The notes under the pieces are model-generated. The model saw only the letters and a list, made by a program, of their open reading frames with translations. It searched no databases and was not told where the DNA came from. Below, piece by piece: positions 1 to 64,000 of a stretch of DNA of 64,000 bases. Position 1 is the first letter of the stretch. The number at the start of each line of letters is the position of its first letter. The position numbers and the translations under genes were made by a program. Location: contig CM000431.1 in assembly GCA_000165345.1 (NCBI GenBank), forward strand, positions 1 through 64,000, given 5' to 3'.

Positions 1-11445: not shown

Positions 11446-12927
11446 TCATACAACCTTAGTACAAGAACAAAAGCCTCTTTTTAGCTTGGAAGGCTTTTGT
11501 GTATTATGAGTTTTCATATTGTGTTTTTTAGAGGATGTGTCTTGATATTTCGTATTTCTATATTCATGGATATCTTTATTCTTAGCTTTTGACTTTCTTC
11601 TAGTTAAAGTTGGGTTAGGGCTTAAACTCATACTATGATCCTGAGCCTGATCTCCAATATCAGAAATTCTCTTACCACTGTTTGCAGATGTTAAATTATT
11701 ACAAATATTACTATTAGCTGTTTCATTTGGATTTTTCTCTCCTTTATTCTCCATATTAGATTTCTGTTCAACAGGAGAACATTCACGTTGAATAATGTTT
11801 GAATTAGCGGGAGCTCCTGAATTATTAGCCTTTCTAGAGGATGATGAGTGTATGTATCTCTTATTACTTTTGGATTGTTTTTTCTGGTCAAATACGCTTT
11901 TATCCAGAGAAACATTAGGCTGAATTTGAGGAATTAGAGATTTGCCAGTAGTTTTGACACAATTGTTAGTTTGCATACTAGATGTCTCAACTTTTTTACT
12001 GCTATTAGAGTCAAGTTTAGTCCAATCAAAATCTCCATCATCAACGTAACCTTCTCTTTGCATTAAATCACGAAAAAGTTTTCTTAAGTAAGTGTAATCT
12101 GGTCTGTCCTCAAAACGGAGCACTCTACAATAGTGTAAATATGTTGCAAATTCCGGAGGATAACTCTTACACAAAGTCTCAACGGAAGTACCCATTTTTT
12201 TCTCCATAATCTTCTTATACTTCTCTTCCTTATTATTAGCACGGATCCCCTGCCATGGAAGAGTTCCATTTCTACAAAAATACATTAATACATAACCTAT
12301 TGCCTCTAAATCATCCCTTCTGCTTTGTTCTATCCCTAAATGGGCGTTAATTGAAGCATATCTGGCAGTTCCTGTCAAGTTCTTATTTTCTCTGTAAGGA
12401 ATATGCTGTAAGGTTTTTGGGTCTCGAAAGCGTTTAGCAAGGCCAAAATCAATAACATAAATATTTCTAGATCCTCTCCCACGCCCAATTAAAAAGTTAT
12501 CAGGTTTAATATCTCTATGAATAAAATTTTTCGAGTGAATATATTCAACCCTTTGCAACATCTGGTCCGCAATCATTAAAATAGTTTTCATTGTGAACCT
12601 TCTATGACATAGATTAAACAAATCCTCCAAAGATGGCCCCAAAAGTTCCATTGCCATTATCTGATGATTTACTTCTCTATCTAATTCACAGTGATAGACA
12701 TTGGCTATTCCTACCCCTCCTTGTAGAAGCTTTAAAACTTTTGTTTCATATATTAGCTGTGGATGCCTGGACATTGTTGATTCTGCCTTAATTGCCACCT
12801 CCTCATTGGTTTCCGTATTTACTGCCAAGTATATATCTCCAAAGCTTCCCCCTCCAATTAATCGCTCTATCTTCCATATTGAGCATACAGTGGTATTTGA
12901 TAAAGGAGATGAAATTTGTGATACCAT
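11446..12927 (-). CDS. CK1: Casein kinase I (Ser/Thr protein kinase) with long S/N/K-rich C-terminal tail
   Basis: Kinase motifs [31 protein letters not shown], plus CK1-typical LPWQG. ORF-track start 12945 is TTG in a poly-T tract; first in-frame ATG is at 12927 (MVSQISSPL...). Confidence 0.9.
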
Positions 12928-14254
12928 TTTTAAAAAAAAAAACAATTTAGTTAACCACTAATTTTGGTTAACTAGGCTTAATTTTTGGGTTTTACCCCTA
13001 AAAAAGTATATTAATAATAAATATTAATTTAGTTGGTTTATCTCACAATATTGCGAAGAAAAAACTTTGTTTTGTATTTCGGCTCTCTCATCCAAATTTT
13101 CCAAAGAATAATTTCAAGAAATCCTTTAACATTAAGTCCGGCTCACTATTTCTGAACCCAAAATCCTGAATCGTTAATTTCTCTTGCAATTCTAGTTTGA
13201 ATTATTTACTAATTCTTTGCCAGTACTTTGTTAGAATGTACTTGGAACCTTTCTCAACCTGCTGATATTCTCTCATCAAAAAAGAAAAAAAAGAATATTA
13301 TCTGTTTTTTTTTTTTTTTCTACCTTATCCTCGCCGTAATTTTCTCATTATGTCCTAAAACTCAAATTTTTAAAATAGTGGGGTGGTTTGGCGGCATAAT
13401 ATTCTTTTTTCTTTCAATTTACATGCCTACCTGCCGGAAATATTAAAAACCGTTGTTAAATAATAAATTATTTTAAAATTTTAATAAGTGAATTGTACTA
13501 TTGTGGAATCACTGGTTTATATGTTAGCGTTTACTAATCAAAAAACTCTACCTGAAACTTTTTTATTCTCTCCCTTCCAAACCTCTCCTTTACGCCATCA
13601 AACTAACTAAAAAAAGTACTCAATTTAAACATAGCATTCTTTCTAATACATAGAAATATTAAATGTAATAAATAAATATTAATATAACTCTATTTTTACA
13701 AAGTTTTTAGTTTCTCTTTGGATTTACAATTAATAATGTGCAAGTTTATTTTATCCACTTGTGCTTAAAGTATATTGAACTCAAGTCTTTCGACTGTGAA
13801 ATATTAAAACAATTTAATGGCATAGAAAAGCTTAAATATTATTTAAAACTCATAATAAATAAATAGACACATTATAGATCTTATTCTAGTTATTTGATTA
13901 TTGCTCCATTCAACTCAAAAAAAAAATCAAATAATGGGCATAAATTAATATACAAGACCAGACGCATGCATAAATTAAAATCTAGAATTAGTTTAATAAA
14001 TATTAAAAAGAGACAAAAAGTGAATTAATCAACAAAAATTTTAAATTTAAAGGTTATAATTGGATTTATGATGAAATGTTAAAAGAATTGGTGCATACAA
14101 CTAGAATTTTAAATTAATAGATACTACTTTATCTATAAATAAGTTGATTGCAAATGCATATGTGCAACAATAAAATAGATTATAATAAATAATAACTAGA
14201 AATTAGTTGAGATTATATTAATTATTATCATAAGAAGTGGATATTAAAGAAAAT

Positions 14255-17200
14255 ATGTCGTTATTTGCGACAGTGAGTTTTGCTTTAAGCTTTGGGAAGT
14301 TTAGAAATATTGATTTACTACAGAGTGGGTTTTATAGACTAAGGAGTAGATTATACTTTTTAAATGACGGCGTGGCATATAGCGCTATTCCCAGAAATAT
14401 TATTTATTCTAAACAACAAAAGCTAGATCTAAAGTGGGAAGGAATCTTAGAAGACGGGTCTGTTTTATCTAGACCCTTCCAGATCAACTATGTAGATGAT
14501 GTGGCAGATTTAAATGAGACAATCATATTTACTAGTGATGTGAAGTTGCATGTTCCTAGTACCAAACCTTTTTCATCTTTTTTTAGTGACTCAAGTCAAA
14601 CAGATTCAAACGAAATTTTTCGAAGTACATTTGCAAACAGTCAAGTAAGTATTGCTCCTTTTTTTCTTGAGGTGGATTTGTTTTATTCAGAAAACTTAGA
14701 ACAAATTCTTCCCCTTGATTCAGGATCTATGTCTGAGGAGTCAAATAGTGAAGATTCAGAACATTATCAACCTTCAGATGAAAAATTTTCATCTCTTTGT
14801 TATAATGTCTATAGGATTAATAATGTTGCAAATGGTATTGTGGAATATCTTCCAATAATATTTGATGAGTTTCACTTTTGTAATACAAGTTGTTTGATTC
14901 TAAGCCAGATTACTAGAATCTTTGCTTCTTTTGACTCTCATTATTCTGAAAATAAAACTCAATATATTCCAAGATTTTCTTCAACAAAGCCACTCCCAGT
15001 AATCCCTTCATTTCTACTGTCTACTAGTAAAAACGAAGAAAATTCAGAATTAAGCGATAAGGATCTGTTAAAAAATTGTAATCGAACTTTTAAATATGAT
15101 GAAAATAAAAACTCTCACTCAACAAATGTCAGAAGCAAGGTACAAGTTGGTTCATTTACTATTAGGGGAATGCTTATCCAAAAAATGGCTCAGACTTTTG
15201 TAGAATCTTCTAAAAAATTAAAAGAAGAAGATAATGATAAAACTTCAGATGATTTAAAATTAAACGAGAATTTAGAAGTTTCTACAAAGGAAACAAATGA
15301 GTTACCTGATTTGGCTAATAATAAAGAGTTAAATGATATTCAAGAAACCTTAGAAATATGTGATGATGTAAAGGGTAATGAAGAAAAAGACCAGAATACT
15401 AACCAAAAGGCCATCATTGGTATTGACGAAGTATTTCCATCAATAGTAACTAGAGATCCAATGTTTATTGAATCCTCAAAATTTAGACTTGAGCTCATAT
15501 CATCCTTGACTAATCTTCATCTCCAATTAGCTGCTAATATGCACTATATTACAAAGAAATGCTGTAGCTCGCAAAGAGCCAAATTAATGGGATCATTCTT
15601 GGTTATCCCTAGTTTAGAACTACCAGGTGGATCCAAACTAAATGTTGAGCCTCTTATTAACCTTTCAGAATCCAATTATGAAGAAAATGGTGCTTCTATC
15701 CCGTTTTGTGTAGTAAGAGAAAAAATTGATCAGATTGATGAACATAAAATCTCTAGAATTAGCTCTGAAATTCAGCTTAAAGAAGCAAATGAATTCAAAC
15801 ACTCTCTTACAATAGCAAGCGATGGAAGTTCTATAGGAATTCTTCCAGAACAAAGACTTTCTGATTCTGCTCTATGTTTAGTTAAATTACCAACAACAAT
15901 ATGGGCTTTAACTCCTCTAAACTGGCAGCTCAATTATATTAGAGGAATTACGCCCCCCATATTCAGAAGAAGTCCAACCTCGCATATTGTTACTTCAGAT
16001 CCATTAATATCACATGAGCCAATTTTACCATTCCAAAATGTGATTGAGGCACCTTTTGGAATTGCTCAATATAGTTGCAAGATTAACTTAGAATTGGAGA
16101 AAATTTCGTTTCAAATTTTTGAGACTTGGAATAGATTAGTCTCTATTCTACCTTTTGTGTTACACAAACTCGAACAGACATGTAAAATGGAACACATAAG
16201 GAAGACCATGTTCTTATGGAATGAAACCATTTTTTTTGAGAATCTTTCAATTAATGAATTATATTCTCCATCATTAAAACCAGAACCATCATCAAAATTT
16301 CCAGAATTCTTAGGAAATCGATCATTTCCTATTACACCCCCTGTTGTACTTTCAGTTAATTCGTCTCCTCCATACAATAACTTACCTAATAATGGAGAGC
16401 TTAACAAAAAAAATAGTGGTTTTTTTTCAATATTTCCAATATTAACAGGTGGAGTAGGGCTAAGCTCACAAAATTCAACTGCTTTTGTACTAAAACCTAT
16501 TGATTACTACTCAAAAGTAGCTGATTTACTTAGAAATGATATAGTTTTTAAATCAATACCAACTCCAAATGCAATTGAGGAAGTGTGCCTTCCTCCCTTA
16601 CATGAAATAGCATCCAATTCAGATAACCAGTCAAACACAAAAAATGATGTACTTGATGATAATATGTTAAATAATATTTCAACTGAGCACTTAAAAAGTT
16701 CTAAATACAATGAATGGCTTCCTATTTTATTTATTCAAAGATATACAAAACCTTCAACTTTGATTAATTGCTATAAACACCCAATTTCACCTATATCAAC
16801 AAATTCAGAAATTAACAACTTAATAGTTGACCATTCTAAAGCTATAATTAATAATGGAGTTGGTACAATTACTCATTGTGGACAACTTTGCAGACTTGGG
16901 ATTAATAATGATCCTGCAATCAATGCTAGAAATATAGTTAATAGGAAAATCGAGCAAGAATCCAATAAAACCTTTGGTAGTCGCTGTTTTGACTATGATC
17001 AAAATGTAGAAAAAGAAACTAATCATGACAATGAAACGCCTAAAATACCTATGATTAAGACAGAAACACCATTTTTAGAAAGTAGTAAAGAATTAACAAA
17101 AGATCTTCATATAATGATATTTGTACATGGATTACAAGGCTCTGCATTTGATATGAGAAATGTTAGAAATATAATTTCTCTATATTACCCAGATGTACTG

Positions 17201-17881
17201 TGTTTACTTAGCACATGCAATGAAGATTATACAGATGGCCCAATAGAAGAAATGGGAAAAAGGTTAAGTGATGAAGTTATTGCAGCTGTATCTCCATTTT
17301 CAAAATCTTTAAAAAAATTGTCTTTTGTAGGCCATTCTCTTGGTGGAATTATAATAAGAGCAGCTCTCCCTCATCTTCATATGTTTAGTTCTCAGTTTTA
17401 TTTATATTGGTCCTTAAGCACACCTCATTTGGGATGTATTTCAAACAACTCAAAGCTTATTAATGCAGGCGTATGGATAATGAAAAAATGGAGTAGTTCT
17501 CAATGTATTAGTCAACTTGCACTTTCTGATGCTCCTAATTATGAAGAAACATTTATATACAAACTTGCAACTGAACAATCAGAGTTATTTTCAAAATTTA
17601 AACATATTGTATTTTGTTCTTCTCATCAAGATATGTATGCTCCATATGATAGTGCTAGAGCTGAATACTCTCCAGATGGTCCTTCAGTTTACAAGGTGAT
17701 GGTAGAAAGTTTGCTAAAAAATATTGATCCTTCTCGTATTGTTAAAGTTGATGTTGATTTCCACCTTCCACAGAAAAACCTCGATACTTTTATTGGGAGA
17801 GCCGCTCATATTCAAGTTATTGAAAATCAATTCTTTGTTAAGATCCTAGTTTCTAGATTTCCTGAATGGTTTATTGCCTAA
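14255..17881 (+). CDS. FAM135-like protein: large N-terminal region plus C-terminal DUF676 alpha/beta-hydrolase (putative serine esterase/lipase, GHSLGG)
   Basis: C-terminal IMIFVHGLQGSAFDM...SFVGHSLGGIIIRAAL...INAGVWIMKKW...FIGRAAHIQVIENQFF is collinear with human FAM135A DUF676 as I recall it. ORF-track start 14237 is GTG; first ATG at 14255 (MSLFATVSF...). Confidence 0.8.
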   Translation: MSLFATVSFALSFGKFRNIDLLQSGFYRLRSRLYFLNDGVAYSAIPRNIIYSKQQKLDLKWEGILEDGSVLSRPFQINYVDDVADLNETIIFTSDVKLHVPSTKPFSSFFSDSSQTDSNEIFRSTFANSQVSIAPFFLEVDLFYSENLEQILPLDSGSMSEESNSEDSEHYQPSDEKFSSLCYNVYRINNVANGIVEYLPIIFDEFHFCNTSCLILSQITRIFASFDSHYSENKTQYIPRFSSTKPLPVIPSFLLSTSKNEENSELSDKDLLKNCNRTFKYDENKNSHSTNVRSKVQVGSFTIRGMLIQKMAQTFVESSKKLKEEDNDKTSDDLKLNENLEVSTKETNELPDLANNKELNDIQETLEICDDVKGNEEKDQNTNQKAIIGIDEVFPSIVTRDPMFIESSKFRLELISSLTNLHLQLAANMHYITKKCCSSQRAKLMGSFLVIPSLELPGGSKLNVEPLINLSESNYEENGASIPFCVVREKIDQIDEHKISRISSEIQLKEANEFKHSLTIASDGSSIGILPEQRLSDSALCLVKLPTTIWALTPLNWQLNYIRGITPPIFRRSPTSHIVTSDPLISHEPILPFQNVIEAPFGIAQYSCKINLELEKISFQIFETWNRLVSILPFVLHKLEQTCKMEHIRKTMFLWNETIFFENLSINELYSPSLKPEPSSKFPEFLGNRSFPITPPVVLSVNSSPPYNNLPNNGELNKKNSGFFSIFPILTGGVGLSSQNSTAFVLKPIDYYSKVADLLRNDIVFKSIPTPNAIEEVCLPPLHEIASNSDNQSNTKNDVLDDNMLNNISTEHLKSSKYNEWLPILFIQRYTKPSTLINCYKHPISPISTNSEINNLIVDHSKAIINNGVGTITHCGQLCRLGINNDPAINARNIVNRKIEQESNKTFGSRCFDYDQNVEKETNHDNETPKIPMIKTETPFLESSKELTKDLHIMIFVHGLQGSAFDMRNVRNIISLYYPDVLCLLSTCNEDYTDGPIEEMGKRLSDEVIAAVSPFSKSLKKLSFVGHSLGGIIIRAALPHLHMFSSQFYLYWSLSTPHLGCISNNSKLINAGVWIMKKWSSSQCISQLALSDAPNYEETFIYKLATEQSELFSKFKHIVFCSSHQDMYAPYDSARAEYSPDGPSVYKVMVESLLKNIDPSRIVKVDVDFHLPQKNLDTFIGRAAHIQVIENQFFVKILVSRFPEWFIA

Positions 17882-17921
17882 TTATATCGATTAACAATCA
17901 TCAAGTTCTTATAATATTTGC

Positions 17922-18671
17922 CTAGAACAAATCAAATGGGTTTTTACTTGTTACATTTGGTTTATTGTTAGTATTAAGGTGGTCTTGAGTTATGTAGTAG
18001 TTTTCGTTGTATTCATAAGTTTTGTCATTACAATTCACACTCAACCCTCCACTACTTTCATATCCAATATTTTTATATCTACAGTTTAAATCATCATCTA
18101 AAGGCCTGAAGTTATAATTCAAATTTTCATTGGTAAAAACATATCTTCCATCACAGTCTACAGATGCATACTTTTTATTTGAAGCAAAAGGCAGAGAGAC
18201 CAATTTTTCATCTTCATAAATAGAACAAAAATCGAATGTATTACGCCTTAAAAAGTTCTGCTCTTTAGAGAAAAGATCCCATTCAAAGTCAGAATAATTT
18301 TCTGACTCAAGTCTTGAAGCCTCCATTCTTTCTTTTTCTTTTAATATAGAATTGTAGCTATGTTTCTTGATTCCAAAATATTTTGAAAAAAAGTTTTTAA
18401 AAGAAAACCCTGCTCTTTTATTAGTCTTAAAACTTAGCTGATCAATATTCTTTTCAAGTAAATCTATCTCCTTGGAGGTAATTTTGTGTGCCCCCACAAC
18501 TTTGAATTTTTGACTATTTTTTAAACATCTTTTACATATTAAAATATTTTCAACTATATCAAAATATTTCGATTTATTCAACTTGCAACTCATACACCTT
18601 GAAACCCTAGAAATGGCTGAGTTTAACCTTTCCAAAATTATTTCATCCAAAATCTCTTCTTTGCTTAACAT
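17922..18671 (-). CDS. Hypothetical protein with CxxC...CxxC zinc-ribbon-like N-terminus
   Basis: ATG confirmed at 18671. CMSCKLN...ICKRCLKN near the N-terminus. No family recognised. Confidence 0.5.
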   Translation of the reverse strand: MLSKEEILDEIILERLNSAISRVSRCMSCKLNKSKYFDIVENILICKRCLKNSQKFKVVGAHKITSKEIDLLEKNIDQLSFKTNKRAGFSFKNFFSKYFGIKKHSYNSILKEKERMEASRLESENYSDFEWDLFSKEQNFLRRNTFDFCSIYEDEKLVSLPFASNKKYASVDCDGRYVFTNENLNYNFRPLDDDLNCRYKNIGYESSGGLSVNCNDKTYEYNENYYITQDHLNTNNKPNVTSKNPFDLF

Positions 18672-18742
18672 TTATTAATCTTTTCCTATGACATTTTTTG
18701 TATATATGAAACTAATGTCAAAATGACAAGTGGAAAGTGTGA

Positions 18743-18754
18743 GGCGCCGGCGCC
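18743..18754. promoter_or_regulatory. Tandem GGCGCCGGCGCC in the divergent promoter between genes at 17922..18671(-) and 18835..19488(+)
   Basis: Direct reading. Lies ~75-80 bp from each ATG. Confidence 0.4.
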
Positions 18755-18834
18755 AACTGAAGAGTACCCAAAATAATTATCGGATTTTTTTTTTTCTTTC
18801 TTGATTAATGTAAGAGAAAGATAAAAGAGATAGA

Positions 18835-19488
18835 ATGAAGGTATTGGATGGACAGATACTTAAAGGTGGAGTGATTTCTTTTAGTAATGAATCTAAAGGG
18901 AAATCAGAAAAACTGCTTCCCTTGAAGATTGTCCAAAATAAATATAATAAGCATAAAAAAAATGAGCCTAAAAGGAAATTATTAACACCCTTTAAAAATG
19001 AAAGTATAAGTGACTTTTGTAAAAGAGTAGATTCTGATAGTAGACAATATTTAATGGAGAAGGATAGAGAAGCTCTTAGAATGCAAAAGTCTATGAAAAA
19101 TAAAAAAAAGAGAGAAAAGAGATCATTGAAAAACTTGGAAAAAAGTCAGGCAAAGAACACAAATCTGAACGAAATTAGCGAACTGGAATCTAATTTTAGC
19201 TTAAATAATACGAATCGACCTTCTTTTGGAGATGTAATTGATTCTCCTCCCTTAATTTCTTCAAAAATCAAGGATAAATTGGAAAAATCTAAGAAAGAAA
19301 CTAAGACTTGTAGTGACCTTTCTGAATATGTTAATCAAGTAAGAAAGGCATATTCAGAAATCAAAATGAAAAGAATTAATGAGAGTAACAAATTATTTCA
19401 GAATAAGAAGAAAAATTCAGAGAGAGTATTAAATGATTTTGGAGATGGTTGGGTAGGAATAGGTAAATTTAGGAGGCAAGAAGAATAG
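18835..19488 (+). CDS. Lysine-rich, probably nuclear/nucleolar hypothetical protein
   Basis: ATG at 18835. KKKREKRSLKNLEKSQ basic low-complexity. Divergently arranged with the upstream gene. Confidence 0.5.
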   Translation: MKVLDGQILKGGVISFSNESKGKSEKLLPLKIVQNKYNKHKKNEPKRKLLTPFKNESISDFCKRVDSDSRQYLMEKDREALRMQKSMKNKKKREKRSLKNLEKSQAKNTNLNEISELESNFSLNNTNRPSFGDVIDSPPLISSKIKDKLEKSKKETKTCSDLSEYVNQVRKAYSEIKMKRINESNKLFQNKKKNSERVLNDFGDGWVGIGKFRRQEE

Positions 19489-19611
19489 TCGAAATATTAA
19501 TATATTTTTGATTAATATACTATATTATATTGGATTATTTTTATACTATTTTCCCTTTTAAAAGTGCAGGTAATCATAATTTTTTTTTTCTTGCTTTATA
19601 CTGTTTATATT

Positions 19612-21099
<1,488 letters not shown>

Positions 21100-21932
21100 C
21101 TACTTAATAACTACTATTATAATAAAAAGATTAAACAGAATATTTATTCTTTATTAAAGATTACACAGAACATGTATGCTTTTTTCATTACTCGAAAATA
21201 TGTCTACGTACTAATTTAAAATTTAATCATATATAATTATTTTAAGAAGCAAATCTTTTGGCTGTTTAAATACCCTAAACAGTAGAGGCTATTAATAATG
21301 AATTTATGTATTCATATTATAAATTTCTTTTTTTGAGCATAAAAGAAAATAAAATCAACAAGTTTAGAAAAACTTTCTTTTTTTGTATTGTTTTGTGGGG
21401 AAAATGTATTCGTCCTTTTTAAACCATTAATATACAAAACAACAAACAAAATGGAATTTATCTACGTAAAGATTTCTAGTTATTTTCATTAATTTCTTCC
21501 AATTACAACTCTGTTTATCTGTATATTTTTAATAATTGCAAATTTTAATTTGTAAAATATTAATACATGCATCGCCCGCCATAATTGATTTTTCTAATGT
21601 ATCATTGCATGCATATTGTTTATGGCAAAAACTTTTGAATGTAATTATTTTCACGCATTTTTTTGTAATTTTTGCTTGACTTACTTTTTAATGCAATTAA
21701 CTTATTAATAAACCTTTATTGTCACTTTATGAAAATTTGACCAAACGTTACGTATAATTTTTTCAAAAATCAAAATGCAATTAATTAAATAAGCTTCTAT
21801 TGGAGAATTTTCCAACAAAACTGTGCTAGACGTTAATGAAATGTTCCCAATCCTTTATCACTTAAATACAATTAGGAAATATGAAAAACTTTGACTAGGT
21901 ACTATTGAACGCAGAAAGGTTCAATTTAAAAA

Positions 21933-21950
21933 TATATATATATATATATA
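21933..21950. repeat. (AT)9 dinucleotide microsatellite in the SAHH/secreted-protein intergenic region
   Basis: atatatatatatatatat read directly. Confidence 0.8.
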
Positions 21951-22027
21951 AATAGATAGTATTGGGTAAATAATAGGTATAATAGAAATTAATATTGGTA
22001 TTTGGTGTAATTTAAGAGAGATTAAGT

Positions 22028-24250
<2,223 letters not shown>

Positions 24251-24397
24251 AAATGGGCTAACTATGTCTACTTTTTGCTATCATATAATTTTATCTTTCC
24301 AATATTTTTATTATCTTAATTCAAACTTAGATTCTCTAGATCATAGTTGGCGCGCAATCCATTAGCATGCAAACATAAGAAAATATGCTCCAAAATA

Positions 24398-25591
24398 ATG
24401 GTTGCTTGGAAAAAAACTATATTATTTCAATATATTTATGTAACTATATTACTAGGAATAAGTCTAATTTTTGTTTGTGCAGAAGAGGTACAAAATGTTT
24501 CCGAGTTTAGTCAAGCATTACCTAACACAGAACTAAACTTTGGATATAACCAAGGCCAAGCTTTGGTTGAGTCCAACATTCGATTTCCAACTATTGGATC
24601 GTTTTTCTCCTGGTTGGGATCTTTTAATAGCTTATATGTTAAATATGAACGCACTTTTGAAGAAATTGCGACATCAATCCCACCAAAAGAAGATCTCGAA
24701 TCGCAAATCACTCTTATGACAACCTATTCTTTTCTATTGCAATGCTTAAAAACCATGGGAGAATTAAATTCAATATACGAAGCATCAATTCTTGAAACAA
24801 ATTCTGATATGCTTTCTGATGATTCATCATCGAGCGTTAGTAATCTTCTTAAAGAATGTTTAATTCCATTCAAAGATCTATTGCTCAAATCGTTTATAGC
24901 TTTACAAGATCAGGCATTTGATTCAGGAAAGACTTATTCACCTGCTCTACTTAAGTCCTCTGAATTAATTATGGAATTGTACGAAATATGTTGGAGTATA
25001 TTTACTACTATCCTAGGATACATTACAATGTTTCAACAGTCTATGAACATCTTGCTCAGAAACCGTTCAGAAAACCAGGAAAAGCTTAAATTTCTTGAAA
25101 ATAAACAAGAAAAGTCATCTTTGGAACAACTCCAATCTAATATTTATACTCGTAGGCTGGTTGATATTAGTAGAGAAGAAAAACTAATCAGTTTAGTATT
25201 AACTCTTTTTGAAGGTGACTTCAGTGTCTCTATCAACATCCTAGAATTGGAATCTTTGATTACAACTGAGAATAAGAGAAGTATATCCGAATTGGAAGAA
25301 TCTATTAAAAACTTGGAAAAATCCATCAAATGTGATGTTAATTCTGAAGAAAATAGTAATATGCTTCTCGTTAAAGCTCTAAAAGAAGAACTAGATTCAA
25401 GGACAAATGATTTAGTACGTCAAACTTCTGGCCCCCCCATTTATTTACAAAGATACGACCAAGAGCTTACAGAAATATTCACGAAACTTAATTTAGAAGG
25501 CTCTCAGTCAGATTCAACTAATGAACAGAACGAAGCAGATGACGAGACTAAAGTTAAAGTCGAAGAAGCTGATCCAAAAGAGGTGCAATAA
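24398..25591 (+). CDS. Hypothetical protein with N-terminal hydrophobic segment (signal anchor) and coiled-coil C-terminus
   Basis: ORF-track start 24347 is TTG, lying in TTGGCGCGC (E2F-like); first ATG is at 24398 (MVAWKKTILFQYIYVTILLGISLIFV...). Confidence 0.55.
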   Translation: MVAWKKTILFQYIYVTILLGISLIFVCAEEVQNVSEFSQALPNTELNFGYNQGQALVESNIRFPTIGSFFSWLGSFNSLYVKYERTFEEIATSIPPKEDLESQITLMTTYSFLLQCLKTMGELNSIYEASILETNSDMLSDDSSSSVSNLLKECLIPFKDLLLKSFIALQDQAFDSGKTYSPALLKSSELIMELYEICWSIFTTILGYITMFQQSMNILLRNRSENQEKLKFLENKQEKSSLEQLQSNIYTRRLVDISREEKLISLVLTLFEGDFSVSINILELESLITTENKRSISELEESIKNLEKSIKCDVNSEENSNMLLVKALKEELDSRTNDLVRQTSGPPIYLQRYDQELTEIFTKLNLEGSQSDSTNEQNEADDETKVKVEEADPKEVQ

Positions 25592-25951
25592 GTAAGTACT
25601 ATATAAATTCTGTTTTTATTAAATTCCAAGAAAATTGCAATAATGCAAGGGTAAATAATGGAAATGAAAGTATGAATAACATTTAAAAAAAAATGTTAAT
25701 GAGAATGCCTATGTAATATCAGGAAAAAAAGAACAATGGTAATTAATTAAAAGAAAGTTCAATTTGAATTAATTGTATGAATATTTATGAAGTTTGCTTA
25801 AATTATAGCTTAGTCCCATTAATACAATTTTGCCTTTATACTAATTATTATTTGAAACATTTTAAATTAGAATTTCACAGATTCCCGCCCAAACTAAAAT
25901 GAGTCAAATTTGATTTTTTTTTTTATTAGGTAAAGTATTCCGTAATTTGGG

Positions 25952-28111
25952 ATGATAGAATGTTTATTTTCTCCTGAAAAGCAGGAAACTGGTCGGAGAC
26001 AAATACTAAATGAAGAAAAGTTGAGAATTTTTGACACAAATATAAACATATCAAAATGTGAAACTGATTTTAGAAAAGGAAATAAAGAAAGGTCAGAAAG
26101 TTTGATTCATTTAGATCATGAAACTCACTGCATAAAAAATGATAAAATTCCAGATTTAGAAATTGAAATTTCAATTTCTGGGATAGGATCTTTTATGAGA
26201 ATTTTCGTTGTTGGAGTAATAGAGTATTGCAAGTTTCAAGAATCTCTTAAAGGGATTGATTTGGTGAAAATTGTGTCTATAGAAAATGTGGTAACTGAGC
26301 TGATGGATATTCTTAATTATCATAGTCTTGAAACCGGGAAAGGCTTTAGCTGTTTAGCTTATGTGAGAATTAAGGAAGAAAGATTTTTAGTATTTGGAAG
26401 GGATAGGTTTGGAGATTCAAGTTTAATAATTAGTGTAGGTAGTAGAGGAGAAGAGATCATCATTTCTAATATAGAAAGTGATCTTTTATCGTTTCAAGAG
26501 GATGTGCAATCAATTGAAGTGCCAGTAAATGGTATGTTTTTACTCGATCTATCAAAACTAGAGTTTAAATCCTTTCCATGGAAAGTAACTCCATCATATA
26601 TGACTTCTGGGTATTGGAATGAAGAAGGTCAAAAAACATTAGAATCATTAGAAGTAGACTCAAAAAGACTCTTGGAGTCACTAAGATTAGTTTTTGTCAA
26701 AGAAATGGAGAAAAGGCTAACTTTTGAAGTGTTTGATGATAAGGTTTTTGTATATATGGGCATGCTTTTTTCGGGTGGATTGGACTCTACTGTATTACTT
26801 TATTTGTTATTAGAATGGCTATTCTCAAACTTGGAACATTTAGAAAGTAATATTTTTAAGAGATTCTTTTCAAATAATCAATTTTCTGAAATTCAATTCA
26901 GTCAAGATAATTTGTTTTTCATTGTTGAATTAATCAATACAAGCTTTGCACCATGTGAAGCACCTGATAGATTAACAGGCTTAGCAAGCTACTATGAAAT
27001 ATTGGAATTATTTGAGAATTACCTAAGAAAATATAGAAATGTTTCAATAAGATTAATATGTGTAGATAATTCAGGGGATGCATTGACAAAAGAAGAAAAA
27101 AACATATTAAAATGTATAGCTCCATGTAAAACTCATTTAGATTTTAACATTGGAGGTGCTTTGTTTTTTGCATTAGGAGGAAAAGGGGTTTTAGTTGATA
27201 AAGAAAGTTTTAATGAAGAATGGTGGCAAGAAATAATTTTCGAAAATGAGGATTCAAGCATTTGGAATGGGATTTTTGAGAAAAAAGTTCCATTTTCTGA
27301 AGCTACTATTGAGTCCACTAAAAATAATGAATCTACAGAACACCCCAAAGACTCAAATTTTCAAAGAAAATGTCCATACTGCTCTTTTAGAGAGCATTCA
27401 AAGTGCCAAAACAAATGTTGTAAATCTTGTTGTAGAAAAATTCAACAAAATTTAATTAAACCAATTGGCGAAAGTTTTCCTGCATGTAGAATTCATAAGA
27501 TGAAGACAGCAGATTTCAGTAAGATCCCATCTACCCAAAGGTTTATTGACCCCAAAAATTACTATTTAAGTGAATTAAATATTGATAGAGTTTTGTTTCC
27601 ACAAGAAAAAGAGTATGTCAAAGGATTAATCATTGCTGAAGATAACAAATTGTTATATCGTTCAAAATCTAAGTTCCTAATTATAGGGAGTGGAGCCGAC
27701 GAATTCCTTGGAGGTTATGGTAGACACATTACAGCTAAAAAACATAACGGTTTACAAGGTATTAGAAAAGAAATGCTTTTTGATATTAACAGATTGTGGA
27801 TCCGAAACCTTGGAAGAGACTGCAGACTTGCCTTATTCAATAATAGGACGCTATTTGCAGTATTTTTACAACCAATTGTGATTGACTCAATCGGAAAATT
27901 GAGTTTTGAAAACATATGTGGGTCAAGATTTGAAGTTACCAAGCCTTTACTAAGGTTTATTGCCAACAAATTAGGAGTTCAATTTTCCTCAAAATTCAAG
28001 AAGAGAGCAGTTCAATTTGGAACTAGATCTTCTAGGCAAACTAACCTTAAGCATTTTGATAGTAATAGAAAAGCTACTGCTGATGCCACATACGTTCCTG
28101 TCAATATTTAG
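25952..28111 (+). CDS. Asparagine-synthetase-domain protein (PP-loop ATP pyrophosphatase, ASNSD1-like) with Cys-rich insertion
   Basis: PP-loop SGGLDS (FSGGLDSTVLLYLL) and downstream GADEFLGGYGRH, matching the AsnB C-terminal domain SGGLDSS...DELFGGY. Cys cluster CPYCSFREHSKCQNKCCKSCCRK lies between them. N-terminus MIECLF lacks the Cys2 nucleophile of class-II glutamine amidotransferases. Confidence 0.7.
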   Translation: MIECLFSPEKQETGRRQILNEEKLRIFDTNINISKCETDFRKGNKERSESLIHLDHETHCIKNDKIPDLEIEISISGIGSFMRIFVVGVIEYCKFQESLKGIDLVKIVSIENVVTELMDILNYHSLETGKGFSCLAYVRIKEERFLVFGRDRFGDSSLIISVGSRGEEIIISNIESDLLSFQEDVQSIEVPVNGMFLLDLSKLEFKSFPWKVTPSYMTSGYWNEEGQKTLESLEVDSKRLLESLRLVFVKEMEKRLTFEVFDDKVFVYMGMLFSGGLDSTVLLYLLLEWLFSNLEHLESNIFKRFFSNNQFSEIQFSQDNLFFIVELINTSFAPCEAPDRLTGLASYYEILELFENYLRKYRNVSIRLICVDNSGDALTKEEKNILKCIAPCKTHLDFNIGGALFFALGGKGVLVDKESFNEEWWQEIIFENEDSSIWNGIFEKKVPFSEATIESTKNNESTEHPKDSNFQRKCPYCSFREHSKCQNKCCKSCCRKIQQNLIKPIGESFPACRIHKMKTADFSKIPSTQRFIDPKNYYLSELNIDRVLFPQEKEYVKGLIIAEDNKLLYRSKSKFLIIGSGADEFLGGYGRHITAKKHNGLQGIRKEMLFDINRLWIRNLGRDCRLALFNNRTLFAVFLQPIVIDSIGKLSFENICGSRFEVTKPLLRFIANKLGVQFSSKFKKRAVQFGTRSSRQTNLKHFDSNRKATADATYVPVNI

Positions 28112-28314
28112 TTAAGCAAAAAAAAAACATGCAAACATGTGGCGCCAAAACCCCACAGTAATTATAATTTAACGGACAAAAATTACTAATAGAGAAGGTG
28201 AACTTGAATTTAATTTATATTGAATTCAAATAAATTGCCAAATCTTATGAGTATAATGAAAGTAGTTTAAGTAAGAGGTTGGAATTAAATTACATATACT
28301 ACGAATTATAACAC

Positions 28315-29001
28315 ATGGAAGCACATTCGATTATATCTAATGAAATTAGTGAAGAAATTCAGGATCTGAAGAATAAGCTTTTAGAATGGACTAGTGGAAT
28401 TAATGGGATGCTAGAACTAGGAGTGGAAAAGCTTAATGATCAGGTTTCTCGTGATATTAATATGATCAAGGACTCTAGTATTCGTATTGATGGATTGGAA
28501 AAACGAATCAAAGATACTCAAGAATTATCAGAAATCAAGAAAGTAGTTGAGATCGAGAAGGAAGAATTCAAGAAATGCTTCAATACTAATACTATCGCCC
28601 TTTCGGAGAAGTTGAAAAGACTAGAGAAACAACTTCAGGAAGATAGACAACGATTTGAACAAGAGAAACTGGTTTACGAGGCAGATTTGAAAGTGGCTAA
28701 GCAGCAATCTTTAGAGAGAGAAAAAAGTTGTAGAATCTATAGTGAAAATTTGGGTCTGAATATTGGAAAGGTGAATGGCAATAATAGATTTACTTTTACA
28801 TGCATAGACGAAAACTTTCCAGAAAGAGAGTTTTTTTTTGATTTATTTTATAATGAAAAAGCTCAGCTTTACGAAGGAATTTGTTGTAACCCACAAGTTA
28901 GTGATTTTGAACCCAATATTGAGCTGTTGAATTCAAAGTCAATCACATTCAGACAATTTATATGTAAAATGAGAAAGTCATTCAAACAATTAATAAAGTA
29001 G
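28315..29001 (+). CDS. SPC25: Spc25-like kinetochore protein (NDC80 complex): N-terminal coiled coil plus C-terminal RWD-like domain
   Basis: NLGLNIGKVNGNNRFTFTCIDENFPEREFFFDLFYNEKAQLYEG...FRQFICKMRKSF aligns with my recollection of human SPC25 ([44 protein letters not shown]...FSAFLANVRKAF). Size (228 aa) and architecture fit. Confidence 0.6.
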   Translation: MEAHSIISNEISEEIQDLKNKLLEWTSGINGMLELGVEKLNDQVSRDINMIKDSSIRIDGLEKRIKDTQELSEIKKVVEIEKEEFKKCFNTNTIALSEKLKRLEKQLQEDRQRFEQEKLVYEADLKVAKQQSLEREKSCRIYSENLGLNIGKVNGNNRFTFTCIDENFPEREFFFDLFYNEKAQLYEGICCNPQVSDFEPNIELLNSKSITFRQFICKMRKSFKQLIK

Positions 29002-29063
29002 TTTTATTGCTTTATCTTATAAGTATAATAATCTAAAATATAAAAGTATTAATCTCTTCTACT

Positions 29064-30170
29064 TTATCTTGTTTTTACTAGTTGGATTACATCCTCATCT
29101 TGAAGTTTATGAGACAATCCTACGCATTGTGGATTATGTTTAACACTAGTTCCCCAGACTAGTGCATGCTTGAATTCGTTAATTAAGTCCTTGTGGATTA
29201 ATTTTACTGCAGTTTCTACATTTATCACTCCTCTTTGTGGAGTCATGATTAATGGGTCTGAAAAATCTGGGAATTCGCCTTTTTTCTTAGTGTATAATCT
29301 AACCAGTCCTAGTTTCCCCCAAATCTGCTCTACTAAAGTGTCTAAATTCCATCTCTTTTGAGATGATATCACAACACTATTTGGTTGACGTGCTAACTCA
29401 TCAATCTCACTTAACTTTAAATTATCTATTTTGTTATGAACATACAAACAAGGAACATATCTTCTATTGCCTTCGATGCAATCAATAAACTCATCAACTG
29501 TACAATCTTCCTTAATTAAAACATCAGCATTATAGATCTTATACTCATTCAATATGCTAACTACCATCTTATTATCCAAATGAGTTAAAGGCACTGTTGA
29601 ATTAAAAGTTACTCCTCCAATTTTTTTAGGTTTAACAACAATCTGTGGAGGTTTCTTATTTAACCTAATCCCAATGGCTTCAAGCTCATACTCTAGCTTT
29701 CTTCTTTGAGAATCATCCTTTGTTGAGTCTATTACCATTAATACTAAATCAGCTGAATGAGCCACAGCTATTACTTGGCGGCCTCTACCTCGTCCAGTTG
29801 CAGCCCCTTCAATAATTCCTGGTAGATCCAAAAGTTGAATCTTAGCTTCATTGTATTTCATAATACCTGGAACACATGTTAAAGTCGTAAATTCGTAGGC
29901 TGCCACTGCTGTTTCTGTTCCAGTTAATTCATGCATTAATGTTGACTTACCCACAGATGGAAACCCTATCAATATTACTCTTGCATCGCCTTGTTTAGCA
30001 ACATCAAACCCTTCACCTTTACCTTTACCTCCACTTCCTGCTTCTATTAATTCTGTTTTTAGTTTCGCCAGCTGAGCCTTTAAACGTCCTAAATGGTACT
30101 CAGTCTTCTTGTTCTTTTGAGTTCTGGCCATTTCGGCCTCTATATCTGCAATCCTCTCCAAAATACCCAT
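29064..30170 (-). CDS. DRG: Developmentally regulated GTP-binding protein (DRG1/2, Obg family, C-terminal TGS domain)
   Basis: MGILERIADIEAEMARTQKNK...; G1 GFPSVGKST; G3 DLPG; TGS-like C-terminus. Full-length match to the DRG family. Confidence 0.92.
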   Translation of the reverse strand: MGILERIADIEAEMARTQKNKKTEYHLGRLKAQLAKLKTELIEAGSGGKGKGEGFDVAKQGDARVILIGFPSVGKSTLMHELTGTETAVAAYEFTTLTCVPGIMKYNEAKIQLLDLPGIIEGAATGRGRGRQVIAVAHSADLVLMVIDSTKDDSQRRKLEYELEAIGIRLNKKPPQIVVKPKKIGGVTFNSTVPLTHLDNKMVVSILNEYKIYNADVLIKEDCTVDEFIDCIEGNRRYVPCLYVHNKIDNLKLSEIDELARQPNSVVISSQKRWNLDTLVEQIWGKLGLVRLYTKKKGEFPDFSDPLIMTPQRGVINVETAVKLIHKDLINEFKHALVWGTSVKHNPQCVGLSHKLQDEDVIQLVKTR

Positions 30171-30560
30171 TTTTTCTCAAATAATTAAATATTAATATTT
30201 ACCTCTTAAACTTCCCTACTTTCAAGTATTAACTCAAACCTTAAATAATTTATTTTTTTCTAAATACTAATTCATAACATCCAATTTTTGCTTTTTTTTT
30301 TTATTTCTTCTATTCCATAATATTTGTTACAGAAAACTATAGTTACCTGAACAGGCGCCAAACCTGCACAATAAATACAGCAAATTGTGTATTTTCTAGA
30401 ACTTGAAAAAAAGAGTTTAAACAACTATTATTAGTGCTTGTGATGTAACTTAATTGTAATTTTTACTAATACTTTTGAATTCCTTTTTTAGACAAAATTA
30501 AATCTCCAAAAAATTTTGGATCTTTTCATAATTAAGCAAAGCAATTAATTTATTAAAGCA

Positions 30561-33500
30561 ATGACAAAACTTTGTGAGGAGGATGAAATCAATAGAGAAA
30601 TATTGAGTTACTCTAATGAAAATGATTATCTTTCTGATATTAATAATCTAATTGATTTGATTCATGGAAAGTTGGTATTTTACAAAGAAATTGAATGCAA
30701 TGAATATAAAAAGATCGCTAAAGACTTTTTAAAAAGAATAGATAAGTATCAGGAACAACCATATGTCCTGGATACATACTTAGAAAAGATATGTTATCCT
30801 CTTTCAAACTGTATTGCAGAGTTTCTTGAAAATAATAGCCTTGTTTTACATAACACGGTTTTATCTATAAATAAATATCAGGAAGAGAATATTAATTCTA
30901 ACTCCCAACAAACATTAAGAATTACAGAAGATTTAGACGTAAATATTGATAGAAGACACCAGAAAAATATTCTTCGACTTTCTGACTGTATTTACAATCT
31001 TTGTAAAATCAGAGGACCAAAAGTTATTTCTTTATACTTTCCTAGTAATGTTAATTTTCTTGAGGTTGTGATAGATTACATTTCCCTAAGAGAGAAATAT
31101 CAATTAAATCTAGAATGTAATCATGAATCAAATTCAAATCTAGTCTTGGATTCTAGTATGGATCTGAATTATAATGAAGAATTTGAGGATTTGAATAGTC
31201 TAGATGATCAAGATAACTGGTATTTCATATACGTTCTATATGTCTGGCTGTCAACTCTGGTATTAATACCATTTTCTTTTGAAGTTCTGGATTCTAAATA
31301 TATGTTAAAAGAAAGCCATCTCTTTCTTAGAATACTTGAGAATGTAATTCCAAAGATTTTAGAAAATAAATATTGTATTACAAATGAAGCAGCTTCAATT
31401 GTATTTGCAAAGATTACATGTAGAACTGATTTTATTTTACTTTGGAAAAATACCAACAATAAATTCAGTATTCTATTGAGTAAAGGAATGGATGAAACTC
31501 CTGATTCTCTTGGGATTTTAATTTGGATGAAATATCTAATCAAACTTGCACCGATAGAAAGTATTGAAATTTTTATTGATCAAATTATTAAATATCTTAA
31601 TATTCCAAATAACCCTGAGAGCTCACAGAATTCACAAAATCTGCATGATAGAATATATAATTCTTATAAATCTACAAGCTGTAGAACAATATGTATTACG
31701 AGATTAATAATAAGATGTATTCAAAATGATGTCCTCTTAAAACACTTTACTGATTTTGAAAATATTCTAAATTGGACTTTGGACTTCTTATTAGAACAAA
31801 ATAAAAGTGAAAATAATCTTTTAAGACACACAAGTTCAAAATGTATCGCAAAGATTTTAAATTCAATTCAAGGAAATAATAGAGCTAAAGAAATACTCAA
31901 TGATATCTTAATGCTAAACAAAGAAAAAGAGGAAAATCTTGAAAGAATTGAAATATTTAAAAAACTTTCTCCAAATGAATTAGAAGGGAAGTGTCTCACT
32001 ATAGCTGAACTTCTCAGATCGCGTCTAACTTTTTTTTTTGAGCATTACCTTCCTGAAATCTTAGAATTTCTTCAGTATTGCTTGAATTATGAATATTGGA
32101 TTGGAAATAGAAGCTTTGGAGTGCAAATACGTGATTCAGCATGTTATATAATTTGGAGCTTAGCTAGAGGGGTACCACCCAAAGTTTTAAAACCTTATTC
32201 TAATAAAATAATATCATCAATTATACCTTTAACGGTATTTGATTCACAAATCAATGGTAGAAGATCATCTTGTGCTGCACTCCAAGAATTAATAGGTAGA
32301 ATTGGAGGTGAAAATGTACCATTTGGAATTTCAATTGTAACAATTGCCGATTTCTTTAGTATTTCATCGATAAAATCTTCATTCCTTGATGTTTCAACTC
32401 GAATTGGATCTTTGGACACAACGAATAATGATGATCTAGGATCGCAGGTATTACCAAATTATAAATTTAAAAAATATGGTAATTTGGAAGAATCAGAGAA
32501 TTCAATATATCCTTTCGCAACAATCCTATCTGACTACCTTGTCCAAAATGTATTTATTCACCCCAATATTAAATTTAGGCTTTTATCAGCAATTGCCTTA
32601 AGTAAACTGGTTCCTTATTGCCACCATTTTTGTTTTTTCAACATTCTTCCACATGTTTCAAAATTGAGTACAAGTCAAAACAATGGTGTTGATTTAAGCA
32701 GTTGGAATAAGGATCTTAATATATTCAGTTCAAATAGTATCTTTAGACATTCATCATTACTAATTATTTCAGTCCTTATATCAAAAGGAAAAATACTAAA
32801 ATCCAAGGGTATCACTTTTTGGGATTTGTTTGTTAAACCCATACAAAAGGATGAAAATACAAGGAATGGTTTTATTAAGGAGACTCCAATTTCCAAGAAT
32901 TCAAATTTAATTCCTGCGGAATTCACATGGAGTGATTATATTAGAAACATCCCTATATTAATAGAGAAAGAAAGGTTATATAGAGGAAAAGGAGGCGATT
33001 TAACGAGGAAAGGAGTTCTCAATTTGATAGTTTCCTTATCTAAATCTACTGAAATTATTCAATTCAAGAAAGCTACATTTTCTAGATTCCTCCAAACAAT
33101 TTGCGAATCAATTAGACATTTAAGCTTTTCAATCCAGATTTCTGGATGCTCTGCATTAGATGCAATCATTAAGTGGAGAATGACAAAATCTAAAGATTCT
33201 CCAGAATTTCTTGAAATTAAGAAACTTTTGACAGATTTTGTTCAAGCTCTAAGCTCTGATACAACAGATATTCACATAATGGCTCTAAGAGGAATTATTC
33301 TTTCAATAGGTATTATCTTCCCTCATGTAGTGAATTTAATTGAAGAAACTTTGATTAATGATATTGCCAACTGCTTAGTTGGAATATTTAATAAAGACAA
33401 GTTAATCCTGAGCAATGATGAGGGGGCAAATAATACTTTAAACGAGCCCATAGAATCTTTTAATGAATTAATTTTTTCATCAAAGTACGATGTTGAGTGT

Positions 33501-34973
33501 AGAAGAAACTCGATTTGGTCGCTTGGAGTCATTTGTTATTGTATTATTGGTACTGAAATATCTTCAAAGAATATGATATTAGATCTATGTCATAATACTC
33601 TAGTTCAAGGTTGCTTTGATTATTCAACAGATAAAAGAGGTGATGTCGGATCATGGATTCGTGAGCTTTCAATGGAAACTATAGCATGCTTATATTACAA
33701 TAACGTATTTATAGATGACTCAAAGTATGAAAAAATCCTTCCTGCATTTGTATTCAATATATTCAACTATTCTGACAAGCTAAGAGTTAAAGCAATTTTA
33801 TTACTTTGGAAAATTTTGTACTTGCACTTTACAAACTCAGATTCCATACAAGGTAACTCCATTGAATACACGAATATAAATATGTACTGGATTTACTACC
33901 GTATTTTTCATGGAATTCCTTTTGAACTTTTTGAGATCTGTCAAATCAAAGAAATGAAAGAAATTAAGCTAGAGAACCTTTGTGAAAAGAATTCATTAAA
34001 ATACAGACTGTTTGAATCTTGCCAGCTTATCTTGCATGACGTACTTAAGGACTATGCACTGATACACAGTAAAAACTATATTGATGAACTTAAAACATTT
34101 TTCGCTACTAAAAGCAATCCACTTAACTTGGGATGTTATTATTTTGACATGTTAGACTCTATTGAAAAAGTCCCACACTCATTATATCCCTATCTAGACT
34201 TTGAAAACCAATTTTTATTTTGTCTTTCAAATAGAAATTTTCAAATCTTGTCAAGTTCCAGTACAAATATATTTAAAAACTGCCTTTTCCCATTTATCCT
34301 TGAAGAAAAACTGCAAAGGTCAGCCTTACTTGGATTAACAAACTGGATTAGTCATTCTTCTTCAATGAGTTCATCATCATCATCAATTAATCCCTACCAA
34401 GCCATAAACTATGAGCTAAATGTCTTTTTGAAGTCAACTAGTGATTTCTCTGCAGCTACCATTTCAATTTTCTATAATATTGAAAAACTTTTAAGGCTTC
34501 TTTCTACATGCAATCAAGATGCCGCCTTTTTATGCGGATGCATGACTTTGCATGTACTACAATTTATTTTGGTATTGCTTACGTGGGAAATTTTCCCGCA
34601 AGAAAAAACAGTCATGAGAGGGATTCTTACTACAATTTTACAGGTTCTAGGAAATACAAAAGATTTTCAAATAATTAAGATTTCTTCTGCGGTTTTGGTA
34701 CATTTTTCGTTTAGTATACAAGTATCAGAAGATGACGAGTTGGCTCAGAAAGCAATGGAATCTCTTTCAGACCTAGTTTCCCATCAATATCCTAATATTA
34801 GGGCATACACAACTGACTATATTTACAATAATGTGTGCCATATTCAGTCATCCAAAAAGATTGAGTCTATACTTGAGTATATTAGAGAAACAAACTGGAC
34901 ACAAAGTTATAGCAAAGAAGAGTTGGAGAAGATAAAAATACAATTTAGAGATTTGTGTCAGCTAGAAAATTAA
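30561..34973 (+). CDS. TBCD: Tubulin-folding cofactor D (TBCD), HEAT/ARM repeat protein
   Basis: IRDSACYIIWSLARG...VFDSQINGRRSSCAALQELIGRIGGENVPFGISIVTIADFF is collinear with human TBCD VRDAACYVCWAFARAY...[39 protein letters not shown] (from memory). Confidence 0.8.
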   Translation: MTKLCEEDEINREILSYSNENDYLSDINNLIDLIHGKLVFYKEIECNEYKKIAKDFLKRIDKYQEQPYVLDTYLEKICYPLSNCIAEFLENNSLVLHNTVLSINKYQEENINSNSQQTLRITEDLDVNIDRRHQKNILRLSDCIYNLCKIRGPKVISLYFPSNVNFLEVVIDYISLREKYQLNLECNHESNSNLVLDSSMDLNYNEEFEDLNSLDDQDNWYFIYVLYVWLSTLVLIPFSFEVLDSKYMLKESHLFLRILENVIPKILENKYCITNEAASIVFAKITCRTDFILLWKNTNNKFSILLSKGMDETPDSLGILIWMKYLIKLAPIESIEIFIDQIIKYLNIPNNPESSQNSQNLHDRIYNSYKSTSCRTICITRLIIRCIQNDVLLKHFTDFENILNWTLDFLLEQNKSENNLLRHTSSKCIAKILNSIQGNNRAKEILNDILMLNKEKEENLERIEIFKKLSPNELEGKCLTIAELLRSRLTFFFEHYLPEILEFLQYCLNYEYWIGNRSFGVQIRDSACYIIWSLARGVPPKVLKPYSNKIISSIIPLTVFDSQINGRRSSCAALQELIGRIGGENVPFGISIVTIADFFSISSIKSSFLDVSTRIGSLDTTNNDDLGSQVLPNYKFKKYGNLEESENSIYPFATILSDYLVQNVFIHPNIKFRLLSAIALSKLVPYCHHFCFFNILPHVSKLSTSQNNGVDLSSWNKDLNIFSSNSIFRHSSLLIISVLISKGKILKSKGITFWDLFVKPIQKDENTRNGFIKETPISKNSNLIPAEFTWSDYIRNIPILIEKERLYRGKGGDLTRKGVLNLIVSLSKSTEIIQFKKATFSRFLQTICESIRHLSFSIQISGCSALDAIIKWRMTKSKDSPEFLEIKKLLTDFVQALSSDTTDIHIMALRGIILSIGIIFPHVVNLIEETLINDIANCLVGIFNKDKLILSNDEGANNTLNEPIESFNELIFSSKYDVECRRNSIWSLGVICYCIIGTEISSKNMILDLCHNTLVQGCFDYSTDKRGDVGSWIRELSMETIACLYYNNVFIDDSKYEKILPAFVFNIFNYSDKLRVKAILLLWKILYLHFTNSDSIQGNSIEYTNINMYWIYYRIFHGIPFELFEICQIKEMKEIKLENLCEKNSLKYRLFESCQLILHDVLKDYALIHSKNYIDELKTFFATKSNPLNLGCYYFDMLDSIEKVPHSLYPYLDFENQFLFCLSNRNFQILSSSSTNIFKNCLFPFILEEKLQRSALLGLTNWISHSSSMSSSSSSINPYQAINYELNVFLKSTSDFSAATISIFYNIEKLLRLLSTCNQDAAFLCGCMTLHVLQFILVLLTWEIFPQEKTVMRGILTTILQVLGNTKDFQIIKISSAVLVHFSFSIQVSEDDELAQKAMESLSDLVSHQYPNIRAYTTDYIYNNVCHIQSSKKIESILEYIRETNWTQSYSKEELEKIKIQFRDLCQLEN

Positions 34974-35163
34974 TACATACTTATGTGGGCTTAAATCGTA
35001 TCATTCAATAGCTTCTTTTTCGGGTATTAACATTTGTAATTAAAGAAGAATCGTCTCCGGCCATTATCTTGTACGTGTGTACACACAGAGCGTTGGAAAA
35101 TTTAAAGTTTAAAAATAAGTTTAATAACTAATTAATCATTTTAAGGGACCATAATATACAAAT

Positions 35164-36642
35164 ATGGTATTATTTCAATGGCAAAGTGAATATGAGTACC
35201 TTTTACATCGAATATGTGACTTGCTAGACCAGTGTAAACAAATGGGGTTTCTACACATTTCAACTGATTATAGAAATGTTTTTACTTCCAATTCAACATT
35301 CCAGAATTATATTTTAATTGGGAGTAGCTCAATGAGGGAGTTTATGAAAGAAATGATTGAGAAGATGACCCCTTTTTATACTCCAGGAATACTTAGTTAT
35401 TTAGCAGCTTGCTGCGTAGATGATATTAACTTGTCACATCTATTTTCTCTCCTTAGGCTTCACAATATTATGGAATATTACCCAAAATCAATAAACGAAC
35501 ACAAACAAAGAGCAACCATTCTAACGGCCATTTTTGGAGAGTTATATGCAATTAAAAATGATTTTGAGGAAGGGAAGCTCAAGCTCAATGATTTTAAAAG
35601 AGGTCATGTGAATAACTCGGAAAATGAACAAAGTATTGAATTACTGAAAATGACAATTAATCAACTTGGAGGGCTGATATTAGATTCAGGAAGAGATAGA
35701 GCAACATTTATTAAAGAGGCATTTTGCGCCCCTTCTTTTGCTCCCCCAAAGTCTGATATTTTTTCAATAAACAATGATGAATTACTTAATAATCACCTCC
35801 AAACACAGGTGATGGTCAACAGAGTTTCCAATGTTAATAAAGGTGATCCATTATTAGTTTCTGCCCTGCTCTGCGGTTCATCATTATCAATCTGGCAAAG
35901 AATTCACCTATTATATGATCCTGATAGAAATCAAGCCAAAGACTCTATTGTATATGCAGTTATATATGCAGCTCCACTTATGGATAGAATGAGACAGTTA
36001 GTATTCACATCTCTTCTCCAATCATTTTGTAGACCTCAGTGGTGTAATAGCCTTTTACCTCAGCTTTCAGACAAAATGAGAAGGTTCAACAATCAGAACA
36101 CTGAAATTATTCAGCTTATTGTTCGTGGATTTCTACTTTCTGGAGTGACTATTTGGTCATATGAATCTCCTCAGCAAATTTATGATATCAGTACATCATG
36201 TGCTCTTACTGCGAGGGAAAAGGATGCGCTTTTGAAAATCTTTAGACTGGTTGATGAAAAAGCTCTTGCCCAAGAATCTCTTGAAGAGTCATCGATTGCC
36301 CCCTCTTTTGAATCTGTCATTAGGGAACTTTCTAGGCAGTTTTATACTAGTTCAAATTGGGATATAGATGATACCGGGTTTGTTAAATCTCTAAATGAAA
36401 GGCAATCTTATAATAAACTAGGAAACTCCATTGAGGGCGCTCTCAAACTCGCTGAAACTGACTACGAGTTTATGCATCGCCCTCTCAATATTGTCTCCGA
36501 CAGAGTCAAGTTCTATCAAGCAATGCAGCACTTCCAAGCAAATCTGAATGACCCCCTGGCATCGTTTGAGTCTAAATCAGATGCATTGATACAACTTTCA
36601 TCATTTGAAGATATTGAGGCTAATTTATTTAATGTTAACTGA
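35164..36642 (+). CDS. Hypothetical conserved-looking protein, 492 aa, no family recognised
   Basis: ATG at 35164. Long ORF in AT-rich DNA with balanced composition. Confidence 0.5.
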   Translation: MVLFQWQSEYEYLLHRICDLLDQCKQMGFLHISTDYRNVFTSNSTFQNYILIGSSSMREFMKEMIEKMTPFYTPGILSYLAACCVDDINLSHLFSLLRLHNIMEYYPKSINEHKQRATILTAIFGELYAIKNDFEEGKLKLNDFKRGHVNNSENEQSIELLKMTINQLGGLILDSGRDRATFIKEAFCAPSFAPPKSDIFSINNDELLNNHLQTQVMVNRVSNVNKGDPLLVSALLCGSSLSIWQRIHLLYDPDRNQAKDSIVYAVIYAAPLMDRMRQLVFTSLLQSFCRPQWCNSLLPQLSDKMRRFNNQNTEIIQLIVRGFLLSGVTIWSYESPQQIYDISTSCALTAREKDALLKIFRLVDEKALAQESLEESSIAPSFESVIRELSRQFYTSSNWDIDDTGFVKSLNERQSYNKLGNSIEGALKLAETDYEFMHRPLNIVSDRVKFYQAMQHFQANLNDPLASFESKSDALIQLSSFEDIEANLFNVN

Positions 36643-37072
36643 ATTAATTAGAACATATTTATTAAAAAAAATGTTTAAATATACATCAACTTAATATATA
36701 AAATACTAAATATCTCTATTATATTCTATAAGCCAACCTCCCACATATTATTTACTTATTATTTTAAATTTCCTTTATCTTGTTAATTGACATAATTTAG
36801 CTTTGAATAATCTTTTGCATGCAGTCAGCGCCAACTATTTGGCGCCTGACGAGTAACGTAAATTTGTTATTAGGAGGGGTGATGGATTTAAAGGATACGA
36901 GGGAAAATAGAGAAATACTTTGTTTATTTAAAAAAAAAGACTACTCTTAAGAATTAATGAAGCATTAATGTGTGTGAGAAGTTTTTACTAAAAAGGTATA
37001 GTAGTGGTATTCTTTGATTTAGCTTGGAAAGAGAATCTGCTCTTGAAAAGGCTAAGGCAATAAGGGACTAAC

Positions 37073-39127
37073 ATGTACGCAAAAGAAGATTTTGGAAATG
37101 CGAATATAAGTCAATTTATTCGACTAAATAACCGGCTAAGAGCTAATGGGTTTTTATCAATACCGTTTCTTCCTGATTTAACTTCTCCTGCTAGATCTCT
37201 TATACTAAATAGAAACCAAGTTGAAGAAGATAATAATGAAGGTACAAATTATTTAAGATACGCAAACCCGGGAGTGAGATTATCAGAAAAATTGGTTCAA
37301 ACCTCAATGATCTCTCAGAATTTAAATGATGTAACTACGCCTCAGAATCTTTCACAAATTGGAGAAACAGAGAGGCAAAATGATAAGTTTGAAATCACTC
37401 CAGGTATTCGTAAGTATACTGATTCTGAATATTCTGGTTTAAACACAGATGATTTGAGAACTGTAGGTTCTATACTACATGGAATTTGTGCTGACAGAGA
37501 TAATTCATTTGAAAATGAACAAAATGTTAATTCTGTAACAGAAATTGCAAGAGAACACTCTGTATCTGGAAGAAATAAGATGGATTTTCCTTTTGATATG
37601 CCGTCAAATTATAGCTCTAAATATGGGATGAAACCTGATGGTAATTTTAGATTAGGGTCAAGTATTGAGCTTTCTTTCACTACTGAACAACCTGAATCCT
37701 TGTCTATGGCAGCTAAACCAGAATCTATTGAAACTAATCAAAGGTTAATAGTTGATGGAAACAAACTCATTTCAACTATTCACAATTTACTATATGAATT
37801 AGAATCTCGAGGTGAACACACTGTTGAAACTATAAACTCTGAAAGGTCACAAAAAAACGGACTTATAGAAAAGTTAAACCTCTTGAGAAGGAAATATGAA
37901 GCCTTAGAGAAAGAGAATGAATCTCTTAGAATGATAAATAGAGTTTTAACCGAAGAAGAACAATCTAATAGAAAAAATAGGGTTCAAGGTAGGGAAACCC
38001 CGCAAGGCTCTGCAATTAGCAAGTTAGAAAGAGAGAAACAGCAACTTCTTGTTGAAAATAGCCGACTAAAACAAGATATTCTAAAGCTTCAAGAGGATGA
38101 TGATAAGTCAAGAGATAAAGCTGATCAATTTTTGAGGTCTGTTAAGAACAATCTGGACAATGAAAGAGATTCTAACAGAGCCAGCACCTTCAACCATACG
38201 GGTACGAGCAGTAATATTAGTGGAACAACCTTAACAACTTTAGAAAAAAAGAAAATTCTTCAATCACACTACCTTTACTCAATAATTGTAGGATTTGAAA
38301 AATCGATCAGCTATTGGAAATTGCAAGCCAACGGACAAAATAACTTAGATTCTAAAAACGGGCAAGACTCATTTGAGGGTAATGAAACTAATTTAGGAAA
38401 TTCAAATGATACTATTTCTGAGAAATCCTTCTTTGAATTTTGTCAAGAAAATAATATTTCCACAAGTGAGTTAATGAAAAGAGACAAGAATCTTTGGACC
38501 AGAGGTCTTTATATGTTACAGAATACTGATAGATCTGAATTAGAAAGCATAGTTAGGTGGTCTTGTAGGCTACTTAATATATCAAACTTTAGAAACATTC
38601 CGATTCAAATTGGACAACTATTAGCCAAAAAGAGTACTTCAGCAACCCCGAAAATCACTCATATTTTCGAAAGTGCTTCATCCAAGAAAATTTCCTCCCA
38701 AAATAATAGCCAAGAAGTCATATCAATTGAACTACATGATCGTTTCTACAACCACTTTAAAACTCTATTTGATGTACTTGATGATCAAGACGTTATCCAA
38801 GCATCTAATGCAATATATATACAACTGAGAGATTTTAAGAAGTTTTTCAAAACTATTTGCTCAACTTTAAGTCTTGATTACAAAACCACCTCTCCCAATG
38901 AATGCCTAAAGATTCTCACTGATCTAATTAACATAAATCACTCAAAGAAAGCTCCAAATACTCAACCTCAGATCCAGTCTTTCCAAGAGAACTCTTCAAA
39001 TGTTCATAATATCATTGAGTCTCTTAAAATTGTTTTAGATGTTGATTCGAATGACCAGATTCTTCCCACTCTAAAGCAACACCTTGAGTCCCAATCTGCT
39101 ATTATTCTTTCTCTCTCAAAGAGCTAA
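37073..39127 (+). CDS. Hypothetical coiled-coil protein, 684 aa
   Basis: ATG at 37073. Central heptad-rich stretch (LIEKLNLLRRKYEALEKENESLRMINRVL...LEREKQQLLVENSRLKQDILKLQEDD). Confidence 0.5.
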   Translation: MYAKEDFGNANISQFIRLNNRLRANGFLSIPFLPDLTSPARSLILNRNQVEEDNNEGTNYLRYANPGVRLSEKLVQTSMISQNLNDVTTPQNLSQIGETERQNDKFEITPGIRKYTDSEYSGLNTDDLRTVGSILHGICADRDNSFENEQNVNSVTEIAREHSVSGRNKMDFPFDMPSNYSSKYGMKPDGNFRLGSSIELSFTTEQPESLSMAAKPESIETNQRLIVDGNKLISTIHNLLYELESRGEHTVETINSERSQKNGLIEKLNLLRRKYEALEKENESLRMINRVLTEEEQSNRKNRVQGRETPQGSAISKLEREKQQLLVENSRLKQDILKLQEDDDKSRDKADQFLRSVKNNLDNERDSNRASTFNHTGTSSNISGTTLTTLEKKKILQSHYLYSIIVGFEKSISYWKLQANGQNNLDSKNGQDSFEGNETNLGNSNDTISEKSFFEFCQENNISTSELMKRDKNLWTRGLYMLQNTDRSELESIVRWSCRLLNISNFRNIPIQIGQLLAKKSTSATPKITHIFESASSKKISSQNNSQEVISIELHDRFYNHFKTLFDVLDDQDVIQASNAIYIQLRDFKKFFKTICSTLSLDYKTTSPNECLKILTDLININHSKKAPNTQPQIQSFQENSSNVHNIIESLKIVLDVDSNDQILPTLKQHLESQSAIILSLSKS

Positions 39128-39379
39128 TTTAGCAATATTTTTTGTTCAAGTTACTCATTTCTTATATATCTACTAATTAATTTTTTTTTTTAATATTTTT
39201 CCTTATACCGGTGTTACGCATGTTTAATTTGATTAATATGCTAAATTCATTAATTGGCGCCAAACCATAAATTAAGATTGCAGGAATGCAGGAAGATAAC
39301 TAAAAATAAGTTGAAAAAATAGGGGAAATTCAAAGTGGCATATTTCAAGGCTGTGAAAGTTTGTAATTAATCAAGAGCC

Positions 39380-40180
39380 ATGGATTTTGAAGATATTCCT
39401 TTTGAGGAAATTATAAGAAAAGAAAAGATAGCTGAGTCATTCGAAAAAAGAAAAAGTGCAGAATCAGAAAAAAAAAATGCCAATGGATCCTACAAATCAT
39501 GCAAAGAATTTGAGAAAAATGATGAAATCGATCAAAGACTCAAAAAATATGGAAGAATTACTTCAAAGAACTCTCCAATGGAAGTATCATCTAGAAGACA
39601 AATTTTACCAGAAAAACTAGAAAATGAAAGAAACTATATCAGAAATAAACATGACAGCTCAAAAAAAGGCAATGATCCTAGATTTAATGACTCTTGTGGA
39701 AAGCTCAACACTGACTTATTCCATAAATCATATGACTTCTTAGATGACATGAGACAAAGAGAATTTAATCAGATCAAGAATACATTAGATTTATACAAAA
39801 TTATGACCAAGTCTAAAGAACTTGGAACATGGAATAAAGTTAAGAAATCATCAAAATTTAAAAACTCTGATGTAAATCATCTTACTCAAGACCAAATTGA
39901 CAATCTCAAACTTAAATATCAGAAACTTGTTTCTGAAAAAGATCATAGAAAAAATCTTTACCTTAAACAGCAAACCATATCGCAACATAGAAAGCAGGAA
40001 CAAACTAAAATTGAATCAGGAAAGAAGCCATTCTTTCTTAAACAAAAAGATATCAATTTATCTATTCAACATGATAAATATAAAAATCTTAATAAAAAAC
40101 AAATATCAATGCTTGAACAAAAAATTAATAGAAAAAATGTCTCCAAGTTTAAACCACCAACTTCTCTTAGAAAAATATAA
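39380..40180 (+). CDS. Lysine-rich probable nucleolar protein, possibly RRP36-like (rRNA processing)
   Basis: ATG at 39380. C-terminal KKPFFLKQKDINLSIQHDKYKNL...KQISMLEQKINRKN resembles the RRP36/DUF947 KKPY(F/Y)LK...kY..Lk pattern (recollection, weak). Confidence 0.4.
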   Translation: MDFEDIPFEEIIRKEKIAESFEKRKSAESEKKNANGSYKSCKEFEKNDEIDQRLKKYGRITSKNSPMEVSSRRQILPEKLENERNYIRNKHDSSKKGNDPRFNDSCGKLNTDLFHKSYDFLDDMRQREFNQIKNTLDLYKIMTKSKELGTWNKVKKSSKFKNSDVNHLTQDQIDNLKLKYQKLVSEKDHRKNLYLKQQTISQHRKQEQTKIESGKKPFFLKQKDINLSIQHDKYKNLNKKQISMLEQKINRKNVSKFKPPTSLRKI

Positions 40181-40302
40181 AAGATTATTACTCTCGAAAT
40201 CCTATATAGTTATTTTTAATTCATCATATTAATCAATTTGAATATATATAAGATTATATACTTTAATATTTCTATAATAGATACTTTTATACCTTCTCAT
40301 TT

Positions 40303-41075
40303 TTATTTCCTTCCGAGAATTCTTCTGAAAAATACATATATATTTGCTAACAATAGTACAAATATTATGAAATATAGCATCAGTCTCTCAATTACTTTCT
40401 GCTTGTATAATGTACTTGCCAATTTACGACTCTCCATGATATTATAATCTATATTATTCAAACCATATTTGCTTCTTGTCAAGTTATCCCTTTGAACTGT
40501 TAAAGTATTCAAAGAATATAATCCTATATGTTGTGTTTCCTGAGCTAGGTTTGCAGATATTCTTAAATTATCTTCATTCCTTTTCATCAAATCTTCTGTA
40601 GAAACTCCCATATTATATTCTTTTGTCGATGGTTTTAAATAATTCTGACCGTCATTACCACTAATGTTTGTACTCATATCCAACTCTTTATTAGAATAGT
40701 AACTACTAGCCATGCTCTCCTCTCTATATGTGTCAAACTTCCTATATATGTCTTCATATACTCTCTGATATCTTTGATACGATTGGTATTCAATCGAATT
40801 CTTAGATAACGTCATAACCTTAAAAAATAGTTAAACAAACTTAAAAATTGGAAATATAGACATTAAATTTAACTTACTTCATCTTTCAGTTGATCCAAAC
40901 ACTTCTTTGCATCCTGAAATCGACGTTCCAATATAGATATTTCATCCTGTGTAAATTTCTCCCCTCTTCCTCCATCTTCAATATTCACACATTTGAGCAC
41001 TAAACGTTCTATTCCTTGTATAACAGACAAAAACTCCTCTTCATATGACACAAAATACTCGGATGCTGACAACAT
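40303..41075 (-). CDS. VTI1: Vti1-like Qb-SNARE, tail-anchored; two exons join(40878..41075, 40303..40818) with a 59-nt intron
   Basis: Exon 1 (MLSASEYFVSYEEEFLSVIQG...LDQLKDE) resembles the Vti1 N-terminal helix; it is followed on the minus strand by GTAAGT at 40877..40872. The intron ends ...TTTTTTAAG at 40819, and exon 2 is in phase 0 (VMTLSKN...). Exon 2 carries a SNARE heptad region and the C-terminal TM MLYFIIFVLLLANIYVFF. The ORF track shows two separate ORFs, 40869..41075 and 40303..40815. Confidence 0.65.
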
Positions 41076-41126
41076 TTATCAATATTGTTTAATACCTATT
41101 TATTCAATAATTTATATTAAGATCAA

Positions 41127-41139
41127 TTCCCGCCAAAAA
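41127..41139. promoter_or_regulatory. E2F-consensus-like TTCCCGCCAAAAA (rc TTTTTGGCGGGAA) ~55 bp upstream of the Vti1 ATG
   Basis: Direct reading. Matches the canonical E2F site TTTSGCGCS/TTTGGCGGGAA. Confidence 0.4.
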
Positions 41140-41834
41140 TGTTTGTATTAATAAACTTTGCATGTATAAGAATTTGTTAAAATAATTATTAATTAAATTA
41201 TTATGAATAGTTCAACTTATATTTCTGATAGTATCCGTAGTCAAACAAAAGAGTATATAATCAACTTACCAAAATATATGAATTAATATTATAAAGAATT
41301 TCAACATTGAAATTTCCCACACTATTAACATTACAATCATAAATGTTTGCCATCTTGTATAGAATATTTGTGCCGTTATATGATCATTATTTTTATTAAT
41401 ATGGATTGAATTAGATCAATGAGTCCTTTCCTTGATTAAACTTGATTTTTATACTTATCCTCAAACAATTATAATGCGTAGTTACCCATAAAATGAAACA
41501 ATAATTTAAAATATTTTAAGCTCCAATTTATATTAACAAACTCTTATTCAAATTTTAGTAAGATAATTAATCGTTAAGCAATCATTTTAAGGGAATTAAA
41601 ATAATAACATTTAATTGAAATCCAGAATTGATATTTTCCGAATTAAAGGTCAATTTTGATTATTTGAAAAATTTTTGAAAATCGATATGAATAAATGATT
41701 GTTAGTACCAATTGAAGACGTTTGTAATTAAAAAAGAATAAATTGTAATTACTTATTAAACAAATATATATGTAATATATTTACAATATATTGATTTCTT
41801 CAATTTCAAACAATTGAAATTTTTTATTAATGAA

Positions 41835-44116
41835 TTAGCATTTTCCATCTTTAGAATCCTTACATTCAAATCCTCCAGGTGTATTTATACAACACTGTGA
41901 TTTACCACAATAATTACCCACTTTACATTCATCTATATCACGGCATGTGAATCCATCTCCTGTATAGCCTTCTGAACATACGCACTCAAATTTACTTAAA
42001 TCATGCGTTGTTTCAAAGATTGAATGTACGTAACATTCCGCATTTTTGGAACATTTGCTACAGACTTCATTCTTAAAGTTTTTCTTGACTTTTTTTGGTA
42101 TCAAAAACATTGGATTATTGAATCTATACTCATCTCTAATCCATTTAGAAATGTGAGATGCTTCATTGCTTAAATCTGATTTATTCATCATAATAGAATG
42201 CATTAAGACGGGTTCTGATGAAATATATTCAATCTCACGATACATATTTGCATCTTTTGATAATGAAATGAAGTATATATCAATATCTTTCTTCAAGCTA
42301 ACGATTCCTGGGCATGTCTTCACAGAAGTACAACCATTAAATCCTGCAGTGATGTATACTATCTTTCTTCTCTTTAATAGCACCTTATTATGATAGCCTC
42401 TTTGATTTGAATGAGAATCAGTACCATTTTGTTGTGCAATAACATTTAATACTCTTTCTGAGTCTTGCTGTGCAACCATACTTAACAATCTATCAACCCT
42501 CATATTATTGTCAGAGCCTTGTAATGTTGATATGAAGCTCGTATGCCCTTGGGTTTTGTTTTGTTCATTAATTGGAACTGACAAAATTTCAGTATTTATT
42601 CCACTCTCGACCAAATTTCTATAAATTACATTTGCAGACAAATTAATTTCTTTCATTTGATCAATATTTGGTACTTTAGACAGATCCATTACTAACGAAA
42701 CTGCATATTTTGGTGGTTCGCTTGTGGTTGTTGTAGTATTTGGATACTCAGTTGTAGTGGTTGTTATATCTGGAATTGTTGTAGTTGTGGTAGTTGTTGG
42801 ATATCCTGTTGTGGATGTGGTTGTTGGATAACCTGTTGTAGAAGTGGTTGTTGGTTGTCCCGTTGTAGAAGTGGTTGTTGGATAACCTGTTGTAGAAGTG
42901 GTTGTTGGATAACCTGTTGTAGAAGTGGTTGTTGGATAACCTGTTGTAGAAGTGGTTGTTGGATATCCTGTTGTAGAAGTAGTTGTTGGATGTTCTGTTG
43001 TAGAAGTGGTTGTTACATTTGGAGCTTTAGTTGTAGTAGTTGTTGGGCTTCCAGTTGTGGTGGCTATTGGACTTCTAGTTGTAGATGTGGTTGTTACATT
43101 TGGAGCTTTAGTTGTAGTAGTTGTTGGGTTTCCAGTTGTAGAAGTGGTTGTTGCATTTGGAGCTTTAGTTGTGGTAGTTGTTGGATTTCCAGTTGTAGAA
43201 GTGGTTGTTGGACTTCTAGTTGTGGATGTGGTAGTGTTTGGACTCCCTGTTGTGGTAGTTGTTGGATATCCTGTTGTGGATGTAGTTGTTACAACTGTAG
43301 TCGTTGTGGTAGTGATTGGAATATTTGGGTATTCTGTTGTTGTGTTGTTGGGAAAGGATAAACTGGATACTCGGTTGTTGTTGTTGTTGGGTATACTGGA
43401 TATTCTGTTGTTGTTGTGGTGGGGTATACTGGATATTCTGTTGTTGTCGTTGTTGGGAAAGGATAAACTGGATACTCTGTTGTTGTTGTGGTTGGGTATA
43501 CTGGATATTCTGTTGTTGTCGTTGTTGGGAAAGGATAAACTGGATACTCTGTTGTTGTTGTGGTTGGGAAAGGATAAACTGGATACTCTGTCGTAGTAGT
43601 TGTTGGAATTGGGTATATTGGATATTCTGTTGTTGTTGTTGTTGGGACTGGGTAAACTGGGTATCCTGTTGTTGTTGATGTCAAATTTAAAATATAGTCA
43701 TATTTGTGGCTATTCCATCCCATTTGGTAAACATTTTTTTGATGATGATTGTAATGATAATGATGGTTTTCCTTTGGTATATAATTAAAATGACTATTAG
43801 TATAAGACCTTTCATCATCGGTTGTATCTATATATTTAGGAGTATATGTATTATAATAAGTGTTATAATATCTATAATTATGGTGGCTTTGATGGTGGTT
43901 GTGTTTATACTTATGACTCTGAGATTCTGCCACCTTTCTATTTAAATTTGACGTACCTTCATCTGTCAAAATTGCATTATTTTCATCATAATCATGTTGA
44001 TTTTCTGGTGAAACCCATGTATCTTGTTCATCAATATCAGAAGCAAAAATAATTGTTAAATTTATCAATAGGAGACCTATTGAGAGAACAAATTTTTTAT
44101 TTAAAACTCCAAACAT
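41835..44116 (-). CDS. Secreted mucin-like glycoprotein with C-terminal EGF-like domains; reading frame broken by a 1-nt frameshift at ~43337-43350 inside an (ACA)n Thr-codon run
   Basis: Upstream ORF 43289..44137: real ATG at 44116, signal peptide MFGVLNKKFVLSIGLLLINLTIIFA, His/Tyr/Asn-rich segment, then ~10 x TTTTTEYPVYP(FP). Downstream, frame +2 is open and encodes (TTTSTTGYP)n, TTTTKAPNVTTT, a globular region and DIDECKVGNYCGKSQCCINTPGGFECKD EGF-like modules, ending at 41835. The joint is ACAACACAACAACAG versus ACAACAACAACAACAG in sister repeats. Confidence 0.65.
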
Positions 44117-44657
44117 TAGGAACCGTAAAAAAATCAACTATCTTTTTTTCTAGTTTCCAATTTGAAATTTTACTTAGTTTATTTCCGCATGTAGTTTTTT
44201 TGTTTTTTTAATACCGCAATGCATGTGGATGGCTTTTTTTGTCAATTATAAATAATTACGTGTCAAAAGCTACATGCACATTGCATACATGCAAATGCTT
44301 TACGCAATTATAGAGGTGCAAATCCCCATGTGGACAAAAAATTGAATTAAACTAGATCAAAATAAATAGAAAAAAAAATATACTTGAATTCGGAAATATC
44401 TAATTAAGAATAGTCAAACTAATAAAAAAATCAAATAAAGGTTAGCTATAAATGTTAAGTAGTATATAATAATAAACATCAAAATACGTGTTTAAATGCG
44501 AATGAAATATGATTATGCTCAATTTCAACCTTTCTTGTAAATAGAAATACTGTTAAATACGATGATTCAATTAAAAATAATAATTAAGCAAACTTATAAT
44601 TCTTTAATATTTGATATATACAATATTGATGTTGAGTGATATAATTAGTTGTTTATT

Positions 44658-45866
44658 TCAGGAACTTTTTGGAAGACACCATTGGTAAAAATTCAAAGCA
44701 CCATCCCATTGAGCAGTGAGAATGATTCCAGGAGATCCCCCTAGATTCGAAACTAGTCTGATTTCTGATCTGGTATCAGGAGTATGAAATTCAAGTACAC
44801 TGTCAAATAAAGGAAGGGTGATACATCTAAGATGCCCATTATTTTGGCCCATCATTAAGATATGTTTAGCGTCTGCAGTAACAGTCCCATCCATGCAAAG
44901 CGCAGGAGAACCTAGAGATTTTCTAAAAGTTTCCTCACCTGTAGGTGAAATAACACGAATTACACCTTGCAAACTACATAGAACAAGATGATTTTCATAC
45001 TCGAGTACTGACATAATAGGTCCTCCATCAAATATAATTTCCCTAACTACTTGTAAAGTAATTAGATCCACAATCTGAACAATACCGCCTCCACAAACCC
45101 AAAGATGAGGAGATGCATCCTGAATTTGGCATTGAGGTTGTCCCATTGCGCCAGCTGAATTACCTTTATACGGAAAATATTTAAGACACTTTATATGCTC
45201 TTTAGCCTGAATCTGTGCAGAAATTATAAAAGTACCAGAAGCTTGATCAAATTTCCAAAATACTATCTTTCCACCCCAACAAGCAGAAACGAGTATATTG
45301 TCAATTATTAAAAGTTGATGTATTTCTTGGTTATGCCCAACTAAATCTGTAAAATTCCCTGTAGGCTTGTGAAATGCCCTAATTGTGCCATTAATTAGTC
45401 CACAAAATAGTACATCCCCATAAATCAAGCAACTACAAACCTCTGCACTGCAATTAATTGCTGAATCCATTTTTACTGAAAGCTGAGTTGCTCCACTAAC
45501 ATCATTCTGAAACTTGTTCTGATAGTTTCTTCTACGATGATTACTTCCCCTTTCAGGCTCGGTTGTCATAACATCCTTATCTGCAGGTCTAATTATCCAT
45601 CTCTTCAATTGACCATCGCACCCCCCTGTGAAAAGTTCAAGCTCTCCCGTAGGTAAAGGAGAAGAAATTGCACACCTAATACCTCCAAAATGAGCCTTTT
45701 GTATTTGTGCAACTTGCCTTAAAATATGTGAGTAATTACAATTCTGGCCAAATTTACAATTACCTTGTTGAACAAAATGTCGGCAAATCTCTGAGACTTT
45801 CGTATTGCTTCCTCCACTAGATGAGCCGCCATGTCCACCTTTGCCTCCCTTCCAACGGCCTCTCAT
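44658..45866 (-). CDS. CCCH zinc-finger / WD40-repeat protein
   Basis: Gly-rich N-terminus MRGRWKGGKGGHGG; C-x8-C-x5-C-x3-H (CRHFVQQGNCKFGQNCNYSH); then WD-repeat-like blocks (GH...WD spacing). Confidence 0.75.
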   Translation of the reverse strand: MRGRWKGGKGGHGGSSSGGSNTKVSEICRHFVQQGNCKFGQNCNYSHILRQVAQIQKAHFGGIRCAISSPLPTGELELFTGGCDGQLKRWIIRPADKDVMTTEPERGSNHRRRNYQNKFQNDVSGATQLSVKMDSAINCSAEVCSCLIYGDVLFCGLINGTIRAFHKPTGNFTDLVGHNQEIHQLLIIDNILVSACWGGKIVFWKFDQASGTFIISAQIQAKEHIKCLKYFPYKGNSAGAMGQPQCQIQDASPHLWVCGGGIVQIVDLITLQVVREIIFDGGPIMSVLEYENHLVLCSLQGVIRVISPTGEETFRKSLGSPALCMDGTVTADAKHILMMGQNNGHLRCITLPLFDSVLEFHTPDTRSEIRLVSNLGGSPGIILTAQWDGALNFYQWCLPKSS

Positions 45867-46247
45867 TTCTTAATTAGGACTTTTAGCTCGTAAACACCAG
45901 TCAGGAAATATAAGGCTTAGGATCCAAATAGATCCCTATCTCTAAATTATAACCAATCTTCCAATCTACCTTAACGATTTAAAAAAATAAGTAACTCGTA
46001 CACTAGAGCCAATACCAGATGAAACCCTCCCCAAAAGTTGTTTCTTTTCCATTCAAACCTACCTAAAATGTAAAAATCAAAATGACTATTTTCCAAACAC
46101 CAAAATGTTAATGAAACTCCTCTCAGTTCCGACCAAGAAAATTTTTTATTTTATTTATATTTTTCTAAAAAAACAAGGCATTATAAATACAGCCACCATA
46201 CTGTCTCTAACGTACTTTTGGGCGGGCTATCCTATTTTAGTTTAATG

Positions 46248-49200
46248 CTAGATTACTACTTGTTTTCCAAGGTAAAATCTTCTACTATTATCAGATAGTG
46301 TAAAATATGGATAAGAATATGGACGAGAGTTAGAGCATCCGAAGTTAATACTTGGAAGCTTTAACAGTCCGTTTGTTAGAGGAACTACCCTAAACTCTAG
46401 CTTAATTTTTGACCCAGGTTTAGCTTCTATATAACCATTTCTAGCTCCAATAAACCACCAGCATCCCTTATCTTCTGAATCTTCATCTCCAAAGTAGTTT
46501 AAACAATATGAAAATGTTTCTTCTTTTTGAAATGTATAATTCAGGTAAATAATCAATGGAAACTCCGAATCAACTTTTGAATACGAGGGGTGTTCAACAT
46601 GGTCTAAACTTAATCCATCTAGACTTGTTTCTAATAAATTGTCTGTGGAATGTGTGGATTTTCTCAATGAAATAAAATTGTACAAAGTTTCCATTGGAAT
46701 TTGGAAAGGACCTGAAATAGATAACTTTGTTCTTTCTTCTTTTGGTAGGCTAATTGTTGATATTAAGATTTGAGGAGTTAACACCTTTTGAAGTTCAGTT
46801 TTCGGAACTATCCATATCAATTTTAGAGGTCTTGAATTAGATTCAATAATCAATGGATGAGAAAGAGTATATTCACGAATTGAATATAAATCTCCCAAAT
46901 CTTGAAAATTTTCAATTGTTCTTGGTTTTAATTCTACTGGTGCCATGATTCCAAATAAATCTGAGCTTTCCAGATCTTTTGGAAGCATGGTAATGATCTT
47001 TTCTACCAAAACTCTTTTACAAGTTGCTTCAAAAAGTAATTCAAAGTAATAAAATGGTAAGCTATAATGATCTAGATTTGGAACTGGTTGAATATTTTTC
47101 AAATCTACTTGTGGTCCTACTTGGAAAACAAAATTATGTCTAGTACAAACTTCTTTGTCTTGACCTTTAATACTTGCAATTAAATTTAAACTAAAATTTA
47201 CTTCAGTTGACGTTTTCATTGGAGACATATCAAACATTATTGGTGTTTGAATTATACACTCACTTGAAAAAGACGGAAGTTTAATCAATTTTTGATTTAT
47301 TTCTGGTTTTAAAATACTACTGGACTCCATACCATCTAGCTGTACTAATTCCACTTCATCAGTAAATACTTGTATTGATTCAGTTTCAGATTCTTGAAAA
47401 CTCAGAGTTACTTCCATATCAACATTGTATATTTGAAACCAATCCCTTTCTATTTCCACTGATATTCTATATAACTTCTTTTCTCCTGTATTTGTGCTCA
47501 ACAAATTCCTTGAAGCAGATTCAGGAAGATTTGATTTCTGTATTATATCTCTAAACTGAATTTCCATACTAATCATTTCTGATAAATTTTTAATCCCAAA
47601 AGAATATAACGTGGTCCACTTTTTGAGAGGATTCCAAGCGTTATCTCTATTACATTCTAATTCATCCTTACTTGTTTTAGTAATTATACCTGAATTTATA
47701 GGTTTCTTCCCAGATAAGATTCCTAAATTTGTTTCAAATATCTGAAATTCTGAAATAACTTTTGGTAATATATGAGGTGAAGGTAATGTGCCCAAAGGAA
47801 TTACCCAAAGGAAGTTAATTGGAATGCTGAAACTTGTTCTATCAGATAACCCAATAGAATCTATAAAGAAGCTAGATTCTCCTTCTTCACAGAAAATATC
47901 TAGTTCTATTTTGTTTAACCCTGGCTCCAAAATGACTTTGCCTTTTGAAGATTCAGTAATCGTATTTTCAAGTAGTATCCACCTAGTGCCATTCACTCTC
48001 AACCAAACAGAGCCAAAATAAACAGGAGAAGAAAGTCCAATGTAAATTAATAATATACAACGCGATGGAATCCCAGGAACTGCAAACTTGTGTATCCATG
48101 AATTCGGAGGTGTAACAAGACATTGAGTAGAATCTTCATTTTTTGGACTGAGAGCTAATTTTGGGCTCGCTGAAGCAGATTTTTTTGAATTAGATTTACT
48201 TGCTTCAGTAATCACCCAATTTGATGGCCCTGGAGTATTTACAGTAATGACCTTAGAGGGAGACAGGTTTTCCTCGACCTTTATTGCATTATCTAAAGGA
48301 GAAGATGGTATTTTAAGTCTTTCACTATTCTTTAATGAACTACCATGAACACTTGTACTTGTTGGAACCCTTTCTCGGTCATCTAAATTGTTCATTTCCG
48401 ATATTCCATTGGTTTTTTCAGAGTATAGACTCCCATTAAATGAACTTGCTTTGCTTTTACTTTTGGAGCTACTTCCATAAGAACTACTTCCCCATTTAAA
48501 CCCTGTAACAATTTCCCACATCCATTGTCTAGGCGAACCATCCTTTCTTTTATTTGAACCCATTGGATTTGAGATATTACTTCTTCCTTCTCTAACATGT
48601 TCAAGCTCTGAGTTAGAAAATGAAAAAGATCGCTCATGTTTAGAGCTTTTTTTTTGAAACCAACTATTATAATTGCTATTTGATCCTGATCTGTTAGAAC
48701 TCTTCATTTTTTGGGTGCTTAAATTATTTCCAGCTTCTTGTTGTTCTATTCTTTGTGATTCCATATTTTTCCCTATCTCTTGTTTTTCCATTTGTCCTAT
48801 TCTCGATCCAATATCTTCAGAAGGTTTTATTTGTTGTCCAGAAGACCCAAGGGGACTTTGTAGTGGTGAAAGGACATTTGGAGATTTTAAGAATAATCTT
48901 CCACTTGGTCTTAGTATTTCATGAAAAACATAGAAATACCCTTGTACTGGTTTTAATGGATCTAATAAACCGCAACAAGGTAAAGCTTTAGTAGGTAATC
49001 TGATTAGCTTTCCTCCTCCTAAAAGAGCCATCAGGATTTGTCTTTCAACAATCTTGAGAGTAACTCCTTTGAATGATTTTGTTTGTAAGTCATAAGATTC
49101 CAAAGCCTCATTTTTATCTGTTGTTTGATTTCCAAAATTAATAAAAGCTCTCATCTTAAGTTTTGGAATTTCCTTAGTTTTTTCTGAACCGTATTCTGGA

Positions 49201-52061
49201 ATAAATAAATGAGCCCATAAGTTTGGATGAGATGGGAACTCCCATTGTAATGAGTCTACCTTAACAATATTAGAGTTTTCTAAACATTTACTTATATATG
49301 TTTCAAGTATCAATTGTTCCTCCAAAGCTGTGTTTTCCTTGTAATCTTTGTTTGAGCCATTTTCCTGAGAAAAGTTTGATTGATTATTTGAGTCTAAGAT
49401 GTTTAGAAACAGTCTAATGCCAATCTCTGCTTGTAATAGGTAAGAATCATTATAGTTTATATAGCTTAAAGAAATGGGGTTAACTTTTTTTGCAAATAGT
49501 TTAATAAGAAGCTTTTGAGAAATATTACTCAATTTTGCCCATTGAAGAGGAATAGGAAGCAGAATGGTGGGGAAATCAAGCCAAATTCGAACAAACCTAT
49601 AACAAAAGGATATATCAGATATTTTGGATGTCTCATAGTCAACAAAAGTCGATGTCTCACAATTTAACTCTTTTAATATCCACTTTAGAAAGTTTTTGTT
49701 TTCAAAAATGATTCCCCAAGGTAGTGAAATTGCAGATTTAAGTTGTCCAGAAGAGATGTAATCCATTGCTGCCATACCAACGACTTCACAAAGCATTCTA
49801 TAAGCTTTAGAAGGAGATTTTAATGAACAGTAAAGTTCCTTTAAAGTATAATAATGTTCTGCATTATCATTCAAATTGTTACTCATATTTTGCAATAATT
49901 GGATGTCCAAAAGTTCCTCAAATGTTTTATTTCCATCAAGTTTGGAAGAACTTTCATTCCATATTTCTGAAGAAAGTAATATGCAAACCAAAGATAAATG
50001 TCTAGATGCTAGGTGAAATAAAGAGAAACTAGGAGAAGATAAGGACTGCGAATACTCAAAGTTGGAGTTTTTACTTTTGAGACAAACTTTTGTGTCCATT
50101 CCTGTGTCAGAATTTTGTTCCAATCCAGAATCATTGTTGATATTGTTGCTCTTTTCTTCAATAGGAACTTTATCATACAATGAGAATTGAGAACATTTAT
50201 TAGTGATTGTGGAAACGGAATGGTTGGTTTTGTTGCTATTATTCTCTAATTCTTCTTCAAGTCTACTAAACTCATCAAAGTCGCAAATACAATTAAGTAG
50301 TATAGAAGAAATACATTGAGTAGCCCACTTAATTAGAGCAGTTTGAATTTCCATAGATGATACATTTGAATCTGGAGGAAGTTTTGGAGCAGAAGGCTTA
50401 TGTTTCCATACGTCAACAGATTCTGAAGCACCCAAAAAATGGATTAATCTTGGTAAAATTGACGAAATAATAATAATCTTTAATGAAGAAATTGCAGAGC
50501 CTGGAGAATGACCCGAAGTATATGCAGGGTTTGAAGGAACTCCTGGAAACGAAATGGCAGCTATACTCATAATAAATCTGAAAATCCAAAGATGACAAAG
50601 AATTTTATATTTCAATTGATCAGTTACTGGAAGAATTTCTTTAGAGAACTTTCTGGAAAACATTTGTATCCTGTTACATACTTTTCGGAAATCTTTAACA
50701 GAAAGCAAAATGAATATCTGCCTTAAAAATATGATTTGAACAATATCAAAATATGTTGCTCTTTTGTTCAAGATCAATTTACTAAAATCAAGTGGTAATA
50801 TTAATTTATCTCTATGAATCAGAGTATTATTTTCAGTCAAATGAGTTTTGCAGTCTCCAAAACAGCAATCAGATGCTAAAAGAAGTGGGTCTTTAGGAGC
50901 CACAATTTCAGCAAATCCTACGCTTTGGTTCTGAAGTTCCTTTATAAAGGGATTAATTGGCTTTCTGCAATCATCCAAAAGTTGTTCATATATCAGCAAC
51001 GCCTCATTTATTAATCCCAATCTAAACAACATCAAACCTAATAGGTCTGATTTATTGATAATATCTAAAATCCATTGATACCACATATCTGATACTTGTA
51101 ATTTTCTACATTGCGTACCACTAACTTGGCTGCTGATAGGAGAATTCACACCAGAAGTCAAAAACTCTGGAGTTTCCAAGATTTCAGGTGTCAGTGAGCT
51201 ATCAGTTAACTTCAAGGAGTGAGACAACTTTGGGCCTTCATTCCTTGAATCTAATATGTATTCTATAACTGATTTAATTCTTGCGTTAACTGCATTTGCC
51301 GCCTCTTCTAATAGTCTTGTGTGGATTTGACGCGCGCATACATGCAAATTGGAGTCGGGCATATCTAATTGATTTGATGCTGAGAACCAGAGACATTTGT
51401 CTTTTGCATTATTTCCAAATAGTCTTTGTAGTTCAGTTTTAAATTTCTCAAAATTTTTTTTGGATAATCTTTCAGTTTCGGGATGTTTGCTTGCAGAAAA
51501 ACCAACAAAAAGCAATTCAATTTCTTGGTAGGTATTAGATACTTCATAAAGCTTGAGGATATGTGAGAATGAGTTAGGAGATGATGAAATAGATGGGGCT
51601 CCATCAAAGTTACATAGGATAATATTCACCAAAGGGGTTTCGAATGTTTTTTCTTGATTAAGGAAGGAGCTAGAGTTCACTTCTTCAAGTTCACTGATTG
51701 TGGAGGCTAAATCATTGTTAGTTTTTACAACTTCTACATTTAATTGGCTTATTACAACAGATGCACTCCCATATTTCAGGTAAAATTCACTTGGTATATT
51801 CGGAAACAGCCCTTTAATTGATGAAGTAATATAATCAACAATTTTTTCGGCTCTCTCTTCACCTGAGTCATATTGATCTTCAGCATCAGCATCTCTTTCT
51901 AAGCTTTGTTTTGTGGAAACTGCATAAAGTTGAAACCATCCATTATTAGACATTATTTGACCTGAATTTGAATGATGTGTTTGTCTTGGCGTTTCAACTA
52001 TTCCATCGCAGAATACGCTTGAAATCACTATTTTAAAGTTTGGAATATTAAAAGTTGCCAT
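46248..52061 (-). CDS. Giant (1937 aa) conserved-looking protein; possibly a TRAPPC10/Trs130-like TRAPP-II subunit (weak)
   Basis: ATG at 52061, single uninterrupted ORF. Segment MWYQWILDIINKSDLLGLMLFRLGLINEALLIYEQLLDDC resembles the ...FEMLQQFEDALVQYDELDALF region of TRAPPC10 as I recall it. Similarity is loose. Confidence 0.55.
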   Translation of the reverse strand: MATFNIPNFKIVISSVFCDGIVETPRQTHHSNSGQIMSNNGWFQLYAVSTKQSLERDADAEDQYDSGEERAEKIVDYITSSIKGLFPNIPSEFYLKYGSASVVISQLNVEVVKTNNDLASTISELEEVNSSSFLNQEKTFETPLVNIILCNFDGAPSISSSPNSFSHILKLYEVSNTYQEIELLFVGFSASKHPETERLSKKNFEKFKTELQRLFGNNAKDKCLWFSASNQLDMPDSNLHVCARQIHTRLLEEAANAVNARIKSVIEYILDSRNEGPKLSHSLKLTDSSLTPEILETPEFLTSGVNSPISSQVSGTQCRKLQVSDMWYQWILDIINKSDLLGLMLFRLGLINEALLIYEQLLDDCRKPINPFIKELQNQSVGFAEIVAPKDPLLLASDCCFGDCKTHLTENNTLIHRDKLILPLDFSKLILNKRATYFDIVQIIFLRQIFILLSVKDFRKVCNRIQMFSRKFSKEILPVTDQLKYKILCHLWIFRFIMSIAAISFPGVPSNPAYTSGHSPGSAISSLKIIIISSILPRLIHFLGASESVDVWKHKPSAPKLPPDSNVSSMEIQTALIKWATQCISSILLNCICDFDEFSRLEEELENNSNKTNHSVSTITNKCSQFSLYDKVPIEEKSNNINNDSGLEQNSDTGMDTKVCLKSKNSNFEYSQSLSSPSFSLFHLASRHLSLVCILLSSEIWNESSSKLDGNKTFEELLDIQLLQNMSNNLNDNAEHYYTLKELYCSLKSPSKAYRMLCEVVGMAAMDYISSGQLKSAISLPWGIIFENKNFLKWILKELNCETSTFVDYETSKISDISFCYRFVRIWLDFPTILLPIPLQWAKLSNISQKLLIKLFAKKVNPISLSYINYNDSYLLQAEIGIRLFLNILDSNNQSNFSQENGSNKDYKENTALEEQLILETYISKCLENSNIVKVDSLQWEFPSHPNLWAHLFIPEYGSEKTKEIPKLKMRAFINFGNQTTDKNEALESYDLQTKSFKGVTLKIVERQILMALLGGGKLIRLPTKALPCCGLLDPLKPVQGYFYVFHEILRPSGRLFLKSPNVLSPLQSPLGSSGQQIKPSEDIGSRIGQMEKQEIGKNMESQRIEQQEAGNNLSTQKMKSSNRSGSNSNYNSWFQKKSSKHERSFSFSNSELEHVREGRSNISNPMGSNKRKDGSPRQWMWEIVTGFKWGSSSYGSSSKSKSKASSFNGSLYSEKTNGISEMNNLDDRERVPTSTSVHGSSLKNSERLKIPSSPLDNAIKVEENLSPSKVITVNTPGPSNWVITEASKSNSKKSASASPKLALSPKNEDSTQCLVTPPNSWIHKFAVPGIPSRCILLIYIGLSSPVYFGSVWLRVNGTRWILLENTITESSKGKVILEPGLNKIELDIFCEEGESSFFIDSIGLSDRTSFSIPINFLWVIPLGTLPSPHILPKVISEFQIFETNLGILSGKKPINSGIITKTSKDELECNRDNAWNPLKKWTTLYSFGIKNLSEMISMEIQFRDIIQKSNLPESASRNLLSTNTGEKKLYRISVEIERDWFQIYNVDMEVTLSFQESETESIQVFTDEVELVQLDGMESSSILKPEINQKLIKLPSFSSECIIQTPIMFDMSPMKTSTEVNFSLNLIASIKGQDKEVCTRHNFVFQVGPQVDLKNIQPVPNLDHYSLPFYYFELLFEATCKRVLVEKIITMLPKDLESSDLFGIMAPVELKPRTIENFQDLGDLYSIREYTLSHPLIIESNSRPLKLIWIVPKTELQKVLTPQILISTISLPKEERTKLSISGPFQIPMETLYNFISLRKSTHSTDNLLETSLDGLSLDHVEHPSYSKVDSEFPLIIYLNYTFQKEETFSYCLNYFGDEDSEDKGCWWFIGARNGYIEAKPGSKIKLEFRVVPLTNGLLKLPSINFGCSNSRPYSYPYFTLSDNSRRFYLGKQVVI

Positions 52062-52678
52062 CTTTAAAGACTTAAAAAGACTTTCTTTAAATATTTTTAG
52101 ATCCTCAAAGTTGGAATAAATTTTGACCTTGATTCATTCAATTATAAATTTTTATTTATGGAGTATCTGCTCTTCACAATGTTCTAGCATAATACTGAAT
52201 ATTCAAAGCTTTTCAAATCCTAAATATGAAGTAAAAATTTTCCCATTGTAATTCAAAATTCAGAATTCTTTCTTTTATTGTTGGAATACCTTTAACATTG
52301 CTCTGCCTCAACCCCTCACTTCTTGCTACTTTCTTGACCCCTCCTTAGTCCTTTTTAGGTACAATATTACCAAAAATTTGAAAGGTGATTTCCCGCCTAT
52401 TCGACTTTATGATGAATTTTCGAAACAATGCATGAACGAGAAGAAAAATAAATAAATTGGGAAATAATAGTTAAATGCTTAGAATATCAATAGAGAGCTG
52501 TTGAGAGCTTTATTAATGGGCAAAATTTAACTAACCTAGAGGACTTCTAATATTAATATTTATTTCGAAATCTTTTAAGGATTCACAAACAAATAAATAA
52601 TTCATGAATTGCAATGCAGTAATAAAACATTTTTCTCAATTCTTTCCATATTTTTAAAATAATATTAAGGATAAATAC

Positions 52679-53176
52679 TTAACAGCATCCTGGAGAGTAC
52701 TTTGATGGCCTTGAAGTATTTGTGGGGGAGACTCCTACTGTTGTGTACCCTAAATTCTGACTTGGAACAAATCCATAGCTTGCGTATGCAGCACTCATCT
52801 GAGGGCTTGAAGTCATAACTGTGGGTGACAGTACTGTTGCAGGAACCGCAACATAAGGAGTTGCAGATGAATAAATAGAAGTATCTAAAATGTACTGAGC
52901 TGGAGGAACTGCATAATAGTTGCTAGGTGAAACTGAAGTTGATGGAGGTTGCAAAACTACTGGAATTGATCCTACTGATCCATTGTAGGGGCTAGAAACT
53001 CCTGAACTAACCTGCTCATATCCAGATATAGAACTTTGTTGTAATTGTGGCTTAGGGTACATTGTTTTCTTTGAGGTGGTTGTTTGTGTGTTTGGTGAGG
53101 TTTGAGTTTGTGTACCTGTACCTTGGTTATAGGTCTGCGCTCCTTGTGTTACTGTTGAAGTTGATAAGTTTGACAT
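52679..53176 (-). CDS. Low-complexity Q/T/S/P/Y-rich hypothetical protein ending in -GCC
   Basis: ATG at 53176. 165 aa with strongly biased composition, encoded by a GC-richer frame that is unlikely to stay open by chance in ~70% AT DNA. No signal peptide. Could also be part of a larger gene. Confidence 0.35.
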   Translation of the reverse strand: MSNLSTSTVTQGAQTYNQGTGTQTQTSPNTQTTTSKKTMYPKPQLQQSSISGYEQVSSGVSSPYNGSVGSIPVVLQPPSTSVSPSNYYAVPPAQYILDTSIYSSATPYVAVPATVLSPTVMTSSPQMSAAYASYGFVPSQNLGYTTVGVSPTNTSRPSKYSPGCC

Positions 53177-53757
53177 TTTTTAGCTTAGCTTGTATTTTCT
53201 ACGATATTTCTAGTTATAATAATATTCAAACTATTTATTATAGCTATTTGTATCCTCATTTGCAACTGAATTTGCAAAACTGCTATTTAATGAAGTATCC
53301 TTTTATGGCGCTAACAAATTAGATCGCTCTGCTTGCATAAAACTTTACTCTTTTTCGAGGTTAGTTAAATTAGAATAAGAAATTGACTGACTTTATTAAT
53401 TAAACATAGTTGAATATTTAATCAATCATTAAAATTTGCTTATTAAATTTTTGGCTTGCTATCTTTTGAATTAAATATTTATTTAGGAAATACTGAATAT
53501 AGTTTCGGATAAAAGTCTCAGATTGTGACTCTCTTGTTAAAATATTCTTTAGCTTATTATTTATAAATAAAATGATTTTAATTATTGTTTAGAGTTTGAA
53601 AACAACTTCTCAATTTGAATAGATTATATTAGAAGTCTATTTCTAACTCTAAAAACCGTCAACATCTGGTAATAGGTTGAATTTTCTACCCTCTTGCAAT
53701 CTTTTCTATATCTTTACCTTGAATTAAAGCAACAATTCTGTGATAAAGGCAAATCGA

Positions 53758-53802
53758 CACGTGCTAGGCGGGAACATGCATGCAGAAAAAGTGGCGCATG
53801 CA
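53758..53802. promoter_or_regulatory. Composite promoter element CACGTG - GGCGGGAA - CATGCATGCA - GTGGCGCATGCA ~135-175 bp upstream of the 2757-aa gene
   Basis: Direct reading of 53758-53802. E-box/G-box, E2F-like and apicomplexan AP2-type (TGCATGCA) motifs are packed into 45 bp of otherwise AT-rich DNA. Confidence 0.4.
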
Positions 53803-53933
53803 AAAGGAAAAAATTGCTAATCCACTTGTGCAATAATGTCGGTATGCAAAACAATTAAAAATTAAGTACCAATATAGAATTAAATGATAATATAGGCATT
53901 AAATAGTAATAATTAAGGAGGAATATCTTCATA

Positions 53934-56900
53934 ATGGCTTTAGAAAGGGATATTTTTGAAGATCTGGGGAGCAGTTCTGCCTCAATGTTGGTGGTGTCTG
54001 TGGGGAGTTTGAAGTTATATTCCAAAATACTAAAGCTCTTACCAGGCACATTCAAAATTGCATTGTGTGTGGGCTTAAGGCATGAACCAATTAAAGATGT
54101 CTCCTGCGTAACAAAAAGAAGAGTTTTTGCAACTTTGAGCAGATACCATAATGGGAGTGATGCTGAAGCGGACCAGATTGAGCATCGAATTCAGCATAAC
54201 TTTGGAATTCCAATTCCATTTTGTCTAGATAACAAGGCGACAACCGTTCGTCTTGCTATTTTCTTGGTAATGAATGACAGATCACTTGTTCCAGTCTGTA
54301 GGTCAATGATAAGACTAAGTAGCACAAGAGATCCAACTACTGCAATGAAGTGGTTTCCACTAGTTAAGTATAATGGATTTACAGGGGTGGGTAGTGTTGA
54401 TAACACGGATGAGTTTGAAGTAATTGGGGAACCAGGGAAAGAGAAATTAGTAAAGAGACATTTGGTTGTAGGATCAATTCAAATACTAACTAGAAGAGTT
54501 TTACAAGAAAGAATTGGAAGACCAGATCTTCATGATGCTTTATGCTTTTCAACATTGTGTGACGAAAAAAAATCTAGGAAATCTTTGGCAGAACAATACG
54601 ATGACTCTTCTTCTGAATACAACTTTTCAGAAAAAGATTTATCTTGTAACGAGCTTGATGAGGAAAAAGATAATTTATTTAACGGTAAATATACATCTAA
54701 AATAAAAGGTTGTTATTTAGAGTCTTCGATTGAGTCATTGGAAGATAAAATCCCTTTCCCTTTTATACAATTTAAAGATATTTTATCAAAATATCCAACA
54801 TTGCAAAATATTTTCCATTTAATGCCATTATATAATCAAAAGATTAATAAGAGAATACTTATGTTGCAAAAAAGAAATAAAAATGCTAAAGTTGTTTTAA
54901 TTGGAGATGATTTTAGTTCAAATTATAGGAGTGGGATATCTATGCCTATAAAAGTCCCATCTTCAATTGAGAATATTATGAGCAGTTCTTTGGACTGGAA
55001 CACTTGGTTTTGCAAATCCGTTGATATTGCAATCATGCAAAGTGTTGAAGCTTATAGTAAATCAACTATATTTCCATCTACAAGTAAGTACAAGGCAGGA
55101 AAATGCGATATGAACAAGAAATCAAGCTACAATTTTGTTGGAAACAAGATTTCGACTTACCACTTTGAATATTTCATGAAAAGTTTGGAGTCTAATATGG
55201 ATGTTCTTTTAGTTAATACCATTTTTGGTGCAGCAGCAACTGAGTTCTCAAGGGACATTATTGATGATGTAATTTTCAGAGGTAAGAATCAGGTAAGAAA
55301 GTTTACGCCTTATAAGAACTTGTTTGTAATTTGGGATTATATGATTAAAAGGAGCTATCAAGAGCTAGGAATGGATTATGACATTAAGCTGAATAACGAA
55401 GAAAAGATGGATGATTCAACTTTGGAAAACAAAGTTGGCGAAGAAGTTGTTGAAGTACTTAATATAAGTGATATTTCAGACACTGAAACCCATAACATTA
55501 AGATCCAGGAAACAAACTTTTGTAAACTTGAGAATGACTTTGAAGAATTTTCAGAAATTGTTGCTTTTGATGAAAATATACCTAAAGTTGCCGAAGATTC
55601 CTCTTCAGAAATTAGTCAAGACCAAGCAAATGAAACTATTCCTTTATATAACTCTTTAAAAAGGAAAGTCGTAGATTCAATTGAAAGGAGCCAAATAATT
55701 CCATTATCTGAGGATCATCCCTTCTCAAGTTTAAGGTTATTTGAAAATGATCGTGTATTCATACATCATAAAACAATCGGTAGAGGTTTACTCGGAATCT
55801 TAGTTCTTGGAGATAGTCAAACTTCGGCTGAGGATGCATCAAAGATATATACAAGGGAAATTTCTGCACATATGGCAATTAACGAAGCCATCTTAAGGAC
55901 TAAAGTAAAAAAAGCTATTAGGATCTACAATTCTATCTCTAAAGGAAAGATCCCCCCAAGAAAATTTATACCAAATTCAAAAGCTGTTATTGGGTACGAT
56001 GGCTATATTGATCCTAAATTAAATAAAAAATTAAGTGATTTTGAAATCGCCATGATTCTTCTTAAGGGTATTGATAAGTTCGTTAAGTGTAGCTCAGAAA
56101 TCCTCCATCCTTCAGTAAACTTGACTACAGTAAGTCCATCACTAATAACATGTGTAGATTATTCAGGATTTAGGATTGTAGTGAGACCACTGCCACCAAT
56201 ACCATTCACGATTTGCGATTGGCCATTACCAATACAAAGCAATGAGAGGGGCGAAATTTCCAATATTGAAAAATGCCTGAATATTAGCAATATTCTTCAT
56301 CCAACAAAGCTAATTTCAGAGATAAGGCATTTACCAATCTTGCTTGAGACTTCCATTGGAATTTTCAAGTATTACAACTTTCATCATACATATAATATCT
56401 TCCCAAGGGATCCTTGGGTTTCGGATGTTAAAGGAGAAAGAGTTAATTGGGGGAATTCTTCAACGGATGAATATTATCATAATTACGATACATTTTCGAA
56501 AAATAAACTCTTAAGCAGAAATAAATGCTGCACCATAAGGCCTCTTTTCATTAAACAAGCAGGAGCAGTTCAAGATATGCTCAAATATCAAGATACTGAT
56601 GAAAAGTTGAGGAGATTCCACTACACCCCTGATGATTTACACGAACTTTTCAGGAAAGAAATAGAGCCTTCTGGTTTTTGCTTAGTTTGTGCTTCGGATG
56701 TACAACAAAGGAGCTATGGATTTTTTAATATTAATAAAGAAGCTATGTTGTTTAAGCCAGTACCAATGAATTTAATTAGCAAGTTTACAGAAACGACAAC
56801 TAATTATTTAATCAAAATTAATGATGGTACTCATTGTAGCTTATGCGGAAAGTCTATGAGAGTAGAGACTCAAGCAAATTCTAATAATCAAATGGAATTG

Positions 56901-59900
56901 ATATCGTATATTGGAGACAAAATTCCATATCCAACACTCGGCCATTACGACGATGGAGCTGCGATAAAGATGAACAGAGTTAAGTTAATGACTTCTTATA
57001 TGCAATCATCTAGTGACTATTTCTCAGAATGGAGCTTCACTGAAGGCGATGTTTTTAGAAGAGATCAGATTTTCTGGGAAAGGAGGCCAGGATTATACTG
57101 CCTTCCAAGATCATGTATTAAAGGGGGGGGAAATTTGCTAGGAACAGGGCTGGATACAATTAAATATTTGCTATCTCAAGCAAAATTACTTTTGAATGCA
57201 TTTGATGACAATACAAGATTCTCTTCAGCTTCTGACTTTAATAGAGAAGAAAAACTCAAGATTGTGAAAGGTGTTGATGTTTTTGACGAACCAAAGAGAC
57301 AAAGCACAGTAAAGATATTCTTTGATGAGTCTAATATTGGCCAGGAGATTATACTTCTCTCAAATTCTCTGCATACAAATTGGATTGAAATAGTTTTGAA
57401 CCAGCTGGAAAGTATTCCAGCATTTGCACCTTATGATTCTGTGACTTTGGAGAATTTTCTTCATTCAAGAGGAGTGAATTGTAATATGCTAGGCCGGATG
57501 TTAAACTTCACAAGATCACCTTGGTTGAAACAACTATTTTCTATTGAAATAGTTTCTAGAACAATTAAGAATCTAATTCCCAGGCTGATTAAAACGTTAT
57601 TTTTACCAGGAGCAATCAGTTATATGAAGAAAGAAAGTGGAAATTTAGGGAGATATTGCCCTTGCCATAGCTCAAGTCCAAGTGTGTCTATGTTACACAC
57701 AATTTTCAAGATATATATAACTTCAACAAAGAGGAGGATAGGGAGTGAATGTATTATGATTAATAGCAGTGCTAAGGATTCAAGATCCAAGTTATTTTCA
57801 TCACAGTTCCTAAACACAGATGTAGTTGCAGATCAGGAAAAGGTGATTCATAGAGAAATGAAAAACGAAGAGAAAGATACTGCAAATAACAGTAAATCAC
57901 TAATGATTCAATCTCCAATCTATTGGAATGAGATTTTTAAAGCCCTAAATGAAAATAATTGGGATATTTTAAATGTTCATAATATAAAGATTAGTGAAAT
58001 ATCCAAACTTCTTGTTGATTGGGCTTCACAATTCTTTAATGTTGATGATAATATTTTAAGTTATACAAACAGAGAAACATTAAACTCTAGAAAAAAGGAA
58101 AATGATAAATTGGAATCAGAAAAATCAGATTTACGTCGGTTTTCTAGAGAGTTAATTCAAATGAATAAGATGAGCCTTCCATATTGGGTTTTGGAGTGTC
58201 TGTTTAGCTTAAACCAAAAAAGTTTAATTATGCTCAGAAGACATAGATTTCACCAAATTACAATTTTACAAGTAATGTTGACAAATTTATTCAACTTAAT
58301 TTTAGGAGACTCACCAAATTCACAGCTATTTTGGTCAACATGTATCTCAAAGTTATGCTCTTGGGAATTTTCTATTGCTGAAACTAGCATTTCCAAGAGC
58401 AAAATACCAATAGGAGCTTTATTCTATGCTTTAAAACATCATACAGGAGTCAAATTTTTCTTGGATATTAAAAAGTTAAAGGAAAATCTCCAGGATGATT
58501 CAACTTTTCCTATCAATTACGATGATTTTGATTCAGTTTTGCCTAAAGCAAAGAGAAAGAGTGAACAATACTTTTCTGAGAGTCTTCCAATTTGGGGAAT
58601 TTTAGAGACTCCAGAGATTATTAAATTGCCAAGATATAACAGCTTTTCTGTTATTTCCACCCCAACTATTTCACAAAAGTTAATAGCATTAAGTATAAAA
58701 CTTTCAGCAAGCTATTTTACAAATATTCAGTTCTTTTTGGATTATATGACCCATTCAGAGCAATTTCAAGGTGCTGAAAGACATCTTGTTAGACAGGATT
58801 GGATTGTACAAGAATCCTGGTTAGAACTTCTGGGATATTTCTCATATCTTGAATATGACAAAAAATGTATTCAAATTCTTAATAATGTAATCAACCTCTT
58901 TCCTCAGGATCATATTGCTTCAGTACAAATGAGAATTCTACAAATGTGGTCATATTCAAGATTAAGGAACATTGAAATATTCAAGAATACTGATTTTAAT
59001 GCATTAAATAACAATTTTGATCAGATCAGTATATCAGAAAAGTCTATACCACATGAAATCAGTGTTTCAACTCTAATTTTTGAAATCATTGATTTACATT
59101 GGTCAGTTATTCATCCTATAATTATTGATGTATATACTTCAACAGCCTTGATACATTTCTTAAGAGGAAACTGGAAATCTTGTGAAGAAATTTTGGAAAA
59201 AGCTATTACTAAGTCATTAGTAATTAGCAGTTGTTTTGACAGTAATAGTGATGTTTTTAGGCATTATAGCAAATTATTGTCTAGCAGAAAAAACTCCAAT
59301 TGGGAATTTGAAAATAATACGTTGGATTCAAATAGCTCCTTAAAGAACCGAATTTTGTTAAGTAATATCAAGTATGCAATAAACTCTAAGGATACTGATA
59401 AATCAATTATTCAAGGTATTTTTGGCCTTCATGGAAAGGATGAAAATGAATTAGAATATGAGTTATACCAAAGATTCCTTAATTCTAATCTACAGTATAT
59501 TCCTAGACTACTAAATACTATTGAAAATCCAAATCCAAACAGAATTCCAAAAACTCCCCCTAAATTGAGGATTGGATGGTTACTTAAACAGCTTGGACGA
59601 GTTAGACTGATACATGCATTACATTTGTACTATTTTAACAAAAACAATAAAGAATTTAGATTTTTAAAAGAAACTGATATTCAATCAACTGATAGTACTG
59701 AAGAATCTATCAATGAAAGTATTGGGAAAAATGAAATCAATACACTTGCTTTATTGGATGATTCGATTGAATCCATCTTGGAACTTTCTTGCTTTACAAC
59801 ACAGTGGGCATTGGATATATTTGATTATTACTTGGGAGCAACAACTCTTGAAACTGCAAGCTGTTGTTATGATTTGGCTTATGGACTCATCCTTCTTGAT

Positions 59901-64000: not shown

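Follow-up and report, generated by a model that had tools for sequence, protein, structure and literature searches.

A single two-exon gene with a 59-nt intron very probably encodes a tail-anchored Vti1-family Qb-SNARE in Cryptosporidium parvum

Two adjacent open reading frames (ORFs) on the minus strand of C. parvum DNA belong, very probably, to a single gene of two exons, which is interrupted by a 59-nt intron and whose product is a tail-anchored Vti1-family Qb-SNARE. The gene was found in a stretch of 64,000 nucleotides (positions 1 to 64,000 of contig CM000431.1, assembly GCA_000165345.1), the whole of which is called the window here, and it presumably lies at the left end of chromosome 3. 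Telomere repeats, (CCTAAA)n, degenerate and full of errors, fill positions 1-600 of the window and probably extend further; an opening of this kind marks a chromosome end. In CP044420.1, about 38 kb separate the Vti1 gene from the start of the record, and the assembly of the window reaches about 2.1-2.3 kb further than three other C. parvum assemblies.

In the proposed arrangement, the primary transcript would carry a U2-type GT-AG intron of 59 nt (40877..40819), and its removal in phase 0 would give a tail-anchored Qb-SNARE of 237 aa. Exon 1 would supply helices a and b of the Habc domain, and exon 2 helix c, a disordered linker, the SNARE helix and the membrane anchor. The parts of the gene in the window are the following:

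40878..41075 (-): exon 1, 198 nt, ATG plus 65 codons, MLSASEYF...DQLKDE, encoding the predicted Habc helices a and b
40819..40877 (-): intron, 59 nt, GT-AG, phase 0, 17% GC, GTAAGT...TTTTTTAAG
40872..40877 (-): splice donor GTAAGT, adjoining the last codon of exon 1 (GAA, 40880-40878)
40830..40834 (-): putative branch site TTAAC, its presumed branch A at a distance of 12 nt from the 3' splice site
40819..40828 (-): T-tract and acceptor, ATTTTTTAAG, with TTTTTTA before the AG at 40820-40819
40303..40818 (-): exon 2, 516 nt, 171 codons plus stop, VMTLSKN...RRILGRK*, encoding the predicted helix c, linker, SNARE motif and membrane anchor

Directly upstream of the ATG of exon 1 is an adjoining in-frame TAA. 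Exon 2 opens in phase 0 with GTT ATG ACG (V M T) at 40818 and closes with a stop codon at 40305-40303, and splicing joins codon 66 (GAA) to codon 67 (GTT) to give the 237-aa protein. The initial annotation of this DNA had joined the two ORFs in the same way, and its coordinates, donor, acceptor, phase 0 and 59-nt gap were all exact in the window sequence. Its product size of about 238 aa was nearly so; the actual length is 237 aa, and the figure of 238 is reached by counting the stop codon. Without splicing, a stop is encountered two codons into the intron, and the reading frame (ORF 40869..41075, minus strand) yields a 68-aa fragment that ends in ...LKDEVS* and is devoid of both the SNARE motif and the anchor. 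The intron length of 59 nt is not divisible by 3, and the GC content of the intron is 17%, against 30-36% in the exons. Signals such as the T6 tract and the TTAAC motif (the latter at 12 nt from the 3' end) are to be expected by chance in AT-rich DNA. An alternative acceptor, the AG at 40841-40840, was rejected as not viable, because the resulting 38-nt intron runs straight into TTT GTT TAA.

We then scanned both strands of the window for intron candidates. A candidate needed a GT[AG]AGT donor, an acceptor made up of a T-tract and AG at a distance of 35-120 nt downstream, and an open, in-phase reading frame of no fewer than 50 codons on either side. Two candidates passed, the Vti1 intron and a segment of 81 nt at 60165-60245 (+). 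The latter lies within a continuous ORF of 2757 aa (53934..62207), which needs no splicing, and it is most likely a chance motif. Thus, with only two candidates in the window, one of which needs no splicing, the signature of the Vti1 intron is more than chance.

Comparison with deposited gene models gave full-length identity. The spliced 237-aa product was 100% identical to the C. parvum proteins QOY42364.1 (CPATCC_000985), WKS76757.1, WRK31250.1 and KAL5369364.1, which are deposited as "V-SNARE-like protein" or "KOG1666/V-SNARE domain containing protein". A gene of 773 nt with a product of 237 aa is also present in three further, independent C. parvum assemblies, and the DNA of this gene is identical to that of the window; a 773-nt range with a 237-aa product implies the same 59-nt intron in all three. 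CPATCC_000985 does not differ from the window gene in product or in gene span. The same 90%-identity cluster contains 237-aa models for C. hominis (e.g., CUV04831.1), C. meleagridis and C. tyzzeri; for C. canis there is a model of 236 aa. The initial annotation had called this a Cryptosporidium gene, in agreement with the 100% identity in three C. parvum assemblies. Its further claim of one gene across a 59-nt intron fits the identity of the product with the 773-nt models and the conservation of the intron position in seven species.

The flanks of the gene in the window showed 99.5% identity to CM109963.1 and 97.7% to the other two assemblies, differences that are consistent with a repeat tract in a neighbouring gene. 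The minus-strand gene upstream of Vti1 (about 42793-43681) has a weak Pfam match to cEGF and is internally repetitive; it matches itself, with an identity of about 77-88%, when shifted by roughly 80-220 nt. Its annotated product measures 751, 770 or 781 aa depending on the assembly. Alignment of the window opened 2 gaps against CM109963.1 and 37-39 against the other two assemblies.

Agreement among assemblies also bears on the idea that a pseudogene, or an assembly error, disrupts a once-continuous ORF and that there is no intron. The noisy, error-rich telomere repeat at the start of the window suggests a long-read assembly and would fit an error of this kind, but the 773-nt gene is identical in the three further independent assemblies, the interruption falls at the same codon, with splice signals, in seven species, and purifying selection persists on both exons. 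No continuous ORF was found in the loci of related species, and no non-synonymous excess was seen there. We consider this explanation almost certainly wrong.

Among the three assemblies with the 773-nt gene is GCA_015245375.1 (IOWA-ATCC), for which Baptista et al. published the annotation in 2022; according to these authors, 100% of its introns have RNA-seq support (PMC8744675). We infer splicing of the Vti1 intron from this published statement. Earlier, with RNA-seq, the proportion of genes that contain introns had gone up from 4.3% to 10.8%, with introns of 99 nt and 22% GC on average (Isaza et al. 2015, PMC4637869). The 59-nt Vti1 intron is short but typical for C. parvum. The supplement of Isaza et al. 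2015 has no entry for SNARE, KOG1666, PF05008, PF12352 or PF03908, and our literature search returned no paper in which a Vti1 of Cryptosporidium is named or characterised. A look-up of the exact 237-aa protein returned genomic contigs and no transcript contigs, and a 23-mer across the spliced junction had 0 matches in JGI contigs; both results are uninformative on splicing. The intron is already known, the correct model having been public since about 2015-2022.

Older records treat the locus differently. In C. hominis TU502 (2004), it is represented by two separate hypothetical proteins, XP_665467.1 (68 aa) and XP_665468.1 (170 aa); in C. parvum Iowa II (2004; XP_625332.1/EAK87308.1), the 170-aa part stands alone, as does the exon 2 part (170 aa) in XP_067202235.1, a recent RefSeq model for chipmunk genotype I. 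These split or truncated records correspond to the same locus and to exactly the two ORFs of the window; they miss the intron, and the Habc helices a and b are lost or appear as a separate "hypothetical protein". Thus, the locus is the annotation trap that the initial annotation had suspected. Other models deviate in other ways. The C. felis model KAF7456304.1 (191 aa) has the intron right and a different, truncated C-terminus without the membrane anchor, and in one C. canis model (221 aa) the first 15 codons of exon 2 are missing. An in-frame ATG 9 codons upstream of the start of C. serpentis KAL7066165.1 brings back the conserved MLxASEYF N-terminus. Several public records, of which XP_625332.1, XP_665467.1 and XP_665468.1 are superseded, therefore still split or truncate this SNARE, and the value of the present analysis lies in annotation quality and not in new biology. 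Trafficking catalogues built on the flawed records would lack the Habc domain or include a 68-aa gene that does not exist. It is also evident from this case that a short intron can be recovered from sequence alone in an intron-poor genome.

The 2004 annotations amount to a reading with two independent small genes, of 68 and 170 aa. It is in line with the separate TU502 deposits and the solitary 170-aa record of Iowa II, and both ORFs start with ATG in C. parvum; later evidence-based annotations, however, merged the two ORFs. We compared the window with the orthologous loci of C. canis, C. felis, C. serpentis and three Cryptosporidium assemblies from Logan. An intron was present at the homologous codon, after ...[DR]E, in seven of seven species, C. 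serpentis included, and exon 1 measured exactly 198 nt in all six species of the intestinal clade. Across the seven species, GT and AG were invariant, with donors reading GT[AG][AG]GT and acceptors of the orthologues reading TTTAAG or CCTTAG. Intron lengths were 59, 48, 50, 46, 57, 57 and 78 nt, with mixed remainders modulo 3; in-frame stops were present in six of the seven introns, and the remaining one (C. felis) shifts the frame. A YTRAY motif lay 9-28 nt from the 3' end of the intron in all seven, which is weak evidence in AT-rich DNA.

Pairwise divergence in the intron interior was 0.498, with 21% gap columns, and matched that of third codon positions (0.476-0.50). By first, second and third codon position, divergence was 0.19, 0.145 and 0.476 in exon 1 and 0.15, 0.095 and 0.50 in exon 2. 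Since the intron diverges at the third-position rate and first and second positions at 0.10-0.19, both ORFs are constrained and the spacer is not. Judged from these substitution patterns, both exons are coding and under purifying selection, and the spacer is unconstrained. A gap that keeps GT and AG in every species, varies in length and diverges neutrally speaks against two independent genes. Moreover, the ATG at 40815, with which the 170-aa ORF starts, is not conserved: C. canis has VATLS, C. felis AVTLS and C. serpentis TEILS at this place, and its absence from these three species argues against an independent downstream gene. C. serpentis is a gastric-clade species, and its orthologue has 44% protein identity; conservation of the intron in this species suggests that the intron is old within Cryptosporidium.

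The unconstrained interior also bears on regulated splicing, by which retention of the intron at some life-cycle stages would produce the 68-aa fragment or lower the dosage of Vti1. Nothing speaks directly for such regulation; the stop two codons into the intron would make a clean truncation upon retention. Against it stand the lack of constraint within the intron and the report by Baptista et al. of only three putative alternatively spliced genes, which have other locus tags (PMC8744675). We regard regulated splicing as highly improbable and retain the two exons of one SNARE gene, joined by splicing, as the preferred reading.

The family of the spliced protein was addressed with Pfam, which returned three matches:

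residues 151-233: Sec20 (PF03908), 24.3 bits against a gathering cut-off of 27, E=2.9e-05, the lowest Pfam E-value
residues 144-199: V-SNARE_C (PF12352), 23.0 bits against a cut-off of 27.1, E=1e-4
residues 5-83, across the exon junction: V-SNARE N-terminal (PF05008), 21.8 bits against a cut-off of 25.9, E=2.5e-4

All three matches of the C. parvum protein fell below the curated gathering cut-offs, which indicates a divergent family member. With phmmer, an exhaustive comparison against 1.84 billion representative proteins yielded 74 matches, many of them full-length across the junction (query 4-231 against targets of 215-245 aa). The best matches outside the genus were from Vitrella and Voromonas, close relatives of the Apicomplexa. 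From these results we built an alignment of 34 rows (A2), made up of 32 full-length matches from outside the genus and 2 Cryptosporidium sequences. PF05008 was found in 33 of the 34 rows and PF12352 likewise in 33 of 34, that is, each in at least 31 of the 32 rows from outside the genus; among the other 39 phmmer matches, 38 carried PF12352 and 20 PF05008. This comparison set was drawn from matches to the spliced query and so favours proteins that resemble both halves.

A Vti1 profile was then made from A2 without the rows of the query and the C. serpentis orthologue. The profile of exon 1 alone aligned to positions 2-59 of this Vti1 profile with a probability of 97.5%, that of exon 2 alone to positions 72-225 (99%), and that of the whole protein to positions 2-225 (99.8%). 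The exons thus align to consecutive parts of the Vti1 profile, which indicates that the two ORFs are pieces of one family architecture and speaks against two independent genes. With a profile made from Cryptosporidium sequences only, the sole solved structures matched with E <0.01 were Vti1b (1gl2_C, E=4.5e-6) and Vti1a (2nps_C). On this profile-profile and nearest-relative evidence, the predicted protein is a Vti1-family or Vti1-like Qb-SNARE. The label Vti1-like, given in the initial annotation, therefore holds, since the nearest relatives outside the genus carry both PF05008 and PF12352 and the two exons align in order to the Vti1 profile.

A single spliced gene could instead encode another Qb-SNARE, of the Sec20, GOSR or NPSN type. 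Sec20 had the lowest Pfam E-value, and no Pfam match passed its threshold. Yet the Sec20 match is confined to the generic SNARE-plus-anchor region, and the Sec20 model was also matched by 27 of the 34 rows of A2; since A2 consists almost entirely of Vti1 homologues, we take the match as cross-family noise and reject Sec20 as the family. In contrast, the N-terminal domain matches the Vti1-specific PF05008 and the Vti1 profile, Vti1b and Vti1a were the only solved structures reached by the Cryptosporidium-only profile at E <0.01, and the Vti1 architecture is found in at least 31 of the 32 full-length relatives outside the genus. Another Qb type is very unlikely, and the assignment to Vti1 is kept below.

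We next considered the features of the protein and its predicted structure. The relevant codons in the window are as follows:

40402..40599 (-): Qb SNARE motif, about residues 140-205, with the PF12352 match at 144-199
40494-40492 (-): CAA codon of Q175, aligned to the Q of ...GEQRDQL... in the Vti1b chain 1gl2_C
40327..40383 (-): C-terminal membrane anchor, L212-F230, a hydrophobic run read from the sequence and followed by RRILGRK

The Q in ...GEQRDQL... of 1gl2_C we take to be the central-layer residue, and the column of Q175 is nearly invariant (at least 90% conserved) in A2. The AlphaFold2 (AF2) model had a mean pLDDT of 85.5 and contained helices at residues 4-34, 43-67, 75-116 and 140-235, with a disordered linker at about 121-137; the anchor is continuous with the SNARE helix, the two forming the single helix 140-235. 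The exon junction (residues 66/67) falls where helix b ends and before helix c begins. In a Foldseek search of the PDB, the highest target-normalised TM-score, 0.73, was obtained with the Habc domain of mouse Vti1b (2qyw). No match in this search was significant by E-value, a three-helix bundle being too simple a fold, and we count the score as agreement with the Vti1 assignment and no more. According to the model, neither ORF product alone could form the Habc three-helix bundle. This, too, is at odds with the reading of two independent genes, which we find hardly credible, and it is in keeping with one spliced Vti1 gene.

In Vti1, the Habc domain is a binding site for sorting adaptors, and by analogy with the yeast and mammalian proteins the Habc domain of the Cryptosporidium protein would act as a sorting handle. 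In yeast and mammals (e.g., PMC2137825, PMC3680383), Vti1 provides one of the four helices, the Qb helix, of the SNARE bundles that act in fusion of the Golgi, endosome and vacuole type. On the same analogy, the C. parvum protein would contribute the Qb helix to QabcR four-helix SNARE bundles, and the fusion steps that it serves would be of the Golgi, endosome and vacuole type, as for yeast Vti1p and mammalian Vti1a and Vti1b. The likely setting in Cryptosporidium would be post-Golgi traffic to secretory organelles.

We also inspected the surroundings of the gene. Downstream, an RRP36-domain protein of 266 aa (39380-40180, plus strand; PF06102) converges on the 3' end of Vti1, and a 684-aa protein without a Pfam match is encoded further on (37073-39127, plus strand). 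This downstream gene order is kept in the Cryptosporidium loci that reach that far, including C. serpentis; the gene calls of one locus are without it. Upstream, a box, TTTGGCGGGAA (41127-41137, minus strand), is conserved 55-61 nt before the Vti1 ATG in five species, and its counterpart in C. felis, TTTTGGCGGTAA, lies at -107. The box TTTGGCGGGAA resembles what we take to be an E2F-type promoter element, and it is plausibly a promoter motif of the Vti1 gene. At 41225-41269 (-), about 194 nt upstream of the ATG, we observed an invariant GGTA[AG]GTT, with the donor at 41269, which is followed after 37-55 nt by a pyrimidine-rich YAG in six of six intestinal-clade species; the pattern was not found in C. 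serpentis. An ORF of 30 aa beside this element (41261..41353) is not conserved as coding. The segment might be an unannotated 5'-UTR intron or a small non-coding transcript, a speculative reading that we think unlikely. An Rfam scan of 40000-42000 gave nothing near any gathering score.

Among known systems, the best match outside the genus is Vti1 of Vitrella brassicaformis (CEM14179.1), which is similar over the full length and has both Pfam domains. Its gene has seven introns, as mapped with cDNA onto the genome, compared to one in Cryptosporidium. None of them occupies the homologous site; the nearest follows codon 57, in phase 0, at a distance of 7 codons upstream, and a common intron position with Vitrella is therefore not demonstrated. 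In comparison with the Vti1 family at large, the Cryptosporidium protein shares no more than about 20-25% identity with homologues from outside the genus, and in place of the juxtamembrane RRxxTNK consensus of Vti1 homologues it has YKQKVIER. As a separate and equally doubtful suggestion, this loss might reflect a lineage-specific change of Vti1 function. The overall plan is that of yeast Vti1p and mammalian Vti1a and Vti1b, in which a predicted Habc bundle is followed by a linker, by a SNARE motif that has a glutamine at its centre, and by a membrane anchor. The 237 aa of the protein fall within the 215-245 aa of the family, and it has in common with Vti1 proteins an N-terminal motif of the SExFxxYExxF type and an AxETExIG...QRExL core.

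Follow-up and report, generated by a model that had tools for sequence, protein, structure and literature searches.

A one-nucleotide frameshift in the repeat array of a mucin-like vWA-EGF gene of Cryptosporidium parvum, very probably cgd3_190, is most likely an assembly error

The stretch of DNA analyzed here (the window; 64,000 nt, positions 1 to 64,000 of contig CM000431.1, assembly GCA_000165345.1) carries on its minus strand an interrupted open reading frame with two tandem repeat arrays. The features of the locus are as follows.

41835–44116, minus strand: whole gene, ATG to stop; 2282 nt as assembled, 2283 nt (760 aa) with one A restored
44042–44116, minus strand: signal-peptide-like N-terminus, MFGVLNKKFVLSIGLLLINLTIIFA, recognized by hydrophobicity
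43679–44041, minus strand: His/Tyr/Asn-rich block, 38% H+Y+N
43311–43687, minus strand: repeat array 1, 10 units of 33/39 nt encoding TTTTTEYPVYP(FP)
43421, minus strand: private synonymous A>C on the gene strand (CCA>CCC)
43373, minus strand: private synonymous A>C on the gene strand (ACA>ACC)
43343–43344, minus strand: 1-nt deletion (frameshift), A missing from CCAACAAC[A]ACAACAACAG, private to the window
43289–43291, minus strand: premature TAA, met solely through the frameshift
42793–43290, minus strand: repeat array 2, 27-nt units encoding TTTSTTGYP / TTTTKAPNV (Tandem Repeats Finder, period 27 x 18.2 copies)
42072–42710, minus strand: predicted vWA / integrin I-domain-like globular domain with an apparently degenerate MIDAS
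41943–42062, minus strand: EGF-like module 1, 6 Cys, not of the Ca-binding type; Pfam EGF_3, EGF and cEGF matches
41838–41939, minus strand: EGF-like module 2, 6 Cys, DIDEC...CINTPGGFEC read directly; ends at the C-terminus

The initial annotation had described a single minus-strand gene that runs from an ATG at 44116 to a stop at 41835 in two frames, and ORF analysis reproduced both of them. The upstream frame extends from ATG 44116 to the TAA at 43291–43289, as had been stated, and the second frame, likewise as stated, is open to the end of the gene, with no stop from 43700 until 41837–41835. The assembled length of 2282 nt equals 2 mod 3, and addition of one A yields a single ORF of 760 aa. 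The repaired product consists of the intact C. parvum model KAL5369365.1 (P0010; 751 aa) plus one 9-aa unit, TTTSTTGYP, and is otherwise identical to it. Exact protein look-ups with the 275-aa truncated product and the 284-aa downstream ORF matched no record.

The locus is one gene, and very probably the known length-variable C. parvum surface-protein gene cgd3_190 on chromosome 3; we base the name on gene order and on what PMC7718795 describes, and not on an accession match. A WD40/CCCH gene lies upstream and SNARE-like and RRP36 genes lie downstream, an arrangement common to seven assemblies. Orthologues comprise KAL5369365.1 (751 aa), the C. hominis fragments XP_665466.1 and XP_665439.1, and C. 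canis KAJ1606621.1 (660 aa); they appear in databases as 'latent TGF-beta binding protein' or 'Fibrillin/EGF-like calcium-binding...'.

The domain organization agrees with the earlier description of a single secreted Thr-rich product that ends in EGF modules. Both the signal peptide and the His/Tyr/Asn-rich block that it had named were found, the former as the sole hydrophobic segment of the protein (residues 4–29, following a KK motif; Kyte-Doolittle, window 19, >1.6); the same scan of the whole protein revealed no C-terminal hydrophobic segment. The N-terminus is conserved in the C. canis protein P0012 and in P0017. The block has no Pfam match and is kept in C. hominis, C. canis, C. ubiquitum (cubi_00830) and P0017. 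For array 1, ten units were counted as claimed, and Tandem Repeats Finder placed it at 43326–43681 with a period of 39 x 9.6 copies. The repeats match at 76–84% overall in Tandem Repeats Finder and are not near-identical throughout; identity is confined to subsets. The second repeat family was recovered as described, as a 27-nt array; it shows an in-frame 27-nt unit polymorphism at about 42954–42980, and an ACA indel was noted together with it at about 42780–42782. The S+T+P content amounts to 62% in array 1 and 75% in array 2, and the Thr-rich arrays are of the mucin type and presumably O-glycosylated.

The globular region between the arrays and the EGF pair, present as initially described, can be refined to a vWA/I-domain fold: in an AF2 model built from 7 sequences it adopts a Rossmann-like alpha/beta fold with vWA topology. 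The Pfam VWA families gave no match to the protein at E ≤ 1, and hhalign of the domain against an alphaM I-domain sequence returned a probability of 0.1. Manual alignment indicates that the metal site (MIDAS) is apparently degenerate: the beta-1 loop reads DLSKV, in which the third MIDAS Ser is replaced by a Val that is invariant in 7 orthologues, and the beta-4 loop reads ITAG, versus ITDG in canonical vWA domains. The sole match of a domain profile to PDB sequences, a weak one to FtsZ (E 0.018) on the ITAGF-G motif, was judged to be due to chance. Both EGF modules of the initial annotation are present, and their 12 cysteines are invariant in 7 orthologues; the Ca-binding consensus that it had ascribed to both is found in module 2 and is absent from module 1. 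In Pfam, cEGF scores 27.8–27.9 bits, above the gathering score of 26.6, and EGF_CA scores 16.7–18.4 bits, below the gathering score of 27.

The best matches outside Cryptosporidium are metazoan EGF-repeat proteins. The likeness to metazoan LTBP and fibrillin consists of one EGF module with a Ca-binding consensus; unlike these proteins, the product has no TB (8-Cys) domain match and only two EGF modules in Pfam. The LTBP/fibrillin database name reflects EGF similarity only, and a literature search for 'latent transforming growth factor' with Cryptosporidium found nothing useful. The marks of the TRAP/MIC2 family of apicomplexan vWA/I-domain adhesins, namely a thrombospondin repeat, a transmembrane helix and an acidic cytoplasmic tail, are absent here: Pfam TSP_1 gave no match, hydrophobic segments are confined to the signal peptide, and EGF module 2 forms the C-terminus. 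No sequence similarity to adhesins of this type was detectable. The product further differs from them in its apparently degenerate MIDAS (DxSxV, TAG) and in having a mucin stalk before the domain and EGF modules after it. Like gp900, gp40/15 and Muc4/Muc5, which are mucin-like glycoproteins of Cryptosporidium, the product combines a signal peptide with Thr-rich tandem arrays and varies in length between isolates; unlike the cgd3_190 product, these proteins are not known to contain a vWA-like domain or EGF modules.

Relative to all other cgd3_190 copies, the window copy carries a private 1-nt deletion and two private synonymous A>C changes. The frame change, previously located at ~43337–43350, could be placed at one missing A at 43343/43344. 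The site reads CCAACAAC-ACAACAACAG in the window (18 nt, CCAACAACACAACAACAG) and CCAACAACAACAACAACAG (19 nt) in the C. parvum assemblies GCA_048859185.1, IOWA-ATCC (GCA_015245375.1) and GCA_031892065.1. With the telomere tract excluded, comparison of about 58 kb with two or more other sources left the three changes, all within 80 nt, as the sole differences private to the window; at the window-to-L003 divergence such a cluster has P about 5e-6. Apart from these three single-base changes, the unit layout of array 1 is that of the L003 array, and in each of the three an A is lost at a boundary between A and C runs. We rejected gene conversion from another repeat unit as their source, because the variant k-mers of the deletion and of both A>C changes occur in no other repeat unit or copy.

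Comparison of repeat number and frame in other isolates, as proposed in the initial annotation, revealed lengths that vary and a site that is in frame in every other copy. The frame is intact in six further full-length DNA copies, two from C. parvum (GCA_048859185.1, GCA_031892065.1) and four from C. hominis (GCA_001593465.1, GCA_001593475.1, GCA_002223825.1, GCA_001483515.1), and all nine other copies that reach the shift site, full or partial, are in frame there. P0012 (660 aa) and the more distant P0017 (625 aa) are in-frame protein models with an identical end-to-end architecture. The predicted length polymorphism is real, with intact alleles of 751, 781, 792 and 831 aa separated by indels of 3, 27, 66 and 117 nt, every one a multiple of 3; by elimination, CpBGF (GCA_035232765.1) would carry the 781-aa allele. 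This variation agrees with the published insertions in cgd3_190, which were reported in 5 of 9 C. parvum genomes and mark the gene as indel-polymorphic (PMC7718795). The 1.5 kb 3' of the shift is open, contains no further defect and encodes a protein 100% identical to that of the intact alleles. Compared with C. hominis, the downstream half has 13 synonymous and 4 non-synonymous changes (dN/dS 0.07), a pattern that points to purifying selection, and over these 1.5 kb we found none of the hallmarks of a pseudogene (more disabling mutations, relaxed constraint).

Compared with short-read contigs of SRR5007564, the window had 0 indels over 56,913 nt, which shows good polishing of the assembly in the regions that short reads reach. 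These contigs end at about 43540–43560 and about 42813–42818, and the shift site lies in the unspanned gap, together with the two private A>C changes. The telomere tract of the window (2.65 kb) is only 47% perfect CCTAAA and is dominated by run-length errors, and within about 270 nt of it 8 positions disagree with two other assemblies; the run-length noise of the tract is of the Nanopore type. The IOWA-ATCC assembly, which is PacBio-based and was polished with iCORN2 and Pilon (PMC8744675), has two private 1-nt deletions (CCC>CC) in array 1 relative to the otherwise identical GCA_031892065.1, and in its 770-aa model both are bridged by an implied pseudo-intron of 31 nt. Like the window, IOWA-ATCC thus combines private, ORF-breaking 1-nt deletions at short base runs of array 1 with an otherwise near-error-free assembly; unlike in the window, where the deletion is at gene nt 773 (AA>A), they fall at gene nt 797 and 829 (CCC>CC).

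From the private and clustered nature of the changes and from the error signature of the assembly, we infer that the lesion is most likely an artefact, and we assign a probability of about 0.78 to the frameshift being a long-read assembly error and not a biological lesion. Between the two alternatives of the initial annotation, the first, a long-read indel in low-complexity DNA, is the better supported; the second, a pseudogenising or phase-variable lesion, is not supported, given a 1-nt loss in an (ACA)n tract at which 9/9 other copies are in frame, the conserved downstream sequence and the clustering of the private changes. The missing A at 43343/43344 would be an uncorrected consensus or polishing mistake in a long-read assembly of the Nanopore type, within a repeat array beyond short-read resolution. 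Three observations speak against such an error. Only some 20 nt separate the shift site from the unique inter-array segment, and anchored 150-nt Illumina reads should in principle have fixed it. The remaining about 800 nt of both arrays are free of private single-base changes, so that the errors would be locally clustered and not spread evenly over the unpolishable region. Finally, the window is of the IOWA type except for a patch around cgd3_190, where the local haplotype is unlike that of other IOWA-type assemblies; the window allele is therefore distinct and could carry mutations of its own.

A rival explanation is that the frameshift is a real, recent mutation of the isolate or laboratory line. 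The truncated 275-aa product would then comprise the signal peptide, the His/Tyr/Asn-rich block and a partial mucin region, the vWA-EGF half would be lost, and the passaged line would be a natural knock-out. The base is absent from the assembled sequence, no error is detectable elsewhere in about 57 kb of unique sequence of the assembly, the site is near unique sequence, where polishing should work, and the window has its own allele at a gene known to be indel-polymorphic (PMC7718795) in tandem arrays that are mutation hot-spots. We nevertheless regard a real mutation as unlikely. It requires three independent, untemplated point changes in 80 nt with no other private change in 58 kb, it has left no secondary decay downstream, the other full-length copies are all intact, and evident 1-nt errors occur in array 1 of another long-read assembly, IOWA-ATCC. 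Should the deletion and both substitutions be real, which seems improbable, a viable IOWA-type line would harbor a fresh truncation of a conserved vWA-EGF mucin adhesin; the vWA/EGF half would be dispensable, at least in calf or laboratory passage, and clustered, error-prone mutation beside a repeat-unit indel would be indicated. A different kind of artefact would arise if the oocyst population mixed 760-type and 781-type cgd3_190 alleles and the long-read consensus were a garbled chimera of their junction. IOWA lines are calf-passaged populations, the window departs from the IOWA type solely around cgd3_190, and the three private changes adjoin the 66-nt (two-unit) indel that separates the window allele from the IOWA-ATCC/GCA_031892065 allele. 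We consider this very unlikely, as the window array equals the L003 array exactly, the three changes aside, and the private variants are not intermediate between the two allele types.

Least credible, with only a slight chance of being correct, is that the shift is bypassed or used, be it by phase variation, programmed ribosomal frameshifting, a frame-restoring intron or division into two genes. Contingency genes near Cryptosporidium telomeres have been mentioned in a review-type statement, and phase variation at this locus is not supported: no other copy is out of frame at the (ACA)n tract, phase switching is disfavoured because slippage in a trinucleotide tract gives 3-nt changes, and neither a homopolymer or non-triplet repeat nor ON and OFF alleles were found, the natural indels being multiples of 3. 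The three other variants were rejected. Inspection of the site revealed no X_XXY_YYZ slippery heptamer for ribosomal frameshifting. Fifteen formal GT..AG intron candidates exist, each of at least 128 nt, but they would remove repeats that are coding in intact alleles and are only 59% AT. Some database models begin at MDLSK, as if the C-terminal half stood alone; these models occur where draft assemblies have contig breaks or split models, and since MDLSK, the first Met of the downstream ORF, falls within strand beta-1 of the vWA-like fold and lacks a signal peptide, the downstream ORF cannot be a separate gene.

With the frameshift read as an assembly error, the gene is expected to be intact in the parasite and to encode about 760 aa. 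Its product would be a secreted, anchorless, adhesin-like glycoprotein in which a signal peptide is followed by the His/Tyr/Asn-rich block, the two arrays, the vWA-like domain and two EGF modules, the Thr-rich arrays forming an extended, length-variable stalk. Its adhesive function, its glycosylation and its location are inferred. The vWA/I-domain fold, missed by sequence models, makes the protein a plausible adhesin candidate and the name 'LTBP-like' misleading.

The main lesson of the locus is one of caution: what looks like a split mucin is a single known gene, and until reads confirm the frameshift it should be described neither as a pseudogene or phase switch nor as a pair of genes. The array has broken or corrupted gene models in at least five assemblies from four species (the window, IOWA-ATCC, C. 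hominis TU502, C. ubiquitum and one C. canis assembly), and ortholog tables and 'species-specific gene' calls for cgd3_190 are therefore unreliable. The in-frame variation in repeat number, in turn, might serve for typing.

The reading frames agree with the initial annotation's claim of a gene split by a 1-nt frameshift within a repeat. In the AT-rich window (GC content 30.7%), the minus-strand ORF that begins with ATG at 44116 ends at TAA 43291-43289, and a second minus-strand frame stays open between 43700 and its stop at 41837-41835. The ATG-to-stop span of 2282 nt equals 2 mod 3, the TTTTTEYP repeat runs on through the frame switch, and putting back one A produces a single 760-aa ORF. The shift site reads CCAACAAC-ACAACAACAG, the adjoining units CCAACAACAACAACAACAG. 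Two tandem arrays were recovered:

Tandem arrays of the gene (Tandem Repeats Finder)
43326-43681, minus strand: array 1, period 39, 9.6 copies
42793-43290, minus strand: array 2, period 27, 18.2 copies

The arrays thus stand as proposed, but their units are not near-identical, with an identity of 76-84% overall.

In a protein search, the C-terminal non-repetitive half matched Cryptosporidium proteins named 'latent transforming growth factor beta binding protein' (LTBP). The C. hominis TU502 match is 99% identical, and its 90% cluster includes the 751-aa C. parvum model KAL5369365.1, to which the repaired window protein is identical save one extra TTTSTTGYP unit. An S-adenosylhomocysteine hydrolase gene, which we take to be cgd3_80, lies upstream (19612-21093). 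From gene order we infer that the gene is cgd3_190, whose published description fits. cgd3_190 has been termed a microneme protein, without direct evidence (PMC7718795). Next to it, two adjacent minus-strand ORFs at 40303-41075, of 170 aa (weak Sec20/SNARE-like match) and 68 aa, correspond to one 237-aa product in other assemblies; the pair suggests an ordinary short intron rather than a frameshift.

The repaired protein is organized as follows:

Architecture of the 760-aa protein
residues 1-25: signal peptide, the sole hydrophobic segment (no C-terminal anchor)
residues 26-146: His/Tyr/Asn-rich block, no Pfam match
residues 147-466: two Thr-rich arrays, 62-75% S+T+P
residues ~467-685: globular domain, no Pfam match
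residues 686-760: two six-Cys EGF modules

A 7-sequence alignment served to model the globular domain (pTM 0.70; core pLDDT 80-92). Every one of the top ~50 Foldseek matches to this model is a vWA/I-domain, P. falciparum TRAP and T. gondii MIC2 among them, and the predicted domain matches the vWA/integrin I-domain fold; sequence-level methods gave no vWA/I-domain signal for it. Aligned by hand, the MIDAS positions are DLSKV and ITAG (canonical, DxSxS and ITDG), which makes a degenerate metal site probable. Two EGF modules are present as annotated, with cEGF above the Pfam threshold; the Ca-binding type assigned to both applies at most to module 2, which has the consensus yet scores under the EGF_CA threshold. 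Because a Pfam search of the protein found no TB domain, 'LTBP' is a misnomer. The invariant motif VYITAGFNGCTS (residues KIVYITAGFNGCTS; ~42340-42370, minus strand) shows weak local similarity to the signature region of FtsZ/tubulin (1w5f, VFITAGFGGGTGTG, E 0.018), which we judged a chance likeness within a beta-strand-loop element.

Using neighbouring genes as exact-match anchors, we retrieved the locus from 7 NCBI assemblies and many Logan short-read assemblies.

Copies of the locus
GCA_048859185.1 (C. parvum): 2256 nt, frame intact, product of 751 aa
GCA_031892065.1 (C. parvum): 2346 nt, frame intact, product of 781 aa
C. hominis, two assemblies: 2379 nt, frame intact, product of 792 aa
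C. hominis, two further assemblies: 2496 nt, frame intact, product of 831 aa
IOWA-ATCC (GCA_015245375.1): 2344 nt, frame broken, annotated product of 770 aa
window: 2282 nt, frame broken, product of 760 aa after repair

The intact alleles differ by indels of 3, 27, 66 and 117 nt, all multiples of 3, and their products of 751, 781, 792 and 831 aa confirm the suspected length polymorphism of the repeats. Further in-frame repeat polymorphisms appear to account for the differing product lengths among assemblies of other window genes at 2886-6047 (1053 vs 1067 aa), 14237-17881 (DUF3657/DUF676; 1214 vs 1208 aa) and 22028-24250 (740 vs 736 aa); short-read contigs also end near 5730-5793 and 23147. 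The IOWA-ATCC copy differs from that of GCA_031892065.1 solely by two 1-nt deletions (TATACCCAAC to TATA-CCAAC) in array 1, 32 nt apart; a 31-nt pseudo-intron spanning them is implicit in its 770-aa annotation (L004:6751-9094). Within its repeat arrays, the 227-aa gene called on the other strand (L004:7189-7942) is probably spurious; antisense ORFs at 42855-43361 and 42952-43596 are its equivalents in the window arrays.

The complete architecture also occurs in C. canis (660 aa) and in the more distant orthologue model P0017 (625 aa; globular part 57% identical). Models of 264-286 aa with an MDLSK start, or N-terminal 'partial' models, fall at contig breaks or split models in the drafts of C. 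hominis TU502, C. ubiquitum and C. canis. Fragmentary public models of the orthologue are P0002, P0004, P0018, P0021 and P0011 (C. ubiquitum, C. canis, a divergent species and C. hominis TU502); the MDLSK start of the C-terminal ones lies mid strand beta-1 of the predicted vWA-like domain, and the N-terminal 'partial' ones are on other contigs. Draft assemblies of at least three species break at the repeat arrays.

Nearly the whole window was compared with four NCBI C. parvum assemblies and ~14 short-read runs, and private differences were scored over the ~58 kb beyond the telomere tract for which two or more other sources exist. They were confined to this gene: one base deleted at 43343/43344 and, on the gene strand, two A>C substitutions, at 43373 and 43421, the three spanning <80 nt; apparent differences at 42954-42967 are alignment ambiguity at the 27-nt unit indel. 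Apart from these three changes, array 1 equals that of GCA_048859185.1 unit for unit. Gene conversion is excluded as their origin, because the variant k-mers are absent from all other units in every copy. Given how far the window and GCA_048859185.1 diverge genome-wide, three differences in 80 nt have P ~5e-6. Each removes an A where A and C runs meet, with an extra C making up for it in two cases. Against the SRR5007564 short-read contigs we found 4 substitutions and 0 indels over 56,913 nt, and the assembly is therefore clean wherever short reads can be placed uniquely. On the 5' side, short-read contigs stop at ~43540-43560, and on the 3' side at ~42813-42818; the shift site falls between these limits, in a stretch that k=31 short-read assemblies are unable to bridge.

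The telomere tract (1-2650, ~2.65 kb) consists of CCTAAA units, only 47% of them perfect. Deviations are mostly run-length errors (CCTAAAA 15%, CCCTAAA 7%, CCCCTAAA 4%), together with scattered G insertions, and two other assemblies differ from it at 8 positions in ~270 nt, within 2397-2506. Such a run-length pattern is expected of Nanopore data, and the tract, which displays the unpolished error mode, points to a Nanopore-type assembly with ends that short-read correction did not reach. A C. parvum Nanopore assembly made with Canu + Pilon, without annotation and telomeric at both ends of chromosome 3 (GCA_019844115), is a candidate source.

Taken together, the clustered private changes, the short-read gap, the telomere errors and the intact downstream part lead us to favour a residual consensus or polishing error (probability roughly 0.8, judged from sequence); of the explanations initially offered, a long-read indel in low-complexity DNA is the better supported. 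Several points speak against an artefact: the shift site is only ~20 nt from unique sequence, the remaining ~800 nt of arrays carry no private single-base change, and around the gene the window carries a local haplotype of its own. It is IOWA-type at nearly all SNP sites over 60 kb, and at 41414, 44922, the ACA indel 42780-42782 and in array-1 unit number it has the non-IOWA alleles of GCA_048859185.1 and the DRR runs. This non-IOWA patch (38603-46392), centred on cgd3_190, could stem from recombination or introgression between lines, or from IOWA sub-line divergence. A recent real truncating mutation is unlikely, and the suggested pseudogenising lesion is at odds with the part downstream of the shift, which has no further defect and a dN/dS of 0.07 vs C. 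hominis, indicative of purifying selection.

Phase variation, also proposed initially, lacks support: the site is a trinucleotide tract at which every other copy stays in frame. Any intron drawn to restore the frame would remove repeats that belong to the coding sequence of intact alleles. A separate downstream gene was excluded on the structural model, its first Met falling inside strand beta-1 of the predicted globular fold, without a signal peptide.

The frameshift, the trait that drew notice to the gene, is most probably an assembly artefact. The gene itself is real, already annotated and length-polymorphic; judging by its architecture, the product is most likely a secreted adhesive or matrix glycoprotein, which would present its vWA-EGF head at the tip of a glycosylated, variable-length stalk.
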